Shown: piece by piece, positions 1-62,059 of the stretch
Layout: each line of letters begins with the position of its first letter
How positions within the stretch are numbered: position 1 is the first letter of the stretch
Assembly (NCBI GenBank): GCA_003518055.1
Contig: DOZJ01000002.1
Coordinates: forward strand, 378,304 to 440,362
Reading direction: 5' to 3'
DNA: 62,059 nucleotides
Source: Candidatus Falkowbacteria bacterium
GTDB lineage: Bacteria > Patescibacteriota > Patescibacteriia > UBA11705
The notes under the pieces: generated by a model
What the model saw: only the letters and a program-made list of their open reading frames with translations
What the model was told of the DNA's origin: nothing
The model's database searches: none
Program-made: the position numbers and the translations under genes

Positions 1-135
1 GAGTTGAAGGCTCGTGTCTATACTTCGAGAGCCTCAGCATGACACGAGGAGTATATGTCCCCCTGAGACAAGCTTGTCCTGAGCCTAGCCGAATGGTCGA
101 AACATAATTATTTTGGCTTACCCCGCATTGAGGCT
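1..135 (+). ncRNA. rnpB: Probable 3' portion of RNase P RNA (window starts inside the gene; 3' end uncertain)
   Basis: By-eye match to the conserved 3' region of bacterial RNase P RNA. CCTAGCCGAATGGTC (84-98) resembles CCUAGAUGAAUGAC, and ACATAA...TTGGCTTAC (102-121) resembles ACAGAAnnCGGCUUA. No ORF; hairpins follow. Recalled from E. coli/B. subtilis sequences, not a covariance-model search. Confidence 0.4.
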
Positions 136-261
136 ACGTCTCTAGTGCGGGGTTACAAAAGCATGCACCGAACTTGTTTCGGGGTGACACGCTGTAGGAA
201 CTAACAGGATTTAATTAATATTATTAGCGCTACTACTGTCTACTGAGTTCTCTTTAAACAC

Positions 262-289
262 ACACCCCAGCTATTCGTGGGTGTTTTTT
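262..289 (+). terminator. Intrinsic terminator-like hairpin plus T-run
   Basis: ACACCC (262-267) pairs with GGGTGT (279-284), followed by a run of Ts. Confidence 0.45.
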
Positions 290-315
290 CTAGTAATAAA
301 AAAGCCGAGTATTAC

Positions 316-591
316 TCAGCTGTTTATATATGATTTTTTACCCGGAGATGGTGGAAACCTCAACGCGAGTTTCCTCTTCCTGGATGCAGCCACGCGATCG
401 CAAATCGTCGCGATCAAACTGCCCAAACAGGCTACCGCCATAATTGACACAAAGAGGGTGATGATAATGTCACCAGCAAGCGTGCCTTTCCAGATAACCA
501 ACGAAAGTAGAGCCAAAACCGCCAAAATCAGCCCGCCGACGCGCACCAAAACATCCTGATAATCTTCCAGCGCGTAGAGGATTCGTTTCAT
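316..591 (-). CDS. Small membrane protein (91 aa, about 2 TM)
   Basis: ORF track. Hydrophobic helices. Its ATG overlaps the stop of the upstream 588..944 ORF (ATGA), suggesting translational coupling. Confidence 0.5.
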   Translation of the reverse strand: MKRILYALEDYQDVLVRVGGLILAVLALLSLVIWKGTLAGDIIITLFVSIMAVACLGSLIATICDRVAASRKRKLALRFPPSPGKKSYINS

Positions 592-944
592 GCGTCCTCC
601 GGTTCATCCGCGGCTTCATCCAGCCGTTTCTGTTCGCGGGCTCGTTCGACTTGGAGTTCTTCTCGCACCCGTGCCACTTCAGCTGCGAAAGCTTCATCCG
701 ACAGCGTTGACGGTGCAGTCTTGATATTCTGGGGTGAGTGGTGAAAAACCTTTTCCCAATGATATTCCTGTACCGCCTTGACTAGCAGGGTCAATAAGAT
801 TAAAAGTGTAATGGCTGAATAACCGGCGGTGATCGCCTGACCAAAAGTTGACTCAGGGAAAAACAAGGTAGTAATCAGCGCCGACACACCCAAAACCAAT
901 AGAACAATATAAATTATAATTTGATAAACCGTCGCTGATCTCAT
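588..944 (-). CDS. Membrane protein with charged coiled C-terminal tail (118 aa)
   Basis: ORF track. AAGGAGG (rc of 949-955) lies just upstream of the ATG. Two N-terminal TM helices. Confidence 0.6.
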   Translation of the reverse strand: MRSATVYQIIIYIVLLVLGVSALITTLFFPESTFGQAITAGYSAITLLILLTLLVKAVQEYHWEKVFHHSPQNIKTAPSTLSDEAFAAEVARVREELQVERAREQKRLDEAADEPEDA

Positions 945-1078
945 TCCGCCTCCTTGGTTGTATGTGAGGAATAAAAAAGATTATCATATGCAAATCAAGC
1001 TGTCAATGTTGAGATTAAATTACCGAACAAAACTTTCTTGATGCGATTAACAAAAAACGCCAAGTATTACTTGACGAT

Positions 1079-1330
1079 TTATGACTCTTCATCCCGTTTG
1101 GTTCTCTGCTCAATTCGAATGTCAATAATTTCTAGCATGATATGTTCAAATACCGTACCGAGAAAAAGTATTACAACCACCAACCCAAGTACGACAAACG
1201 GATTAATGATTAGAATTGAAAAACAATTGGCTAAGATCACCACCAAACAAGTAACTTCAAGCACCAGAACAAGGCTTAAAAGCGGTAGTAAAGTTCTGAG
1301 CCTGATATCTTTACGTTCGGGTTTGCTCAT
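1079..1330 (-). CDS. Small membrane protein (83 aa)
   Basis: ORF track. AGGAGA Shine-Dalgarno upstream (rc of about 1338-1345). Two TM helices. Preferred over the overlapping + strand ORF 1038..1433, which has no SD and a low-complexity product. Confidence 0.55.
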   Translation of the reverse strand: MSKPERKDIRLRTLLPLLSLVLVLEVTCLVVILANCFSILIINPFVVLGLVVVILFLGTVFEHIMLEIIDIRIEQRTKRDEES

Positions 1331-1379
1331 TTTGGTTCTCCTGTGGCGTCTTAATCCGACGAGGATTAGTTTGTTAAAC

Positions 1380-1460
1380 GATACAAATTACGAATATTTA
1401 CATATGTTACAAATAAGTCAATATCATTTGTAATATTCGTATTAATATGTAATTTGTATC
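1380..1460. repeat. AT-rich nested palindrome (left boundary element of the 1.4-8.1 kb island)
   Basis: Outer arms GATACAAATTAC / GTAATTTGTATC. Inner arms TTACAAAT / ATTTGTAA and ACGAATAT / ATATTCGT. Related to the element at 7970-8079. Confidence 0.7.
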
Positions 1461-1487
1461 TCGTGTGTTATCAATTTTTAATCCTTT

Positions 1488-2660
1488 TTAATACAAATCG
1501 CTCACTTCCCTGTAGCAGTGCTGCTGCATAATATGACTCATGCGCTCATTGTCGCTGCGGATTACCACCAGCATGGATCTGAACCGGCTGGGGGAATCAA
1601 AATTACCCAAGCGGCTAATATCAAGAAACCCGGTTTCTTCCTTGCCTCGGAATAATGAATAGGGAAGGGAGGTGGACATCAAAATCCCTTCTTTGGTCCA
1701 CGGCCGTTCGATCGAAATTTCAAACACTCTCAGCGCTTGGCCGCCATGCTCATCGAGCGCGAACTTGGTGAAGGCCAGCCAATGAATCCATTCGCTGATT
1801 TTTTCGCCGTTAGCCATGATGAAACCAACAGGCCCATGTCCGGTCTGCAATTCCGAGAGATACAACACGCGCGATGGCCCGCCCGGTTCTTTGTGATGAA
1901 TATATTCGTCCGGATTTTCCACGAAAAGCATGCTGTCATTAAAATTTTCCCGGTAGCCTGTTTTGCCAAGGAATGTGACAAACCGCTGAAAGTCGGCCGC
2001 GGATTTACAACCGGTATGCGCCGACGGGAACTTAACTCGGCGGCCATGATTTAGAATATAGTCTAGACCGATATTATCATTGGATGCATTTTTATAACCA
2101 TTGACTTCAAAGGAAAAAACACCGCTGGCGCACGCCACATAAATTGTTTTGACGATGTAGTTGAATATCACCGAAAAAATAATCGTTCCTTTGCGCACAC
2201 AGGTGATTGATGAAGTCGCGCCCGTGATTGACGCCGGAGCTTCGAACATGGCTTCCCATTGAGCGGCGCAGTCAATCGATTCAAACAAATCGCCGATCCG
2301 CTGGAGCGGGTTGGCTTTTGCTAGGGTGTCAATGAAGATTCTAAGTTGTTTTGATCGATCAGTCGGATCGGAAAAGAACATCAGCGGCTGACGCTCTGGG
2401 TCACTGTCACTCGGCCAGCGGTCTTTGTATCGTCCTTCAAGTTCTTCAGTCACCAAAATTCCGTGGCGGTCAAAAGCGGTCAGTCTCTGACTGATGACGA
2501 TTTCGGGAATGGCGTCGAGACCGAGAGTATCGCCTTTGCCGTATCTGACTAATTGCAGCGCTTCGGTCACGGTTGTTTCCATCAGATTGCGCCATGCGGC
2601 AATTAACGCGTTGATACATTCATTGCAATAAACAGCTTCAATCCCTTGCAGCGGTTTCAT
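1488..2660 (-). CDS. Hypothetical protein with weak IMPase/FBPase-superfamily-like metal-binding motifs (390 aa)
   Basis: ORF track (1488..2684). I place the start at MKPLQG (2660), preceded by GGTGGAGG. VTEELEG is followed 26 aa later by FSDPTDRS, which loosely matches EE ... DP[ILV]D[GS][ST]. Weak assignment. Confidence 0.6.
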   Translation of the reverse strand: MKPLQGIEAVYCNECINALIAAWRNLMETTVTEALQLVRYGKGDTLGLDAIPEIVISQRLTAFDRHGILVTEELEGRYKDRWPSDSDPERQPLMFFSDPTDRSKQLRIFIDTLAKANPLQRIGDLFESIDCAAQWEAMFEAPASITGATSSITCVRKGTIIFSVIFNYIVKTIYVACASGVFSFEVNGYKNASNDNIGLDYILNHGRRVKFPSAHTGCKSAADFQRFVTFLGKTGYRENFNDSMLFVENPDEYIHHKEPGGPSRVLYLSELQTGHGPVGFIMANGEKISEWIHWLAFTKFALDEHGGQALRVFEISIERPWTKEGILMSTSLPYSLFRGKEETGFLDISRLGNFDSPSRFRSMLVVIRSDNERMSHIMQQHCYREVSDLY

Positions 2661-2989
2661 CCTGCCTCCACCGGTGGTTGTCAACGTTCTGGTTTTTATC
2701 TTAGGTCGTTATTCCAAAATGTCAATCCACGAACAAGATAGCGTCAAGAAGTTTGAAATTCAAACCTATATTATCAATGGTAACGGAGAGTCTTTGCGGC
2801 CTTTCTTACCTGTGCATGAATCTTATCTATGCCTCTTGACATCGTGTAAAATATACACTATGATAATCGTGTAAGAGTTCCTTACAATTTGTCTGTAGAA
2901 ATGAAGCGTGAGTGTTTAGCGATATTTTGAGATAAAAATATCTTATTTAAGCGTAATTAGGCGATTTTCTTCTAAACTCTGGCAAAATA

Positions 2990-3018
2990 TTGACATTTTC
3001 TCATAAATATGATAAGTT
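2990..3018 (+). promoter_or_regulatory. Sigma70-like promoter for the 3136-7894 operon
   Basis: TTGACA (2990-2995), 17-nt spacer, TAAGTT (3013-3018). A second candidate, TTGACA-17-TATGAT, lies at 2836-2864. Confidence 0.45.
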
Positions 3019-3135
3019 TTTATGTTAAATTTCCTTTAGAATTGATATTGAATTCAGAGGAAATTTTATGTCGTTTGACAACTCACAGTTTATAAGAAAA
3101 ACTCAAACACTCCACACCGATAGAGGGAAAGGATC

Positions 3136-3981
3136 ATGATGAAAGCCATCACGTTGAGTCACGAGGATCGTGTTTATGAAGTAGCAAAGCTGGTCGGTGA
3201 GGACAGCCACGGCCGATACCGTTTGTATCGTTGTCGTGTCCCCGGAGTCGATCGAGAATATCTGCTTCAGATTGCTTCGGAGTTTAAACACAATGGTTCG
3301 TTGGATAAAGCGGCTTTTTTCCTTCGGGAATTGAAGCGCGTGGCTGATGAACTTGAAGCAGAATATAACCGGCTTGAACCGGGGAAGATGTTGAATTACC
3401 ATCTGTCATTCCCTGAACTGGTTGATAGTTTTGTGTGCGAGGAGCAGGGAAATCGCCGGGTCAATGTTCTGGCTTTCCGAAATGTTGACGTTATCAAGCG
3501 GCTGGTGCCGATTGCTAATATTGTTGAAATTGATGCGCTTCGGTGCGATCTGCGCAGCAGCGCTTGGGTCATGGGCAAGCTGTTGAAAATTCTGGTCCTA
3601 ACCCAGAGCATGAAGGTAGTCATCAATCAGGTTAATGGCGCCAATACTCTGCTCGATGCTGATCAGCATTATGTCGTGATCTTTGATTGGGCCGACTCGG
3701 AAATCCAGTCGGGTGAAATTCTTGCGGCCGTCGCCAGACGAGAAATCGGCAACGCCGCGTTCACCGTGATTGACCTCCTTGGAGGTGATTACAAGACGCG
3801 AACATTCCCCGAAGACGAGAGTGAATCCGCTGCCTATGCCGAGTACACGGCTTTTCTGCTGGGAATGGCTGACGGCCATCACAAGGATGCGGCGAAAGCG
3901 CACCGAGATTTTTACGCCGTCGTTGACAAGTATTGGTCGCGTGAGTTCTATCCTTTTACCACACACCCGCGATCCCGTTAA
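3136..3981 (+). CDS. Protein-kinase-fold-like protein, probably a pseudokinase (281 aa)
   Basis: ORF track. WVMGKLLKILVLTQSMKVVINQVNGANTLLDADQHYVVIFDWADS aligns by eye to the kinase catalytic-loop to DFG region (..vvHrDlkpeNiLld....vkliDFg.s). Q replaces the catalytic Asp and FDW replaces DFG. Confidence 0.6.
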   Translation: MMKAITLSHEDRVYEVAKLVGEDSHGRYRLYRCRVPGVDREYLLQIASEFKHNGSLDKAAFFLRELKRVADELEAEYNRLEPGKMLNYHLSFPELVDSFVCEEQGNRRVNVLAFRNVDVIKRLVPIANIVEIDALRCDLRSSAWVMGKLLKILVLTQSMKVVINQVNGANTLLDADQHYVVIFDWADSEIQSGEILAAVARREIGNAAFTVIDLLGGDYKTRTFPEDESESAAYAEYTAFLLGMADGHHKDAAKAHRDFYAVVDKYWSREFYPFTTHPRSR

Positions 3982-4001
3982 ATCGGGAAGGGGAGGGCAA
4001 G

Positions 4002-5171
4002 ATGGGACTTCGGACTCTAACCAGAGATGCCTATACTAATGTTAAATCAAGTGCTACTTTGGGTGGAACCAAAAGTGCTACTCATGCGGCTGAAGAAAGG
4101 GTTCATCGCGGTGAAGGTCTGGATCCGCTAGTTGATCCAAAGGGGCCGCCGCATCTCGGACCGGTTCGCATGTCTTTGCCTAGATATGAGAAAGTGGGAA
4201 ATCTTTGGCGTTTGACCGTCGGCATTCCTATGGCGGTAGAAAAATTGCTTGATACTACTGGGTCAATGGATAACAATGTTAATCTGGCTTTTGAAAACTG
4301 TCAGAAAGAATATGATCTCTATAGAGCTGGTGCTGTTCCTGTCCTTCATCGATATGATGTTCAGATGGCCACAGGTGCCTTCGGTGATGTTGAGGATTTT
4401 ACGAGGCTTGGTTTGCCCTTCTATTGCCGATCGCAGTTTGAGATGGATGAAAAGATCGCGGTTCAGATGTCTCTCATGGTCGCGGCCAAGAAGGGCTGGG
4501 GCAACGGCAAGGAAGACCCCCAGTTTGGCTTGTTTGGCGCTGCCTATTTGACTCAGGCGAGAATCAATGCCTACGGCCTGAAGTCTTATCACTTTACAGT
4601 GTCTGACGAACCCGTTGTGCCCGTAATTAATTATGACTGGCTGAAGCATGTCTTCGGTGATGATGTTTTGACCCATTGCGCGAGAATCGGATACCAGATG
4701 AGCGCCAATAAACTTCCCGATACGGCTCAGGTGGTCAAAGATTTACAGACAAGGGCACACGCATTTTTCCTCCTCGTAGATAATAGTCACTACGTAATTG
4801 AACAGTGGAAGGCTCTCTATGGTTCAGATCATTTCGTTTTTCTCCCGAATGGCACTACGGAGTATATCCATTTTGTGAACGCATGCATTATCGGTTTGAC
4901 CGAAGGTGTTCTTGATCTTCAAACCGCAAGGGAATTTTTGTTGGAGCATAAGCTTTCTCGTCCGGAAGCTGATAGTGTTGTTCGTGCTGTGGCCCATATT
5001 CCTCTTGGAGCTCAGGCTCAGTATCCGAACTTCGATAATCTGCCCAAGGCCGGCGATCTCTTCCGCGAGAAGACTGATCTCTGGCCGGTGGAACCGAGTG
5101 AAGTTGAGAATTCGGAAGCTACCGATGAGACTGCTGATGGCGAAAAGCCCGGCGGACCTGTCTGGCTCTGA
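4002..5171 (+). CDS. von Willebrand factor A (vWA)-like protein (389 aa)
   Basis: ORF track. GGGGAGGG SD. LLDTTGSMDNN resembles the vWA MIDAS motif DxSGSM (TerY-like). 20-nt gap from the upstream gene. Confidence 0.6.
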   Translation: MGLRTLTRDAYTNVKSSATLGGTKSATHAAEERVHRGEGLDPLVDPKGPPHLGPVRMSLPRYEKVGNLWRLTVGIPMAVEKLLDTTGSMDNNVNLAFENCQKEYDLYRAGAVPVLHRYDVQMATGAFGDVEDFTRLGLPFYCRSQFEMDEKIAVQMSLMVAAKKGWGNGKEDPQFGLFGAAYLTQARINAYGLKSYHFTVSDEPVVPVINYDWLKHVFGDDVLTHCARIGYQMSANKLPDTAQVVKDLQTRAHAFFLLVDNSHYVIEQWKALYGSDHFVFLPNGTTEYIHFVNACIIGLTEGVLDLQTAREFLLEHKLSRPEADSVVRAVAHIPLGAQAQYPNFDNLPKAGDLFREKTDLWPVEPSEVENSEATDETADGEKPGGPVWL

Positions 5172-5213
5172 TCTTTAATCCCTGAAATTAACCCCGAACT
5201 GAGGGAGGTGCGC

Positions 5214-6599
5214 ATGACCCGAAAGGTTTATGTGGTCACCGACCTCGGTCCGGGGGATGGTGGCAAGGGCGGAGTCGTTCACAAGATCGCTTCGATGCTG
5301 AAAGCGTTTCTGATTATCAAAGTGGGAGGCGCCCAAGGCAGCCATGGTGTCCGCACTTCGCGAGGTGAAAGCTTTGCGTTCAGTCAGTGGGGCTGTGGCA
5401 CGTTCGAGGGCATTCCGACTCACTTGTCACCTCGATTTATCGTTTCAATTGAAGGATTGTTGAATGAGGCCGAAGCCTTGCGCTATGGCCATGGCGTTCA
5501 CGATCCATTCAGTCTGCTGACGGTTGATCATCTGGCGCTCTGCTCAATTCCGTACCACGGTATTTCCTCGCGGCTAAAAGAATTGGCGCGCGGAAAAAAT
5601 CCGAGAGGTACGATTGGTACGGGAGTCGGCGAAGCTTTTCGCTATGCCCAAAGCCATCCGGAATTAAGTTTGAGAGTCAACGATTTGGCCCGGCCTGATA
5701 TGCGTGAGTTTCTGGCCGCAGTCCGCGATCAGATTACTCACGATCTCGAGCCAGTCATTCAGAGTGGATTTTTTGAAGAAGATGATCCGTTTGTCGAAGA
5801 AAATGTTCAGAAATTATTTGATGATGAGTTCCTGGATTTCATTACCGCTCGGGCCTATGCCTTGGCGCGAAATCTACAGGTAGTGGATCGCGATTATTTA
5901 CGGCAAATGTTCCTGCGTACTAATCGCCCGGCTGTAGTTGAAAGTTCACATGGAGTTCTGACTGATCACTACTGCGGTTTTGAACCGCATACTAGTGCCA
6001 TTCGGACTCTTCCAATGTTCGCGCATTCTATGCTTCGAGACGCTGATTTTGATGGTCAAATTGTCAATATCGGCGTGCATCGCGCATATGAAATCCGCCA
6101 CGGCGCTGGACCAATGCCAACGGCTGATGACGCCATGGGTGAAACTCTTTTGCCCGGCAGTCATAAAGAAGAAAACCGCTGGCAGGGAAAAGTTCGCGTC
6201 GGTCCGCTCGATTTGGTGCTCATGCGCTACGCGATAGCGTGCTGCGGGGGTCCCAAAGCTTTTGACGGACTGGCGATTACTTGGTTTGATCAGGTCCATG
6301 AAAATGGTGACTGGCAAATTTGTGATCATTACAAAAACGCGAAAGACAGAGAGTTTTTCACCCCTGATGGCGAGCTCAAAGTCAGTGTTGGCGACAACAT
6401 TGAACGGCTCATTTATCAGGAAGGTCTTGGGCAACAGCTTCAAGGTTGTATTCCCGAGATCAGTTCGATCCCTGTTCCCTTGAACGCGAACCGCGACGAG
6501 CTCTTCGAGCTCTGCGCCCGCGTTCTGCAGGAAAGACTTTCCGTCCCGGTGAGAATGGTCTCGCTGGGACCGACCGAAACCGACAAGGTCTGCAAGTAA
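5214..6599 (+). CDS. Divergent adenylosuccinate synthetase (PurA/AdSS)-family protein (461 aa)
   Basis: ORF track (5208). ATG at 5214 follows GAGGGAGG. Serial PurA motif matches: DLGPGDGGKGG vs GDEGKGK; GGAQGSHGV vs GGHNAGHT; RGTIGTGVGEAF vs TTGRGIGPAY; VESSHGVLTD...PHTSA vs LEGAQGTLLD...PFVTSS; HGAGPMPT vs GAGPFPTE. Confidence 0.7.
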   Translation: MTRKVYVVTDLGPGDGGKGGVVHKIASMLKAFLIIKVGGAQGSHGVRTSRGESFAFSQWGCGTFEGIPTHLSPRFIVSIEGLLNEAEALRYGHGVHDPFSLLTVDHLALCSIPYHGISSRLKELARGKNPRGTIGTGVGEAFRYAQSHPELSLRVNDLARPDMREFLAAVRDQITHDLEPVIQSGFFEEDDPFVEENVQKLFDDEFLDFITARAYALARNLQVVDRDYLRQMFLRTNRPAVVESSHGVLTDHYCGFEPHTSAIRTLPMFAHSMLRDADFDGQIVNIGVHRAYEIRHGAGPMPTADDAMGETLLPGSHKEENRWQGKVRVGPLDLVLMRYAIACCGGPKAFDGLAITWFDQVHENGDWQICDHYKNAKDREFFTPDGELKVSVGDNIERLIYQEGLGQQLQGCIPEISSIPVPLNANRDELFELCARVLQERLSVPVRMVSLGPTETDKVCK

Positions 6600-6622
6600 C
6601 CCCACAGCACAGGAAGAAGCCA

Positions 6623-7894
6623 ATGACAGATGTGAAAGTTCCCGTGACTCCCGTGTCTCCGACCGCTACTCCGACTCCTGCTTCGTCTCCCGAACCCGTG
6701 GTCGCTCCGCTGCCCGTCGTCGACGAGCTCATCGCACGGCTGAACACGCTCGGCGTCGACCCCGACACGATCAGCAAGATCAAGTCCGAGCTCGGTGCCT
6801 CCAGCCTCGACGACTTGCCGAACCTGACCGAGGAAGATCTCCTCAAGGTCGGCATGAAGGCGCTCCCTGCAAGGAAGCTGGTCCTGGCGCTGAAGCCGGC
6901 AGTCCCGACGGCGGTCGAAGTCGGATCCATGATGGGATCCAGTTCGGCCGATCTCGTCAACCTGCTGGCACCAGTTCCTGAGAGCCGCTCCATGCTCGAC
7001 GGCCTCAGCCTCGTCCAGATCGGGAAGATCGAGCGGACGGTCGTGTCGAACGGCATTCGCGCCGCTCTCGCGAGTCGTGCCGGCCTCTTCGATGTGCCGG
7101 CCTATCTGCTCGAGCTCATGAACGACTTCGTCACCAACCGCATGGAAGAGCCTGCGCCGCAGTCCTACTACGATCTGGAAGACGAGGTTGCGAAGCAGGA
7201 CAACGCCGAGGTTCTGCGCCTGCTCAAGGTCAGCGGTCGCTACACGACGAAGGAACGCAAGCATGAGTTCCTCGGTCGGATCGGTCGCCTCTGGCAGCCG
7301 GCCAAGACCTTCCAGGAGCAGCTCCAGGCCTGGTACGAGGCCTATCTCAAGGTCGCCGGCAGTCCCGCGGCCATGATGGCGGCGATGACAAGCCTCGCTG
7401 GTGGGGGCCGATCCGTTCTGCCGGTCGTCACCTCGACGCCCGACACCTCGCCTCTGCACGACGGTGCTCAGCTCGTGATCCAGTCGATCAATGCAGCATT
7501 CGCCGGACGGAACATCCCCGCGGCCATGGCGCTGGCCTTCGATGCCGAACGCATCAACGCGTTCCTCACGAGCGCGGACGTCATCCGCTATACAGGTTCG
7601 GTCAATCGCGAGGAGCTCGCACGTACGCTGGGCAAGCGGCTCGGCAGTACGCTGGTGACTCCCGACTACCGTCGGCTCGAGAACGTGCTCGTTCAGTTCG
7701 TACTGAGCGTGTACGAGATCGACGCTCGCGCACCGCTCGGTACGCCCCAGGAGCTGCAGTACATCATGGCGCTGTACATGCTCGGCCAGAACATCCCGTG
7801 GGATCGCCTTTTCGATGGCGTGACCAACGAGGGAGGCAGGGCCAGCAACAAGCTCACCGGCATCGGCGGCCGGGGCAAGCGCGACGACCTCTAG
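6623..7894 (+). CDS. Very G+C-rich hypothetical protein with P/T-rich N-terminus and SAM (sterile-alpha-motif)-like segment (423 aa)
   Basis: ORF track frame 6446..7894. I start at ATG 6623, preceded by AGGAAG. Third codon positions are almost all G/C. NLTEEDLLKVGMKALPARKLVLALK resembles the SAM-domain C-terminal consensus. The antisense 488-aa ORF is judged a shadow. Confidence 0.6.
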   Translation: MTDVKVPVTPVSPTATPTPASSPEPVVAPLPVVDELIARLNTLGVDPDTISKIKSELGASSLDDLPNLTEEDLLKVGMKALPARKLVLALKPAVPTAVEVGSMMGSSSADLVNLLAPVPESRSMLDGLSLVQIGKIERTVVSNGIRAALASRAGLFDVPAYLLELMNDFVTNRMEEPAPQSYYDLEDEVAKQDNAEVLRLLKVSGRYTTKERKHEFLGRIGRLWQPAKTFQEQLQAWYEAYLKVAGSPAAMMAAMTSLAGGGRSVLPVVTSTPDTSPLHDGAQLVIQSINAAFAGRNIPAAMALAFDAERINAFLTSADVIRYTGSVNREELARTLGKRLGSTLVTPDYRRLENVLVQFVLSVYEIDARAPLGTPQELQYIMALYMLGQNIPWDRLFDGVTNEGGRASNKLTGIGGRGKRDDL

Positions 7895-7934
7895 TCGTGA
7901 CTCCAAGTTCTTTTTCTGAATAAGTTATAATTTT

Positions 7935-7966
7935 CCGAGTAATTAATAGTTACTCGGTTTTTTTTT
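7935..7966 (+). terminator. Strong intrinsic terminator ending the 3136-7894 operon
   Basis: CCGAGTAA (7935-7942) pairs with TTACTCGG (7950-7957), followed by nine Ts. Confidence 0.8.
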
Positions 7967-7969
7967 GGA

Positions 7970-8079
7970 GATACGAATTACAAATTGGTACAAATAATAC
8001 AAAATTCGCTTGAGAACTATATGTGCGATAGTTATCTGCAATATTTGTAATATTAGTATAAGATTTGTAAATTTGTATC
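7970..8079. repeat. AT-rich nested palindrome (right boundary element of the island)
   Basis: GATACGAATTACAAATT ... AATTTGTAAATTTGTATC, with multiple TACAAAT/ATTTGTA heptamers. Outer arms are near-identical to those at 1380-1460. Confidence 0.65.
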
Positions 8080-8210
8080 CCAAGATTTGTAAAAAAAAAG
8101 ACACCAACTGATATTGGTGCTTATTTTTTTTGCAAATTCACTTATCTCGCTTGCCCGCCGAAGTCTCTTGACCGCCGAAATCTTGATGAAGGCGGTTGAC
8201 GCAGGTGGGC

Positions 8211-10088
8211 TTATCTTGCTTTCTCGCTTGAAACTATTTGAGGCAAAAACACTCGACTCGCGTACAGCCTCGTCGCCGTGAGACGATATCCTGAATCCCA
8301 AAATCTGCTATGCCCATCGATTAAGGACGCATGCGGGGTTTTGATTCCTCCTCGCCGCGGATAAAACTTAGCGAAACCTCTGTGCATCAGTCGGTATTGC
8401 ACCGAGTCGCGTTCCAATTCCTCGATATAAATTTTTCGCGCTTTGCGATTATGTAGAATTCTCCCGTTATCGTAGAAATAAGGAACCAGTAACGCATTTC
8501 GCAGTTCGTGGATTGCGGATTCTGTACCCACCCACACTGCGCCAAATAGCACGTGAGTCCAATGACTTTCTCCAAGAAGGGGACTGCTATCATCAAAGTC
8601 GTGAACTCTCAACGCATCATTGTCGTCCTTATCGAGCCAGAACATGACCACTTCATTTATGATTTTATTCTGAGCAAAATAGGTGTTCAGCAGTTCCTTG
8701 ATTGTTTCTTTATACCTAACATCAGTGTTTTGCCTGACGAAAATCGCCGCATCGCAGTCAGATGTTTTGTCTCCATAACCCTTGAGACGAGAGCCATAAA
8801 TCAAGAATACCGGGTAGATATAGGATGAAAGTTCAGCATCTGTCTCGATAATAACTTTAATAATCTTCCTGATTTCTGCGATTTCCGGTTGTAGAAAGCG
8901 TAGGTTCGCTGAGAATGGCCCTGATAAAGCCGGCACGGTTAATCCAAGCAATTCGAGGCTTGTATCTGTGACAATCTTCAAACTATGAAGTCGAAAGAAG
9001 GCCTTTGTTAAAGCATCACGGACTGCTGAGAATTCACATTTCCACAGTGCGAGCAGTTGCTCTTTATAGTTCGTATAAAGACTGGTCGCTCTGATTAAAT
9101 CCGTTTCAGCCGAAGCTTCAACCGCTTTTCGTACACCGTCAATGAACGCCAACTGGCATTCTACTTTTGTTCCGAGATCTGCAAACAATACAGCTTCATC
9201 GAGATCGAGAGTCCCGCTAAGAATCGCATTCTTGATTCCATTTCCGGTCTTTTCAATCGCCTGACGCTTGCGATCCTTGATGAGCCACGCGATCCGCTTT
9301 TCGAGGATATCGCCGAAATCATCACGCTCAATGGCGAAAAACTGCTCAGCTAATCTTTCTTGAATAATTTTTACGGATACAGGTGGTGCTTCTTCGTCAG
9401 ATGGTTCCAAAATCACATCATGCGATTTAATGAATCCCATGTCAGCCAAGACCGGCAAAGTCTCTTCAATGCTCTTCCTTAATGTTTCTTCCTCGCATTG
9501 TTCCAGCAGGTGAAAAACCGCACCAACCGTTAAAAAACCTTTTTCCACCAATTTCGGAATCAGATGCGCGGCCTTGACTACTCGCGGCAAATCATTGACA
9601 CGCTTTTCCACATCCATGACATCGCCGTCAACAAAGTTGGCGCGGACGTCAAGCATTGAAAGCAAATTATTCCAGGTGGTCATATAGGCAATCCGGAAAC
9701 GCGTGATTTCCAAGCGCAATTTCTCTTCCGCTGATTTCCAGTTAACATCAGGCAGAAACTCAAACGGCAGATACAGAATAATTCGCTGATAATCAGTTGA
9801 ATCTTCGAGTAAATCACTCAAAGAAGCGTACATCTCCGCGACCGTTATTTCATCGAGAAAGCCATCGTGAACAGCTTGTTCGAGTTCAATGCCAGGTTTT
9901 GGCAGCCGTGAAATAACCGCATCCAGCCGTTCATTCAGTTTTCTTCGCCAGACTAGCTCAGTCTGAAATTCGCGGTTGCTCGCTATATTATCCGGCCACA
10001 ATTTTTTGGCTAATTCCGGCCTTGAAAACAGCTCAACCACGGGCGGTACGATTATAATATCTCCGGTAGTATCTCCCATGTATTTCAT
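8211..10088 (-). CDS. Large protein with C-terminal Pol-beta-superfamily nucleotidyltransferase motif (625 aa)
   Basis: ORF track (to 10118). I start at MKYMGD (10088), preceded by AAGGAG. YGSRLKGYGDKTSDCDAAIFV fits G-S-x3-G-x5-S-D-x-D. The long helical N-terminal region is unassigned. Confidence 0.6.
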   Translation of the reverse strand: MKYMGDTTGDIIIVPPVVELFSRPELAKKLWPDNIASNREFQTELVWRRKLNERLDAVISRLPKPGIELEQAVHDGFLDEITVAEMYASLSDLLEDSTDYQRIILYLPFEFLPDVNWKSAEEKLRLEITRFRIAYMTTWNNLLSMLDVRANFVDGDVMDVEKRVNDLPRVVKAAHLIPKLVEKGFLTVGAVFHLLEQCEEETLRKSIEETLPVLADMGFIKSHDVILEPSDEEAPPVSVKIIQERLAEQFFAIERDDFGDILEKRIAWLIKDRKRQAIEKTGNGIKNAILSGTLDLDEAVLFADLGTKVECQLAFIDGVRKAVEASAETDLIRATSLYTNYKEQLLALWKCEFSAVRDALTKAFFRLHSLKIVTDTSLELLGLTVPALSGPFSANLRFLQPEIAEIRKIIKVIIETDAELSSYIYPVFLIYGSRLKGYGDKTSDCDAAIFVRQNTDVRYKETIKELLNTYFAQNKIINEVVMFWLDKDDNDALRVHDFDDSSPLLGESHWTHVLFGAVWVGTESAIHELRNALLVPYFYDNGRILHNRKARKIYIEELERDSVQYRLMHRGFAKFYPRRGGIKTPHASLIDGHSRFWDSGYRLTATRLYASRVFLPQIVSSEKAR

Positions 10089-10350
10089 TGATATCTCCTT
10101 TGACTGTTTTGACTCCATTTTGCTAATTTTAGTCCTCCAAGTTGGCCTGGAATCTTATAACATTTTTTACTTTTTGTCAAGTTTTGCTTATCGTTCCTCA
10201 GGAGCGGTTGCAACTATAAATAATTATAACAAAAAGAATTGTTGCTCAAATCAAAACAATCGAAAAACATTGATTGTTATTTTTAAGTCGAGTTTAACTG
10301 AAATCGGGTTCAGTTCCAAAAACGACAATTATTTGTTATTATTAACTTAT

Positions 10351-11760
10351 ATGAACACCAACGCGAAAAGTAAAACCAAAGACTTTCCCAAACCGGAAAA
10401 GTTTAGACGATTAATCGGTCCCAGTTTTATTATTTTAGCTCTTGGACTCGGCTCAGGCGAGGTGATCTTATGGCCGTATTTGGCTTCAAACTATGGACTT
10501 GGTTTGGTTTGGGGGGCGGTTTTGGGGATCACGTTTCAATTTTTTATCAATACTGAAATTGAACGATACGCCTTGGTCAAGGGCGAAAGCGTTTTTGTCG
10601 GGATTAATAAATTTTGGCGGGGAGCAGCCTATTGGTTTATTTTCTCCACGTTTATTGGCTTTGGTTTACCTGGTATTATTGCCGCCTCCGCCAAAGTAGC
10701 TTCCGCATTATTTGGCTGGGAAGAACATCGTTGGCTGGCTGTGTTATTTTTAGTGTTGATTGGGGTGATTCTATCAGCCGGTAAAACTGTATATGGTTTG
10801 ATGGAAAAATTAACCAAAACCATTATTCTAATCGGAGTTCCTTTTATCTTTGGTTTGGCAGTCTATTTAAGTTCATCCTCTGATTGGTCTGCTTTGGCCA
10901 ACGGCTTTGTCGGTCGCGGCGAGGGCTTTTGGTTTATCGCCCCCGGGATGGCTCTCGCCACTTTTCTGGCGGCGTTTGCATATTCCGGCGCGGGAGGCAA
11001 TCTCAACCTGACTCAGTCGATTTATATCCGGGAAAAAGGTTATGGTATGGGGAAGTATGCCCAAAAAATCGCCGGTCTTTTTACGCAAAAAGAAAAACAC
11101 CAAAAAATTAAATTAGCGGGATATGATTTTGAGCATGATGAAAAAAATATTACGAATTGCTTGACGTGGTGGCGTCAGATTAATCTCGAACATTTGATAG
11201 TTTTCTGGTTTGTCGGGCTGGTGTCGATTGTAATGTTGATGCTTTTGGCCTTTGTTACCACCAATGGGCTAAGCGGCACTGAACAGGGTATAAGTTTTAT
11301 TCTTTTTGAGGCCTCGGTGATTGGTCAATCTGCCATGCCGGCAATGGGAATCGCGTTCTTAATCGTTGTTGTGATCATGTTGTTTCAAACCCAGCTGGGT
11401 GTGATGGATTCAACTTCGAGAATCATGGCGGAGAATTACGCGATAAAGATTTTAGCGAAAAGTAACAATCAAACAATTAATCTGGCCAAAATATATTATG
11501 TCTTTTTATGGCTTCAAATATCATTTGGTATAATCTTGTTTTTATTCAATGTCTCTGAGCCAAAAACATTGTTAGTGCTTGGCGCCGTGATAAATGCTTT
11601 TGCCATGTTGGTTCATGTGCCTTTGGTTGCTTGGCTTAATCACAAATATCTCCCCCGGTTCTGTCGACCGGGGAACGCGCGAAAAATCGTTATGGGTTTA
11701 ATATCGTTGTTTTTATTGTGTTTTTTTATTTTTATAATGATTAATCAATTTTTTGAATAA
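10351..11760 (+). CDS. Polytopic membrane transporter, Nramp/APC-fold-like (469 aa)
   Basis: ORF track frame 9976..11760, starting at MNTNAKSK (10351). GPSFIILALGLGSGEVILWPY resembles Nramp TM1. About 11-12 TM helices. Family assignment is tentative. Confidence 0.55.
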   Translation: MNTNAKSKTKDFPKPEKFRRLIGPSFIILALGLGSGEVILWPYLASNYGLGLVWGAVLGITFQFFINTEIERYALVKGESVFVGINKFWRGAAYWFIFSTFIGFGLPGIIAASAKVASALFGWEEHRWLAVLFLVLIGVILSAGKTVYGLMEKLTKTIILIGVPFIFGLAVYLSSSSDWSALANGFVGRGEGFWFIAPGMALATFLAAFAYSGAGGNLNLTQSIYIREKGYGMGKYAQKIAGLFTQKEKHQKIKLAGYDFEHDEKNITNCLTWWRQINLEHLIVFWFVGLVSIVMLMLLAFVTTNGLSGTEQGISFILFEASVIGQSAMPAMGIAFLIVVVIMLFQTQLGVMDSTSRIMAENYAIKILAKSNNQTINLAKIYYVFLWLQISFGIILFLFNVSEPKTLLVLGAVINAFAMLVHVPLVAWLNHKYLPRFCRPGNARKIVMGLISLFLLCFFIFIMINQFFE

Positions 11761-11834
11761 CAAAAAACCAAGCATTGCTTGGCGTACTGAACTAAAACAT
11801 AGGATTGATTTAAATGATCCTTCGGAATTGGATC

Positions 11835-11999
11835 TCATGGGTCTTCATTATTACGCTCACGTTTGTTGTCATCATGTTCAATCATGAGCACGAAGGCCAT
11901 CAAAACAACAATCCCGAGAACAACCAACATTATATATGGAGCCACATAGGCTAAGGCGGCAATGATTAGAATCAAGACAAGTATTGCCACTGCGATCAT
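11835..11999 (-). CDS. Small membrane protein (54 aa)
   Basis: ORF track 11835..12092. The internal ATG at 11999 is preceded by AAGGAGG. Two TM helices. Confidence 0.45.
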   Translation of the reverse strand: MIAVAILVLILIIAALAYVAPYIMLVVLGIVVLMAFVLMIEHDDNKRERNNEDP

Positions 12000-12149
12000 C
12001 CCTACCTCCTTTGTTTGTGGCGAAGGCAGCTTGGGAGTCAGCTCATATAAATCCATCATCACGATAGCATTATTGAATAAAAATGTAAACACTTGCGTAA
12101 TTTTTAAAAATAGGGTATAATCAACTTCTTATTATTCTAATCAAAAATT

Positions 12150-12701
12150 ATGAGTAGTTTCAAGCGTGATAGTCGCCCTAGTCGTGACGGACGTCAAGGC
12201 GGACGAAGTTTTGGCGGCGACCGTGACCGCGGATTTGGCCGCAAGCCTTTTGGCGATTCACAGGGTGCCAGACATCAGGCGACCTGCAGTGAATGTGGTC
12301 AAACATGCGATTTGCCATTCATCCCGACCGGTGACCGTCCAGTGTATTGTTCTGATTGTTTTGCCCAGCAAAAAGCGTCAAATCCTAGCCGATATGAGCG
12401 CGACAGCCGTCCTCGGCCTGATTTCAATGATCGCCCTCGGTTTGAACGCCGTGATAACCGTGATAACGGTGGCCAAAGGTCTTCAGGTTCATCCAATAAT
12501 AATGAATTAAAAACGCAATTGGAGCAGCTGAACAATAAACTTGATCGAGTTTTAAATGCTTTACTTGACGGAAAAGAGAAAAAAAATTCAGTTGAGCCAA
12601 AAGAGACTAAAATTGATGCTGAACCCAAGAAAAAAGCTGAAGCTAAGGCCAAAAAAACCGTAGCCAAAAAACCGGCAGTTAAAAAGAAAAAAACCAAGTA
12701 A
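12150..12701 (+). CDS. CxxC-x17-CxxC domain protein with R/G-rich N-terminus and K-rich C-terminus (183 aa)
   Basis: CSEC, exactly 17 residues, then CSDC. This architecture is typical of a family common in CPR genomes. Confidence 0.7.
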   Translation: MSSFKRDSRPSRDGRQGGRSFGGDRDRGFGRKPFGDSQGARHQATCSECGQTCDLPFIPTGDRPVYCSDCFAQQKASNPSRYERDSRPRPDFNDRPRFERRDNRDNGGQRSSGSSNNNELKTQLEQLNNKLDRVLNALLDGKEKKNSVEPKETKIDAEPKKKAEAKAKKTVAKKPAVKKKKTK

Positions 12702-12808
12702 TTATCCTTCACGAATAAACCAAAATAATAAAATCCTTCACCTCACGAAGGGTTTTATTTTTACGCTAGATAGATATTTGTAAATTTAGGCTAAAATTGG
12801 ACAAACCG

Positions 12809-12837
12809 TTGACGTTTATTGGTAAATATGATATAAT
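12809..12837 (+). promoter_or_regulatory. Near-consensus sigma70 promoter driving the G+C-rich Cys-rich gene
   Basis: TTGACG (12809-12814), 17-nt spacer, TATAAT (12832-12837). Confidence 0.6.
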
Positions 12838-12896
12838 GTCCTTTATACGTTCTTTCTACAACACCCGTAGTAACGTCACCCGGGAAAGGGGACAAC

Positions 12897-14318
12897 ATGC
12901 GCAAGGTTCTCGCAAGCCTGTTCTTCTCGCTCATGGTGGTCGCCATCATGGGCAACCGTTCGTGCGTGCCGGTCGAGCCGGAGGAGCCGGCCTGCCTGGA
13001 CGACGGCTTCGTCTGCACCGCCGACAGCGAGTGCTGCGGCGGTCTGTGCTGGAATAACCCCGGCGATCCGTTCGCGATCTACGGCGAGTGCCGGAGCACG
13101 AATGACGGCTGGTGCAACACGGACGCAGACTGCCCCGACGGCCAGTTCTGTACGGGGGAGGGTTACTGTCTGGGGGACTTCGGTCCGTGCCAGGTCGAAG
13201 GCCTTGAGGCCTGCGTGCCGGGTGAAAACAAGCATTTCGATTCCTGTGTGGCCGCGCGCAGCGGTGAGCTCCGGCTCGTCCGTAGCCATTGCGGCCGCGA
13301 GAACACTTGTGTGTTCACATCGCAGTCCACTGTCGCTTGTGAGCCGGTTTCGGATCTCGAGGGAGTTCCTTGCGCCGATGACGCGGACTGTGCAGGATCG
13401 CTCTTCTGTGACCACGGTGTGTGCAGTATGCCCTGCACCAATGAGTATGACTGTCAGGAAGGGCAGCTCTGCTACTCATGGACCAACACCTGCCAGTGGC
13501 CGAACAGCGGCGAGTTCTGCAACGTGTCCTCGGATTGTCCGAACTATAGCGGCGACTCCAACCAGTGGCCCCACGGCGGGCAGATCTGCTATCAGGGCCA
13601 TTGCGACTACTACATCTTCGGTCCGTGCGAGGTTGAGAGCCAGATGCTCTGCGCGCCCGAGGACGGTCCGGCCGAATTCTACCGCTGTGTGGTCGAAGAC
13701 GGCACGGAGGTCCTTCACTGGATCCGCGGCACCTGCGGTGCGGCTTATGAGTGCGTCAAGAACTCGGACGGCAACGGACAGTGCATTGCGCCGCAGCCGG
13801 CAGAAAGCTCGGTCCAAGTGTCTCGGCTCATGAGCCAGTCTCAGCTCTACTACGGTGAGAACCAGATGTTCGTCTTCCGTCTTATGATCGTGGCGCTGGA
13901 CGGCTTCGTCGGCGAACACGGAGTGTTGAATGAGCTTTCGTTCAGCATTCAGATGTCGGAGAGGGATTATAGCCGAATTCATTACTGCAAGGTGGTGGAG
14001 TACCAAACCGGCTATATGCTCGACTACAGCGACAACCTCGAGCTGCGGACCTCCGAGACTGGTAGTCAGTACGCTTTGGTCAACTTTCACTTCGAGGGTG
14101 ATGTCCTGCTGCCAGTCGGCGCGTATACTAATCTGGAGCTGAGGTGCTTTGTCGCTTCCGGCGGAGCTCCATACGAGGCCATCCAGACAGGTTTCATCGG
14201 CAGGCTCGGCACATCCCCGGCAGACGCCATCGTGGTCTATGGGGTCGAGAGCGGGGAGCGCCTTTCGGTGTCCCCAACATATTCGGAGGATACCTTGGTA
14301 TCGATCCTGACTCGCTAA
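12897..14318 (+). CDS. Secreted cysteine-rich repeat protein, very G+C-rich (473 aa)
   Basis: ORF track. N-terminal signal-like segment MRKVLASLFFSLMVVAIMG. Repeated modules such as CTADSECCGGLC, CNTDADCPDGQFC, CADDADCAGSLFC, CTNEYDCQEGQLC and CNVSSDCPNY. Alternative-frame and antisense ORFs are judged shadows. Confidence 0.7.
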   Translation: MRKVLASLFFSLMVVAIMGNRSCVPVEPEEPACLDDGFVCTADSECCGGLCWNNPGDPFAIYGECRSTNDGWCNTDADCPDGQFCTGEGYCLGDFGPCQVEGLEACVPGENKHFDSCVAARSGELRLVRSHCGRENTCVFTSQSTVACEPVSDLEGVPCADDADCAGSLFCDHGVCSMPCTNEYDCQEGQLCYSWTNTCQWPNSGEFCNVSSDCPNYSGDSNQWPHGGQICYQGHCDYYIFGPCEVESQMLCAPEDGPAEFYRCVVEDGTEVLHWIRGTCGAAYECVKNSDGNGQCIAPQPAESSVQVSRLMSQSQLYYGENQMFVFRLMIVALDGFVGEHGVLNELSFSIQMSERDYSRIHYCKVVEYQTGYMLDYSDNLELRTSETGSQYALVNFHFEGDVLLPVGAYTNLELRCFVASGGAPYEAIQTGFIGRLGTSPADAIVVYGVESGERLSVSPTYSEDTLVSILTR

Positions 14319-14479
14319 TTTTATATCGATCTGCTTCATCACTGTTATCGCTCTGTGCCATCGCCAAACACGCGGTGGCCTTTTTTTATTCAAAGATAAC
14401 AGTAACCTTGATACGGCTATCTTTCGTAAAATATTTTTCATTCCACTCCAAAGTTTACTTATTCCATAGACATGGTTTA

Positions 14480-15097
14480 ATGAATGAAAGATATATCTCA
14501 AACAAACGTATTACTTATAATATGGTCAATGTTTCAGACTGCGAACAACGGTCAGACCAAGAATTAAAAACCCTAATTTTACAGGATTCGGCTTTTTTAT
14601 TGTGCCTAGTTGATCGCTATGAAGCCAAATTGACTCGATATATCAGGCGGTTATCAAATTTTAGTCAGGAAGACATAGAAGATATCCTGCAGGAGGTTTT
14701 CTTGACGGTCTACCAAAACATCAATGATTATGATGACCGGCTGAAATTTTCTTCATGGATTTATCGGATTACCCATAATAAAGTCATTGATTTTTTTCGT
14801 AAGCACAAGAAAAGACTTATCCCGATTGATGATTTTGACGACTCGCTATTATCGAAATTAGCTGTCGATCCCGATTATGGCCATAAAATTGATTTGGAGC
14901 TGGACCGCGTTAAATTAAACATGGCTATAAAACAACTCGATCTCAAATACCGAGAGGTTATCGCCTTATATTATTTTGAGTCAAAATCATACGATGAAAT
15001 TTCCGATATCTTGAAAAAACCAGCCGGTACGGTTGCGACTTTATTGAATCGAGCCAAGAAAAAAATATTTGAATATTATAAACAATATGACCATTAA
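14480..15097 (+). CDS. ECF-type sigma-70 family RNA polymerase sigma factor
   Basis: ORF track frame 14144..15097. The plausible start is 14480 (MNERY) or 14522 (MVNVSD). Region 2 (DIEDILQEVFLTVYQNINDY...FSSWIYRITHNKVIDFFRK) and region 4 (YREVIALYYFESKSYDEISDILKKPAGTVATLLNRAKKK) are recognisable. Confidence 0.75.
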   Translation: MNERYISNKRITYNMVNVSDCEQRSDQELKTLILQDSAFLLCLVDRYEAKLTRYIRRLSNFSQEDIEDILQEVFLTVYQNINDYDDRLKFSSWIYRITHNKVIDFFRKHKKRLIPIDDFDDSLLSKLAVDPDYGHKIDLELDRVKLNMAIKQLDLKYREVIALYYFESKSYDEISDILKKPAGTVATLLNRAKKKIFEYYKQYDH

Positions 15098-15806
15098 AGA
15101 TACAATCATCAATAAATTACACCAATCTGAGGTTGAGCCGCGAACCAAATGGTATTTTGCCGCCAAGAACATTGTTTTTTGGGTTTTATTTGTATTCTCG
15201 GTTTTGATCGGCGGTATGGCGATGTCCATTGTTTTCCATTTGAGTTTAATGAATCCGGTTCATGAATTGTCGGATGTGTCTTGGTGGCATCGTCTCATTA
15301 TGTTCGTTCCGGTTTTCTGGCTTGGGCTGTTGTCCGTGTTTGTCATCTCCGCCTTTTTTAACGTCACTCATACCAAAATCGGTTATAAATATAATCATTA
15401 TTTGATCGTCGTCATCAGTATTTTAGCCAGTTTTGTCCTCGGTTTTGTTTTTATGCTTGGAGGGATAAATAAAATCATCGAGCAAAAAACTTTTGATCAC
15501 GTGCCGGGTTATAGACAACTTCAGGTTCAACAATATCATGGGTGGATGAATCCCGAAGCTGGCCGGCTTATTGGCGTGGTTGAAACCCGGAGCGGTGAAG
15601 TTATTGAACTGAGAGCCGTAGACCGGTCACTTTGGAGTGTCGGTGGTGATCCGGCCGTGGTGGCAATTATTCAACCGGGAATGAGACTAAAAATTTTCGG
15701 CCGCATGTCGGGCGACCACATGTTTGATGCTCAGATAATCTCCCCATGGTTCGGCGGGCGCATGCTTGATGAAAGAAAATCTCCGCTGCCGCGTATTACC
15801 AAATGA
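15087..15806 (+). CDS. Membrane protein, possible anti-sigma factor (239 aa)
   Basis: ORF track 15069..15806. The ATG at 15087 overlaps the sigma stop by 11 nt. Several TM helices. The function is inferred from position only. Confidence 0.5.
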   Translation: MTIKDTIINKLHQSEVEPRTKWYFAAKNIVFWVLFVFSVLIGGMAMSIVFHLSLMNPVHELSDVSWWHRLIMFVPVFWLGLLSVFVISAFFNVTHTKIGYKYNHYLIVVISILASFVLGFVFMLGGINKIIEQKTFDHVPGYRQLQVQQYHGWMNPEAGRLIGVVETRSGEVIELRAVDRSLWSVGGDPAVVAIIQPGMRLKIFGRMSGDHMFDAQIISPWFGGRMLDERKSPLPRITK

Positions 15807-15845
15807 TAACGCCGGCCAGCGTCATTTAATAAATAAGAATAATCT

Positions 15846-16487
15846 ATGGACAAAAATAATATGACAGAAAGAGTGGGGTCAAAATATTATCTTGCGATCG
15901 CTCTCTGCGGCTTGATTATTACCACCTTTACCGTCTCGGCGGTAGTTAGCGCTGATGAAGGCGAATCAAAAGAGTTTGCACCAAAAGCCCACATGGAGAA
16001 TCGTGGCGCAATGGATCAAGCGCTGGAATCCGGAGATTATGAAACATGGAAAGAGTTTGGTGGTAACGGTCGAATAGCTGATATTATCACTGCGGACAAC
16101 TTTGACCGTTTTGTCGAGGCGCATCGATTGGCCAAGTCAGGGGACATGGATGGGGCCAAAACAATATTTGATGAATTGGGTATCTCTACACCCGAAGGTA
16201 AAGGTTTTGGACATTTTAACGGTCCGAAGGGCATACCCGGCAACGAAGATATAAGAGCGGCAATTGAAGCCAACGACTATGAAGCTTTTGTGACTGCGGC
16301 CGGTGATTTGCCAATGTTTAAAACAATCACCGCCGACAACTTTGATCGCTTTGTCGAGGCCCATAACTTAAGACAGGCAGGCGATTTTGAAGGCGCGCGC
16401 GATATTATGGATGAACTTGGAATCAAGGGACCTAGCATGGGTGTGGGGCGTGGTTTTGGCGATTGTCATCAAAAGTTAAATGATTAA
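15846..16487 (+). CDS. Secreted protein with internally duplicated domain (213 aa)
   Basis: Signal/TM segment. ITADNFDRFVEAHRLAKSGDMDGAKTIFDELGI and ITADNFDRFVEAHNLRQAGDFEGARDIMDELGI form a tandem duplication. Confidence 0.6.
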   Translation: MDKNNMTERVGSKYYLAIALCGLIITTFTVSAVVSADEGESKEFAPKAHMENRGAMDQALESGDYETWKEFGGNGRIADIITADNFDRFVEAHRLAKSGDMDGAKTIFDELGISTPEGKGFGHFNGPKGIPGNEDIRAAIEANDYEAFVTAAGDLPMFKTITADNFDRFVEAHNLRQAGDFEGARDIMDELGIKGPSMGVGRGFGDCHQKLND

Positions 16488-16575
16488 GACCTAATCAAGA
16501 GCAGAAAAGAGGGATATTTCCCTCTTTTTTCTTTGCCAGTATTATGATACACTGGGATAAATAAATCCATCTATC

Positions 16576-17151
16576 ATGAGAAAAATCATTTTTGATATTG
16601 AGACCCAAAACACGTTTGCCGAATTAGCCAAACGAGATGTTCTTGGTTTGAATTTGTCTCTGGTCGGTGTATATGATTCGGCTACTGATTCTTATACGGC
16701 GTATTTGGAATCTGAACTAACCAAGTTGTGGCCGATTTTAGAACACGCGGATGTCTTGATTGGGTTCAATTCCAATTCATTTGATATCCCGATTCTGAAT
16801 AAATATTACCAGGGAGATTTGACCAAGATTCGCAGTTTGGATATTCTCGAGGAAATACACAAGGTTCTTGGCAGACGAACGTCATTGAATTCGTTGGCTG
16901 AGGGCACCTTACAGGCGCAAAAAAGCGGCGATGGTTTGATGGCGGTTGAGTGGTGGAAAAAGGGTGAAATTGAGAAGTTAAAAAAATACTGTCTTGATGA
17001 TGTCCGAGTGACCAAGGATATATATGAGTTTGCTTTGAATCATGGTTATCTTCTATACAAAAAAATGGGTGAGGTCCGAAAGGTCCCTCTAGATACCCGA
17101 TCGTGGGAGGGCGGGGCGAGCCACCGACTGAATCTAACCCTGCCGTTTTAA
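16576..17151 (+). CDS. DEDD-type 3'-5' exonuclease / RNase H-like fold protein (191 aa)
   Basis: FDIET (Exo I), GFNSNSFDIPIL (Exo II), YCLDDV (Exo III). Confidence 0.65.
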   Translation: MRKIIFDIETQNTFAELAKRDVLGLNLSLVGVYDSATDSYTAYLESELTKLWPILEHADVLIGFNSNSFDIPILNKYYQGDLTKIRSLDILEEIHKVLGRRTSLNSLAEGTLQAQKSGDGLMAVEWWKKGEIEKLKKYCLDDVRVTKDIYEFALNHGYLLYKKMGEVRKVPLDTRSWEGGASHRLNLTLPF

Positions 17152-17174
17152 GCGGTTTTTTACTACAAAAAAAT

Positions 17175-17203
17175 TTGACAGTCTAAGCAGCGCGTGCTAA
17201 AAT
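17175..17203 (+). promoter_or_regulatory. Consensus-like sigma70 promoter of a short transcription unit
   Basis: TTGACA (17175-17180), 17-nt spacer, TAAAAT (17198-17203). Confidence 0.6.
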
Positions 17204-17211
17204 AGTCTTGT

Positions 17212-17268
17212 ATGAAATTATATCTCACACAATTTAGCGCAAATAATAATAATGGTCAGCCGCGCTGA
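17212..17268 (+). CDS. Candidate leaderless 18-codon peptide MKLYLTQFSANNNNGQPR (four consecutive AAT Asn codons)
   Basis: The ATG lies about 9 nt after the -10 box. There is no SD. Followed by a terminator at 17295-17322. Could equally be a non-coding sRNA. Confidence 0.25.
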   Translation: MKLYLTQFSANNNNGQPR

Positions 17269-17294
17269 TTTTCTTTTAGTTTCATCTAAAAAGA

Positions 17295-17322
17295 GAGTCA
17301 GCGGCAAAGCTGGCTCTTTTTT
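17295..17322 (+). terminator. Intrinsic terminator
   Basis: GAGTCAGC (17295-17302) pairs with GCTGGCTC (17309-17316, one G-U), followed by six Ts. Confidence 0.65.
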
Positions 17323-17438
17323 ATACATTGCTAATAACAAATATGTTACGAATATACGAATTTATAAATTTGAATAGTTGAGTTTCGGTTATTTGATCTC
17401 GTTTAGAATCTAGTGCTTATGGTTTAGAATTTGATTAT

Positions 17439-17513
17439 TCCCTGGTAGTAAAATCGGTATAACATCGCGCTGTTAACGCGAAGTTCCTGGTTCGAGTCCA
17501 GGCCGGGGAGCCA
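17439..17513 (+). tRNA. tRNA-Asn(GUU): tRNA-Asn (anticodon GTT), CCA encoded
   Basis: Manual cloverleaf: acceptor TCCCTGG/CCGGGGA, anticodon arm TCGCG-CTGTTAA-CGCGA, T-arm CCTGG-TTCGAGT-CCAGG. Confidence 0.85.
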
Positions 17514-17519
17514 ATAAAT

Positions 17520-17690
17520 ATGGATAAAAACATAGTTAAAACCCTAATTTTGATCCTTACCATCCTGCTCGGATTTTTTATGTTTGTATACGGTGAGATT
17601 GATGATAGTCCCGGCGGGCAGTTAATTGGGGTAGTCGCAATTGCCACCGGAATAATCGGGTTGATAAGACATAAGAAAAAAAGTCGTTGA
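17520..17690 (+). CDS. Possible small membrane protein (56 aa)
   Basis: Read manually (below the ORF-track cutoff): MDKNIVKTLILILTILLGFFMFVYGEIDDSPGGQLIGVVAIATGIIGLIRHKKKSR. Two TM helices, no SD. Confidence 0.3.
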   Translation: MDKNIVKTLILILTILLGFFMFVYGEIDDSPGGQLIGVVAIATGIIGLIRHKKKSR

Positions 17691-17995
17691 CCACGTCAGA
17701 CGGATTGACTAATATATTTCTACCATTTTGACTCACGGCCGACTATAGTTTTGTCGCTAAAGTTGCGAAACATTCCGGTTAAAATCGTCAGATAAATGTA
17801 CCTCGGGATTAGTGTCGATCGGTTTTCGTGGGATGCAAAATTACAAACAGCAGTCAAAAAATAAAGTTTGAACGAACAGCAAGAGTAACGGCAACGTTAT
17901 ATTTTTATGTTTTAGATGAATATACTACAAATTATACTACGAGACAGATTTTCGTCATAAGATAAAAAAAACAGGAATTGATCCTGTTTTGGTTT

Positions 17996-18841
17996 TTAAG
18001 CTTCACACGTTAGATTGTCCCAATCGTATTCCGGATTGGCTGCTTTGATTGCGTCCGGACCGCGTTCTTCACCGTATCCGCCGTCAAGACGATAGGTGAC
18101 GCGCGGCCGGCATCGGCTTTCCATGTCGCTAAAGAGAAAGAGAAACGGCGCGGTTGGTCCGCCGCCATCGTCGATGTTTGTCTTTGACCAGAAGACTTTT
18201 CCAAGACCAAGGACTAGGGAAGTTTGTCCGATTTTAATTGCCAGCGCGCAGAGGGATGTGATTCCAATTCCCAGGTCAAACAGTCGATCCTGCCACGGGT
18301 TCTTCGGCAGCTGGTGGACTTGTTCATGCTGAATGCCGAGACACTTTAGAGCTTGATTCAGCATGAAATATTCATTATCGTGCTCATCTCGTCGCACCAT
18401 GCGCGGCTTTGATTGCCCATGTTTGATCTTGAAGGCCTCATTTTCTTCAAGAATTTGTTTGACCGTTTGGATGGCAGAATCAAAGTGAATCTGACTCCCC
18501 GGACTGTTTGAATGCAGCGTGAAATCTCTAGGTGTGTATCTGCAGTTCGACCAGTCGCGACTGAACATGAACCATGGTCCGTTAAACACAACGGTTGGGG
18601 CATTGGCCGCCTGCTCATAAAAAGCAAATACGAGTTGAGTCATGCCAATCTGAATTACCGAGAAGTTACCATTAACCTTAAAGCCGGCTGTGTTGGCGCA
18701 AATTGCCAAGACTTCTGCTTCGGGATTGTCTTCGTTCACTTCATTATCAACCGTATAATGCTTGAGATCGACGCCCAGTCCCTGCATCAATCGCAGCAGG
18801 TACTCATATTCGCTTGATAGCATAAATGATCTTCGGATCAT
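17996..18841 (-). CDS. Hypothetical protein with two homologous halves (281 aa)
   Basis: ORF track (to 18913). I start at MIRRSF (18841), preceded by AGGAGG. N and C halves share a pattern (EYEYLLRLMQGLGV vs NEYFMLNQALKCLGI, then a hydrophobic beta-like core). Confidence 0.6.
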   Translation of the reverse strand: MIRRSFMLSSEYEYLLRLMQGLGVDLKHYTVDNEVNEDNPEAEVLAICANTAGFKVNGNFSVIQIGMTQLVFAFYEQAANAPTVVFNGPWFMFSRDWSNCRYTPRDFTLHSNSPGSQIHFDSAIQTVKQILEENEAFKIKHGQSKPRMVRRDEHDNEYFMLNQALKCLGIQHEQVHQLPKNPWQDRLFDLGIGITSLCALAIKIGQTSLVLGLGKVFWSKTNIDDGGGPTAPFLFLFSDMESRCRPRVTYRLDGGYGEERGPDAIKAANPEYDWDNLTCEA

Positions 18842-18986
18842 TGGTGCCTCCTGTAGTTGGTAGGACAAATTACCATAACACAGTTGGACAAAATTGTAAA
18901 TAGTTATGATCAAGAAATAGAAATATGATTTCGTTATGCCCGATTAGCTTGGTCTGGCGTTTATGTCTAATATTATATCGTCAATT

Positions 18987-21029
18987 CTACCTTTGATAAT
19001 AAAAGATAAAGTTTTTACCGCCATTGACCACATACCACTTATCAGCGGATATTTTGGCTTTTTCAACTATTTTAGTCGAATTTGTCCAGTAGTCATTAAT
19101 CACAAAGTATGCCTGATCAACCCCAGCCGTGTCCATAGCTTTGAGCATATAATCGCGTTTTGGCTGGTCAAAAACCATCCCTTCAAAATATGAATATAGG
19201 CTATTGTCTCCGCCGGTTGGGATTGAATAATAAAATTGCTCATTGTAGTAATATTTGAAACCAAGCTCTGATATCGCTGCCGCGCCAACCATTTGGTTGG
19301 CTAAAACAATGTAATTACCGTCAGCGGATTGATTGATAAAATTAATCGTCTCGATATCAGCAGCCGTCACATTGTATAGTTTTGTATTGATGTAGTCATT
19401 TTTTAGCGGATAGGTGAAGTAAAAGGCGCAAATTAAAATGGTGGTGAAAATGCCAACGAGCAAGGCCTGATCAAATCGTTGATCTTTCCGATGAAACAGC
19501 TGGACGCTGAAAAAATAAAAGGCCGTCATAGTAAGCGGTAAAAGAAAAAACATGGCCAGATCAGCTATTCTTTGAGTAAAATCAGCGTTATTGCTTGCGG
19601 TGACAAAATCAAGGGTAATGAAGGTTTTCATCAGCCCAAAACCGATCATAAATAGCCCGGTAAAAAGTAACTGTGAGGAATATTTTGTTAAAAGTTTGTG
19701 CTTGGATAAATAAAGGGCGGCCAGTGCTGCTAAGATCAAAAAGATGATTTCTTTATTGGAACCGTAAATGTGAATGAAGTCCATTATCGCCCTCCGCTGA
19801 TCCAGTATATATTGCCAATCAAGATTGTTTACCCATGTGAAACTCGGGATCCAGTTGATGGTATAACCCCGAGAAATAGAGTTGAGTAAAAATAAGAATG
19901 GGAAAACAATGGCGGCCCCCAAAGTCGTTATGTATTGTAAGTATTTGTTTTTGCTAGTTAGGTAAATGTTGTATAAAATCAATGGAACGCCATATAATGG
20001 GTGAATAATTAAAGTAAAGATTGAAATTAGCCACCGAGCTGCTAGATATTCAGTCTTTATTGATAAAAAGATTATCCCAATTGCAAAAACACTGGTAAGA
20101 TTCTGGGGCGTAGTCATGATGAAGTAACTGGTTGGGGCTAGAAATAAAATCAAGGCCGATAGCCAGGCCGGAAATGGGTATTCTTTGTTTTTGACAAAGC
20201 CCATGTAAATAGCGATTGGTAATAATACGGCGGCTGCGATGGGGCCGGCAAAGTGATTGATGGTTTCAAGCGGCAGGGTGGTTGTAAGGTGAATTATGAT
20301 TAGCCACATGTACATGCCAATATAGTATAGCGGTTTTGGTTGCAGTGAACCCGTGACAAGGATATTTTCCATACCGGCCTCGTGGATGAATGGGTCGTAA
20401 CCAAATCCCAGCTTGTATATAAGGCTGGCGGCGCCAAAAAATAAAAATGTATATAAAATAAAGAAAAATAGATTAGACTTTAGTCCTTTTTTAAATAAAA
20501 GAATAAGATTTAGGGTCAAGAGTCCAAAACCGATCCAAAAATACGTAGGCATATCGAACCAAGGGCTAGCTAGGGATTCTGTAGTTGATTTCGCGACCAA
20601 GATTGATAGCTCAAGAATGTATATCGCAACAAATGAAAGCTGTAACCGGCCTGGTTTTGAAAGCAGTTGAAGATTCATCTCGATTTTAGTCTCTGTTCCC
20701 GATGAATACAAATATTGTTCAATAGTAAAAAACGTTAAAATCACAATGACCCAGAGCAGCCAGACCGGTGTTGACCAAAGGTAAAAACAAACCCAAGCTA
20801 GGAAAACAATCGCGAACCAGATTAAGGCGGCCATGCTCCATGGCGAATAAAAATCCAATCTATGCGCCAGCGGGCTTCTTTTTAGTAATATAGCGTAATA
20901 AAGTGTTATGAAGACGGTAGCGGATAGGCCAACGAAAGCATTTTGTAAAACCAAAAAGTTTGCTACCATTAAAACAATGCCAGCTAAGCGCAGCCAAACC
21001 CCAAGTTTTTCTTCTATATGGATGATCAT
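18987..21029 (-). CDS. Large polytopic membrane protein (680 aa), function unknown
   Basis: ORF track. More than 15 hydrophobic helices and a soluble C-terminal domain. Confidence 0.65.
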   Translation of the reverse strand: MIIHIEEKLGVWLRLAGIVLMVANFLVLQNAFVGLSATVFITLYYAILLKRSPLAHRLDFYSPWSMAALIWFAIVFLAWVCFYLWSTPVWLLWVIVILTFFTIEQYLYSSGTETKIEMNLQLLSKPGRLQLSFVAIYILELSILVAKSTTESLASPWFDMPTYFWIGFGLLTLNLILLFKKGLKSNLFFFILYTFLFFGAASLIYKLGFGYDPFIHEAGMENILVTGSLQPKPLYYIGMYMWLIIIHLTTTLPLETINHFAGPIAAAVLLPIAIYMGFVKNKEYPFPAWLSALILFLAPTSYFIMTTPQNLTSVFAIGIIFLSIKTEYLAARWLISIFTLIIHPLYGVPLILYNIYLTSKNKYLQYITTLGAAIVFPFLFLLNSISRGYTINWIPSFTWVNNLDWQYILDQRRAIMDFIHIYGSNKEIIFLILAALAALYLSKHKLLTKYSSQLLFTGLFMIGFGLMKTFITLDFVTASNNADFTQRIADLAMFFLLPLTMTAFYFFSVQLFHRKDQRFDQALLVGIFTTILICAFYFTYPLKNDYINTKLYNVTAADIETINFINQSADGNYIVLANQMVGAAAISELGFKYYYNEQFYYSIPTGGDNSLYSYFEGMVFDQPKRDYMLKAMDTAGVDQAYFVINDYWTNSTKIVEKAKISADKWYVVNGGKNFIFYYQR

Positions 21030-21542
21030 AAATTATCACCTGAACATAAAATTAAAATCCACAGGGTACTCCTGATATTATTTTTAGTGGTGGTGATTTT
21101 TTTGTTCAGTCAAAAAATCGTTCTTGGTAATAGTGTATCTTATGAGGTGGATTTTGTTAATAGCAGCCGATTTGTTCGCGGGCCGTTTCCGGAAGGTCGG
21201 GTTGAGCCTCAAAGCAGCTCTTATTTGGTTAAATATGAACCGGTCTATTTTTCGGCTTATTCTCCGCGCCGATTTAATCGGGCAAAGGTCAGAATCAGCT
21301 ATCGCCAGTCTGCTGATTTAAAAAGCCAAATCGGCTTGAAGCTGGATGTTAATGACTGGGCCTTTTATTTTGAGCCATTGCCACCAACCGATCATGAGGT
21401 CCAAGTTTACGAGACTACGTTTGATCTGACGCGGGCTGAGCTTATTCGCAACCAGTTGAAATTTGTCATTGCCGCTCCGGGGATTGATAATCAGGGAGGG
21501 TGGATTGAAGTTTATAACCTACAAATTGAGCTGCTGAAATAA
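21018..21542 (+). CDS. Membrane-anchored protein (174 aa)
   Basis: ORF track. Single N-terminal TM. Its start overlaps the divergent 18987..21029 start by 12 nt. Confidence 0.5.
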   Translation: MDDHKLSPEHKIKIHRVLLILFLVVVIFLFSQKIVLGNSVSYEVDFVNSSRFVRGPFPEGRVEPQSSSYLVKYEPVYFSAYSPRRFNRAKVRISYRQSADLKSQIGLKLDVNDWAFYFEPLPPTDHEVQVYETTFDLTRAELIRNQLKFVIAAPGIDNQGGWIEVYNLQIELLK

Positions 21543-21543
21543 T

Positions 21544-21723
21544 ATGCGGTCTTATATTGTTGAAATAATTAATTTTGTCATCAATCACCTCGTTGTTTTT
21601 TCTTTGGGCTTATTATTGCTTGAGCTGTTTATGCCCGGGTTTGTAATTTATTATATTGATTTAAATATTTTATTGGTGTCAGTCATATCATTGAAAATTG
21701 GGTATTGGTTGTATCAGTATTAA
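21544..21723 (+). CDS. Possible small membrane protein (59 aa)
   Basis: Read manually: MRSYIVEIINFVINHLVVFSLGLLLLELFMPGFVIYYIDLNILLVSVISLKIGYWLYQY. Begins 2 nt after the upstream stop. Confidence 0.35.
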   Translation: MRSYIVEIINFVINHLVVFSLGLLLLELFMPGFVIYYIDLNILLVSVISLKIGYWLYQY

Positions 21724-21790
21724 CTTATATCTTTGGTTAAGCGGATAATCGTTAATCAAAAAAATCGAGTGTTTACTCGATTTTGTGATT

Positions 21791-22264
21791 TTATGAGTCG
21801 TGTTCAAAGTCTTCCTGCCTGCATGACTTCGAATGTACAATATGAATTGGGTATGTAACCCCATCGTCAAGGGTAAAGTCATCTTCGCCTACTGATACAA
21901 GCACGCTTGCCTTTGGGTTTACCTCTCCGGAGTGAAGTTTCCTAACCACAAATGAACCCATCGGCCCAGCCGGTTCGAGAACCACCGGTTCACCGATTAG
22001 ACCGCGTAGATAATACCGAATTCGAAAATCGGTTGGAATGATAGCCGAGTGGGCAAGAAATTCCTCGCCATTCGATAGGAAGACAACACCGTCAGAAATC
22101 CGAGTGAGAATTGCCGCCCCCATTTCTTGATCATCTGCGGACGCTTTCGTAATCTCAACCGTTCCCAGACCGGCTCCAGCGTTAACTTGTACCCACTCGC
22201 CAACCAATGATTCAAGATACGCCTTGAGCTCAGGTGACAATTCTGTGGTCTTCCAGTCGGTCAT
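21791..22264 (-). CDS. Hypothetical protein with duplicated beta-rich module (157 aa)
   Basis: ORF track (to 22303). I start at MTDWKTT (22264), preceded by AAGGAGGA. Lies 14 nt downstream of the channel gene. GEWVQVNAGAGLGTVEI... and GEPVVLEPAGPMGSFVV... are repeats. Confidence 0.6.
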   Translation of the reverse strand: MTDWKTTELSPELKAYLESLVGEWVQVNAGAGLGTVEITKASADDQEMGAAILTRISDGVVFLSNGEEFLAHSAIIPTDFRIRYYLRGLIGEPVVLEPAGPMGSFVVRKLHSGEVNPKASVLVSVGEDDFTLDDGVTYPIHIVHSKSCRQEDFEHDS

Positions 22265-22278
22265 CGTTCCTCCTTTGC

Positions 22279-23319
22279 CTACAGCTCGCTGCGGCCAAAC
22301 CATTTTTGATTTAGACCACCGGTAATACCGTTTTCTTCCATCAAAAGCAGTGCTCGGTTGATATCCTCGGTAAATGGTGACTCATCTTTCAACGCCAAAC
22401 CATAGTACTGCTTGTCAAAAATGAAATGCAGTGTGGCAAAGCGTCCGGTTTTGTCATTCATTTCCTTGTAAAGCAGACCCGGGGCGTCAAAAACCACTCC
22501 GTCAACCTGCATCGTCGCCAACAGATCAAAGGCGTCCGCCTCTTCCTGCACCAAGACCAGGTCGGCGCCGTACTTCTGCAGCGCGGCCTCACTGGTGGTT
22601 CCAGCCAAGGTCGCAATTTTCTGATCCTTGAGATCGGCGGCACTATGAATAGTCGTGTTGATATCACTGTTAATGATATTGCTGGTGATTTGACCCACCA
22701 TTATAGTGAAAAAAGCGATCCCTGTAATCATCATGATGATGGTGCAGAATTTCCCGAAGGCGGTTTTGGGTGTGATGTCGCCATAACCGACTGTCGCGGA
22801 GGTGACCAAAACAAAATAGCTGGATTCATATGTTCCTCGGAGATAACTACCCATATTCGCTTGGTGTCTTTTTTCCGTTAGATAGAATACGTGAGCCATG
22901 AAAATAACATAAAGCACGAAATACATCACCAAACGACCCACATCCCAGTTGAGTACAGGGCTTTTTTCGTTACGAACCATGACCGTCAAACCGGCGTTGA
23001 AGTAAGGATAGCTGAAATCAAATCTTTGTTCACGGCCATTCGTGACTGAAACGCCGCCGATCATCATGTCAAATTCGCCGCTGATCAAACGATCAAAACG
23101 CTTGTCCCGATCCACCCGAACATATTCAAAATCCACACCGAGGTAATTCCCCAGCTGTTCGAGCAGGTCAATATCATAACCGGTCAATCTACCCGACTTA
23201 TCTTCGATGACAAACGGGGTGTAGGTCGTGTACCCGACGGTCAAGGTTTCTGCCTCGGCCGCACCGCCAAAGAAAAGGCTGATCATCAAAGCTACCAGCA
23301 GGGTCCCGACTGTCTTCAT
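22279..23319 (-). CDS. GluR0-type ligand-gated K+ channel: periplasmic substrate-binding domain interrupted by a two-TM pore (346 aa)
   Basis: ORF track (to 23364). I start at MKTVGT (23319) after AAGGAG. SBP lobe 1 (LTGYDIDLLEQLG...DMMIGGVSVT..R), then TM, then pore helix with TSATVGYGDITP (K+ selectivity filter), then TM, then SBP lobe 2. Confidence 0.7.
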   Translation of the reverse strand: MKTVGTLLVALMISLFFGGAAEAETLTVGYTTYTPFVIEDKSGRLTGYDIDLLEQLGNYLGVDFEYVRVDRDKRFDRLISGEFDMMIGGVSVTNGREQRFDFSYPYFNAGLTVMVRNEKSPVLNWDVGRLVMYFVLYVIFMAHVFYLTEKRHQANMGSYLRGTYESSYFVLVTSATVGYGDITPKTAFGKFCTIIMMITGIAFFTIMVGQITSNIINSDINTTIHSAADLKDQKIATLAGTTSEAALQKYGADLVLVQEEADAFDLLATMQVDGVVFDAPGLLYKEMNDKTGRFATLHFIFDKQYYGLALKDESPFTEDINRALLLMEENGITGGLNQKWFGRSEL

Positions 23320-23549
23320 ATGTCCACTCCTTTGGTGTTTTTGGTTTTGAATGTCAAGGGTCAAAATACTCTATATTCTAGTATAAAAACAACTTTTTGT
23401 CAAGTGTCTGGCGAATGTTAACGGGTAAGGTTATTTATTTACGTAATTTAAGTCCTTTGTAACGTATTGCTGAGTTTGAATAACCAAGTTGATCAAAACT
23501 TGAATTACATTAAAAAAGACCCTGAAGTTTCAGGATCTATTGTTGATAA

Positions 23550-24722
23550 TTACCAGAAAAGCACATCACAGACAACCGCAAAGGCCAGCGCATCGTAGAA
23601 CGGATCGTATGGATAGTAATAACCGTATGGCTCATATCCATAATACCCATAGTTATAAAATGGATCATACGCATCATTCGAATCATCTTCGTATGTTTCA
23701 GTGTCAGTGTGAGTATTCACAGTACCTTCTTCGAGACTATAATTCACTTCCGCGCCGCAGCCGGGACAGTTCGAACTGCCATTGGGAATCCGGCTGTGAC
23801 ACTTCGGGCACTCGCCGTAGGTTTCCTCCGGCCCGGTTTCAACTTGTTCCCAGTTGAGACGCTTGCCGCAGATTGGGCAATTCTCAAAATGATCAACGCC
23901 GGCATTCATCAGCAGCACCGCGAGAGCCGCCTCGCAATGCTCACATTCGGTACCTTCACGCCGAGCATGTTCCAGCATGCCGGAGGCATAGATAGTAGCC
24001 GCGATCGAGTCTGATTCCTCATCCGAGTTTCCGAGGTCTGTCCACTTGTATGAGGTGTCAACAATCCGGTCAATCTCGTCAAAGAAGGTTCCGAGCTGGA
24101 GGTCAAACCAGAATTGCTCAGTATCGAACTTGCCATCAGCCAGCTTCTGGACAAAGACAACCACTCGGGGGTCAAAGTCAGCGGGCAGCTTTGAAGACGT
24201 CTTGTGGGCAAACCAGCTCATCATCGCTAGGCGCAGATCCTCAACCCCAAGTTCTTCGCGCTCTCGTGAATCAAGGATTTCGTCTGCCGGAAATCTCCAC
24301 GTATCGTACACATGATCAAGTACTTGGAATGAACCATCATCCTTGAGCATATCTACATGGACTTGAGCCGCCAAAGCCACCTGCCAAAACATATTAAAGT
24401 GCAGGGAAGCGTCAAACGCTCCAAGCAGCTTGCCAATCAACTCCCGGCCTGCATCGGTCACTTCATAGAACAGCGGGTCCGGATCTCTCGGTGTTGGAGT
24501 CTTCTTCTTGAACCAAGACAGTCTTGGCTTTTCGGCTTCCGGCTCCGGGGACTCTGCGTTTCTCACATTGATAAATCCGTGAACGTGCATCTCGCCGATG
24601 TCAGCTTCCATGAATCGCAGATCTTCATCCTCAATCAGCACCGGAATTCGAAGCCCACGCTCTTCCATGTAATACAGCAGGGTAATGATTCTCAGTTTCT
24701 GACGCCAGTCCAATTCTTTCAT
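23550..24722 (-). CDS. Hypothetical protein with Cys4 zinc-ribbon pairs and Tyr-rich C-terminal tail (390 aa)
   Basis: ORF track. GGGAGGG SD. CEHCEA...CPICG and CPKCH...CPGCG. The tail is YDPFYNYGYYGYEPYGYYYPYDPFY followed by a hydrophobic end. Confidence 0.65.
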   Translation of the reverse strand: MKELDWRQKLRIITLLYYMEERGLRIPVLIEDEDLRFMEADIGEMHVHGFINVRNAESPEPEAEKPRLSWFKKKTPTPRDPDPLFYEVTDAGRELIGKLLGAFDASLHFNMFWQVALAAQVHVDMLKDDGSFQVLDHVYDTWRFPADEILDSREREELGVEDLRLAMMSWFAHKTSSKLPADFDPRVVVFVQKLADGKFDTEQFWFDLQLGTFFDEIDRIVDTSYKWTDLGNSDEESDSIAATIYASGMLEHARREGTECEHCEAALAVLLMNAGVDHFENCPICGKRLNWEQVETGPEETYGECPKCHSRIPNGSSNCPGCGAEVNYSLEEGTVNTHTDTETYEDDSNDAYDPFYNYGYYGYEPYGYYYPYDPFYDALAFAVVCDVLFW

Positions 24723-24836
24723 TGGCCCTCCCGCCTGTCACTGTGACAGGATTCTGGTGGTATTTCTGTTTTGCAGTTCTCTGAGTTTAAAAAGAAGTGC
24801 CGGTTGACACTTCAGATTTTAGTTCGAATTAAGAGT

Positions 24837-25907
24837 TTAACGACGCCGACCGCCGCCTGAGCTGCGGAATCCGCCGCCGCTGCTCCTGCGGGCGCCTCCG
24901 CCGCCCCAGCCGCTGCTTCTCGGCGCTGCCGGTCTGGTCGCAGCCGGCCTGGTGCCGCCGCCGCTCGGGGTTGTATGCCAGCCGGGCTTGGCCGGAGGTG
25001 TCCGTCCAGCCGGTGCCGCTTCGGGCTGCTTGGTGGCGCCAGCGCCGAATCCCGTCGCCTTGCGCTTGGTCTGGTTCGGGTCGCGCGCCTGATAGTCGCG
25101 GGTCGTTCCGGCTCGTCCGGCTACGCCCTGCCCCGGCTTGTTATACTGGGTTGACTTGGCGTACTTGCTCGGCTTCTCTGCCGACTTGATGACCTTCGAG
25201 GTCGGTCGAGTCGTCTTGGAGATCGGCGACACCTGTGTCTTGGTGATCTGCCGACTCGATCGGAACGAATCTCGACGTGAGCTGAGCGCCGGACCGGCAA
25301 AGACCGGTCGCGGCGAGTAGAAGCCCGTCCGATACATCGGTACGTAGTATGGCCGCGGCGAGAACATGTAGCCGAGCAGTAGTCCGGTGGCAAAGCCACT
25401 GCCATGATGGTAGGCCATGGGGTAACTATAATAATAATCATTGTAGCCGTGGACGTGCTGACTGTAGCCGCCAGAGATCACGACCTGATTCGTGGTCGTA
25501 TTCCGCTCGAACTCTACCTGACCGATGGTGACTCCGTCTTCCTCCTTGCCGGTGGATGATGGAATGGCCACGAGGTCGACCAGCCGCTTGATGTCGTTCG
25601 ACTCTGGCAGCTCGCGGAAGACGACATAGTCGATCTTCCCATCCTGATCGATATCGACATTGTTGATTCCGGATTCGCCGTTGACCAGCGTCTCCATCTC
25701 TTCGATGCTCGCGACCTTGTTCTCGCGAATCATGGTCATAAGCGTCTCGAGATCGAAATCATCGGTCTTGACCGAGCCGGTGGTCTCCGTTTCAGTCTGG
25801 GTATACGTCTGATGGCTCGAGTGGGTACTTCGGCCGCAGCCGGCCCCGATAAAGATCATCAGGCTGAGAATAGCAAAAATAGGCAGAAAAACCCTCGGAT
25901 AGCGCAT
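24837..25907 (-). CDS. G+C-rich lipoprotein with DxDxDG Ca-binding-like loop, Tyr-rich segment and R/G/P-rich tail (356 aa)
   Basis: ORF track. AAGGAGG SD. Lipobox-like IGAGC. NNVDIDQDGKIDY. The C-terminus ends ...GGGGARRSSGGGFRSSGGGRRR. Confidence 0.65.
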   Translation of the reverse strand: MRYPRVFLPIFAILSLMIFIGAGCGRSTHSSHQTYTQTETETTGSVKTDDFDLETLMTMIRENKVASIEEMETLVNGESGINNVDIDQDGKIDYVVFRELPESNDIKRLVDLVAIPSSTGKEEDGVTIGQVEFERNTTTNQVVISGGYSQHVHGYNDYYYSYPMAYHHGSGFATGLLLGYMFSPRPYYVPMYRTGFYSPRPVFAGPALSSRRDSFRSSRQITKTQVSPISKTTRPTSKVIKSAEKPSKYAKSTQYNKPGQGVAGRAGTTRDYQARDPNQTKRKATGFGAGATKQPEAAPAGRTPPAKPGWHTTPSGGGTRPAATRPAAPRSSGWGGGGARRSSGGGFRSSGGGRRR

Positions 25908-26113
25908 GTTGCCTCCTTGGTTGGGGTTGCGCTGTTGGTTGTCAAAGCACTAAATTACTCGCCATTTTAACACGCTCGATTAAATCTGTCAAGTTTTGGC
26001 TAATTATATGTTTTTATCAGCTTGACAAAGGTATTTATTTATAGTAAGTTTCTTCGAAGATCATTTACATATAAAACAAGGCAAATTTACACCAAACTCC
26101 AAGTCAACAGGAG

Positions 26114-26959
26114 GTGGGGATGGCTGAGACAGTTTTAAACGCTCCAACTCAGGAATCATATGTTCTGAAACGCGCTCTGACCAATCCGGTTACCATAGTG
26201 TCATTTATTCTTGGTGTCTTGTGTGGCATTCTGCTGGCTTCGGTTGATTTTAGTACGCTGTTTCTGGTTGGCTTGATTGTGTTTGTTGTGGTTGCGTTCG
26301 GATCCTTTATTTTGGATGTTACCACGCGCAAGGTATTTTTCTTGGAAGATTGGCTGAAGATCGTCAAGACGCAGATGAAGCAGCGACAAAACCGTGATGT
26401 TCATGATCTACGTCTTGAAATTGCCGAGTGTGGTCGGATTCCCGGAACCACCACCCGCGTAGTGGCGGCCAATAATCAATTTCGAGTGGTCGAGCGGGTT
26501 TTTGGCAAGATTGATCAAGTCCTGGCGCATAAATACAAGACCGGAGAAATTAAGTATGGCAAGTTTTTGGCCGCGGCCGAAGGTTTGTCAAAAGCGATTC
26601 TGTCACATTTGAGACAGATTGTTACTCTGCTCCAGAGTCTGGGAGCGCTGCAGCCAAACGACAAGAGACTGGAATTTTTAGAGCGGCTCACCAGCCAGAC
26701 ACCGCAATTTGAGGCGGAAAGAGATCGTCTCCGGCAGCAGGCCGAAAGAAAGACCAGGGTTTATATCGAGGTGGATCGCATTATCACTGAAAATGAAACC
26801 GCCATTGGGGCGCTTGAAACCATGCTCGACAAGATCGCCTCAACTCCCACTGATATGGTTAGTGCTGCTGACTTTGCGGATTTACTCAATCAAGTCGCTG
26901 ATATTTCTAACCGTCTCGACACCACCAAGCATGAGGAGCGTACCGATGACAATGGCTGA
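26114..26959 (+). CDS. xpaC: XpaC-like membrane/coiled-coil protein (281 aa)
   Basis: Two N-terminal TM helices then a long helical region. Sits immediately upstream of, and overlapping, a TelA-family gene, as in the B. subtilis xpaC-yaaN pair. Assignment is by architecture and synteny only. Confidence 0.45.
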   Translation: MGMAETVLNAPTQESYVLKRALTNPVTIVSFILGVLCGILLASVDFSTLFLVGLIVFVVVAFGSFILDVTTRKVFFLEDWLKIVKTQMKQRQNRDVHDLRLEIAECGRIPGTTTRVVAANNQFRVVERVFGKIDQVLAHKYKTGEIKYGKFLAAAEGLSKAILSHLRQIVTLLQSLGALQPNDKRLEFLERLTSQTPQFEAERDRLRQQAERKTRVYIEVDRIITENETAIGALETMLDKIASTPTDMVSAADFADLLNQVADISNRLDTTKHEERTDDNG

Positions 26960-28217
26960 ACAGCAGAGTCAGGCTTTGATGATTCCTGAAGATGTCCCAG
27001 CCGCGCGGCCGCTTATGGTTGCGACAAGAGATGATGAGGCGCTGAAGCGTGATCTCGGCTTGGCGACCGCTGCTGATCTGCGGACTGGTCCGACAGACAT
27101 GGTGCTTTTTGAAAAGGCTGGCAGTATCGCGCAGCAGCTTCTGACGGTTGATCTGACGGATCCGGCCGTCGGCCAGACCCAGCGCAAGATGATGGAATCC
27201 TTTGGCCAGACTGCCGAGCGCAAGTGCCACAAGTCTTCAGGGATGCTCAGCACACCGCTTGGCAAGATGAAGGGGCTCGATGGCCAGGATTCCGGTCTTG
27301 CATCTTCACTTTCGTCTCTGACAGCCAAGGTTCAGGATTTGAATCCGGGCAAGTACAAGCTTGATCCCTCTAAGTACGGCTTGCTTCGGCGATTCTTCAT
27401 CCGTTTGACGCTGATGGCTCCGCCTCTTCGGACTTATCTCGCCAAGTTCCAGTCTGGTGAGATGGCTATCAATCTAATCATTGATGCCCTTGAAAGTGGC
27501 AAGGAAAAGCTTGAGAGGAATAATGATGAACTTGAGACCGAGCAGACTGAGATGCGGCGCGCCACCTTCGAGTTGCAGCAGGCCATCAAGCTCGGTCATG
27601 CTCTCGATAAGCATTTGACCAATGTCCATGATTCCATTAATGCTTCTGCTTCAGAGGATGAGCGGCTCAAGAAGCGCTACGTGGCTGAGGAGCTCCTATT
27701 CCCGCTGCGTCAGCGCATCGAGGATCTCCAGCAGCTTCTGGCAGTCAATCAGATGGGTGTGATTGCCACTGAAGTACTGATGAAAAATAATCGGGAACTC
27801 ATCCGCGGTGTCAATCGCGCCATCAAGGTTACGACCCGGGCACTTCGCATCGCCGTCATGCTCAGTGTGGGGCTTCATGACCAGCAGTCAGTGTTTGCTC
27901 AGACCAGCGCAATCAATGATACCACGAATGAGCTGCTTGTTCAGGATGCGGCACAGTTGCGGACGCAGGGCGTCGCGATTCACAAGCAGGCGGCCAGCGC
28001 CATGCTCAACATCGAAATGTTGAAGCGGGCGATGGAAGATACCATGATGGCCTTTGATGAGATTTCTCAGTTCCGTCAGGAAGCCCTGCCCAAGATGCGC
28101 GCTGACATCGATGCTTTGGAGGAGCTCACTACCGGCGCTGACAACAAGATCCGTGAAATGGAACGGGGCAAGGCGGCTCGTCCGATGATCGATCTGGCCG
28201 TTTCCGAAGCGGCCTGA
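26946..28217 (+). CDS. telA: TelA/KlaA-family toxic-anion-resistance protein (423 aa)
   Basis: ORF track frame 26709..28217. I start at ATG 26946 after GAGGAG (26934-26939), a 14-nt overlap with xpaC. Long helical TelA-like pattern (YLAKFQSGEMAINLIIDALESGKEKLERNNDELETEQTEM...). Confidence 0.7.
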   Translation: MTMAEQQSQALMIPEDVPAARPLMVATRDDEALKRDLGLATAADLRTGPTDMVLFEKAGSIAQQLLTVDLTDPAVGQTQRKMMESFGQTAERKCHKSSGMLSTPLGKMKGLDGQDSGLASSLSSLTAKVQDLNPGKYKLDPSKYGLLRRFFIRLTLMAPPLRTYLAKFQSGEMAINLIIDALESGKEKLERNNDELETEQTEMRRATFELQQAIKLGHALDKHLTNVHDSINASASEDERLKKRYVAEELLFPLRQRIEDLQQLLAVNQMGVIATEVLMKNNRELIRGVNRAIKVTTRALRIAVMLSVGLHDQQSVFAQTSAINDTTNELLVQDAAQLRTQGVAIHKQAASAMLNIEMLKRAMEDTMMAFDEISQFRQEALPKMRADIDALEELTTGADNKIREMERGKAARPMIDLAVSEAA

Positions 28218-28331
28218 GTTCATTTTTCTGTAAGTAGATATAAACTCAGTTAACCAACTGGGTTTTTTGTTGCAAAAAATCAGCGTTTAGCTGATTTCGG
28301 TTGACTCTTAAAGTTTTATTCCGTGGAAGGT

Positions 28332-29744
28332 TTATTTTACACTCCACTTTGTGTCGCTTCCTTCGTCCTGAATTTCCACTCCCATTGAGAGTAGTTGTTC
28401 TCTTATTTTATCGGCCGCGGTAAAGTCCTTTTTGGTGCGACAGGTATTTCTTTCAGTAATCAGGGTTTCAATTTGACGTTGAAACAGCGGATCCAGACTT
28501 TTTCGAGAAAATATAAATGCCCAGACTTTGTCTTGTTTTTTGAGGTGTTTCAAAATAAGCTTAACTGATTTTGAGCCGATTAAATTTTGATCAATAATTT
28601 TGTTCAAGAGGTTTATCAGGCTGAATAACGCGGCGATCGCTTGCGGCGTGTTGAGGTCATCATCCATAGCAGCGGCAAATTGTCGGTTGTTCTCTTCCAA
28701 ATAATTCAACGTTTCATCGATTTTACTGTCATCACCACGAGTGGCCGTCAGTCGATCAATAAAATGATAAACTTTGTTCAAACCCTCAGCCGCCGCCTGT
28801 AATGAATCCATGGTGAAGTTGAGCGGCTGGCGATAATGGCTGGTCACAATTAAGTAACGAAAAGCCATTAGGCCGGCTTTGGTTTTTGCTAGATCATTCA
28901 ATAGTAAAAAGTTTCCCAGGCTTTTCGACATTTTTTGATCGTCAACTTTCAAATGAGCTCTGTGGAGCCAATATTTCACAAATGGCTTGCCGGTCACCGC
29001 CTCGGTTTGGGCGATTTCATTTTGATGGTGGGGAAAAACCAAATCTTCGCCGCCGATATGAATATCAATTTGATCTCCCAGCAGTTTCATAATCATGGCT
29101 GAGCATTCTATATGCCAGCCCGGACGTCCATAACCCCATGGGGATTTCCATTTTATATCGCCGTCAGCGGCAGTGTAAGCTTTCCATAAAGCAAAATCGC
29201 CGTAATTATCTTTTTGATATTCATCCGATGCCATTCGGCCGCCGGCATCAGCCTTCAAGTTTTGGTTATCCAAATTGGCCAACTGGCCGTATGTTTTGAA
29301 CTCGGAAATGTCAAAATAAACCGAACCGTCAGCGGTCTGATAGGCGTAGCCGTTTTCTTCGAGTTTTTTGATGAATTTTACGATCTGTTTTATATAACGG
29401 GTGGCCCGAGGATTTTTTTTGGCTGGTAAAATGTTTATCAGTTTCAAATCATTATAAAACATCTTCTCATATTGAGCCGTAAAATCCGTCAGGGTTTTCC
29501 CCGCGGTGATTGAGCCTTTGATGGTTTTGTCATCAACATCGGTGATATTCATCACATCTTTGACTTTGTATCCGGTATAATTTAGGTATCGCTTGAGCAA
29601 ATCGGAAAATAAATAGGTCGAATAATTTCCAATATGGATGTGGTTGTAAACAGTTGGACCACAGGTGTACATTTTTACCGTATTTTTTTTAAGCGGTGCG
29701 AAGTCTTCTTTGGTCCTCGTTAATGTATTGTATAGTTTGAGCAT
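28332..29744 (-). CDS. cysS: Cysteinyl-tRNA synthetase
   Basis: MYTCGPTVYNHIHIGN (HIGH motif), KMSKS present, 470 aa. Confidence 0.9.
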   Translation of the reverse strand: MLKLYNTLTRTKEDFAPLKKNTVKMYTCGPTVYNHIHIGNYSTYLFSDLLKRYLNYTGYKVKDVMNITDVDDKTIKGSITAGKTLTDFTAQYEKMFYNDLKLINILPAKKNPRATRYIKQIVKFIKKLEENGYAYQTADGSVYFDISEFKTYGQLANLDNQNLKADAGGRMASDEYQKDNYGDFALWKAYTAADGDIKWKSPWGYGRPGWHIECSAMIMKLLGDQIDIHIGGEDLVFPHHQNEIAQTEAVTGKPFVKYWLHRAHLKVDDQKMSKSLGNFLLLNDLAKTKAGLMAFRYLIVTSHYRQPLNFTMDSLQAAAEGLNKVYHFIDRLTATRGDDSKIDETLNYLEENNRQFAAAMDDDLNTPQAIAALFSLINLLNKIIDQNLIGSKSVKLILKHLKKQDKVWAFIFSRKSLDPLFQRQIETLITERNTCRTKKDFTAADKIREQLLSMGVEIQDEGSDTKWSVK

Positions 29745-29887
29745 AATATGGTGATAATTATGGTTTAATTTTACTGTATTTGGTTATTGGTGTCAAAGCA
29801 TATTCGGTAATTATCTTGACAAAACTATCAAGCATGTTAAATTATTACATTCATTCCTACCACCGCGAGTTGGGAAAGGGAGGAATC

Positions 29888-30220
29888 ATGACCAAGGTGG
29901 CGTGGATTGTTTATGTGATGGTGGTTTGCCTTATTTTGGCTCCGGGAATAATTTTTTCTGGTTGCAAACGGGCTAACAAGACTTCGGGAGCCGAGGCTGA
30001 AACCAAAATTGAGGGGGTGGTGGCTGGTGTTGAGTATCACGATGATAATTATTATACGGTTTTGAGATTTCAAGATGGGCGAGTGAGGCTGTTTTGTAAC
30101 CTGTCTGAGGCGACGTTCTATCTCGGTCGTCATCATGTAATCAGTTTGGATTGTGAAAGTTGCGGTTGTTGCCAAATCACCGGAGCTCGGCTATCCGACC
30201 CGGAAAGTGTCACCAAGTGA
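29888..30220 (+). CDS. Small lipoprotein (110 aa)
   Basis: ORF track frame 29780. I start at MTKVAW (29888) after GGGAGGA. Signal peptide with lipobox FSGC. Confidence 0.55.
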   Translation: MTKVAWIVYVMVVCLILAPGIIFSGCKRANKTSGAEAETKIEGVVAGVEYHDDNYYTVLRFQDGRVRLFCNLSEATFYLGRHHVISLDCESCGCCQITGARLSDPESVTK

Positions 30221-30272
30221 CGCTTTTTTTACTTATGTTATAATTGCTGGGTTATTATTAAACAAAAAACAT

Positions 30273-31427
30273 ATGGATTATTATCAAAAATCTTTGGAGT
30301 TGCATGACCGACACAAAGGCAAACTTTCGGTTGAATTGAAAGTCCCATTAAAAGATAAAGATGATTTATCTCTCGCCTATACCCCCGGTGTGGCTGAACC
30401 TTGCCGTGAAATCGCCAGAGATCCAGAGAATGCATACAAATACACGATCAAAGGCAATTCAGTCGCGGTTATCACAGACGGCAGCGCGGTTTTGGGTCTT
30501 GGTAATATCGGCGGGCTGGCCGGGCTGCCGGTGATGGAGGGTAAGGCCGCTTTATTTAAGGAATTCGCAGGAATCGATGCTTATCCGATTTGCTTGAATG
30601 TTCAGAATGTTGATCAGACCATCGCGACTATCAAAAACATTTCTACGGGTTTCGGCGGTATCAACTTAGAAGATTTCAAAGCGCCGGAATGTTTTGCGAT
30701 TGAGGCTGCCTTGCAGAATATTGGTATTCCCGTGATGCATGATGACCAGCATGGCACCGCGGTTGTGGTTTTGGCCGCGTTGATCAACGCGTTGAAAGTT
30801 GTCGGTAAAACCAAGGAACAGGTAAAAATAGTTTTAAACGGCGCCGGAGCTGCGGGTATTGGTGTCAGCAAACTTTTAATCGCTTATGGTTTTGCGGCTG
30901 ATAAAATGATTTTGCTCGATAGTAAGGGGACCATATATTTAGGCCGTGAAGATTTGGCTGATAATCCGGCCAAGTCTGAACTGGCAGCCATGACCAATGT
31001 CGAAAAAACGACCGGATCATTAACCGAAGCCATTGCCGGTGCAGATATTTTTATCGGTGTTTCCGTCAAAGACGCGGTTTCTCCGGCCATGGTAAAGAGT
31101 ATGAACGCCGGAGCCATTGTAATCGCCATGGCCAATCCGGATCCGGAGATTTTACCATCAGCCGCCCATGAAGCTGGTGCGGCGGTAGTCGCGACCGGAC
31201 GAAGTGACTTCCCCAATCAGGTTAATAATGTTCTAGTTTTCCCTGGAATGTTTCGCGGCGCGCTTGATGCCAGAGCAGTTCAAATCACTTTGAAGATGAA
31301 GTTGGCTGCAGCTCAAGCCTTGGCGGAGTTGGTTGCAACTCCGAATGCCGACATGATCCTGCCGTCGCCGCTCGATCGGAATGTTGTCCCGGCGGTAGCG
31401 GCGGCCGTGATGTCTGCTGTTGAATAA
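30273..31427 (+). CDS. NAD(P)-dependent malic enzyme (short form, 384 aa)
   Basis: ORF track frame 30153, starting at MDYYQKS (30273). [40 protein letters not shown]. Confidence 0.85.
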
Positions 31428-31484
31428 TCCGTTACCATTTTTCATCGTTTGTGGTATAATGCCGATATCAAATTGCCCAAACTT

Positions 31485-33065
31485 ATGTTAACCAAACCAA
31501 TTTTCCGGCTACTCAAAATTTATGATCAGCCTCAATTGACTTACGATGAGGATGAAGTGATTAGAGTTAATCAAGTGATCGGCCGGGCGGCGTTGATTTA
31601 TGAAAAAATCCGCAATGCCATCGATTATCGTGAAGATCATTTGCTGAGGAAAAACGCGCTGTTTCGGATTCTGAAGCGTAAGCTTTTTATTGAAAAGATT
31701 CTCATCAATCAATCTGAAGATAAGTTAGCCGAACAAATTGTTCATGAAATGATTCGAGCCGGCTACCTGAAAAACAATTTTGAACCAAAGGCCAAAATCA
31801 ATACCGTTTTAACTATTTTAAAAAAATACCACACCTTGATCCAAGCCGCGGATTTGAGCCAGCGTGAGTTTATGTGGCTGATTGAGCTTGAAGCGTGTGA
31901 GATTGAAGAGGTGTTGGTTCCGGCGGACAAAGAAAAGGCCTTGATTCGTTTTGCGTTTGAAGTGATGAATCATCGGGTTATCACCAACCGTGGTGAAATT
32001 GATGACAAAGAAAAAGAGCTGCAGCTGTTTTTGTCCATTCATCGGGCTATCCGTAAACCGGACGACGCGATGTTGGCTTATGTCATGTGGGGGTTGTATT
32101 ATCCCAATTGGAAAGAAGCGGACCCTGAGTTGGTATTGAATATTGGTCGCTCTTTCGCCCAGATTAAAAAACAAATTCAGGATCAGCTTGATCACCCGTG
32201 GCATAAAGGGTTAAATAAAATGACCCGGCGTTGGGCCATCGTCTTTTGGACTATTCAAGACATTATTTTAAAAGATCCGGAAGAGGCTCAGGCCATATTT
32301 GATGATGAAGTCAGGCTTGAGCTGACAATCAATAAAGTTTGTGAAGCCCGCTACAAAGCCGTGAGAAAAAAACTTCACCGCGGTGTTTTTCGCAGTATTA
32401 TATATGTCTTTTTTACCAAGATGTTGTTGGCTTTGGTTCTCGAGCTGCCGCTTGATGTTTGGTTGAAGGGCTTTATCAACTATACCACGCTCGGGATCAA
32501 TATTCTGTTCCCTCCGGTGCTGATGTTCCTGGTCGCCATCACCATCCGTACCCCCGGCAAAAAAAATACTTTGATGATTATTAAGGAAATAAAAACTATC
32601 GTTTATAATTTATCCGATCAGCAGAAATTCAAATTGAAAGCACCGAAAAAACGCGGAACTTTTACCGGCTTTATTCTAAACCTGTTGTATTTGATTGTGT
32701 TCGTTGTCAGTGTATATTTTATTTTTAATGGTCTGGTTTTGCTTGAGTTCGCTTGGTTCAGTTCTCTGATCTTCATTTTCTTCCTGAGCGTAGTCAGCTT
32801 TTTCGGTTTGAGAATCCGCAAACCAATCAAGGAAATCAGCCTTGAGGAAAAGCGTGATAATATTTTTACTTTGCTGATAGATTTTATCTCTTTGCCGTTC
32901 GCCACCTTCGGCCAATGGTCATCAATAAAGTTTTCTAAAATAAACATTATTGCTTTTTTCTTTGACTTTATCATTGAAGCGCCGTTCAAAATTTTTATCG
33001 AGGTGCTGGAGGATTTATTCAGCTTTTGGCGCGAAAAGAAAGAGGAAGCGTTTGACCAGCAGTAA
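31485..33065 (+). CDS. Hypothetical membrane protein (526 aa)
   Basis: ORF track 31449, but TGGTATAAT (31452-31460) looks like an extended -10 box, so the start is probably ATG 31485. Soluble N-terminal half, about 5 TM helices in the C-terminal half. Confidence 0.55.
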   Translation: MLTKPIFRLLKIYDQPQLTYDEDEVIRVNQVIGRAALIYEKIRNAIDYREDHLLRKNALFRILKRKLFIEKILINQSEDKLAEQIVHEMIRAGYLKNNFEPKAKINTVLTILKKYHTLIQAADLSQREFMWLIELEACEIEEVLVPADKEKALIRFAFEVMNHRVITNRGEIDDKEKELQLFLSIHRAIRKPDDAMLAYVMWGLYYPNWKEADPELVLNIGRSFAQIKKQIQDQLDHPWHKGLNKMTRRWAIVFWTIQDIILKDPEEAQAIFDDEVRLELTINKVCEARYKAVRKKLHRGVFRSIIYVFFTKMLLALVLELPLDVWLKGFINYTTLGINILFPPVLMFLVAITIRTPGKKNTLMIIKEIKTIVYNLSDQQKFKLKAPKKRGTFTGFILNLLYLIVFVVSVYFIFNGLVLLEFAWFSSLIFIFFLSVVSFFGLRIRKPIKEISLEEKRDNIFTLLIDFISLPFATFGQWSSIKFSKINIIAFFFDFIIEAPFKIFIEVLEDLFSFWREKKEEAFDQQ

Positions 33066-33104
33066 GCTTTGCCATAAAGAAAAGAGTCAATTATAATTTG
33101 ATAT

Positions 33105-33485
33105 ATGGACAATAATGATAAAACTGACATTCTAACCGCGATAAACACATTTGCCGCCTCGGTTGACGAGCGTTTTAATAATGTTGATAAGCGTTTTGAC
33201 GCTGCCGATAAGCGTTTTGATAAAATCGAAGGTGATATTAAAGAAATTCGCGGTGATATTCAAGAAATCCGCGGTGATGTTCAGAATATTAGAGGGACCA
33301 TGGTTACCAAAGACTATTTGGATGAAAAAATGGCTGATCAACGCGGGGATCTGGTTGTGCTGATGCGCAAAGAGGATAATAAGGTTAAGCGCCTAATTGA
33401 TGTTTTAATTCAGCGCGGTGTTATTACCACCGAGGATAAAAAATCCATCGTTGAAATGGAGCCGTTTCCTGAACTAAGGGGATAA
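33105..33485 (+). CDS. Coiled-coil protein with tandem heptad repeats (126 aa)
   Basis: DKRFDAADKRFDK and GDIKEIRGDIQEIRGDVQNIRG, encoded by 21-nt tandem repeats at about 33184-33300. Confidence 0.55.
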   Translation: MDNNDKTDILTAINTFAASVDERFNNVDKRFDAADKRFDKIEGDIKEIRGDIQEIRGDVQNIRGTMVTKDYLDEKMADQRGDLVVLMRKEDNKVKRLIDVLIQRGVITTEDKKSIVEMEPFPELRG

Positions 33486-33582
33486 TTTATCTTTCTCGTC
33501 AGCTGCTCATGGCAGTTTTTTGATTTTGGTGTTAGTTTTATCAATTTATAATTTCATTGTTATAATAATTCAAAATGATTTT

Positions 33583-34284
33583 ATGACTCAACCCCTAGCC
33601 GGATTTTTATTGATCAACAAGTCCCAAGGCTGGACCTCTTTTGATATTGTGGCCAAATTGCGCCGGATCACTGGGGTGAAAAAAATCGGCCACGCTGGCA
33701 CGCTTGATCCGCTGGCCTCAGGTTTACTGATTGTCGCTGTCGGCCGCGAAGCGACCAAAAGAATTGACGAGTTCAAAGCCATGGAAAAGGATTACGAAGC
33801 TGAACTTGAGTTCGGCAAGGTTAGCGACACGTATGATATCGACGGAAATGTGTTGGCGTTTGCGAGGATCGATCGCGACGACGCAAACCCCAACCCGGTT
33901 TCAATTGAAACAGTTTCCTCGGCGCTGAATTCGTTTCTCGGGGTAATTGAACAAATGCCACCGGCGTTTTCCGCAAAAAAAATTGGCGGCACTCCTGCCT
34001 ACAAATTGGCTAGACAAGGGAAAGTGGTTGAATTAAAACCGGCCACTATTGAAATAAAACAAATCGAAATTTTAAAATACGCTTGGCCGTTACTGAGTTT
34101 GAAGGTTACTTGCGGCGCCGGCACCTATATACGCAGTTTGATTCATGATCTGGGCCAAAAAATCGGCTGCGGCGCGATTATGACCGGTCTGGTACGAACA
34201 AGAATCGGGCAGTACGAGCTGATGGACGCCAAAAATATTGACGCGCTGACGATTGACAATTGGATGGATTTTATGGTAGTTTAA
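33583..34284 (+). CDS. truB: tRNA pseudouridine(55) synthase
   Basis: ORF track frame 33520, starting at MTQPLAG (33583). GFLLINKSQGWTSFDIV...GHAGTLDPLASGLL. Confidence 0.85.
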   Translation: MTQPLAGFLLINKSQGWTSFDIVAKLRRITGVKKIGHAGTLDPLASGLLIVAVGREATKRIDEFKAMEKDYEAELEFGKVSDTYDIDGNVLAFARIDRDDANPNPVSIETVSSALNSFLGVIEQMPPAFSAKKIGGTPAYKLARQGKVVELKPATIEIKQIEILKYAWPLLSLKVTCGAGTYIRSLIHDLGQKIGCGAIMTGLVRTRIGQYELMDAKNIDALTIDNWMDFMVV

Positions 34285-34476
34285 TCATAATCGTTCACCC
34301 ACACATGAGGCGGTCATGTGGCTCTCAAGGCATCGGGCTTCATTACTTAAAGACCGCAGGCGTTATTTGCGATCATGAGGACGCCTAACTGAAGGCAGTT
34401 AATTTTTTAATGATTGATAATAACTGTTAAGTGTGATTAAATGATATACTCTCCATCAAAGCGAAAGGAGCGCGTT

Positions 34477-34935
34477 ATGGCGGGATCAGTAAAAGTGGAT
34501 GTCAAGTTTGAATGTCCGGTTTGCGGCGGTCATGAATATTATCCGCCTGTTACCGTGTACCAGAGGGAAGATGGTTTGTTTGAATATCAGGGACCGATGC
34601 TCAATGGAAAGCGTATTTCGGAGTTTCAATGCCTATCTTGTTCGGTGGGGTTTAGGGATCTGGTAAAATTCGGCACTTTGCGCCAGAGACAGAGAGATGA
34701 GGCTGAGCGCCAGAGGGAATCGGCCAGATCTGCTGCCAAGGACAAATGCGATCCTGGTCCACCTTACACCCGCGGTAGAGATTTGTGCTTGGATCGCTGC
34801 GATGGGTGTCAGTCTGAGGCGCAAGGTGATAATGAAATGGAAGCGTTGATAGGCGAGCCTGACGCCGCTGGTGGCGTAGATCGTGATGATTGTTATAAAA
34901 GTCGTTTTGCTTTTGAAGGTCCGAAAACAATGTAG
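34477..34935 (+). CDS. Zinc-ribbon protein (152 aa)
   Basis: ORF track frame 34441. The ATG at 34477 follows AAAGGAG. CPVCGG ... CLSC. Confidence 0.55.
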   Translation: MAGSVKVDVKFECPVCGGHEYYPPVTVYQREDGLFEYQGPMLNGKRISEFQCLSCSVGFRDLVKFGTLRQRQRDEAERQRESARSAAKDKCDPGPPYTRGRDLCLDRCDGCQSEAQGDNEMEALIGEPDAAGGVDRDDCYKSRFAFEGPKTM

Positions 34936-35344
34936 CTAACCGAATTGGTTAGTTTTTTGATTTAGACTGTATGGGAGCCCAGCTCGGCTTCCCGCCCTAA
35001 AGGACGGGGAAAATTCTCTTCTCCGCGGCTTTCTTGACTGCCGAAGCTTCAGCGCAGGCAGTAGCCCGGGAGTCCAGCGCGGCATCCTATCCACAATGAC
35101 AGGGATACGCAAAGTGATTTGTTTAAACTATCCATATAGGTAGTTTTTTGAATAAATAATTTGTTCACAATCCAAAATAGATATTCGTATATGTGCGTCG
35201 TTGTAAATGAAGTGGAATGATTTATTCATACTGATTAAAGTTGAAGTTTATTTAAGAAAAAAACAAAGTGGTAATAACAGGCTGTTTCTTGTGAAAAGAT
35301 AATAAGATGATATAATATTCATGAAAAATTAATTATAAAAAAAT

Positions 35345-35581
35345 ATGCCACAAGAAAAACCATCAATGGGCAGTTTAGACGAAGCAGTTTCAAAGAGGGG
35401 ATTGCAGCCAGGATCGACATGGAGCGAAGTTAATCGTCACGATGACACGACCGCCAGAGCCAAGGAGGCGGTGGCCAGAGAGCTGCCGGCAGATTCAAGT
35501 TGGGATCAAATTTTTGATCATGACAAAGCCCAAGCCCAATTGGATGAAAATCAGGAAGAAGATGAATCGGAGGCTGTTTAG
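35345..35581 (+). CDS. Small acidic hypothetical protein (78 aa)
   Basis: ORF track only; no clear SD. Confidence 0.4.
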   Translation: MPQEKPSMGSLDEAVSKRGLQPGSTWSEVNRHDDTTARAKEAVARELPADSSWDQIFDHDKAQAQLDENQEEDESEAV

Positions 35582-35636
35582 ATTTGATTTTTACAACGGC
35601 GAGCCACGGGCTTGTCGTTTTGATTCATAATAAAAT

Positions 35637-35665
35637 TTGACACAAATCATTTCTCTTGGTATAAT
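35637..35665 (+). promoter_or_regulatory. Perfect-consensus sigma70 promoter upstream of a long untranslated leader, tRNA-His and hisS
   Basis: TTGACA (35637-35642), 17-nt spacer, TATAAT (35660-35665). Confidence 0.7.
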
Positions 35666-36007
35666 CTTTTTGTTGTTAATTGAAAACATTAAATACGTCA
35701 GTACAAGGAAGATGTTTTGCCTAATTTAGGCCAAGCGAGTCGGGGACAGTGCAAGCCCGATCCTAAAATCAAAACTACACACCCTTGGATGTTACCTAGG
35801 TAACGCGTAGCCTGAATCAAAATTCAGGCCGAGTCTTGATCTCGTAAAAAATCACCCTGATGATAGTCAGGCGTTTTTGAAGAGAGCTTTCTTTTCTTTA
35901 ATGCGATTTAAGTATCAGGGAAAAGAGAGCTTTTTTCTTTTCCCAAACCTACACGCTGTCTAAACTTAATTCTCTTAATTAACTAAATCTCTCTTATCCT
36001 CAATCGT

Positions 36008-36084
36008 GGCGGTCGTAGCTCAGTCGGTAGAGCACTGGTTTGTGGTACCAGTGGTCGCGGGTTCGAGTCCCGTCGTCCGCCCCA
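36008..36084 (+). tRNA. tRNA-His(GUG): tRNA-His (anticodon GTG) with encoded G-1 and CCA
   Basis: Manual cloverleaf: G-1 opposite C73, anticodon arm CTGGT-TTGTGGT-ACCAG, T-arm GCGGG-TTCGAGT-CCCGT. One T-T mismatch in the acceptor stem. Confidence 0.85.
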
Positions 36085-36374
36085 CCGTATTAAGCGAGAT
36101 AAGCAAGACAGCGAGAAAAGCAGGGTAAGTTAATTACGGTTACTTATTTCACTTACCTTAATTAAAACTCGTCTCGCTGATATAAAATTCCTGACTATCT
36201 GGAATTTTTTTGTTATAATGTAATAAAGGAGGATTGAGAGAATTAAGTTTATAAAGGAAAGAGGATTAAGATGTCTGAGTGTTTGTAACAATACATAAAA
36301 ATATTATACTCAACAACTCCAGATTTTAATTCTCTTAATCTCTCAATCACTTAATCACCTGATTATCTTTCTTT

Positions 36375-37682
36375 ATGTCCAAATCAAATCTCCAACGCGC
36401 CAAAGGCGTTCGCGACTTTGGCCCGGCGGAAAAAATCGAACGTGATCGCATTATCGAGACAATGAAAAAGGTCTTCGAATCTTTTGGTTTCTCGCCAATT
36501 GAAACGCCAATCATTGAGCGCTACGAAACGTTTGCCTCCAAGTTTGCTCAAGGCGAGCAATCTGACGCAATGAAAGAAAGTTTCAAATTCAAAGATCAAG
36601 GCCGACGCGATTTAGTTCTCCGCAACGACTTTACCGTGCCCTTGTCTCGGTTTGTTTCGATGAACTCTGATTTGCCTATGCCATTCAAGCGATATCAAAT
36701 GGGGCAGATATTCAGAGACGGTCCGCTTAAACTTGGCCGCTATCGCGAGTTTTGGCAATGCGACGTTGATATTGTTGGTGAGCCGAACTTCATTGATGAT
36801 GTTGAGATTCTGGTGGTTATTCAATCAATTTTCAAAGCGCTAAATTTGGACGTGACCATAAAATTAAATAATCGAAAACTACTTGGCGCGCTGTTGGATT
36901 ATTATAAAATTAGCAAAGAGGCGCAAACTGAATTTATCATATCGTTGGATAAAATTGATAAAATCGGCAAAACAGGTGTCTTGGCGGAGCTTAAGACGAA
37001 GAATATTGATGCGTCATCAAGTGAATCTTTAATTGATTTGCTGAGTGAGCTTAGCGTTAGTGATATTACAAATGAAGAAAAAATCAATAAATTGGCTGGC
37101 CTAGACGGTTTCAATTCTTCGGCTTTGGAGGAACTGACCCAAACGCTGGCCATGATCAACCAGAATAATATCAGCTTTATTCCGAATCTGGCTCGCGGAT
37201 TAGCCTATTATACTGGGAATGTTTTTGAAGTTTTTTTAACGGACCAATCGAAATTAAGTTCATCCCTCGCCGGTGGCGGACGTTATGATGCTATGATGGC
37301 TGAGTTTACCGGTCTGAATTTGGGCGGCGTCGGCGTCGGTTTCGGGCTGGAAACCATTTTTGACGCTCTGAACTTAGTCGGTTCTGAACCAAACAGACAA
37401 ACCGTAACCAATATTTATGTTATTCCCTTGGGTCAAAATGAACTGAAACCGGCCATGGAGATTGCGAGTCGAATTCGCCAACAAGGCTTTAACGTGGATG
37501 TTGATAAGCTGGACCGAAAAATGAAAAAGAAAATGGAATACGCCAATAAACTGAATATTCCGTACGTGGCCGTTGTCGGTAGTGATGAATTGGCCAGTGA
37601 TTCCGTCATGCTCAAAAACATGGATACCGGCGAGCAAAAATTGATCAAGGTTGACAACCTGTCAACGGAAGTAAAAATTTAA
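36375..37682 (+). CDS. hisS: Histidyl-tRNA synthetase
   Basis: Class II motifs: GVRDFGPAE, FRDGPLKLGRYREFWQCDVDIVG, GGGRYD. 435 aa. Confidence 0.9.
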   Translation: MSKSNLQRAKGVRDFGPAEKIERDRIIETMKKVFESFGFSPIETPIIERYETFASKFAQGEQSDAMKESFKFKDQGRRDLVLRNDFTVPLSRFVSMNSDLPMPFKRYQMGQIFRDGPLKLGRYREFWQCDVDIVGEPNFIDDVEILVVIQSIFKALNLDVTIKLNNRKLLGALLDYYKISKEAQTEFIISLDKIDKIGKTGVLAELKTKNIDASSSESLIDLLSELSVSDITNEEKINKLAGLDGFNSSALEELTQTLAMINQNNISFIPNLARGLAYYTGNVFEVFLTDQSKLSSSLAGGGRYDAMMAEFTGLNLGGVGVGFGLETIFDALNLVGSEPNRQTVTNIYVIPLGQNELKPAMEIASRIRQQGFNVDVDKLDRKMKKKMEYANKLNIPYVAVVGSDELASDSVMLKNMDTGEQKLIKVDNLSTEVKI

Positions 37683-37784
37683 AATATGAAAACAGCATCA
37701 AATTCAAACAACCATTGCGAGCATCGTACTCACTTGCAGACATCGAGGTTGTTTTGATTTTGGTATCATTAATACTCAAATTAA

Positions 37785-37812
37785 ATCAGCCCTGATGTCG
37801 GGGCTGATTTTT
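37785..37812 (+). terminator. Intrinsic terminator after hisS
   Basis: ATCAGCCC (37785-37792) pairs with GGGCTGAT (37801-37808), followed by a T-run. Confidence 0.65.
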
Positions 37813-37831
37813 GTTCCTTAACACCGCTGCC

Positions 37832-38359
37832 ATGGAGGCTGTTATGCGGTACCGGTTCCATGAACTCCAATGGTCTGAGCACGAACTGCTCCAGCAGTTA
37901 GTTTCGTTTTACTGCGAGGTCTGGAAAGAACCTCCGTGGTTTGAAAATTTTTGGACGTCCGATATCGTGTTGAAATCCATTTTCCAGAGTTTTAAAAATC
38001 AAAATGCTGTTTGGCGGCTGGCTCTTGATGATTCAGGGTCGGTTGTCGGATTTACCACGGGGCATGAAGCTGACCGGCGCTACCTGATTGATTTTTCTCG
38101 GCGGGATGATTTTCCAGAATTCCTTCCTGAGGAGAGCTATTACTACGCCGCCGAAATCGCCGTAGTTCAAGCCGAACGTCACCGTGGCTTAGGGGCTGAA
38201 CTTATGAAGTTATTGGTGGCTGATGCCGAGCAACTGGGATTGCGGATTGTGGGTCGGACCAAAAATGAACTAGCGGAAAAGGTTTTGGCCAAAAACGGTT
38301 TTGTCAAAACCATGTTTACCGACGGTCAGGATTCTGAGCGGTTTTACTGGCTGCGGTGA
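37832..38359 (+). CDS. GNAT-family N-acetyltransferase-like protein
   Basis: ORF track 37811 (TTG). ATG at 37832. AEIAVVQAERHRGLGAELMKLL fits the acetyl-CoA-binding R/Q-x-x-G-x-G/A motif. Confidence 0.6.
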   Translation: MEAVMRYRFHELQWSEHELLQQLVSFYCEVWKEPPWFENFWTSDIVLKSIFQSFKNQNAVWRLALDDSGSVVGFTTGHEADRRYLIDFSRRDDFPEFLPEESYYYAAEIAVVQAERHRGLGAELMKLLVADAEQLGLRIVGRTKNELAEKVLAKNGFVKTMFTDGQDSERFYWLR

Positions 38360-38428
38360 GTGTGACCCCGAAGGCAATATCAACGAATGTCGCCTTCGGG
38401 AAATTTTATTAATTAACGAATTTAATAT

Positions 38429-39544
38429 ATGCAAACCAAACAATTGTTATCACAACTCATTGGCTATGACTCTCAGTGTGTGAAATCAAACAAAGACATC
38501 GCGCTTTTTATTGCCTCTTTATTTCCGCCGGAAAATGTTACAATTGATCGATTCAAAAGCAAAAACAGCTTGGATTTATACAATGTAACCATCAAGATTC
38601 AGGGTTTGAATAAAAATCTGCCGCCGTTGATTTTTAGCGGGCACACCGACACAGTCCCGGTGTCAGGCTCTTGGTTGACGGATCCATTTGACGCAGTTGA
38701 AAAAAACAAAGAAATTTTTGGCCTCGGCGCGGTAGATATGAAAGGCGGATTAACCGCTTTAATCCAAACGGCCAGACAACTAATTATCACCAAACCAGAA
38801 CGCGATGTGTATTTTTTCTTTGACGCTGACGAAGAAGGTGGGGGAGAGGGCGGTAGTCGCTTTCTGACTCAATACACGTTTAACCAAGCTGATATTATTA
38901 TCGCCGAACCCACCGATAAGAAAATTATTATTGGTCAAAAAGGAGTAATGGAACTGAAAATTACATTCAGCGGCCGAGCGCAACACGTCAGTTTGGCTGA
39001 TCAGACTTATAATGAAAAAAATAACGCGATATATAAAGCGGCGGCCGCCATTGATTGTCTGAAAAAACTGGAGTTGGAGTTGAACGCGTATGAGGGCAAT
39101 ATGTTCACGTCTCCAACATTGACAGTTTGCCAGATCACCGGTGGTTCAGGCGTTAACATTGTGCCGGCCAAAACTGAAATGATCATCAGTTGCCGTTTTC
39201 TTCCAAGCCAGCAAGTAGAACAAATAAAAGCGTCAATTATCAAGGCAATGAAAACTATTGACAAATTTGTCGTGGTTGAGGATCTTTTGATCGGTTCAGC
39301 CAACTTGGTGCCGGCTGAAAATCCGTTTGTGAAACTATGCCTGATGATTGCTTCATCAGTTGGTCAAAGTGTCCAACTGGACGTTTTTAGCGGCTGGACC
39401 CAAGCTGGGATTTACCGGTCGTGGGGCTCTTGTTTAATTTGGGGGCCGGGCCAAATGAACTTAGCTCATACGGTAAAAGAGCAGGTAGCAATTAAAGATA
39501 TCGATTTGATGTCAGACATTTACCTAAATTTGGCCAAAAATTAA
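38429..39544 (+). CDS. M20-family metallopeptidase (ArgE/DapE-like)
   Basis: FSGHTDTVPV, GLGAVDMKGGL, DADEEGGGEG. Confidence 0.75.
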   Translation: MQTKQLLSQLIGYDSQCVKSNKDIALFIASLFPPENVTIDRFKSKNSLDLYNVTIKIQGLNKNLPPLIFSGHTDTVPVSGSWLTDPFDAVEKNKEIFGLGAVDMKGGLTALIQTARQLIITKPERDVYFFFDADEEGGGEGGSRFLTQYTFNQADIIIAEPTDKKIIIGQKGVMELKITFSGRAQHVSLADQTYNEKNNAIYKAAAAIDCLKKLELELNAYEGNMFTSPTLTVCQITGGSGVNIVPAKTEMIISCRFLPSQQVEQIKASIIKAMKTIDKFVVVEDLLIGSANLVPAENPFVKLCLMIASSVGQSVQLDVFSGWTQAGIYRSWGSCLIWGPGQMNLAHTVKEQVAIKDIDLMSDIYLNLAKN

Positions 39545-39630
39545 GGTGGTTTATGGTTTGACAAAATGTAAAAATTATGATAAAAATAATACCTGGACAT
39601 TAACAACCACCATCGGAAGGAGAGGCCGCC

Positions 39631-41511
39631 GTGTCAATCGCCAACGCTATTGATGATATCAAGAGATTGATTTTCGGTCAGGAGTTTCAGCTCGCGGTAG
39701 AGGAGTTGGATCCTCTGTTGCGCGATCTCAAAACCTACCCGACCAAGAAGCGAAAACCGTTCGTAGCCAGATTAGTCTGCGAATTTGAGGTGATTGAACA
39801 GTCAGCCTATCACAAGGTTGACGAAGCCTTGTCACACGTGGGAAACGCTTTCCTCAACAACGGCTATTTGGATGAAGCGGAAAAATTTTATCTGTACTCG
39901 ATTGAAAAGAGGGCCGGCAATGTTTTTTCAACAACCGGAATTGGTCGATGCTGTTTTCTTCGTGGTGATTATGAAAACGCCCTGAAATGGTTTCGTAAAA
40001 GCCTAAAGATTAATCCAAGAGACAAATTTGTCCAGATCAAAGTGGCTGACACCTATACTGCTATGGAAAAATATGATGAAGCCCTAAAGATTCTGCGCCA
40101 ATTAGTCACGGATGTTGATGCGGCGGATCATTTTGTCGCCAAAAGAATCGCAGATGTTTATTTGCGGCAAAACCGGTTTGGCGACGCTCTGGCGATTTAT
40201 GAAAAGATCAAAGAAAAAGATGATGAGCGACATGATTTGACTCTGTTTGGCCTGTGTCTATGCTATCAATTTTTCGGACAGAAAGAGGCGTTCATTCGCA
40301 CTTTTAATCAGTTTATTGCTTACGATGTGACCAACGCCCGAATTCTAATTGAAATGACAAATGCTTGTTATTCAATGGGCATGTATTCTAAAGCGCACCT
40401 ATGCGCTTATCGAGCTGTAAAACATAACCCTGATCATATTTTTTCTTGGTATTGGCTGGCTAACACTTGCCGTAAAATGAAGCGGTATATGATGGCCATT
40501 CGTATCTGTAACATGCTTCTGGTTAAATCAGGGATTGATCCCGAAGACCGGGTTCGAATTTTGACCTGCAAGGGATATTGTTTTATGGAGCTTTATCGGG
40601 ATCAACCGACTGAAAACGCACATTTCAAGTTCTCGGAAGCGAGTCTGCTTGGTGCGAGTGATAAAATGGGGTGGGCTGCGGCCGGGCTGGTCTTTTTGTA
40701 CGGGACCAAATACCGCCATCATCCGGAACATAGAATCGAAATGATTTATCAGATGGAGAAATATCTTTACTGGGCTGAACAACTATCACCCAATACCAAA
40801 GATGTTGATCATGCTGGTGTAATGTATCGTCGGCATCGAGCTGATTTCGAGCAAGAATTTCCAAATCTGTTTGATTATGCCACACCGAATGAGCAATCAT
40901 CGTATGAACAGCCTGAAACCCAAACTGATGCCGTTCCTGACTTGTCATCCGAGCAGCTTTTATCTTATCTGAAGCAATGTATTCGAGACAAAGAAGTGGA
41001 TGAACCGATGTTTGGTCGTAGATTGCTGCATTTGACTTATACGGCCAATGGGCAGCTGGACCGCAACTTGGTTTCACTCGCTTACGCTGCCGAATGCAAT
41101 GGTTTGGTGGCATTGGGTGAACGGCTGTACCTTCAAAGCCTGATCGTGAATCCCACCAACACCATGGCCCTAGCTCGATTGTCCGGTATTATGAGAAAAA
41201 TGAAGCATTTTGAGCTGGCGGTAATTCTAGCTCGGAAGGCTCATTCGGTTGCCGTTGATAATTTTCATAGCTGGCTCAGTTTTGTTTCCGCTCTGTTTGA
41301 TGCCGAGAGATATGATGAAGGGATCACCGAATGCGAACAGCTGCTTGTCTTTGATCGTCAGTATGACGTCAATATCAGGGCCCGTTTGGCTGAAGTTTAT
41401 GAGGTTGTGGGTGAGTGGCGTAAGGCCGCGGATTTGTATGATGACTTATACGAGAAGACCGGTCAGGAACGATTTTTTGCGGCGATCCAACGTTGTTTCC
41501 CGCATATCTAA
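39631..41511 (+). CDS. Tetratricopeptide-repeat protein (626 aa)
   Basis: GTG start after GGAAGGAGAG. Recurrent TPR-like A/Y/L patterns (e.g. GDYENALKWFRKSLKINPRD). Confidence 0.65.
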   Translation: MSIANAIDDIKRLIFGQEFQLAVEELDPLLRDLKTYPTKKRKPFVARLVCEFEVIEQSAYHKVDEALSHVGNAFLNNGYLDEAEKFYLYSIEKRAGNVFSTTGIGRCCFLRGDYENALKWFRKSLKINPRDKFVQIKVADTYTAMEKYDEALKILRQLVTDVDAADHFVAKRIADVYLRQNRFGDALAIYEKIKEKDDERHDLTLFGLCLCYQFFGQKEAFIRTFNQFIAYDVTNARILIEMTNACYSMGMYSKAHLCAYRAVKHNPDHIFSWYWLANTCRKMKRYMMAIRICNMLLVKSGIDPEDRVRILTCKGYCFMELYRDQPTENAHFKFSEASLLGASDKMGWAAAGLVFLYGTKYRHHPEHRIEMIYQMEKYLYWAEQLSPNTKDVDHAGVMYRRHRADFEQEFPNLFDYATPNEQSSYEQPETQTDAVPDLSSEQLLSYLKQCIRDKEVDEPMFGRRLLHLTYTANGQLDRNLVSLAYAAECNGLVALGERLYLQSLIVNPTNTMALARLSGIMRKMKHFELAVILARKAHSVAVDNFHSWLSFVSALFDAERYDEGITECEQLLVFDRQYDVNIRARLAEVYEVVGEWRKAADLYDDLYEKTGQERFFAAIQRCFPHI

Positions 41512-41635
41512 TAGGGTAAAAATCCCTATTTTTTGTTGTTAATTTCCAAATGAGGAAAATACTTGCAAATAATTGTTAATTATGATATTATCTTGTTAGT
41601 TTCCATGAAATATTTCTTTGAATAAGGCAAAATGC

Positions 41636-41710
41636 GCCAGCGTAGCTCAGTGGTAGAGCAGTGGTTTTGTAAACCATTGGTCGCGGGTTCGAATCCCCCC
41701 GCTGGCTCCA
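41636..41710 (+). tRNA. tRNA-Thr(UGU): tRNA-Thr (anticodon TGT), CCA encoded
   Basis: Manual cloverleaf: acceptor GCCAGCG/CGCTGGC, anticodon arm GTGGT-TTTGTAA-ACCAT, T-loop TTCGAAT. Confidence 0.85.
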
Positions 41711-41739
41711 GGTTATCGCATTGGCGACAGGGACCAGCC
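41691..41739 (+). repeat. Direct repeat copy 1 (tRNA-Thr 3' end plus 29 nt downstream)
   Basis: 49 nt, GAATCCCCCCGCTGGCTCCAGGTTATCGCATTGGCGACAGGGACCAGCC. Repeated at 41800-41848 with one mismatch. Confidence 0.85.
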
Positions 41740-41799
41740 AGTGTAATTGGGGATGAGAAGCTTGCCCTGAGCGAGTCGCCGATAGCGACGAGTCGAAGG

Positions 41800-41848
41800 G
41801 AATCCCCCCGCTGGCTCCAGGTTGTCGCATTGGCGACAGGGACCAGCC
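41800..41848 (+). repeat. Direct repeat copy 2 (att-like duplicate of the tRNA-Thr 3' end)
   Basis: Same 49-mer with A to G at position 25. 60 nt separate the two copies. Confidence 0.85.
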
Positions 41849-42009
41849 TGATTCGAGTAGCCCGGAATGACGGTTTTGGTTTACAGTCCGGCAAAGTTTA
41901 TGGTGGGTTAATGTTTATTTAGAATTTATATATTATTATTTATACGCCATAGGACGTATCCCTGCCTACCGGCAGGCAGGTGTCCTTTGGCAGAGAATTT
42001 AAACCCAAT

Positions 42010-42165
42010 ATGTCTCAAGACAATCTGATCAAGCTTCAATGCAAAGAATGCCGCAGTATCAACTATCATACAAAACGGAATAAAAAGAAAATCAAAGAAA
42101 AACTGGAGCTGAACAAGTTCTGCAATACCTGCCGCAAACATACTGAGCACAAAGAAGTAAAATAA
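42010..42165 (+). CDS. rpmG: 50S ribosomal protein L33 (zinc-ribbon type, 51 aa)
   Basis: ORF track frame 41980, starting at MSQDNLIKLQC (42010). CKEC...CNTC and the KLELNKFC...H.EHKE pattern are typical of L33. Confidence 0.8.
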   Translation: MSQDNLIKLQCKECRSINYHTKRNKKKIKEKLELNKFCNTCRKHTEHKEVK

Positions 42166-42245
42166 GAGACCATCACTGGTCTTTTGTTTTATGGTTATGT
42201 TAAATATCCTCACAATCAAAAACAGTCAAAACAGCCGGAGGTTGA

Positions 42246-42881
42246 ATGGACCGGAAACTGATCGCCAACCGTTGGCTCAAATACTGGCTCTGTTATGGGG
42301 TCATTGCTTTTGGCGCCGGCGGGTATATTCTAACCAACCACATTTCATATCCCCACACCTCCCAGCTGCCTCTGACGTTGATTGACCAGCAGGTTCCTTT
42401 TTGGCCGTGGACGATCATAGTGTATAGTTTGATTTTCGGTTTGGTCGTGATTATGCCCTTTTTGATCAATGAAGAGTTTATGCTGCGCCGGGCTTTGCTA
42501 GGAGCCACCGTTCTCATCAGTCTGAATTTAATGGTGTTCGTTCTATTTCCGGTTGAATATCCGGCCAGACCTGACATGGATACCATTATGATGGCTGGAA
42601 GTTTTTGGGCAGATGTTTACAGCCTGATTCACCGGCTTGATACCACCAGCAATTGTTTTCCGAGCATGCATGTGAGTATGTCGACGCTTTTTGTCCTGGT
42701 ATTTTATAGAACTCGGCCAAAACTATTCAGGTTGTTTGCCGGCCTCGCGGTGATTATTTCATTCTCTACGCTGACCACCAAACAACATTATGTTATTGAT
42801 GTCGCGGCCGGTCTGATTTTGGGTGGGCTATCATACTATATCGCTTGCCGTCAGTATCCGCACCGCTTAACCTCATCTTAA
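42246..42881 (+). CDS. PAP2-superfamily membrane phosphatase / phosphotransferase
   Basis: PSMHVS and TKQHYVIDV match PAP2 motifs C2/C3. Six TM helices. Confidence 0.65.
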   Translation: MDRKLIANRWLKYWLCYGVIAFGAGGYILTNHISYPHTSQLPLTLIDQQVPFWPWTIIVYSLIFGLVVIMPFLINEEFMLRRALLGATVLISLNLMVFVLFPVEYPARPDMDTIMMAGSFWADVYSLIHRLDTTSNCFPSMHVSMSTLFVLVFYRTRPKLFRLFAGLAVIISFSTLTTKQHYVIDVAAGLILGGLSYYIACRQYPHRLTSS

Positions 42882-42942
42882 CCGGAATCGTATTAATCAA
42901 TACGATTTTTTTAAATAAAAATAGACATTGTATATGTCTATG

Positions 42943-43254
42943 TTATTGTTCTGTTTTTTCCTTCGCCTGTTCTTCAAGCATTTTTTTTATAGTCAGCATT
43001 CCGCAGATATTATCGTAATGCAGTTGGATGATTCGAACCAAAATAATTGTTGAGAACCAGATTAGGTAGATGTTTGGATGAAGGCGACCCAACGCCTCGG
43101 GGAAAGCCACATCACCGCCGATTAATGTGGTGAAATAAAGCAGGGCGATTGCTCCCGTTGAGCCAAAGAGGAAGTAGAAAAATGATGCTGCCCAAGAGCG
43201 ATATTTGAGATATTTACGAAGATCATATGTTTCATGGGGCATCGTGTGGTTCAT
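42943..43254 (-). CDS. Small membrane protein (103 aa)
   Basis: GGAGGAGGA SD (rc of about 43261-43270). Two to three TM helices. Confidence 0.6.
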   Translation of the reverse strand: MNHTMPHETYDLRKYLKYRSWAASFFYFLFGSTGAIALLYFTTLIGGDVAFPEALGRLHPNIYLIWFSTIILVRIIQLHYDNICGMLTIKKMLEEQAKEKTEQ

Positions 43255-43360
43255 GGTATTCCTCCTCCATGGTGGGCAGATTCAATATTATACGCCGTAA
43301 GTTGCTTTTGTCAATGGCGCCGGTTGTTTTCAGGTACGCTTTTTTGTATAATGTTCATAT

Positions 43361-45052
43361 ATGTTACAAGTTCATGAAGAGGGCCGATATCGACATTTTG
43401 TCATGGTCATTTCCGTGGTCTTTTTTTTCATCAGCAGTTATTTTATTTTTGCCCATTGGCTGCCGCAATATAGGGAGTCGGGGCAGATGATTTTTGACTG
43501 GCCGGATGCCATGGCCAACTTTGCCTTTATTGAATCATTTATCGCGGACAATCAATTTTTGATTCCTTTTCCTGACAATTCGGATATTCAAAATGTAGTT
43601 CACCCCCGCAGCGTCAATGTTTTTGCCGGTAATTTGGTTCCAATGGGATTTATCGGCCAAGTTTTGCTATATGGACTCATTGGCAAAGTGATTGGCGTTT
43701 ATGGTGTATTGTTTTTAACCCCCTTTTTCGGCTCTCTCGCCGTGTATTATTATTATCGATTATGCGCGAAGATATTCCATAATGATCTGGTCGGTTTTAT
43801 CAGCGCCGCGCTTCTAGCCACTCAATCGGCCTTCGTCTACTACACTATGGTAGTGATGCTGCATACAGTGTTGTTTGTCTCATTACTTATTATAGGTTTT
43901 TGGCTTTTAATCAAGCGAAATGACACCGACAAAGCAGTAAAAAAATATACCTTGATTTTTTTCAGCGGTTTCACAATCGGTTTTGCTTTAGCGGTGAGAA
44001 CGGTTGAAGCTCCATGGGTTTTGCTATCGGTTTTAATTTTATCTTTGATTTATGCTCGGCAAAAATGGTGGCTGTCGGCTCTGATATTTTGTTTTGGGTT
44101 GTCAGCGGCCTTTGCCCCGGTCTTTCTTATCAATAGTCAGTTGTATGGCGACGCTCTCAGTTTTGGTTATCTTAAACTCCACCAATCCGGCGAAGTTTTT
44201 AGTCGTCTGCCCGACGCTTTTAAAGTTAGCGGTCAAAATCAATTTGAACGCGTAATTCGAGCCGTCTTTTTACCCTTCGGCTGGAATGTAAAAAATTTGT
44301 TCAAAGTTGGTTATTTCTTTATCCTCCAAAATTTTTGGCCGTATTTATCGTTGACAGTTTTGGGCTTGGTTGCCTTTTTGCGCCAAAAAGAAAAATCTCT
44401 CGCGATGTGGGTTTATCTCGGAATTGGGTCAATGATTTGTCTCTGGCTGGTGTTGTATTATGGCAATTGGCGTTTCGATGATCTGGATGTGCTCCGCTAT
44501 GCGTCTATCAGCAGCTCATATACCAGATATTTACTGCCATTTTATATTTTGACTATTCCGGGAGCCGCTTACTTTATTTACAGGCTAATTTCAGGCTCAA
44601 AAGCTAAATTCCTTAGGCAACTGGCAGCAATATTTATCATTTTGGGGGTGGTTGGTTTTTCTGGCTATTCCGCCTTGTTCGGCCAAAAGGCTGATGGTCT
44701 TATTCATTATGACGAAACTACTCGCCGATATTACCGCCAATTTATGGTCGCTGATGCCATATTGCCGGCCAATAGCCTGGTAATTACTGACCGGGCTGAT
44801 AAATATTTTTTTCCCAAATATCAGACGGTTGTTTTTCAGTTGAATTATTCAATTTTCCCCGAATTGGCCAGAGTAATTGACAAATACCCGATCTATTATT
44901 TCACAGTCATGCCGGACAAAGACATTTCGTATATAAATCGGGAAAAAATCAATGAGTTTAATCTAATCCTTCACCAGCCGATTACCATTGATGACTCTTA
45001 TCGATTATTTCGACTGGATACGCTTGAGAATTTCACAAAAAATCAAAAATAA
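43361..45052 (+). CDS. Polytopic membrane protein, GT-C (ArnT/PMT)-like glycosyltransferase candidate (563 aa)
   Basis: More than 10 TM helices plus a soluble C-terminal domain. Heads a glycosylation gene cluster. Function is inferred from context. Confidence 0.5.
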   Translation: MLQVHEEGRYRHFVMVISVVFFFISSYFIFAHWLPQYRESGQMIFDWPDAMANFAFIESFIADNQFLIPFPDNSDIQNVVHPRSVNVFAGNLVPMGFIGQVLLYGLIGKVIGVYGVLFLTPFFGSLAVYYYYRLCAKIFHNDLVGFISAALLATQSAFVYYTMVVMLHTVLFVSLLIIGFWLLIKRNDTDKAVKKYTLIFFSGFTIGFALAVRTVEAPWVLLSVLILSLIYARQKWWLSALIFCFGLSAAFAPVFLINSQLYGDALSFGYLKLHQSGEVFSRLPDAFKVSGQNQFERVIRAVFLPFGWNVKNLFKVGYFFILQNFWPYLSLTVLGLVAFLRQKEKSLAMWVYLGIGSMICLWLVLYYGNWRFDDLDVLRYASISSSYTRYLLPFYILTIPGAAYFIYRLISGSKAKFLRQLAAIFIILGVVGFSGYSALFGQKADGLIHYDETTRRYYRQFMVADAILPANSLVITDRADKYFFPKYQTVVFQLNYSIFPELARVIDKYPIYYFTVMPDKDISYINREKINEFNLILHQPITIDDSYRLFRLDTLENFTKNQK

Positions 45053-45093
45053 GCTATAATTAACAGGTACGGATATAAATTAATTTTGTAACT

Positions 45094-46119
45094 ATGACAA
45101 AAAAGACTGATCAAAAAGACAAGGTTGCCGCGGTTTTTGGCGGGGCGGGGTTTATTGGATCTCATTTATGCGAGCGTTTGCTGGAAGATGGGTATAATGT
45201 TGTTTGTGTCGATAATTTTATTTCCAGCGGTCAAAATAACATTTCTCATTTACTACGGCTGCCAAAATTTGAGTTTATCAAACATGATATTACTGAACCG
45301 CTTGATCTGGAGTCTATTCATGACCTGGAAAAATTTCAGATCAAAGTGTTTGGTATTACCGAGGTGTATAATCTCGCCTGCCCGACTTCAATCAAGAATT
45401 TTGAACAGGTGAAACTCGAAACCGCCCTGACCAATTTTATGGGCACCAAAAACACTTTGGATCTAGCGGTCAAATATAAGGCTAAGTACATGTATTTTTC
45501 TTCTCAGGTTGTCTATGGCAACTTTGAAAAAGGCGAGTTTGTCAATGAAGATTTTTTTGAAGGCGTGACCAATCAGCTTGATCCGCGGGCTTGTTATGAT
45601 GAGGGTAAACGTTTTGCTGAAACTCTTGTTGATGTATATCGGGAAACGCAACAAGTCGATACAAAAATCGTTCGAATTTTTCGTACCTACGGCCCACGGA
45701 TGCTCCTTGGCGACGGTCAGATGATTCCTGATTTTATCGTCAACGCTATCGAAGGCAAAGAGCTGATTCTTCACGGCGGCACTGATTTTAAAACCAGCCT
45801 CATCTATGTTTCTGATGTGGTTGAGGGTTGCATGAAATTGATGGGATCAACGAGCAACGGTCCGTTCAACATAGGCAACCCCGAAGTCCATAATATTACA
45901 GACGTGGCGCAAAAGATCTTGGAATTGACCGAATCAAAATCATCAACGGTTGAAGGCGAGAAGCTTTTATTTCTCAGGGAAGGCGCTTTTCCGGATATTA
46001 CCCGAGCCAAAGAGGATATTGGCTGGTTTCCATTAATCACCCTAGAAGACGGGTTGAATAAAACGATCGAGTATACCAAGGCGCACAAAAATCTATTGGT
46101 CTTCCGAACCGAGGTTTAA
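45094..46119 (+). CDS. NAD-dependent sugar-nucleotide epimerase/dehydratase (UDP-glucuronate decarboxylase-like)
   Basis: VFGGAGFIGSHLCERLLEDGYNVVCVDN Rossmann motif. YDEGKR catalytic Y-x3-K. Confidence 0.8.
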   Translation: MTKKTDQKDKVAAVFGGAGFIGSHLCERLLEDGYNVVCVDNFISSGQNNISHLLRLPKFEFIKHDITEPLDLESIHDLEKFQIKVFGITEVYNLACPTSIKNFEQVKLETALTNFMGTKNTLDLAVKYKAKYMYFSSQVVYGNFEKGEFVNEDFFEGVTNQLDPRACYDEGKRFAETLVDVYRETQQVDTKIVRIFRTYGPRMLLGDGQMIPDFIVNAIEGKELILHGGTDFKTSLIYVSDVVEGCMKLMGSTSNGPFNIGNPEVHNITDVAQKILELTESKSSTVEGEKLLFLREGAFPDITRAKEDIGWFPLITLEDGLNKTIEYTKAHKNLLVFRTEV

Positions 46120-46176
46120 TGACGCATCATGGCCTACGAATTGACAAAGACCAACTTTATTCGTAGGCTTTTATAT

Positions 46177-46842
46177 ATGGATCAGGTTTTTATCGTAATT
46201 CCAGCCTATAATGAAAGTGACAGCCTGAAACAGGTGCTGGTCGATCTTTTGGCTATTAATTATCGGCATATTGTTATTGTCGATGATGGCTCCAGCTGCC
46301 CGGTATCAGAAATTATCCGCGACTTCCCGGTTCATATAGTCACGCACAGCCTGAATCTCGGCCAAGGTGCCGCTCTGCGTACAGGTACGGAATATGCTCT
46401 TCAAAATGGGGCGGAGATTGTCGTGCACTTTGATGCCGATGGTCAGCATCGAGCAGCGGAAATCGCTGATTTGGTACAAGTCATAGCTGAGGGATATGAT
46501 GTGGCCCTCGGGTCACGGTTTTTACACGCTCGACAACACGTGCCGAAAACAAAAAAATATTTCATCTTAAAACCGGCTATATATGTGAATTGGCTGTTCT
46601 CCGGTCTTAAACTGTCCGACGCGCATAATGGCTTTCGCGCTCTGTCCCGTCATGCTGCCGGCAAGATTATTATTGAACAAAACCGCATGGCGCATGGCAC
46701 TGAGATTGTCGCGGAGATAAAAAAGCATAATCTTAAATTCAAAGAGGTGCCGGTTGAAATTATTTACCATGAATATGGTCAAAATTTTAGTGGTGGGATC
46801 AAGGTCGTTATGGATCTAATAAAACAAAAATTCTTCAATTGA
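46177..46842 (+). CDS. GT2-family glycosyltransferase (polyprenol-phosphate sugar transferase-like)
   Basis: ORF track 46129. The likely start is MDQVFIVIPAYNES (46177). The DDGS and FDADGQH motifs are present. Confidence 0.75.
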   Translation: MDQVFIVIPAYNESDSLKQVLVDLLAINYRHIVIVDDGSSCPVSEIIRDFPVHIVTHSLNLGQGAALRTGTEYALQNGAEIVVHFDADGQHRAAEIADLVQVIAEGYDVALGSRFLHARQHVPKTKKYFILKPAIYVNWLFSGLKLSDAHNGFRALSRHAAGKIIIEQNRMAHGTEIVAEIKKHNLKFKEVPVEIIYHEYGQNFSGGIKVVMDLIKQKFFN

Positions 46843-46843
46843 T

Positions 46844-47203
46844 ATGAATTTATTTCAGCTTTTAATCATTGGGTTTTTGTTTATAACATTTTATCGCCTG
46901 ATAAAAAAAGTCCGGGATAGGCAAGTTAGTCAAGGATTGTTTTTGATTTGGTTTGTCCTTTGGCTGGCGGTTGGCGTTTTGGTGATATTTCCATCACTGA
47001 TGTCACGGATGGCGGAGCTGTCGGGGATCGGCCGCGGTGTTGATTTAGCGATTTATATTGCGATTATTATTTTACTCTATACTCAGTTCAAATTGTATCA
47101 TCGGCTTGAGGAACAGGATAAACGAATCAGTCATTTGGTACGCAAAATCGCTATTAATAACGCCCAAAAAAATGCCAATCCGAGTCGCGATAATCCTGCT
47201 TAA
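46844..47203 (+). CDS. Small membrane protein commonly paired with GT2 genes (DUF2304-like, 119 aa)
   Basis: Four TM helices. Positioned directly after a GT2 gene. Family name recalled from memory. Confidence 0.5.
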   Translation: MNLFQLLIIGFLFITFYRLIKKVRDRQVSQGLFLIWFVLWLAVGVLVIFPSLMSRMAELSGIGRGVDLAIYIAIIILLYTQFKLYHRLEEQDKRISHLVRKIAINNAQKNANPSRDNPA

Positions 47204-48230
47204 TTACAAAGATTATGCCGCCAGGTTTTTATCTGACTGCATTGAGTCTATCCGCCGGCTGGAATTTCCGTCCGGGTCTTTTAAAGTTTATATTGTGGAC
47301 AATGAATCCACCCCGATGACCGAAGCCTACATCTCACGCATTGCGCCCGAGGCGGATATAATTATTAATAAAGACAATTGCGGCTTTGCCGAGGGCAATA
47401 ATACCGGGGTTGAAGCTGCGATGCGAGACGGTTGCGATTTTGTATATTTTCTCAATATGGATACTGTCGCAGATCCCCACTGTTTGGAAAAAGTTTGGCA
47501 GACATACAAAACAGATGAAAAAAATGGTACAGTGCAGTCACGGCTGATGCTTCATCAAGAACCGGAAAAAATCAATAGTTTGGGGAATCTGCTTCATTTT
47601 CTCGGGTTCGGATATTGTGATCACTATAAAGAGCGTTTAACCGGCGCTGAGATTGATCATGAAATTACCTATTCAAGCGGCGCCGCATTGTTTATGTCAG
47701 TTGATGACTTTATGACTCTTGGCGGTTTTAATCCTGAATTTTTCATGTACCATGATGACGTTGATTTGGGGCTGAAAGTTAGGCTTCGCGGCTTGAAAAA
47801 TATGCTCTCAGTTGACTCGGTGGTTTATCATAAGTACGAATTTTCCCGCAGTATCTCCAAGTTTTATTGGATGGAGCGCAATCGGCTGATTACGTGGCTC
47901 GTTACGTTCAAAATTAAGACCTTAGTTCTGATTGCGCCGGCGGCAGTGATTATGGAGCTGGGTTTGATGGTTTACGCTTTGTCCGGCCATTGGATGAACG
48001 AAAAAATCAAAGCATATGCTTGGTTCGCCTCCATCTCGAATTGGAAAAAAATTATGGTTTGGCGCCGAGAATCCCAACAGTTGAGGCGGGTGTCGGACCG
48101 TAAATTGCTGTCCGGATTTGTTGGCCGAGTCATGTATCAGGAAGAGCTCAAACAACCCGTCGCGCAGATGATTGGTAATTTGTTTTTCAGCGCGTATTGG
48201 TTTTTAGCGCGTAAAATTATTTTTTGGTAG
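47172..48230 (+). CDS. GT2-family glycosyltransferase (352 aa)
   Basis: ORF track frame 47058, starting at MPIRVAIILLNYKDY (47172). VDNEST, GFAEGNN, LNMDT. Confidence 0.75.
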   Translation: MPIRVAIILLNYKDYAARFLSDCIESIRRLEFPSGSFKVYIVDNESTPMTEAYISRIAPEADIIINKDNCGFAEGNNTGVEAAMRDGCDFVYFLNMDTVADPHCLEKVWQTYKTDEKNGTVQSRLMLHQEPEKINSLGNLLHFLGFGYCDHYKERLTGAEIDHEITYSSGAALFMSVDDFMTLGGFNPEFFMYHDDVDLGLKVRLRGLKNMLSVDSVVYHKYEFSRSISKFYWMERNRLITWLVTFKIKTLVLIAPAAVIMELGLMVYALSGHWMNEKIKAYAWFASISNWKKIMVWRRESQQLRRVSDRKLLSGFVGRVMYQEELKQPVAQMIGNLFFSAYWFLARKIIFW

Positions 48231-48257
48231 AATTAAACTATCATTTTTTCATATTAT

Positions 48258-49400
48258 ATGAAAATTGCTCAAATAGTGTGCACCTTGCCGCCATATGGCG
48301 GCGGAATCGGTGTCGTCGCTCATAACTATGCCAAAGAGCTGGTCCGTCAAGGCCATGAGGTGGTGGTTTTTGTGCCGAGAAATAAAAAGCACCTCAAAAC
48401 CTTCTCCGATGATTATACGGTAAAACAGCTTTGGTCGCCGCTTCAGCTTGGTCATGGAGCGATTTTGCCGCAGCTCTTGTGGCGGCTGTTTAAATTTGAT
48501 GTCGTGCATATTCATTTCCCGTTTTTTGGAGCTGCTTTTTTTGTCCAGTTGGCCAAAAGAATCCGCGGGCCAAAAATGAAGCTGGTGCTGAGCTATCATA
48601 TGGATGTGATCGGCCACGGGATGAAAAAACGTCTGTTCAGCTTGTATAATCGGCTGATATTGAAGTGGTCGGTAAAGAATGCCGATAAAATTATCGTGTC
48701 ATCGATCGATTATATTGAAAACTCAAATCTTCGCGGCTATTATTTTGAAGCCAAGGAAAAATTTGTGGAGATTCCTTTCGGTGTTGACCGAGTATTTTCA
48801 CCGGCGAGAAAAAACCCCAGCTTGATGGAAAAATATCAGATTAAACCGGACAATATTGTTGTTGGCTTCGTGGGCGGGTTGGATTCGGCGCATTATTTCA
48901 AAGGGGTGAATAATCTCATCACCGCCGTCAGCAAAGTTGCCGATGATAAAATCAAGGCTATGATCGTCGGCGCCGGCAATCTCAAAAAAAGGTATGAGCA
49001 GCAAGCGGCTGATTTGGGCATCGGACCGCGCGTGATTTTTACCGGCTATATTTCCGATGAAGCCTTACCGGAGCATTATAATTTGTGTGATATTTTTGTT
49101 TTGCCATCAGTTGATAAATCTGAGGCCTTTGGTTTGGTTCTGCTCGAGGCGATGGCCTGCGGGAAGCCACTCATTGCGTCCAATTTGAAAGGAGTCCGGT
49201 CGGTGGTTGTACCCGGTCTTAACGGACTTTTGATTGAGCCGAATAATCCGCAGGACTTGGCGGATAAGATAAAATTTTTTGTCAGCAGCCCCAAATTGGT
49301 GCAGCAATTCCGGTTGAATGGAATTGAAACCGCCAATCAAAAATACCGCTGGCCAAAAGTGGTGGAAAAATTGGTCATGGAGTATAAACGTATCAATTAG
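48258..49400 (+). CDS. GT4-family (group 1) glycosyltransferase
   Basis: PSVDKSEAFGLVLLEAMACGKPLIASN (E-x7-E region). Confidence 0.8.
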   Translation: MKIAQIVCTLPPYGGGIGVVAHNYAKELVRQGHEVVVFVPRNKKHLKTFSDDYTVKQLWSPLQLGHGAILPQLLWRLFKFDVVHIHFPFFGAAFFVQLAKRIRGPKMKLVLSYHMDVIGHGMKKRLFSLYNRLILKWSVKNADKIIVSSIDYIENSNLRGYYFEAKEKFVEIPFGVDRVFSPARKNPSLMEKYQIKPDNIVVGFVGGLDSAHYFKGVNNLITAVSKVADDKIKAMIVGAGNLKKRYEQQAADLGIGPRVIFTGYISDEALPEHYNLCDIFVLPSVDKSEAFGLVLLEAMACGKPLIASNLKGVRSVVVPGLNGLLIEPNNPQDLADKIKFFVSSPKLVQQFRLNGIETANQKYRWPKVVEKLVMEYKRIN

Positions 49401-49402
49401 TT

Positions 49403-50107
49403 ATGTTGTCATTGTCAGTAATTATTCCGGTATATAATGAAGAGTCATATATAGATGCCTGCTTGAGTCAGGTGTCTGATTTTTTATCCCGGTTGTCGGC
49501 GGATTATGAAATTATTATCGTTAATGATGGCAGCACTGATTTGACCGCTGAAAGATTGAATAACTGGAGTCAACGGATAATTATCCTGAAAAATGAGGTT
49601 AATTCCGGCAAGGGCTTTTCAGTCCGTCGCGGCCTCTTGGCTGGGACTAAAAAGTGGCTTTTATATATGGATGCGGATCTTTCGACGCCGATCAATGAGT
49701 TGAACAAGTTTATTGTTCATTTGGATCAGGCGGACGCGTTAATCGGCTCGCGACGGCTGAAGGATAGTCATATTCTCAAGTCTCAGTCATTGTTTAAAAA
49801 TCTGGCTGGTAGGTTCGGTAATATTCTGATTCGTGCTTTTTCCGGTTTGGATTATGACGATACCCAATGTGGGTTTAAAATGTTAAGTCGTTCGCTGCAA
49901 CCGCTGGTAAAAAAAATGACAATAGACCGCTGGGGTTTTGATGTTGAGCTTCTTTATATTCTCAAAAAGCATAAAAAAATGATTCGGGAAGTTGCGGTTG
50001 ATTGGGTTAATAACGAAGATAGTAAAGTTAACCTTGGTGATTACCCGCGAACCTTGCTTGAGTTAATAAAGATTAAACAAAATGATCGTATGGGTTTGTA
50101 CCGATAA
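49403..50107 (+). CDS. GT2-family glycosyltransferase (dolichyl-phosphate glucosyltransferase-like)
   Basis: LSVIIPVYNEE, VNDGSTD, MDADLSTP. Confidence 0.8.
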   Translation: MLSLSVIIPVYNEESYIDACLSQVSDFLSRLSADYEIIIVNDGSTDLTAERLNNWSQRIIILKNEVNSGKGFSVRRGLLAGTKKWLLYMDADLSTPINELNKFIVHLDQADALIGSRRLKDSHILKSQSLFKNLAGRFGNILIRAFSGLDYDDTQCGFKMLSRSLQPLVKKMTIDRWGFDVELLYILKKHKKMIREVAVDWVNNEDSKVNLGDYPRTLLELIKIKQNDRMGLYR

Positions 50108-50116
50108 TATTAATCT

Positions 50117-51289
50117 ATGAAAATAGTCATCATCAATAACTTGTTTAAACCGTATAATATTGGCGGAGCGGAAAAAATCGTTGAACTCCAGGCGACTGCT
50201 TGGTCATCGGCGCATGACGTGACGATAATTACAACCAGTCCATTTAAAGGCATCAGTAGCCTTAAATTATCGGCTGATGAGACAGAAACCTATGCCTATA
50301 AAATTCTGCGTTTTTTCCCTTTAAATTTGTATCACTATTTGGACGGTCATGATTTTTTTTGGTTTGCCCGGCTGATTTGGAATTTTTTTGATGTGTTTAA
50401 TCTGCATTCATATTTGGTGATTCGTCAAAAACTGGCTGAAATTAAACCGGACATGGTCGTGTTTCACAATTTAAAAGGTATCGGTTATTTGCTTGGCCTT
50501 TTATCACGGAAATATCGTTGTGTTATGATTCTTCATGATGTGCAGTACGCCATTCCGAGCGGCTTACTCCTGAAATCTGAGGAAACAAAAAATTCAGAGT
50601 TGAATGGATTGTATTGTGACATCAATCGGCATTTGTTTTCCGGCGTCCAAAAGGTGATTGCCCCTTCGCAGTGGCTCTTGAATTTTTATCGTGACAAAGG
50701 TCTGTTTTCTTTGGCTAAAACGTATAAAGTTCCGAATCCGATTACCGGTCATGGAAGTTTTTCCGGATCGCGGACGCTGCATCAACCGCTGAAATTACTT
50801 TTTGTTGGCCAGATTGAAGATCACAAAGGCTTGGATTGGGCGTCAAATAATCTGGGATCAGAAATTGAGCTGGATATTGTCGGCTCGGGCAGTCAATTAC
50901 AAAATCTAAGGGACAAATATCCCTCAAAACCGTCTATTCGTTTTCACGGCCGGCTGGATAATCCAAACTTGACTCAGTTCTATCAGCAGGCAGACTATTT
51001 GCTGGTCCCATCGAGGTGCTATGAAAATTATCCAACCGTGATTCTGGAAGCCTTTGCTCATGGTTTGCCGGTTATTGGCGTGAGCCATGGTGGGGTGCCG
51101 GAATTAGTCGAAGAAGAAAAAACCGGGTTTTTATTCGAATCCGGTGTGGGTGACTCTTTGGTTAAAGCGGTTCAAAAAGCTCGATCTTGGGCAGATTATG
51201 AATCTCTCCGAACCGCCTGTCACCAGCGGGTGCAGCCCCAATCGGCTGAAAATTATGAAAAAACACTCTTAAGAATCGCACTTGAATAA
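50117..51289 (+). CDS. GT4-family glycosyltransferase
   Basis: PSRCYENYPTVILEAFAHGLPVIGVSHGGVPELV. Confidence 0.8.
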   Translation: MKIVIINNLFKPYNIGGAEKIVELQATAWSSAHDVTIITTSPFKGISSLKLSADETETYAYKILRFFPLNLYHYLDGHDFFWFARLIWNFFDVFNLHSYLVIRQKLAEIKPDMVVFHNLKGIGYLLGLLSRKYRCVMILHDVQYAIPSGLLLKSEETKNSELNGLYCDINRHLFSGVQKVIAPSQWLLNFYRDKGLFSLAKTYKVPNPITGHGSFSGSRTLHQPLKLLFVGQIEDHKGLDWASNNLGSEIELDIVGSGSQLQNLRDKYPSKPSIRFHGRLDNPNLTQFYQQADYLLVPSRCYENYPTVILEAFAHGLPVIGVSHGGVPELVEEEKTGFLFESGVGDSLVKAVQKARSWADYESLRTACHQRVQPQSAENYEKTLLRIALE

Positions 51290-51486
51290 ATATTGTTTTT
51301 TTGCTATGATTTCATTAGCTTTAATTTTACAAGCTAAGTATTATTACCGCTTATTTCTTGGGTTCAACTTTTCTTGCTAGCAAGAAATATGCGAGACAGA
51401 TGTTCGTTTATAGAATTTATGCACCATGGCGCGTGTCCTTTGGCAGAGAATTTATTGATTTGTTATTTATTATTTGTTTTCCCTAT

Positions 51487-51556
51487 GGGGGGTTCGTATA
51501 GTGGTAGTACAGCGGTCTCCATCCCGCCGTTCGCGAACGGCGGGATCCAAAACCGT
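51487..51556 (+). pseudogene. tRNA-Trp 5' fragment (positions 1 to about 43) carrying a 28-nt insertion (26-nt palindrome plus CC) inside the anticodon
   Basis: GGGGGGTTCGTATAGTGGTAGTACAGCGGTCTCC is identical to the intact gene. This is followed by ATCCCGCCGTTCGCGAACGGCGGGAT (a perfect 26-nt palindrome, 51521-51546) plus CC, then AAAACCGT, after which similarity ends. Confidence 0.7.
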
Positions 51557-51571
51557 CATTAAATCAAATGT

Positions 51572-51823
51572 ATGAAACTTTATTACGTATATTTATTGAG
51601 GGATCAAAATAAAAAGATTTATATTGGATACACAGAAAATTTAGAGCGGCGTTTTTGTGAACATTCTGCGAAGAAAGTTTATTACACAAAAAGATTGAAT
51701 AACCCGCAAATTTATTATTTTGAAGCTTATGTAGATGAAATTATGGCCAAAGAACGAGAGAGAAAATTGAAACAATATGGCTCGGCTTACATGGGTCTGA
51801 TGAAGAGAATTGGGTTGAAATAA
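51572..51823 (+). CDS. GIY-YIG nuclease-superfamily protein (83 aa)
   Basis: YYVYLLRDQNKKIYIGYTENLERRFCEH matches the GIY-(10-11 aa)-YIG plus R motif. Confidence 0.75.
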   Translation: MKLYYVYLLRDQNKKIYIGYTENLERRFCEHSAKKVYYTKRLNNPQIYYFEAYVDEIMAKERERKLKQYGSAYMGLMKRIGLK

Positions 51824-51837
51824 AATATTTATGGCAG

Positions 51838-51911
51838 GGGGGGTTCGTATAGTGGTAGTACAGCGGTCTCCAAAACCGTTAGCGAGGGTTCAATTCCTTC
51901 ACCCCCTGCCA
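51838..51911 (+). tRNA. tRNA-Trp(CCA): tRNA-Trp (anticodon CCA at 51870-51872), CCA end encoded
   Basis: Manual cloverleaf: acceptor GGGGGGT/ACCCCCT (G1-U72), D-arm GTAT-AGTGGTA-GTAC, anticodon arm GCGGT-CTCCAAA-ACCGT, T-arm GAGGG-TTCAATT-CCTTC. Confidence 0.8.
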
Positions 51912-51937
51912 TAAACATTTTATCCGAAAAGTAAAAA

Positions 51938-52026
51938 TAGGTTAGTACGGCGGGATCCATCCCGCCGTTCGCGAACGGCTGGATCCAAAACCGTTAGCGA
52001 GGGTTCAATTCCTTCACCCCCTGCCA
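51938..52026 (+). pseudogene. tRNA-Trp 3' fragment (D-arm remnant to CCA) carrying the same palindromic insertion
   Basis: ATAGGTTAGTACGGCGGGATCC, then ATCCCGCCGTTCGCGAACGGCTGGAT (51959-51984, one mismatch) plus CC, then AAAACCGTTAGCGAGGGTTCAATTCCTTCACCCCCTGCCA, which is identical to the intact 3' half. Confidence 0.7.
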
Positions 52027-52157
52027 GAAAAATTGTTTCTGAGTAAGAAAAAACACTTTGCTTTAAGGGTGTTTTTTTGATTGACAGTTTCACTTATTTA
52101 AGTTAAATTGACATATAAGTTCTTTACATTTAACTCAGCTAGCGAAAAGGCAGAAAC

Positions 52158-52376
52158 ATGGCCAAGCCAGCCAGTATGCGAGCGGTTTTTGATCTGGTTC
52201 AGAAATATCATTCCTTGAGGTTTAAGTTTAAACCGGGGACTCTTCCTTGGGAAGAACAAACGTATTTGACCCGTTATTTGTGGGTCGGGAAAGCCTCAAT
52301 TGTCACCGGCGTGGAATCAATCACAACTGTGACTTTTGGTTTGAATTCAATCGAAGATATCACTCCGGTCAACTAA
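52158..52376 (+). CDS. Small hypothetical protein (72 aa)
   Basis: ORF track. AAAGGCAGAAAC upstream. 28 nt before the MBL/cNMP gene. Confidence 0.45.
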   Translation: MAKPASMRAVFDLVQKYHSLRFKFKPGTLPWEEQTYLTRYLWVGKASIVTGVESITTVTFGLNSIEDITPVN

Positions 52377-52404
52377 CGACAAAGACAACCCTCAAGGAGG
52401 ACCC

Positions 52405-54558
52405 ATGAGTTCAAAAATTGTTGTTGATGAGATTATGCCCGGTTGCAAAGTGGCCAAAGTGGGTGGCACGGAGGTTATGTTCGGCTGTCCGTCTGAAGTG
52501 TTGAAGCTATTCAGCCGTCAGTCGAGGCAAATGCCCAAGATCATCGTCCTGCCGGATGAGTTTTATCGCTTTGGCGTGATTCAGGCGGCTTTGGAATTTG
52601 TGTTGTACGATTTCTTGTTTGTTCAGGGCCGGTTTTTCGCCGGCGAAAAATTGACAATCGTAAGCACTGAGGAGCAAGTTAACCGGATGGAAGAAATTTT
52701 GGAGTTGACGCTTCTCGGTCCGTCTCGCTGGCAGATGGAGCTTTGGGATATTCCGCCTGACATTATCGAGGATACGGTGAATTTGTCTCATCATTTCGCT
52801 CTCAAGCATCCGGGAACCGATCGGGTGGCGGCCATTGCCGATATGATAAATTTTGTGGCTTTCAACCATGATTTCGCAGAGCCTGATGGTCAAAATATTT
52901 TTATTGGCCACGGTGGCGCGAATATTTTTTCCGTCTCCGATGGTGTCAACAGTGATCGCGTTGATATCAATCTGCATGAAATGCAGGCGCCGCCGATTGA
53001 CATTCCTGTGCCTTTGACTTTGACGCCTCACGCGGTTTTCGGCGCGACGGCTATTAGTCAGTGTACTACCGGTTTTGATCCCAATGGCTACACTTCAGGA
53101 ATTTTGATTCACGTCAACGGCCTGATTATCTCCGCCGATGGTGTGGCTTGGATGAAGCCGCATTTGCAGAATCTGGGGATTAACCCCGCGGAAATTTCCG
53201 CTCATATTATCACGCACATTCATGATGATCACAGCAATATCTTTGACTTGATCGTCAACGGTGAAAAATTTCATCTTTTGGCGGACAAACTGGTTTATCA
53301 CTGCGTCGTGCGCAAAGCGGCGCTGCTACTCAATCTGTCAGAGGATAAAGTCGCTTCGTTTATCCACTGGATTGAATATAAATTAAATAAACCCCTAGAG
53401 TGGTATGGCGCGGTGTTTGAATTCTGGCCCACGGCGCATCCGATTCCGACCCGAGGCTTCAAAGTGACGGTCAGCGGCCATTCGATTATTTACAGCGGCG
53501 ATACGTGTTGGGGGTCTCAGCTCGCGGTCTTGGTTGGTAAAGGCGTGATCAGGGCGGATTTTGCTCAAAAGCTAAACGACGTGCCCAATCAAGACGCTGA
53601 TGTGATTTTTCATGATGCCGGCGGCGGTTTTGTTCATCCCTTGATTCATGAGTTGGCTGCTCTGCCGCCGCAGATTCGCCGTCATATTGTTCCCACTCAC
53701 TTGCCCAAACTGCCCCATGATTTGGTTGGTGTGTTTGAGCTGATTCATACTGGTCAAAACTGGATTTTGCTTCCTCAGAAAAGCTATGAGACCAGCACGT
53801 TTACTCAAATTCGTCGCGCGCCTTTGCTCGTCACTCTGAGCCCTGAATGGCGCAGTGTGATGTTGTCTCAGGGCACGGTTCAAGAATATCCTCCGGGTTA
53901 CATGTTGCTCAGGGAAGGTACTCCGGGTAAAAATTTTTATCTGCTTTTGGGCGGGACGGTTCAAGTATTGCAGGCAAACGAACAGGTGGCTTTGCTGTCA
54001 ACCGGTGATTTCTTTGGCGAGATTTCCTTGATGAGTGGTAGTGTCTGCAACGCTTCGATCATAACCAGAAGCCCGGTCAAAGTACTCGAATTGCCGCGGC
54101 ATATTTTTTTGGCCATGGTTCAAGCTACGGGTTTGGCGGCCAAGCTGGAAAAAATCCACAAAGTCCGTCCGATTTACATGCAGTTCTCATTGATGAAAAA
54201 TTTGCCAGCGGCGGTTCAAAACCGGTTGTTTGAAGTGACAAATATGGAGACTTGGTTGGCGGGTACGGTCATCATTCGTGAGGGTGATGTCGGTGATAAA
54301 GTTTATGGTATCATTGGCGGCCATGCTGAAGTGATTCATCTGGATCTATTGGGAGTAAGGCATAAACTGGCTGATTTGCATCCGGGGCAGATTTTTGGCG
54401 AGATGGCTTTCTTTGGTGATGGCCATCGCACGGCCGATGTGGCGGCGGTGACTGATATGACCGGTTTTTCCATTGATCGGGTCAGTTTTGAAGAAATCAT
54501 TGAAAACGTTCCGATGTTGAAATATGGTCTGGGTAAGCTGGCTGAGAGCCGCAAGTAG
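52405..54558 (+). CDS. Multidomain protein: unknown N-terminal domain, metallo-beta-lactamase-fold hydrolase, and two cyclic-nucleotide-binding domains (717 aa)
   Basis: AAGGAGGA SD. HIITHIHDDHSN (HxHxDH), later AHPIP / SGDT / FHDAGGG. Two CAP_ED-like segments (GDFFGEISLM...ASIIT and GQIFGEMAFFGDGHRTADVAA). Confidence 0.75.
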   Translation: MSSKIVVDEIMPGCKVAKVGGTEVMFGCPSEVLKLFSRQSRQMPKIIVLPDEFYRFGVIQAALEFVLYDFLFVQGRFFAGEKLTIVSTEEQVNRMEEILELTLLGPSRWQMELWDIPPDIIEDTVNLSHHFALKHPGTDRVAAIADMINFVAFNHDFAEPDGQNIFIGHGGANIFSVSDGVNSDRVDINLHEMQAPPIDIPVPLTLTPHAVFGATAISQCTTGFDPNGYTSGILIHVNGLIISADGVAWMKPHLQNLGINPAEISAHIITHIHDDHSNIFDLIVNGEKFHLLADKLVYHCVVRKAALLLNLSEDKVASFIHWIEYKLNKPLEWYGAVFEFWPTAHPIPTRGFKVTVSGHSIIYSGDTCWGSQLAVLVGKGVIRADFAQKLNDVPNQDADVIFHDAGGGFVHPLIHELAALPPQIRRHIVPTHLPKLPHDLVGVFELIHTGQNWILLPQKSYETSTFTQIRRAPLLVTLSPEWRSVMLSQGTVQEYPPGYMLLREGTPGKNFYLLLGGTVQVLQANEQVALLSTGDFFGEISLMSGSVCNASIITRSPVKVLELPRHIFLAMVQATGLAAKLEKIHKVRPIYMQFSLMKNLPAAVQNRLFEVTNMETWLAGTVIIREGDVGDKVYGIIGGHAEVIHLDLLGVRHKLADLHPGQIFGEMAFFGDGHRTADVAAVTDMTGFSIDRVSFEEIIENVPMLKYGLGKLAESRK

Positions 54559-54719
54559 AACAATCAACTGAAATACAGTTGATTTTTTTATAACCAAATA
54601 ATTCGGCTAATTTTAGATGTTTAAAGGTCACGGCGGAAGTTTTCTTTTTCATCCTGGTTGACAAAAAAATGATTGCATGATATTATAAATAGTCCCAATC
54701 ACAGCCAGGGAGGTCGATC

Positions 54720-55121
54720 ATGGAAGTGACGCATAATGGTTTGATCTTTCGTAATTCACAGCGTAATTTTGGGCTGCTTTATTTTGAGGTTGTCGTGCCG
54801 GCCGAGCTGGTTCCGGTCGTGACTACCAACGCGAACATGCCTTGCCCGAATGATCATATCTCCGGTGAGTGGCGTAATTATGACACCTACTGTCCGCGGT
54901 GCGGCGTTCACAAGTCTTCGCCTGAGATTACGCGGCCCCAGTTCATCATCCTTCCAGGGGTCAAGTATCATGATCCCCAGACCCTCGCTGACGGCTCCAT
55001 GATCCTTCGGTTCGAGCTGGCGCAGGGGAGTCAGAAGCTGCAGATCATCGCCGGGCCGCGTGGAGTCATTGCTCGTGTCACCTGGGATAAGGAAATGCCG
55101 ATGGAACTGTTCATCTGCTGA
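54720..55121 (+). CDS. G+C-enriched small zinc-ribbon protein (133 aa)
   Basis: GGGAGG SD. CPNDH...CPRCG. Confidence 0.55.
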   Translation: MEVTHNGLIFRNSQRNFGLLYFEVVVPAELVPVVTTNANMPCPNDHISGEWRNYDTYCPRCGVHKSSPEITRPQFIILPGVKYHDPQTLADGSMILRFELAQGSQKLQIIAGPRGVIARVTWDKEMPMELFIC

Positions 55122-55199
55122 TCTCAAAGTCGTAACCACGACTTTTTTTGATAATCCGAATAAATTTGCTATAATTATATTGAAATTAAAAACAAAAAT

Positions 55200-56249
55200 A
55201 TGAATTATAAAAAAGTACAGGCCGGATTTTTTCTTTCGTTGTTCGGCTTGGTGGTTATTTTGAGTGTGGCGGTTTTTTTGCCTTATATTTACTCGATAAT
55301 TTTTGCCTTTATTTTGGCGGTCGTATTTCATCCCGTGTACAAACTGCTGCTCAGGCTAAGCTTTTTTCAGCGGTTTCGCGGGCTGGCTTCCTTTTTGATC
55401 GTATTACTCATTTTGTTTATAATTTTATTACCGCTTATAACAATCGGCTTGGTTCTCATCAAAGAGGCTTCATCCTTGTATTCATCGCTGGTTCAAGATG
55501 AGTTTAGCTATAAACTGCTTGAGAAAATCGAAATCAGTATCAACACGCTGATGCCGCAATTCGCGTCATATGATTTGACGGCCAACTTTGACAGCTTGGC
55601 CAAGGATACCCTAAATTTTGTCATCAAAAACCTGGGCTTGATTTTTTCCAATGTATTATCAATTGTCTTCGGTTTCTTTATGACTTTATTTGCCATGTAT
55701 TATATTTTGAAGGACTCGCCCAAAATCAAAAACCAACTTATTTTGCTCAGCCCGCTGTCTGACAAGTATGACAAGCGGATCACCGCCAAGCTGATGCTGG
55801 CCGTTAATTCTGTAATTAAGGGCACTCTGCTGGTAGCCTTGATTCAGGGTGTTTTGGCTGGATTGGGCTTCTGGATTTTTGGTGTCCCGAATCCGGTTTT
55901 ACTTGGAGCGATTACCGTTATCGCCGCTTTGATTCCGGCCGTTGGAACCGCGTCGATCATGATCCCCACCATAGTTTATATTTTTGCCACTGGCCATTTT
56001 CTGCCGGCAATCGGTCTGACTGTTTGGGCATTTCTGCTTGTTGGTATGATTGATAATATACTGCGGCCGAAATTGATTGAGAAAGACATCAAGATTCATC
56101 CGTTGCTAATCTTTATCTCCGCTCTTGGCGGCTTGGCTATTTTTGGCGCGCCCGGGTTTATTATCGGGCCGCTGATTATGGCTTTACTTTATGCTATGAT
56201 TGATATTTACAAGGAGGAATTTCAAAATTATCTTCGCAATTCACGATGA
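55200..56249 (+). CDS. AI-2E family (PerM/UPF0118) transporter
   Basis: 349 aa, about 8 TM helices. The C-terminal pattern ...IDNILRPKLI...HPLLIFISALGGLAIFGAPGFIIGP is typical of the family. Confidence 0.7.
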   Translation: MNYKKVQAGFFLSLFGLVVILSVAVFLPYIYSIIFAFILAVVFHPVYKLLLRLSFFQRFRGLASFLIVLLILFIILLPLITIGLVLIKEASSLYSSLVQDEFSYKLLEKIEISINTLMPQFASYDLTANFDSLAKDTLNFVIKNLGLIFSNVLSIVFGFFMTLFAMYYILKDSPKIKNQLILLSPLSDKYDKRITAKLMLAVNSVIKGTLLVALIQGVLAGLGFWIFGVPNPVLLGAITVIAALIPAVGTASIMIPTIVYIFATGHFLPAIGLTVWAFLLVGMIDNILRPKLIEKDIKIHPLLIFISALGGLAIFGAPGFIIGPLIMALLYAMIDIYKEEFQNYLRNSR

Positions 56250-56398
56250 ATAATTTTAATTGTCATTTACAAAATGAGCAAGTATTAATCATTTTTGTCA
56301 CTAGTTGTTTTACAAAAATTCAGTAGTGAAGTTTTTGTAAAAAAATTGATAATGGTTTCAGATCAATGTTTATTTTGTAAAATATGAATTAGATTATT

Positions 56399-56878
56399 AT
56401 GAAAAAAATTTATCTCGGTTCGGACCATGCTGGATTTGAATTAAAAAAACAACTGGAAGAATATTTTGATAAAAGCGGTGTTTGGTACGAAGATCTTGGC
56501 GCTTTTGAATTGGAACCTGATGATGACTATCCTGATTTTGCGGCCAAAGTGGCGTCTCAAGTTAAAAAAAACCGGTCAATGGGAATTTTAATCTGCGGTT
56601 CATCGCTTGGTGTTTGTCTCACCGCCAACAAATTTAAAGGGGTTTACGCGGTTTCTGTTCATAATGAAGAAGAAGCCAAACTGTCGCGCGAACATAATGA
56701 CGCCAATATTTTGTGTTTATCCGGCGGCCAAACCAAAGCCAAGACCAGCCTCGGATTATCATTCAACCAAGCCAAAAAAATTGTTGCTGTCTGGCTCAAA
56801 ACCAAACCGGGGCGAGCGACTCGTCACCAGAAACGCATCCGCAAAATTAAAAAAATTGAAAACCTGAATTTAAAATGA
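56399..56878 (+). CDS. rpiB: Ribose-5-phosphate isomerase B
   Basis: MKKIYLGSDHAGFELKKQL, GILICGSSLGVCLTANK. Confidence 0.85.
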   Translation: MKKIYLGSDHAGFELKKQLEEYFDKSGVWYEDLGAFELEPDDDYPDFAAKVASQVKKNRSMGILICGSSLGVCLTANKFKGVYAVSVHNEEEAKLSREHNDANILCLSGGQTKAKTSLGLSFNQAKKIVAVWLKTKPGRATRHQKRIRKIKKIENLNLK

Positions 56879-56896
56879 TGAATAGCAAGCCCTTAT

Positions 56897-57661
56897 ATGG
56901 AAAAGCCATCGATCAATCGGATACAACAAATGGAAGTGAGTTTAAGACAAGCGAGGGCAGAACAGCTGCAGCTTTTTTTGTCCATAATGGACTCGGAGCG
57001 AGAACTCCCTGAAGAATATGCGAGCATAATAAAAAAACAAGCCCGGAGATCATTTCGCGGTTCGCCAACATACTTTGATCAGGCATGGAAAACCGTAATG
57101 AACGACCCCACGCGCAAAGAAATGGCGGATTTTATCAGAGAAAGACTTCGTGGGCGATTCTTGGTTGATCTTGGAGGTGGTTTTGGTGGTCTGGATCTGC
57201 CTGATTTTCCGGTAACGGCCTATATCAACGTTGATATATATGAAGAGGCGTTCGGAGCTGAACATAATCAACTTGTTCAAAATCCCATGCAGCCGGTAGC
57301 CCCAATTAGAACGGGAGATCATTATCCATATTTTGATAAGAATAAAAGACCGATTTTTAGCGTTTATTCTGACATGCTGACATTTCTCGCCAAGGTTAAA
57401 TCCGGCAGCATTTGCTGCGCCATGAACGGAATAGATGATCATATAATCCAGGTCCCTGAATACGGTGAATTGCTAGCGCAGGAACTGGTCCGCGTGACTG
57501 TCCCCGGAGGAGTTATTTTGGGGTATATATCAGAACCGATGAATATTTTAGACCGACAGGTTAAAGATGGACACGTTCGATTGGTAAAACATTCATTTAA
57601 TTATTCTCCGGCAGCCATGAAAGATCACGGTCATGAATTATTTGTTTTTGAGAAGCTGTAA
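56897..57661 (+). CDS. Hypothetical protein, possible class I SAM-methyltransferase fold (254 aa)
   Basis: FLVDLGGGFGG resembles motif I; otherwise unassigned. Confidence 0.5.
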   Translation: MEKPSINRIQQMEVSLRQARAEQLQLFLSIMDSERELPEEYASIIKKQARRSFRGSPTYFDQAWKTVMNDPTRKEMADFIRERLRGRFLVDLGGGFGGLDLPDFPVTAYINVDIYEEAFGAEHNQLVQNPMQPVAPIRTGDHYPYFDKNKRPIFSVYSDMLTFLAKVKSGSICCAMNGIDDHIIQVPEYGELLAQELVRVTVPGGVILGYISEPMNILDRQVKDGHVRLVKHSFNYSPAAMKDHGHELFVFEKL

Positions 57662-57662
57662 T

Positions 57663-58325
57663 ATGGTCAATATTTATCCCACGATATTGGTGAAATCAAA
57701 ACCCGCTTATATCAAACTTTTGAATCGGTATCGGAAATTTTTTAATTTGGTTCAGGTTGATGTGGCTAATGGCAGTTATGTCAAAAGCAAAAGCTATTAC
57801 TGCCGGCATACCACCGGCAAATTGAATTTAAAGACCAAATTGGATTTACATTTGATGATTGACCGGCCGCTGCGGTTCATTAAACGATGGAAAAACGTTT
57901 CAAATGTCGTTCGTTTTTATGTCCACGTGGAAACTGTAACTACCCACGCACCACAAAGGGTGCGGGGCGCAGCGGAAGCTTGGCGTGACCTGAGATTGGA
58001 ATTGAGCGGTCGGAAAATTGAATTGGCCATGGCTATTAGCCCAAAAACGTCGATTTCAGCGCTTAAACCATTTATTCATGACTTGAAAACGGTTTTAATT
58101 CTAGGGGTAATTCCGGGGCGAAATGCCGCGCCGTTTATTCCCACCACCTACAAGCGGATCAAACAAATAAAAAAGTTAAATCCCAAAATAAAAGTCGCCG
58201 TGGATGGGGGAGTCAGCCCCAAAACCGCGGCCAAACTGATTGTCGCCGGCGCCGACATCTTGTACAGCGGCAGCTACCTGAATCAAGCGGCTGATTTTAA
58301 GCAAGCGATTAAAGAATTAACATAA
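57663..58325 (+). CDS. rpe: Ribulose-phosphate 3-epimerase-like protein (divergent)
   Basis: ORF track frame 57633, starting at MVNIYPTIL (57663), 1 nt after the upstream stop. PTIL, VQVDVANGSYV (N in place of the usual metal-ligand D), HLMI, VHVE, VDGGV, GADILYSGS. Contains a G+C-rich insertion near 57940-58020. Confidence 0.6.
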   Translation: MVNIYPTILVKSKPAYIKLLNRYRKFFNLVQVDVANGSYVKSKSYYCRHTTGKLNLKTKLDLHLMIDRPLRFIKRWKNVSNVVRFYVHVETVTTHAPQRVRGAAEAWRDLRLELSGRKIELAMAISPKTSISALKPFIHDLKTVLILGVIPGRNAAPFIPTTYKRIKQIKKLNPKIKVAVDGGVSPKTAAKLIVAGADILYSGSYLNQAADFKQAIKELT

Positions 58326-58328
58326 CAT

Positions 58329-59189
58329 ATGGAACTTAACGCCAAACAAATTTTAGCCAAAGCCAAAACCGGCGGCTACGCCGTCGGTGCTTTTAATGCC
58401 GCCAACTGGGAGACGCTCAAAGCGATCTTTAACGCCGCGGAAAAACTTCATTCGCCGGCAATTATTGAAACTTCACCGGGCGAAACCGATTATCTCGGTG
58501 CGGAAAATCTGGTATGTCTGGTAGATAATTTTCGCGCGCGGACCGGGATCCCGATTCTGATCAATCTCGATCACGCTCTCGAAACCGCCAAAGTTTATCA
58601 TGCTGCCAAAGCCGGCTATGATCTGCTTCATTATGACGGTTCAAAATTAAGTTTTGAAGTGAATCTAAAACACGCCAAAGAAGTCGTGTCACGCCTGCAT
58701 CGACAAAACAAACTGGTTGAAGTGGAAATCAATCATATCACCGGCGGCAGCGAAGCCCATCGCGGCTCCATCAAATCCATGCAGAACCAAGCCGACTATA
58801 CTACACCGGATCAAGCTAAAATGTTTATGGCCGAATCCGGCGCCGACATTTTGGCTGTTTCCATTGGCAATGTCCACGGAATTTATCGTGATACCCCAAA
58901 GCTTGATATAAAACGGTTAAAACAAATCGCGGCTGGCGTCAGCTGTTTCTTTTCCCTGCACGGCGGCTCAGGCATCCCTGCCGGCCAAGTTAGGGCGGCG
59001 ATTAAACACGGTGTCGTTAAAGTTAATGTCAACACCGAGTTAAGGTTGGCGTTTCGAGACACCTTGGCCAAAGTGATAAAAACCAACAAGGAGGCGGCGG
59101 TCTACAAGTTTATGCCCGACGTCATCAGCGCTGTCCAAAAAGTAGTAGAAACCAAAATGAAAATGTGCGGTTCGGTTAATAAAAAATAG
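58329..59189 (+). CDS. fba: Class II fructose-bisphosphate aldolase
   Basis: GGYAVGAFN, INLDHA, HYDGS, VSIGNVHG, LHGGSG. Confidence 0.85.
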   Translation: MELNAKQILAKAKTGGYAVGAFNAANWETLKAIFNAAEKLHSPAIIETSPGETDYLGAENLVCLVDNFRARTGIPILINLDHALETAKVYHAAKAGYDLLHYDGSKLSFEVNLKHAKEVVSRLHRQNKLVEVEINHITGGSEAHRGSIKSMQNQADYTTPDQAKMFMAESGADILAVSIGNVHGIYRDTPKLDIKRLKQIAAGVSCFFSLHGGSGIPAGQVRAAIKHGVVKVNVNTELRLAFRDTLAKVIKTNKEAAVYKFMPDVISAVQKVVETKMKMCGSVNKK

Positions 59190-59280
59190 GTTTGTTGATT
59201 TTAATTTATACTGAACGCTTGGTTAAAAATATTGTAACCGCTAGTAATTTGGAGCGGGTGTTGATTGGGAAGTAAATAAC

Positions 59281-59802
59281 ATGAATTTAAAAGCCAAAAT
59301 CCGTGAAGTGCCTGATTGGCCGATCACGGGGGTAAATTTCAAAGATATCACCCCCTTGCTTGAGGATGGCGAAGTTTTTCGTTATGTGATTGACAAGATG
59401 ACTGAACCGTTCAAACAACAAACAATCGATAAAGTTGTCGTGATTGATGCCCGCGGTTTTTTGCTCGGGACACCGATTGCCTACAATCTTGGCTGCGGAG
59501 TCTGTTTGGTGAGGAAAAAGGGCAAATTGCCATCAAAAACAATTGAAGCTACGTATCAAAAAGAATATGGTCCGGACACGGTCGTGATGCATGAAGATAC
59601 GATCAAGCCCGGCGAAAAAGTTTTGGTTGTTGATGATCTGCTGGCCACCGGCGGCACGCTCGGTGCCGCCATTGAGCTGGTGGAGACACTGGGCGGCGAC
59701 ATTGTCGGGGTGAGTCTGGTGGTTGACTTGCCATTTCTCGGCGGCAGCGCTAAATTTAAGTCATACAACCTGCATTGGCTGGTGAGTTATGATCAAGAGT
59801 GA
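59281..59802 (+). CDS. apt: Adenine phosphoribosyltransferase
   Basis: FKDITPLL, VLVVDDLLATGGT (PRPP motif), 173 aa. Confidence 0.9.
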   Translation: MNLKAKIREVPDWPITGVNFKDITPLLEDGEVFRYVIDKMTEPFKQQTIDKVVVIDARGFLLGTPIAYNLGCGVCLVRKKGKLPSKTIEATYQKEYGPDTVVMHEDTIKPGEKVLVVDDLLATGGTLGAAIELVETLGGDIVGVSLVVDLPFLGGSAKFKSYNLHWLVSYDQE

Positions 59803-59860
59803 GTTCGTATAACCAGCAAATTAAACGTATTAAACCGGCAAAAGTTCGGATAGAAACCAG

Positions 59861-60040
59861 TTGATCTGAAATGTCGCTCCCTGCGGGTCGCTCCATTTCA
59901 GATCAACGCGCGCGCCTGCCGGACGCTATTATCCTCTGTGTCGCCCCTACGGGAGCGACACATCAGATAACAGCGCCTATCCGAAATTTCCCTCGGAACC
60001 CTACGGGATTCCTCACGAAACTTCGGATCAGGCGCGCGCG
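59861..60040 (+). mobile_element. Integron-like ORF-less cassette A, copy 1 (180 bp; attC-like site 59901-60047)
   Basis: Begins TTGATC after G59860. Inverse core GATCAAC at 59901-59907. Long stem AACGCGCGCGCCTG...CAGGCGCGCGCGTT. Ends at G60040 before TTGTAC. Confidence 0.6.
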
Positions 60041-60541
60041 TTGTACGAAATGCCAAAAAGCCTTATAATGTAGATGTTTAATAATTAACTTTTTAACCAC
60101 AAACATTATGGAAAGACATGAACCATCAGTGGAGAGTCAGGGCAATCAACCTGTACCTCCAGAGCTTAGAGAAGAAGCAATCAAAAAAATACTTGAGGAA
60201 AGTCCGAATATGGAGAACTTTAGAAAAGAGCAAATGACAGAACAAATGCGACGTAATGGGCGTTGGGGTACTTGTGTTGATTGCCCTGACGATCAAGGGC
60301 GTACATACGGAGCAAGTAGAAGCAATAAAGTAATGCCTGAAAACTGTCCTGAGACTGACAGATACGATCATTGGCTAGGAATTGACGCCCTTGATGAAAA
60401 GTAGGACGGCTTTTTCGCACATCGTACAACACTGCATAGCCGGTTCACTCACTCCGCTGTGCTTCGTTCGTTCACCCAAATTGGCACATGTTATCACTTC
60501 GTGATATTTTAACATGCGCCAACTTCGGCTATGCAGGAACG
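60041..60541 (+). mobile_element. Integron-like cassette B (501 bp) carrying a 98-aa ORF
   Basis: Begins TTGTAC. Its own inverse core GTACAAC is at 60424-60430 (the exact complement of G+TTGTAC). Ends at G60541 before TTGATC. Confidence 0.6.
60108..60404 (+). CDS. Cassette-borne hypothetical protein (98 aa)
   Basis: ORF track. Same orientation as the array. The stop lies 19 nt before the attC-like inverse core. Confidence 0.5.
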   Translation: MERHEPSVESQGNQPVPPELREEAIKKILEESPNMENFRKEQMTEQMRRNGRWGTCVDCPDDQGRTYGASRSNKVMPENCPETDRYDHWLGIDALDEK

Positions 60542-60548
60542 TTGATCT
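60424..60548 (+). repeat. attC-like recombination site of cassette B (125 bp)
   Basis: GTACAAC-A-CTGCATAGCCG ... (inner hairpin GGCACATGTTA...TAACATGCGCC) ... CGGCTATGCAG-GAAC-G|TTGATC. Confidence 0.55.
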
Positions 60549-60721
60549 GAAATGTCGCTCCCTGCGGGTCGCTCCATTTCAGATCAACGCGCGCGCCTGC
60601 CGGACGCTATTATCCTCTGTGTCGCCCCTACGGGAGCGACACATCAGATAACAGCGCCTATCCGAAATTTCCCTCGGAACCCTACGGGATTCCTCACGAA
60701 ACTTCGGATCAGGCGCGCGCG
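60542..60721 (+). mobile_element. Integron-like ORF-less cassette A, copy 2 (identical by eye to copy 1)
   Basis: The same 180 nt as 59861-60040. Ends at G60721 before TTAGGC. Confidence 0.6.
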
Positions 60722-62003
60722 TTAGGCGAAATGCATTTTTTATATTTTGGTATTTGCCGAGATACTTCCTATTGATTTAGGGCGGAAAATTTTATAAACT
60801 CAACACCATTATTTTATCAAGTCAAGTATGACCGAACGAATGAAAACAACCGAATATGCTGACGAGCGACAAAATGTTACCACCCTATTTTCTAGCGTTG
60901 GCATTGAAACGCCGCAGCAAATAACAATCCAGCAGAGCCCCGGAGAAACGTATGATCTTGAACCACGGCCAGAAGATAACTGGGTTTATGCCGCCTTGCT
61001 CGGACTCAAAGAACTCAACAGGCGGCTTGAGGTAGAGGGTCGGGCATGCAGACACTTTATTACTGTCGGCACTGGGCCCGGATTAGATGCAATCGGTGCA
61101 TATCACATTTTTCATCCTGACTTCATTCGTGTTACTGACATCAACGAACGTGCCGCCCAAATCGCACTAGGAAATCTACGCGCAAATCTTCCTAAAGATA
61201 GTCATGTCGTGTCTGCATGCAGTGCAGGCAACCTGCTTGAGGTGGACTTGAAGGATTGGGATACTCCGACACAAACGCCGCCTGTTGATGTTATTTATGC
61301 AAACTTGCCAAATATTCCGGCAAAAGATGTTGATATTAAATCGAGCAAGGCAGCAACTTATATAGACGAAAAACTGCTACAAGGCTGTCCTGAAAATTTA
61401 GATCGTTATCTTCTGGCCTTGCAGTACAAGTTTTTACAGCAAGCTCACAAAGTATTGTCTCAAGGGGGCTCTGCTGTCATTGCGCTTGGAGCAAGAGTAC
61501 CTTACTTAGCTATCCATAAGTTATTTGCTGCGGCTCATCTGCGGTTCGAAGAATTATTTGCAACTTTGAAAGTTCAAACACAACCCGAAGATGTTATTCC
61601 TGGTTATGCCAACGCTGAAAATGAACGGGCGGTAACATTTACGTTCTACGATTACGACCAAGTGCTTGCTTCTGGACTTCTAAATGCACCGATGACTGGC
61701 GAACAAATGCAACAGCAATTACAACCATATGCACTTTCAAGCCAGCAAGCACTTGTCGCTCGTCAGCAAGGAAAGCGTATCGGTCATATTGTTTCCATTC
61801 TGCGAGGAATAAAGGAATAAAATTTCCCGCCCTTTATGGTAAAGTATCTCGGCAAATGCAATTGATAATAAAAAATGCACATCGCCTAACACGCAGTATG
61901 CGACTACGCTCCTCGTACCTCGTCGCTTCGTCCATATTTGCCCGTGGTAAGCTCCCGCTGGTCGCAAATTTTACCACGGGCAAACATCGCATACTGCAGA
62001 ACG
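60722..62003 (+). mobile_element. Integron-like cassette C (1282 bp) carrying a methyltransferase gene
   Basis: Begins TTAGGC. Inverse core GCCTAAC at 61884-61890 (the complement of GTTAGGC, the classical GTTRRRY core). Ends at G62003 before TTGATC. Confidence 0.6.
60828..61820 (+). CDS. Class I SAM-dependent N-methyltransferase-like protein (330 aa)
   Basis: FITVGTGPGLDAI (motif I), VTDIN (acidic end of beta-2), VIYANLPNIP (an NPPY-like N-x-P motif of amino-methyltransferases). Confidence 0.6.
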   Translation: MTERMKTTEYADERQNVTTLFSSVGIETPQQITIQQSPGETYDLEPRPEDNWVYAALLGLKELNRRLEVEGRACRHFITVGTGPGLDAIGAYHIFHPDFIRVTDINERAAQIALGNLRANLPKDSHVVSACSAGNLLEVDLKDWDTPTQTPPVDVIYANLPNIPAKDVDIKSSKAATYIDEKLLQGCPENLDRYLLALQYKFLQQAHKVLSQGGSAVIALGARVPYLAIHKLFAAAHLRFEELFATLKVQTQPEDVIPGYANAENERAVTFTFYDYDQVLASGLLNAPMTGEQMQQQLQPYALSSQQALVARQQGKRIGHIVSILRGIKE

Positions 62004-62010
62004 TTGATCT
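61884..62010 (+). repeat. attC-like recombination site of cassette C (127 bp)
   Basis: GCCTAAC-AC-GCAGTATGCGA ... (inner hairpin ATTTGCCCGTGGTAA...TTACCACGGGCAAA) ... TCGCATACTGC-AGAAC-G|TTGATC. Same architecture as attC-B with covarying stems. Confidence 0.55.
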
Positions 62011-62059
62011 GAAATGGAGCGACCCGCAGGGAGCGACATTTCAGATCAACGCGCGCGCC
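62004..62059 (+). mobile_element. Cassette A, copy 3 (truncated by the window end) with its 20-nt core inverted
   Basis: The flanks match copies 1 and 2. Positions 62017-62036 are the exact reverse complement of 59874-59893. Confidence 0.6.

Follow-up and report, generated by a model that had tools for sequence, protein, structure and literature searches.

A GIY-YIG nuclease gene among intact and palindrome-bearing tRNA-Trp copies: a candidate mobile parasite of bacterial tRNA genes

An uncultured groundwater bacterium has, at its tryptophan-tRNA locus, a 0.54-kb cassette in which a gene for a GIY-YIG nuclease, the sole ORF, and an intact tRNA-Trp gene lie between two tRNA-Trp fragments, (a) and (c) (Table 1). 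All coordinates refer to the window, the whole stretch of 62,059 nucleotides that was analysed. The original prediction, made from the letters alone, had named these four parts, and all of them were found where it had placed them. ARAGORN and Rfam agree on the intact gene, and neither calls a tRNA in the 5' part of fragment (a), which matches nucleotides 1-35 of the intact tRNA (51838-51872; repeat D3) at 100% identity. A permissive Rfam search (E up to 1) likewise matched only the intact tRNA and returned no intron or known small RNA.

Table 1. Features of the tRNA-Trp locus in the window.
Feature	Position	Strand	Remarks
Promoter-like site TTGAAT-17-TATGAT, TG-extended	51282..51310	+	Just 3' of the glycosyltransferase gene
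Fragment (a): pseudo-tRNA-Trp 5' part, tRNA positions 1-36	51487..51521	+	Ends with the left TCCA (51518-51521)
Fragment (a): 24-nt perfect palindrome TCCCGCCGTTCGCGAACGGCGGGA	51522..51545	.	Repeat I7; 26 nt (51521-51546) counting the flanking A and T
Fragment (a): second TCCA + AAACCGT, tRNA positions 33-43	51546..51556	+	Repeat D2; duplicated target and 3' strand of the anticodon stem
GIY-YIG nuclease gene, 83 aa	51572..51823	+	Catalytic domain only; Pfam PF01541, E 2e-11
Intact tRNA-Trp (CCA)	51838..51911	+	CCA end encoded; ARAGORN; Rfam 61 bits
Fragment (c) start: D-arm remnant GGTTAGT, truncated right arm of a first palindrome (ACGGCGGGA), TCCA	51940..51959	+
Fragment (c): second palindrome copy	51960..51983	.	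Repeat I8; one change (G to T at 51980)
Fragment (c): TCCA + tRNA-Trp positions 37-76 with CCA	51984..52026	+	43-nt direct repeat of 51869-51911 (D1)
A-run, short hairpin and T-run	52047..52078	+	3' of the last tRNA copy

Fragment (a) is interrupted by the palindrome and resumes with CCAAAACCGT, after which homology to the tRNA stops. As claimed, the palindrome is perfect over 26 nt, and its core sits in the layout TCCA-TCCCGCCGTTCGCGAACGGCGGGA-TCCA. It had also been placed between the second and third anticodon nucleotides; that it is an insertion holds, but its exact point is ambiguous because TCCA (tRNA positions 33-36) flanks the 24-nt core on both sides. In fragment (c), 51938-52026 as a whole, the predicted palindrome (51959-51984) has a single change, and the 3' part matches the intact gene exactly. 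The piece before them had been taken for an anticodon-stem remnant, but another origin is the better fit: 51947-51959 (ACGGCGGGATCCA) matches the palindrome right arm plus TCCA at 13 of 13 positions, versus 10 of 13 for the anticodon stem. Because arm plus TCCA fits best, fragment (c) appears to have once carried two tandem palindromes, as the related locus L156 does today.

Both ends of the cassette resemble those of a syntenic, empty site in a relative (L148). The promoter-like site may drive the cassette, which would then probably be transcribed from the resident tRNA promoter; in L148, TTGAAT-17-TATTAT stands in the equivalent place 5' of a plain tRNA-Trp. At the other end, the A-run, hairpin and T-run were missed by a consensus scan and align with the terminator 3' of the plain tRNA-Trp in L148, and we tentatively regard them as the likely resident tRNA terminator. 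No RNA run contained the locus, and its coverage was zero in three metatranscriptomes of the same study.

The predicted protein scores 44.5 bits against Pfam GIY-YIG PF01541 (cut-off 22.6), in agreement with the call made from the ORF. Residues Y5, V6, Y7, Y17, I18, G19, R27, H31, R62 and E63 show no variation across 13 sequences. The AF2 model (pLDDT 93.7) has the beta-beta-alpha-beta-alpha-alpha topology of the GIY-YIG alpha/beta fold, and its nearest folds are UPF0213 BH0048 and Slx1, with Foldseek matches to 1ZG2 and 7CQ3 (Slx1, TM 0.70, rmsd 1.9 A). Together with a dN/dS of 0.1-0.3 among relatives, the kept catalytic residues and the confident model make the protein look functional. Neither Pfam nor the AF2 model revealed a DNA-binding module in the 83 aa, so that long-target recognition of the homing-endonuclease type is unlikely. 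Additionally, Pfam matched no transposase family, and the ORF list and Pfam gave no tyrosine or serine recombinase gene in the cassette. A protein-profile scan of viral contigs found no cassette, which argues that the element is not phage-borne.

The 26-nt palindrome occurs in only two copies in the 62-kb window, both in the cassette (0 in 100 shuffles), and is predicted to fold into an 11-bp hairpin atop the anticodon stem. It belongs to one family with the palindromes of all related cassettes. In this family paired cells make up 96% and 6 of 12 pairs have changed on both sides, a degree of covariation between the arms that none of 500 shuffles reached. The TCCA-palindrome-TCCA layout recurs in 10 copies. 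Locus L013 has TGAA on both sides of a palindrome in the D-loop, with palindromes at several positions of one pseudogene, and L156 has palindrome-TCCA twice in tandem. Cassette palindromes are flanked by TCCA, TGAA, TGA or ACA; the duplicated stretch measures 4 nt at the anticodon and ranges from 3 to 4 nt at other positions. The motif was also found at many sites remote from any cassette in a metagenome scan, and among 79 perfect palindromes lying outside any cassette, 9 are flanked by 4-nt direct repeats (permutation mean 0.8, maximum 5 in 2000). The palindrome therefore behaves as a discrete insertion. Its link to the nuclease is one of association only, and a role as an 'immunising insertion', one of the meanings originally suggested for it, is possible. 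We rejected the palindrome as a terminator, since cassette copies have no following T-run on either strand. We also do not claim canonical transposition, the duplication being 3-4 nt at palindromes and absent at the ORF-bearing units described below.

To place the cassette among its relatives, we compared the 12 examined loci that encode nuclease homologues at 50% identity or more. The conserved module is a gene for a GIY-YIG protein of ~80 aa, one intact tRNA-Trp, and partial tRNA-Trp copies with the GC-rich 24-nt palindrome. In 11 of the 12 loci, all from Patescibacteria (CPR) and with unrelated flanking genes, a 5' pseudo-tRNA-Trp with palindromes is followed by the ORF and by an intact tRNA-Trp 1-65 nt downstream; the twelfth, L155, is an intergenic copy bounded by hairpins. 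A palindrome-based metagenome scan added 8 further loci. L035 has the mirror order of tRNA, ORF and pseudo-tRNA. The ORF of L099 has decayed by internal deletion, and its close relative L102 has the other gene order. L146 is a solo, palindrome-bearing pseudo-tRNA relic on a 3.3-kb contig that holds no intact tRNA-Trp; every other cassette has an intact tRNA gene. The proposal that a single tRNA was disrupted, with (a) on one side and (c) on the other, fits these data, as palindrome-bearing pieces lie on both sides in L035, L045, L157 and L158, the last two from Bacteroidota. Most relatives have a single fragment, often truncated or with positions 38-57 replaced, and such one-sided loci can arise by repeat-mediated deletion, which is polymorphic in the present population.

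Syntenic relatives L148 and L149 have only a plain tRNA-Trp, and homology between L148 and the window picks up directly 3' of the tRNA. The intact tRNA-Trp of the window is 72% identical to that of L148 and 89% identical to the tRNA of L008, whose nuclease is the closest homologue of the window nuclease; by this comparison the window tRNA looks foreign. Fragments (a) and (c) match the intact window gene exactly and not the L148 tRNA, so that resident and imported origins are indistinguishable at this locus. In L008, L015 and L156 the pseudo and intact copies differ from each other, suggesting that their origin is mosaic. Across loci, sequence comparison gave mixed evidence as to which tRNA copy is resident and which imported.

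Nine more distant homologues form units of 287-313 bp with perfect terminal inverted repeats of 9-21 bp. The repeats begin with CCC[A/C]GC in 8 of the 9 units and with CCAGC in L024, and the ORF lies between arms of the form CCCMGCMC.../...GKGCKGGG. The arm start is the motif of the palindrome arms; the cassette palindrome corresponds to two such arms abutted. These units are found in 16S rRNA, in 23S rRNA, adjoining RNase P RNA and in intergenic sites; L019, L021-L023, L025 and L026 lie inside rRNA genes, whereas the window copy is at a tRNA gene. No target duplication was found around the ORF-bearing hairpin units. In a Bacteroidota branch, the same architecture stands at tRNA-Met with arms TCCGCCC/GGGCGGA, hairpin loops that are not palindromic, and a terminator between tRNA and ORF. 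Protein P0092 is listed by NCBI/UniRef under Chitinophagaceae bacterium LB-8.

Short repeats in metagenomic data raise the concern that the triplication is an assembly artefact of one tRNA-Trp gene. We consider this vanishingly improbable: the locus is present in four independent assemblies made with differing assemblers and k values, unitigs of run X1 tile the arrangement with every junction spanned, including that into (c), and unrelated organisms share the architecture. The population does contain two alleles, with and without (c), related by a 115-nt deletion between the 43-nt direct repeats; the shorter was found in run X3 and in assemblies L002 and L003. This bears on two further suggestions of the original prediction, that (a)...(c) forms one tRNA gene interrupted by a giant intron or that the 28 inserted nucleotides are a spliced mini-intron. 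Although (a) and (c) together cover the whole tRNA and both carry the palindrome, alleles and relatives without one or other fragment speak against a single gene. The truncated fragments, the lack of a ribozyme or bulge-helix-bulge (BHB) motif or of any intron family match, and the intact gene alongside speak against splicing, and both suggestions now seem very improbable.

The remaining alternatives concern what the hairpins and the nuclease do. RNase III removes rRNA intervening sequences, and on this model the hairpins could act at the RNA level only, as processing or stabilising signals for a nuclease mRNA made from stable-RNA promoters; spread would be unrelated to the nuclease, and pseudo-tRNAs would be by-products of ORF insertion. 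The conserved resident promoter upstream, the non-palindromic loops in Bacteroidota and the predicted stacking of the window hairpin on the anticodon stem would fit, as would rRNA copies, whose arms would base-pair so that the insert stood out from the end of a helix. However, flanking target duplications, tandem insertions and the several insertion positions in L013 speak against this account, as does the symmetrical change of two central bases in L017, where a hairpin loop demands no pairing, and in Bacteroidota a terminator separates tRNA from ORF. We judge it unlikely. Still less likely is vertical synteny, in which a housekeeping UPF0213-type gene sits beside tRNA-Trp in part of the CPR and the fragments are decayed tandem tRNA duplicates with unrelated REP-like hairpins. 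UPF0213 proteins are widespread and the palindrome motif does occur at many off-cassette sites, but the window has none outside its cassette, a syntenic relative has an empty site, and close relatives have both gene orders at one locus, one with a decayed ORF; mosaic tRNA sequences and the discrete, inverted-repeat-bounded homologues within rRNA genes also argue against it. We give similarly little credence to integration of a circular form that bears the ORF together with part of a tRNA, with the nuclease accessory or only stimulating. A single Campbell-type crossover would duplicate the homologous segment and yield both observed orders (pseudo 5' part, ORF, tRNA; or tRNA, ORF, pseudo 3' part), yet the cassette has no recombinase gene, no circular junction is present in the unitigs, and the palindromes are left unexplained.

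We think it fairly probable that the locus houses a selfish, hairpin-associated GIY-YIG element of a lineage specific to tRNA-Trp, spreading by recombination via tRNA sequence. In this lineage, the ORF, one intact tRNA-Trp and partial copies occupy the resident tRNA-Trp locus, and all partial copies carry the ORF-less hairpin, that is the 24-nt palindrome, usually at the anticodon-loop TCCA. The cassette would pass between genomes by recombination, with tRNA sequence supplying homology on both sides; the probable stimulus would be a break that the nuclease makes close to the anticodon arm in a tRNA-Trp gene still free of the element. Because the homology is tRNA on either side, one working gene and one displaced piece would be left automatically, and the working tRNA could be exchanged during spread. 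The palindrome would disable the displaced piece and interrupt the repeat, so that recombination could not easily restore an element-free gene. Turnover is visible in the trimming of one side by tRNA-repeat recombination (the polymorphic loss of (c)) and in the ORF decay of L099. Similar to homing genes, the element is present or absent at one site (plain in L148 and L149), keeps to one conserved target gene in varied neighbourhoods (tRNA-Trp in 11 of 12 loci), and passes through gain, degeneration and loss (L099, L146). Counting against this reading, the intact tRNA retains the anticodon-loop sequence of the presumed target, and the reading does not account for its immunity. The proposal of a homing-type element with its own tRNA is thus supported in outline by a recurrent module, an empty site, a foreign-looking tRNA and ORF decay, and recurrence in many bacteria makes the element look like a mobile genetic parasite of tRNA genes.

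A broader reading is possible but doubtful, namely that the GIY-YIG protein of ~80 aa, as a structure-specific nuclease, makes up a new mobile DNA system together with its 24-bp palindrome, inserting ORF-bearing or ORF-less hairpin units at short T..A sites that become duplicated over 3-4 bp, and preferring loops of stable-RNA genes. Its tRNA lineages, in at least two phyla and at two tRNA identities, would be addiction cassettes in which the palindrome knocks out the resident tRNA and a supplied copy prevents the host from losing them. If the element is what we propose, selfish nuclease genes can settle, with no intron involved, in a tRNA gene that is essential and single-copy, the working copy being carried or regenerated and the leftover disabled by a dedicated hairpin. 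The GIY-YIG insertions in CPR rRNA genes would then be tied to a defined element that ends in inverted repeats and also exists in miniature, without the ORF. The data also point to horizontal tRNA gene replacement in reduced-genome bacteria. Pseudo-tRNA pieces and palindromes like these can cause errors in tRNA annotation and in assembling metagenomic bins, and the Bacteroidota branch offers cultivable hosts for mechanism work.

The original prediction knew of no described precedent for the exact arrangement. This holds for the tRNA cassette and the palindrome, of which we found no description in open-licence literature, and needs qualifying as regards the protein family and analogous systems. 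Brown and colleagues, in 2015, are said to have first noted GIY-YIG-encoding insertions in CPR rRNA genes. The fungal mitochondrial case is the Allomyces atp6 'mobile ORF', in which, as Paquin and colleagues reportedly described in 1994, a GIY-YIG ORF brings a replacement gene end and the displaced end stays as a pseudogene. There too an endonuclease gene travels with a part-copy of its target, the gene stays functional and the displaced fragment lies alongside, but the targets are protein-coding, no palindrome is inserted and the setting is an organelle. The T4 mobA / gene 60 bypass cassette and 'collaborative homing' were reportedly described by Zeng and colleagues (in 2009) and Bonocora and colleagues (in 2011). 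There, likewise, a short insertion sits in the target of a neighbouring freestanding endonuclease and travels along with the endonuclease gene, but the interrupted gene works via ribosomal bypass or splicing, whereas the interrupted copy here cannot work and is accompanied by a separate, intact one. A preprint (10.1101/2022.08.31.505936) treats a related theme.

The insertion sequences in CPR rRNA genes that encode GIY-YIG proteins (Tsurumaki et al. 2024, PMC11270868) share the protein family (homologues in 16S/23S rRNA are 40-47% identical) and organism group and are likewise neither group I nor group II introns. Neither inverted-repeat arms nor palindromes nor tRNA genes came up in a search of that text, and the window ORF differs in lying outside the hairpin, beside a tRNA and with duplicated gene pieces. 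T-even phages carry freestanding GIY-YIG homing endonucleases such as SegB in the T4 tRNA gene cluster (PMC2330249), which resembles the window gene in adjoining tRNA genes and, through break repair with co-conversion of flanking sequence, in its manner of spread as proposed here. In contrast, Seg proteins are more than twice as long, have DNA-binding domains, come without pseudo-tRNA duplicates or palindromes, and act in phage co-infection, whereas the window element is in a bacterial chromosome.

REP/RAYT systems and MITEs similarly have short GC-rich palindromic repeats flanking a dedicated nuclease gene, with apparent target-site duplication for some copies; the nuclease here has a GIY-YIG fold and is not a Y1 or DDE transposase, and the repeat is a perfect 24-nt palindrome. 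The ORF units share terminal inverted repeats with MITEs and TIR transposons but not the many dispersed copies, the 62-kb window holding two copies in the cassette. Group I and archaeal BHB tRNA introns differ in that the window fragments lack half of the tRNA and have no Rfam intron match, and tRNA islands of the integrase type differ in their tyrosine or serine recombinase, which the cassette lacks. By sequence profile and fold, the nearest proteins are the minimal GIY-YIG domains of UPF0213 / Slx1 type (PDB 1ZG2, 1YWL, 7CQ3). Slx1 acts together with Slx4 and carries an additional zinc-finger domain, unlike the window protein; as a structure-specific nuclease it would fit a hairpin or cruciform substrate. 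The element proposed here would give the large UPF0213-type family a testable role.

The four-part layout originally described at the tRNA-Trp locus was borne out by re-reading of the sequence, a repeat comparison of the window, ARAGORN and Rfam. The first 35 nt of the intact gene recur identically at 51487-51521, tRNA homology in fragment (a) stops after CCAAAACCGT, and the last 43 nt of fragment (c) repeat the 3' part of the intact gene exactly. The palindrome occurs in the window only at the two positions in the table and was absent from 100 shuffles. A 28-nt anticodon insertion had been proposed; the palindrome is present, and because TCCA (tRNA positions 33-36) borders a 24-nt core on both sides, the insertion reads as the core plus a 4-nt duplication. 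In fragment (c), the palindrome with one change and the perfect 3' half also stood. The supposed stem remnant did not: all 13 nucleotides of 51947-51959 agree with the right palindrome arm plus TCCA, suggesting that fragment (c) formerly held two tandem palindromes.

Features of the window and of comparison loci and contigs (L numbers)
Locus	Position	Feature or order of parts	Strand	Remark
Window	51521-51546	perfect 26-nt palindrome		in fragment (a)
Window	51572-51823	ORF, 83 aa	+	starts 15 nt past end of fragment (a) tRNA homology
Window	51838-51911	intact tRNA-Trp	+	ARAGORN and Rfam
Window	51959-51984	second palindrome copy		one mismatch; in fragment (c)
L035		pseudo-tRNA, tRNA, ORF, pseudo-tRNA		metagenome palindrome scan
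L045		pseudo-tRNA, ORF, tRNA, pseudo-tRNA, pseudo-tRNA		metagenome palindrome scan
L097		ORF, tRNA, pseudo-tRNA of window fragment (c) type		metagenome palindrome scan
L102		pseudo-tRNA, ORF, tRNA		metagenome palindrome scan
L099		tRNA, ORF remnant, pseudo-tRNA		close relative of L102, same tRNA-Arg/tRNA-Met borders
L146		solo pseudo-tRNA		metagenome palindrome scan
L012	2605-3031	several CTGCCAG-containing repeats past cassette tRNA-Trp		perhaps tRNA 3'-end pieces
L012	2750-3031	second, different GIY-YIG ORF, 93 aa		beyond cassette tRNA-Trp
L017	~2328-2353	another perfect 26-nt palindrome, TCGCGA centre, different arms (GCCACGTCGGTCGCGACCGACGTGGC)		overlaps CCA end of intact tRNA-Trp
L019, L023		distant homologue inside 16S rRNA
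L021, L022, L025, L026		distant homologue inside 23S rRNA
L020	1966-2266	GIY-YIG unit between hairpin arms CCCCGCACATAACATTACT		abuts 5' end of RNase P RNA gene; Rfam match begins within right arm
L024, L155		distant homologue between genes
L027	1757-2345	tRNA-Met cassette		Bacteroidota (Chitinophagaceae)
L157	1040-1590	tRNA-Met cassette		Bacteroidota (Chitinophagaceae)
L158	990-1960	tRNA-Met cassette		Bacteroidota (Chitinophagaceae)

The identical nuclease protein was found on eight contigs of groundwater metagenomes. Unitigs of sequencing run X1 tile all junctions of the locus and the complete arrangement is present in L001 and L004, so the locus is not a mis-assembly of a single tRNA-Trp gene. 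Additionally, L002 and L003 lack fragment (c), 115 nt having been deleted between the 43-nt direct repeats; run X3 also has this allele. The tRNA-Trp locus is thus trimmed through its repeats.

To survey the cassette, we compared 12 loci encoding nuclease homologues at ≥50% identity. An intact tRNA-Trp lies 1-65 nt past the ORF stop codon in 11 of the 12, and in 10 of these 11 a partial tRNA-Trp broken by one to three members of the same palindrome family lies upstream of the ORF; in the exception, L156, the palindromes are in the downstream fragment. The genes flanking these 11 cassettes are unrelated between loci. At the twelfth locus, L155, the ORF stands between inverted arms at an intergenic site. 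Related loci come from Parcubacteria, Uhrbacteria, Magasanikiibacteriota and other Patescibacteria MAGs, and one (L014) from a MAG labelled Gammaproteobacteria. Scanning metagenomes with the palindrome motif yielded, among the matches listed, the further cassette forms in the table, and ORF decay occurs among the cassettes. ORF-bearing tRNA-Trp loci have exactly one intact copy, every other copy carrying a palindrome at or beside the anticodon loop. These pseudo-tRNAs fall into two classes, one with the palindrome inserted at TCCA and one with it in place of positions 38-57 (CTCCAA-palindrome-CGATTCC; identical junctions at eight loci). In L097, sequence 5' of the ORF looks far more GC-rich than the cassette and downstream flank; this contig may be chimeric or derive from a non-CPR host.

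Comparison of orthologous loci, as originally proposed, identified an empty site. L148 and L149 have the glycosyltransferase genes and a 717-aa gene (72% identical) in common with the window, and their 484-nt spacer contains nothing beyond a plain tRNA-Trp and a terminator. Homology returns directly past the last tRNA copy, and a promoter-like TTGAAT-17-TATNAT lies upstream in both. The window tRNA-Trp, which looks foreign, shares only 72% identity with that of the empty-site relative and 89% with the tRNA-Trp of L008, the locus that also encodes the nuclease nearest to the window's. Pseudo and intact copies also differ clearly in L008, L015 and L156. Judged from these sequences, the tRNAs are mosaic, which suggests that tRNA sequence was exchanged along with the element.

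Three readings of the locus had been offered. That of a giant intron encoding the nuclease and a nested tRNA is not supported, the L002 and L003 alleles having no fragment (c). A palindromic mini-intron is likewise not borne out, since the fragments are truncated and every ORF-bearing tRNA-Trp cassette also has an intact gene. A GIY-YIG homing-type element with its own tRNA holds in outline, given that the module recurs in unrelated contexts, an empty site exists and the ORF decays. We infer that such a nuclease would promote recombination at the tRNA-Trp gene with the tRNA sequence itself as homology, which necessarily gives one intact gene and one displaced piece. The palindrome would disable the displaced piece and interrupt the repeat, and the cassette would probably be expressed from the resident promoter. 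We read the cassette as probably a freestanding, homing-type nuclease gene with a partial duplication of its target; the miniature palindromic element attached to it is possibly new.

The palindrome behaves like a discrete insertion, and target sequence is duplicated around its copies. Ten anticodon copies are bordered by TCCA, L013 carries TGAA-palindrome-TGAA in the D-loop (three palindromes in total; its relative L015 has one), and L156 reads palindrome-TCCA-palindrome-TCCA with two different variants. The 24-nt motif YCCMGCCNNTCGCGANNGGCKGGR has at least 120 metagenome matches (L028-L147), far above chance. Among the matches listed, 79 perfect palindromes stand at other sites; 9 have 4-nt direct-repeat flanks (permutation mean 0.8, maximum 5 in 2000), five of them TTGA or TCAA, and 27 lie within longer inverted repeats (permutation mean 4.3). 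The arms covary strongly. In both L017 copies the two central bases, unpairable in a hairpin, are changed symmetrically, hinting at symmetry at the DNA level. The 4-nt flanks are often TTGA in TTGACA-like contexts; among the matches listed, about a third of copies form the centre of longer, locus-specific inverted repeats and others resemble bidirectional terminators.

The cassette ORF is a GIY-YIG domain whose catalytic residues are invariant among homologues, with dN/dS of 0.1-0.3 between relatives. Its AF2 model is confident. Among solved structures the protein comes closest to the UPF0213 proteins BH0048 and EF2693 and to the nuclease domain of the structure-specific endonuclease Slx1. Because the 83-aa protein lacks a DNA-binding domain, it more plausibly recognises a structure (hairpin, cruciform or loop) than a long sequence.

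Distant homologues (40-53% identity; L019-L026 and L155) each form a 287-313-bp unit with perfect terminal inverted repeats of 9-21 bp. The repeats start with CCC[A/C]GC in eight units, a motif that the palindrome's outer arms share, and with CCAGC in L024. Thus, the solo palindrome looks like an ORF-less form of the unit. The rRNA copies stand in place of helix tips, and no target duplication surrounds the ORF-bearing units. GIY-YIG ORFs in CPR rRNA insertions have been classed as neither group I nor group II introns (Tsurumaki et al. 2024, PMC11270868); a search of that paper's text turned up neither arms nor palindromes nor tRNA genes.

The same architecture is found at tRNA-Met in three Chitinophagaceae loci, one from Lacibacter (L027) and two others (L157, L158). 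A homologous ORF follows an intact tRNA-Met. Fragments of tRNA-Met lie after the ORF and sometimes before it as well, and in them the positions after 37 are replaced by a hairpin (arms TCCGCCC/GGGCGGA). In L158, two ORF-plus-fragment units form a tandem array.

The neighbouring 717-aa protein (window 52405-54558) has a metallo-beta-lactamase-like domain, Anti-Pycsar Apyc1 in precomputed Pfam matches, and two cyclic-nucleotide-binding domains. The protein is conserved throughout Patescibacteria, and homologues retrieved with it carry that name. Elsewhere in the window, 6001-8000 and 24001-26000 have a GC content of 0.55-0.59 versus ~0.43 for the remainder. Rfam found no rRNA in either stretch, and 6001-8000 contains long overlapping ORFs on both strands.

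Follow-up and report, generated by a model that had tools for sequence, protein, structure and literature searches.

Several described systems bear on the locus considered here. The dif site of E. coli reads GGTGCGCATAA-TGTATA-TTATGTTAAAT and that of B. subtilis ACTTCCTAGAA-TATATA-TTATGTAAACT; the pdif modules of Acinetobacter plasmids have 28-bp double-stranded flanking sites in alternating orientation. The term CALIN stands for clusters of attC sites without an integron integrase (Cury et al. 2016, IntegronFinder). According to the prevailing view, acquisition of the I2 helix gave integron integrases their capacity for single-strand cassette recombination, and neither an ancestor nor an intermediate is known; cassette capture is held to depend on I2 (PMC7790495). 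In the CTX phage, a folded single strand with an unpaired centre mimics a double-stranded target (PMC7790495). The integrons of archaea were described from metagenome-assembled genomes (MAGs) of uncultivated lineages and are mostly arrays without an integrase (Ghaly et al. 2022, PMC9668308); archaeal IntIs reportedly possess the additional domain specific to IntI, and the attC sites reportedly resemble those of bacteria (PMC9668308). The recombinases of candidate phyla that form the 'Cand' subgroup were assumed by Smyshlyaev et al. to function as Xer proteins (PMC8138268). In the searchable literature, neither integrons nor integron-like arrays were found described for CPR bacteria, and the lists of phyla with integrons found there do not include CPR.

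The window analysed here, a stretch of 62,059 nucleotides from a Candidatus Falkowbacteria contig, ends in an array of cassettes. Positions 59804-62059 are quite probably the portion nearest to attI of a cassette platform in the chromosome, and this platform would be part of an integron-like system with a wide distribution in CPR.

Cassettes at the end of the window

From 59861 to 62059, the forward strand is built up as a cassette array in the order A-B-A-C-A', and in the window sequence every junction lies inside a GTT triplet. The five G|TT junctions and the start boxes TTGATC, TTGTAC and TTAGGC are all found where an earlier sequence-only reading of this DNA had placed them.

The first copy of cassette A (59861-60040, 180 nt) has no credible ORF and belongs to repeat family D1. 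It comprises a perfect hairpin (59860-59907), an internal inverse box, ACATCAGATAAC (59960-59971), a GC clamp formed by 59908-59918 and 60029-60039, and a short site; the covariance model R1, discussed below, matches 59960-60051 with 40 bits, and the predicted fold of the unit amounts to -61 kcal/mol (z = -10.9). Copy 2 (60542-60721; R1 match 60641-60732, 41.8 bits) is identical and likewise assigned to D1. Copy 3, A' (62004-62059), is cut by the window end. In its first hairpin, the 20-nt loop (62017-62036) is inverted relative to copies 1 and 2, reading as the reverse complement of theirs. Six further assemblies share this inverted loop; of these, four or five run on into the remaining A, and they show that the third copy is a full one. 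Within the 62 kb, the 14-nt hairpin arm is confined to the array, with 6 exact matches; in shuffles of the 62 kb, 0.96 matches are expected at up to 2 mismatches. Unit A represents a recurrent type of structured cassette without an ORF, which tends to take the first place after attI. A role as promoter cassette is unsupported, since a promoter and terminator scan of the array was no better than chance.

Cassette B (60041-60541, 501 nt) holds an ORF of 98 aa (60108-60404), an outer stem (60040-60062 with 60408-60430) and a 3' site (60419-60541; R1 match 60419-60553, 101.5 bits). In cassette C (60722-62003, 1282 nt) an ORF of 330 aa (60828-61820) is bracketed by interrupted long inverted repeats (60717-60795 with 61817-61894), and the 3' site extends from 61879 to 62003 (R1 match 61879-62015, 82.2 bits). 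The earlier description of both sites was accurate: each ORF faces its own folded 3' site, the first stems are CTGCATAGCCG/CGGCTATGCAG in B and GCAGTATGCGA/TCGCATACTGC in C, and both sites end in GAACG. A Pfam search gave no family for the ORFs of B and C, and the idea that C encodes a methyltransferase, which had been judged by eye, was dropped. Compared with Rfam, the array gave nothing at gathering scores nor at E-values up to 10.

Each unit was also said to carry, before its end, a box complementary to its own start. All three boxes are present (GATCAAC at 59901, GTACAAC at 60424, GCCTAAC at 61884), but the one attributed to unit A is the second arm of the separate perfect hairpin, and, by the covariance-model match, the homologue of the B and C boxes is ACATCAGATAAC at 59960. 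The complementarity between start and pre-site stretch far exceeds 7 nt, reaching 23 nt in B and 27 + 16 + 17 nt in C.

The array sequence recurs identically in at least eight independent public assemblies, and all contigs break in A. A contig of 435 kb shows apt-A-C, without B and A, a variant that would be equally expected from homologous recombination between identical A copies or from an assembler path. Among the assemblies compared, there is no direct evidence of cassette movement within the source population. The A hairpin had 0 matches in a GTDB scan, where either the species is absent among the representatives or A is unassembled.

A family of folded sites in CPR genomes

A pattern describing the full site matches at least 120 stretches in GTDB genomes, with about 3 estimated by chance. 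Among the matches listed, nearly all are from CPR/Patescibacteria, and one locus with the same site type (L040) is labelled Woesearchaeota. The guess of a CPR-like host, made from the letters of the window, fits this distribution, the site family being overwhelmingly found in CPR genomes. On viral contigs, a comparable two-box pattern gave single, chance-like matches only. The related loci comprise longer arrays, in which the cassettes directly abut. A cassette starts with TT-N4-GAAAT and a cassette-specific stretch; after any ORF there follow the complement of this stretch, the box ACATC-N4-AAC and an element of 70-190 nt that ends in AC-G.

The permutation rule, by which the start of a unit complements its own pre-site box, was borne out over 134 cassettes, which come from about 120 related loci. 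In 64 of them, the 4-nt box is perfectly complementary to its counterpart in the same cassette, compared with about 6% in controls (the neighbour across the same site, or random pairs), and in the outer 18 nt a mean of 11.0 positions match, versus 5.7 in the control. Two cassettes of locus L012 violate the 4-nt rule, and these are flanked by hybrid P1 arms. The same locus contains a duplicated cassette, 98.7% identical, of which both boundaries lie exactly in GTT and which has carried its downstream site along. Two other crossover positions that were considered, between N4 and GAAAT and at the 5' box, are ruled out by the data from related arrays together with this duplicate. What is expected of integron cassettes, namely crossover at G|TT, a cassette's own 3' site and a start complementing the inverse core, is thus found here.

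The sites make up one conserved family with a three-way fold, flanked by ACATC-N4-AAC and GTT-N4-GAAAT boxes. As a single strand, the element folds into a stem P1 of about 12 bp, usually accompanied by hairpins P2 and P3. This is shown by covariation: 91.7% of the cells are paired as against 62.9% in shuffles and 34-48% in slid controls, and the covariation score of 0.666, versus 0.152, is reached by none of 500 shuffles. With model R1, 309 sites are recovered from 100 sources and, in the window, exactly the four array sites and nothing else. The junction motifs GGTTC, CACCCAAATT and AAACTTC are conserved; in alignment A1 the pattern that fetched the sites determines the motifs in part, but the site motifs are also conserved in 87 model matches that do not fit this pattern. 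Instead of the spacer and extrahelical bases of a classical attC, the family conserves a 3-nt bulge on one side only and a mismatch of 2 nt; some of the sites, but not all, have an additional base in P1, and no conserved extrahelical bases were seen in the site family. Of 133 sites, 115 have the more stable fold on the bottom strand.

The proposal that these are canonical attC sites is not supported. The RYYYAAC/GTTRRRY consensus fits C only, not A and B, and across the family the four variable core positions ignore the R/Y rule, with AGCT, ATAT and GTAC being common, while AAC and GTT are 88-95% conserved even among sites that were not selected by pattern. Moreover, the associated recombinases do not have the IntI-specific domain, and R1 gave no match above noise on two class 1 integrons (about eight cassettes).

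The attI-like core and the recombinases

The sequence-only reading had no attI in view, and in this respect it was wrong. Directly after apt, matrix match and alignment identify an attI-like, dif-like core (59838-59872, forward strand). Scored with a matrix that represents the sites next to the recombinase in 22 complete elements, 59838-59859 reaches 16.5 bits; the runner-up among 2137 GTT positions in the window has 3.5. The core consists of a left arm, TTCGGATAGAA (59845-59855), a centre, ACCAG (59856-59860), and a right arm, TTGATCTGAAAT (59861-59872), with the first crossover at G59860|T59861. A distal TTCGTATAACC box at 59804-59814 on the same strand, only 2 nt past the apt stop codon, is a second copy of the motif resembling a recombinase arm; in the complete elements L092, L084, L157 and L126 a similar TTCGCATAAC box lies about 45-50 nt upstream of the core.

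A tyrosine recombinase gene is present in about 30 related loci. In 22 of these the gene is complete, and in 22/22 it is divergent, lies 59-196 nt from the first GTT-N4-GAAAT and is separated from the first cassette by a conserved attI-like core. Recombinase homologues that were fetched by protein similarity alone also carry an attI-like core, and at one of their loci an A-type unit homologous to that of the window directly follows the core. The window itself has the attI-like core without a recombinase gene: as had been stated, none is in view, tblastn with IntI1 and XerD and then with the 22 CPR recombinases finding none in the window. At least eight loci have an attI-like site with no adjacent recombinase, and one MAG contains two platforms, L097 with recombinase and attI and L116 with an attI-like site but no recombinase. 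Two close homologues of the L051 recombinase are on contigs from other samples, not from the source genome.

These recombinases, of 270-280 aa, resemble IntI and archaeal XerA and have no IntI-specific I2 segment. The alignment to VchIntIA falls into two stretches, skipping chain residues 172-240, and a segment of approximately 42 aa, corresponding to IntI1 residues around 195-236, is missing. Their TIGR02249 scores are 211-228 bits, where the cut-off is 265. They do share IntI-type features, with YS-x-RT close to the N-terminal end and a C-terminal (I/V)xSPL, and the databases name them differently: XerD at JGI, and at NCBI a family name that includes 'integron integrase'. IntegronFinder requires of an integron an integrase with I2, matching both PF00589 and an IntI-specific profile; the window has no recombinase and those of its relatives are without I2. 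The layout of the core and the I2-less recombinase do agree with what defines a Xer/dif system (28-30 bp, two 11-bp arms, a centre of 6-8 bp).

Interpretation and comparison with known systems

This agreement could mean that the core is simply the chromosomal dif and the recombinase the housekeeping Xer, which the cassettes, as small elements, exploit so that they pile up at dif, in the manner of the CTX phage and its like in Vibrio. The core ACTTCGCATAA-TAACGAG-TTATCGGAAAT does resemble the dif sites of E. coli and B. subtilis, the recombinase has the length of Xer, lacks I2 and bears the JGI name XerD, a Xer role has been assumed for the 'Cand' subgroup (PMC8138268), and the GC skew of the window is positive right up to the array. 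A dif would, however, be expected once per chromosome, at the terminus, whereas two platforms occur in one MAG (L097, L116), attI-like sites without an adjacent recombinase were found at the loci mentioned above, and neither GC skew nor gene orientation switches at the arrays (32 left and 46 right flanks), although this evidence on the terminus is weak because the flanks measure just 2-6 kb. Furthermore, the cargo consists of single small co-oriented genes, not of phages or plasmids, and the recombinase has the IntI-type YS-x-RT and (I/V)xSPL features. This explanation seems unlikely.

Even less probable is an ordinary integron remnant of the CALIN type, with canonical attC sites and a standard I2-bearing IntI elsewhere in the genome. 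The invariant AAC and GTT, the fit of C to the consensus, hairpin sites with an unpaired centre, the integron-like organisation of the array and the NCBI family name of the neighbouring recombinases would all suit it, but every recombinase found beside this site type is without the approximately 42-aa IntI segment and scores under the TIGR02249 cut-off, the conserved boxes extend beyond the 7-nt core and, like the junction motifs, are foreign to canonical attC, and R1 is blind to the eight class 1 cassettes. The array could finally be thought of as immobile, made up of structured intergenic repeats (REP-like elements, terminators or an RNA motif) or arising from an assembly artefact, given that the sites are strongly structured, that A is without an ORF and that all contigs break in A. 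A structural repeat leaves unexplained why a 5' flank complements its own 3' flank and not the other side of the repeat; no Rfam family matches, the association with recombinase and attI-like core is consistent, and an identical sequence is found in the independent assemblies. The permutation statistics of the 134 cassettes and the L012 duplicate with its exact GTT boundaries already contradict this interpretation, which can hardly be maintained.

Of the original integron interpretation, the permuted cassettes of recombinase type, the GTT crossover and the divergent recombinase in relatives stand; the missing attI does not, nor are the sites shown to be canonical attC. For the cassette platform that we favour, we propose that in a circularised cassette P1, the bulged centre and the duplex of its own TT-N4-GAAAT and ACATC-N4-AA would together rebuild a two-arm core. 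This core would resemble the double-stranded attI, a form of attI mimicry. The likely catalyst is the I2-less recombinase of 270-280 aa, shown in the relatives and presumed for the window, and strand exchange would take place between G and TT. The recombinase of the source genome, which is not within the 62 kb, must either act in trans from elsewhere or have been lost. The bulged centre, a right arm with a conserved 2-nt mismatch and the greater stability of the bottom-strand fold suggest that one strand is exchanged and that the product would be resolved by replication, as in integrons and the CTX phage. The choice of strand, the point of cleavage and the single-strand mechanism are putative features, deduced from sequence.

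On a wider scale, we consider it an even question whether a true integron operates in CPR and perhaps also in some DPANN archaea, with recombinases that never had or have lost I2 and with folded sites that copy a dif-like attI and are read by other structural cues, the one-sided bulge and the fixed 2-nt mismatch being candidates. It would then be either the long-sought stage before I2, placed between Xer/dif and integrons, or the same solution invented independently. A large natural family combining I2-less IntI-like recombinases, a dif-like attI and folded sites would make the question of how single-strand cassette recombination was gained directly testable by standard recombination assays, and it would reveal a cassette pool in CPR bacteria, a major and poorly understood part of bacterial diversity. 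The CPR recombinase would fail the current filter for integron integrases because this filter demands the IntI-specific domain. The system follows integron logic with an unusual recombinase family and was not found described in the searchable literature.

Among the known systems, pdif modules are similar in that genes are bounded by Xer-type sites, but the CPR sites are all co-oriented, 90-210 nt long and folded. [quoted passage not shown] It differs in that the cargo is formed by arrays of small single-gene cassettes instead of phages, the recombinase gene adjoins the site, several platforms per genome are possible, and no link to the terminus is seen within the 2-6 kb flanks. The archaeal integrons, too, come from MAGs of uncultivated lineages, and L040, with the present site type, is labelled Woesearchaeota; unlike the CPR system, they are reported to have IntIs with the additional domain and bacterial-like attCs. 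The window resembles a CALIN in having four co-oriented sites in 2.2 kb with no recombinase gene nearby, but it keeps an attI-like core at the start of the array.

The differences from integrons, such as those of class 1 and the chromosomal ones of Vibrio, concern the recombinase, which has no I2 (IntI1 around 195-236), and the sites: the paired box is at least 11 nt long (TT-N4-GAAAT), with a 2-nt mismatch and 10-70 nt of cassette-specific pairing in addition, the centre is a one-sided 3-nt bulge in place of a symmetric spacer, no conserved extrahelical bases are seen, a three-way junction with sequence motifs is conserved in the interior, and the attI is dif-like with a second direct repeat. 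In both systems, on the other hand, a divergent tyrosine recombinase adjoins attI and is followed by co-oriented single-gene cassettes, each ending in a folded imperfect palindrome that is bounded by AAC...GTT and crossed over at G|TT, the cassette start complements its own inverse core, and ORF-less cassettes and arrays without a recombinase occur. The element works like an integron, yet falls outside strict integron membership.

The cassette array beside apt

The array takes up the final 2.2 kb of the window (59861-62059) and reads A-B-A-C-A. Unit A, of 180 nt, is found in identical copies at 59861-60040 and 60542-60721 with a third copy from 62004, and these alternate with cassette B (60041-60541, 98-aa ORF) and cassette C (60722-62003, 330-aa ORF). 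At each of the five junctions, the sequence shared between copies begins and ends within GTT, as the sequence-only reading had described for this layout. The complementarity that it had noticed between a cassette start and a later inverse box is present in B and C and even longer: the start of B pairs with a stretch just 3' of its ORF over 23 nt, and that of C over 27, 16 and 17 nt. The C ORF is thereby bracketed by an interrupted inverted repeat of about 78 nt (60717-60795 with 61817-61894), which far exceeds the needs of a recombinase arm. Long pairing of this kind between the 5' and 3' flanks, specific to each cassette, often occurs in the site family of CPR bacteria (Patescibacteria); classical integron cassettes do not have it.

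Unit A has no credible ORF, and a promoter scan of the array gave no signal. It folds at -61 kcal/mol (z = -10.9) into a perfect hairpin with a GC clamp, and within the 62 kb the arms of its first hairpin are unique to this unit. It also holds an inverse box of the usual imperfect kind and a short P1 site, recognized by the covariance model of cassette 3' sites (R1); the two folds use common bases and are mutually exclusive. Units 88-90% identical to A were found on other contigs in a JGI metagenome scan with its 3' end. Furthermore, ORF-less units of the same plan, with a perfect GTT-N4-GAAAT hairpin, GC clamp and internal imperfect box, are present in different sequence at L104 (5036-7500), L086 (1600-1793), L100 (1990-2170) and L166 (upstream of the recombinase gene, which it adjoins); hairpin and clamp covary among these. 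At L104 they alternate with ORF cassettes, like in the window, and at L086 the triplets are apparently GAT/ATC in place of GTT/AAC. An A-type unit comes first after the attI-like core three times: in the window, at L014/L016 and at L166.

Other assemblies contain the third A copy in full. The 20-nt loop of its first hairpin is reverse-complemented between unaltered 14-bp arms (62017-62036 versus 59874-59893 and 60555-60574), also in 6/6 other assemblies reaching that hairpin. This could be due to template switching at the perfect palindrome, or to recombination between two inverted GTT boxes. A 435-kb contig (L001 9640-10010, NODE_4 of sample ERZ5996431; compared with window 59786-60830) reads apt-A-C, minus exactly B and one A (681 nt), while a 2.1-kb contig of the same sample reads A-B-A-C-A. 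The apt-A-C reading may reflect genuine presence/absence of cassettes, a deletion by homologous recombination, or the path that the assembler took across the repeat.

Elsewhere in the window, a duplicate of the first 34 nt of tRNA-Trp lies at 51489-51522, with an inserted hairpin behind it. Downstream of the duplicate come an 83-aa GIY-YIG gene and then the intact tRNA-Trp (51838-51911). The region 51489-51911 has the look of a small mobile element, or of a scar left by an insertion at the tRNA. A 717-aa protein encoded at 52405-54558 has precomputed matches to anti-Pycsar Apyc1-type and cyclic-nucleotide-binding domains.

Site fold, permutation and a probable mechanism

In a MAFFT alignment of 90 sites (A1), the cassette site folds into a stem of 12 bp (P1) plus the hairpins P2 and P3, with conserved junction motifs GGTTC, CACCCAAATT and AAACTTC. 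Paired cells amount to 91.7% versus 62.9% in shuffles, the covariation score of 0.666 (versus 0.152) is attained by 0/500 shuffles, and sliding the partners by 1-3 columns leaves 34-48% paired. The boxes in A1 are partly set by the pattern that fetched the sites; they are 75-98% conserved in 87 R1 matches outside that pattern. R1 finds 309 sites across 100 sources and exactly four in the window: those of B (60419-60553, 101.5 bits), C (61879-62015, 82.2 bits) and the first two A copies (59960-60051, 40.2 bits; 60641-60732, 41.8 bits). No Rfam family matches the array sites.

The permutation rule extends to related cassettes. In 64/134 cassettes, the 4-nt box that follows GTT finds a perfect complement in the inverse box of that cassette, versus 8/133 for the box across the same site and 5.6% for random partners; over the following 18 nt, a mean of 11.0 positions match versus 5.7 (134 cassettes). 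Locus L012 holds eleven cassettes in direct succession on one common plan: GTT-N4-GAAAT, a segment specific to each cassette, the ORF, the segment's complement, ACATC-N4-AAC-A, a structured element ending in AC, and GTT again. One of them is duplicated (98.7% identity over 535 nt) with different neighbours on both sides, both boundaries within GTT and the same downstream site in both copies. From these statistics and this duplicate, we infer that the mobile unit is an ORF with its own 3' site, with crossover in GTT, as in integrons. Two L012 cassettes (reverse complement 4511-6200) violate the 4-nt rule, with starts AGAC and GGGC and inverse boxes GCCC and GCAG, while their outer stems still pair; for the cassette at 5695, the P1 arms are exchanged between its two flanking sites. 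This suggests that the exchange took place at a different point, or that similar sites recombined homologously.

The top-strand 3' half of the cassette sites has about the same sequence as attI (consensus AAACTTCGCATAT..AAAC|GTT). In the folded site, P1 would probably act as left arm, a bulge of 4 nt opposite 1 nt as centre, and the TT-N4-GAAAT/ACATC-N4-AA duplex, with a fixed 2-nt mismatch, as right arm. The right arm would form completely only in a circular cassette, which would explain the permutation rule. The unpaired centre should block the second strand exchange, leaving a one-strand exchange for replication to resolve, as described for integrons and CTX phage (PMC7790495). The bottom strand is the more stable fold in 115/133 sites and a G-T pair there replaces one of the two right-arm mismatches, which hints at bottom-strand use, as in integrons.

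The attI-like core, its recombinase and rival readings

Tyrosine recombinases were found by tblastn in 30/120 loci, with IntI1 and XerD sequences as queries (the IntI1 query matches annotated IntI1 at 100% identity). In 22 cases the gene is full-length, with a product of 270-310 aa, and always divergent from the array, with 59-196 nt between start codon and first GTT-N4-GAAAT. Beside every recombinase lies a core, NN-TTCG(C/T)ATA-N2-3-AA(C/G)GA|GTT-N4-GAAAT, often with a second TTCGCATAAC box about 45-50 nt further upstream; it is also present beside homologues fetched by protein similarity alone. The sequence-only reading saw neither integrase nor attI in the window. The former holds, as no recombinase gene is present there, but the latter does not: 59838-59859 scores 16.5 bits with a matrix from the 22 recombinase-adjacent sites, the runner-up of 2137 GTT positions scoring 3.5, and a second box, TTCGTATAACC, lies at 59804, 2 nt past the apt stop. 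The window therefore does hold an attI-like region, minus the gene. Such cores without recombinase occur at at least eight other loci; one, L116, comes from a metagenome-assembled genome (MAG) whose second platform, L097, carries the gene.

The recombinases score 211-228 bits with the integron integrase model TIGR02249 (cut-off 265), in two stretches, 218-236 bits with NF040815 (archaeal XerA/integron integrase; cut-off 220), and 176-196 bits with XerC and XerD models. VchIntIA, the best solved structure, is matched as two pieces, skipping chain residues 172-240. All catalytic residues are kept and a C-terminal (I/V)xSPL is shared with IntI1; as in XerD, the IntI1 residues around 195-236 are absent (MAFFT alignment). 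The absent segment covers K219 and Y220 of IntI1, which lie within the IntI-specific segment I2 (PMC7790495). The family counts at least 6651 proteins at E <= 1e-30, labelled 'site-specific tyrosine recombinase/integron integrase' by NCBI and 'XerD' by JGI.

The serious rival is that the core is dif and the recombinase Xer. The core is laid out like a dif site (11-nt arm, 6-7 nt centre, 11-nt arm) and resembles the E. coli and B. subtilis dif sequences, I2 is missing from the enzyme, and GC skew in the window is positive as far as the array. However, two platforms in one MAG (L097, L116), the integron-like cargo and layout, and the lack of a switch in skew or gene orientation at arrays across loci, judged on short flanks, argue against it. 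The remnant of a standard integron seems unlikely, since the recombinases beside this site type are devoid of I2 and class 1 cassettes, as negative control, give no R1 match. Non-mobile repeats are contradicted by the L012 duplicate with its GTT boundaries and by the permutation rule, for which a repeat acting only as terminator or RNA motif gives no reason; an artefact is contradicted by recovery of the array sequence in at least eight independent public assemblies, each breaking within A.

Distribution and relation to known integrons

The box pattern matches at least 120 stretches in the GTDB genome set, with about three estimated by chance, and among the matches listed the records are CPR MAGs nearly throughout. 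In viral contigs, a comparable two-box pattern gave isolated single matches only. The first 25 nt of the C site (window 61879-61912 versus L038 4510-4545) are identical in a Kerfeldbacteria MAG, and the B site resembles those of other CPR MAGs (L056, L075, L078, L082, L088, L106, L112); similar sites are therefore common to different CPR lineages. At L038, the recombinase gene beside the array matches as two pieces about 1 kb apart (2103-2330 and 3412-3936) and may be interrupted or decayed. The site type also occurs in L040, L046, L052, L058, L068, L090, L103 and others; non-CPR labels of MAGs carrying it are Woesearchaeota, Gammaproteobacteria, Bdellovibrionales, Mycoplasmatota, Omnitrophota and Flavobacteriales, and may reflect wrong labels or bins, or transfer. 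On three contigs with recombinase P0006 (L160-L162), a complete type I restriction-modification operon (HsdM, a 251-aa protein, HsdS, HsdR) comes after the attI-like core, and no cassette site was found within 6 kb; the operon may itself be a defence cassette of very large size, or the platform may have no cassettes.

Searches of the literature outside subscription journals turned up no description of integrons, or of arrays like these, in CPR bacteria, and CPR is absent from lists of integron-bearing phyla. Archaeal integrases are reported with an extra domain (PMC9668308), and Xer-related recombinases from candidate phyla form the 'Cand' group of Smyshlyaev et al., who assumed a Xer role (PMC8138268). 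On these grounds, the CPR cassette system is classed as an integron-like variant, and apparently a new one.
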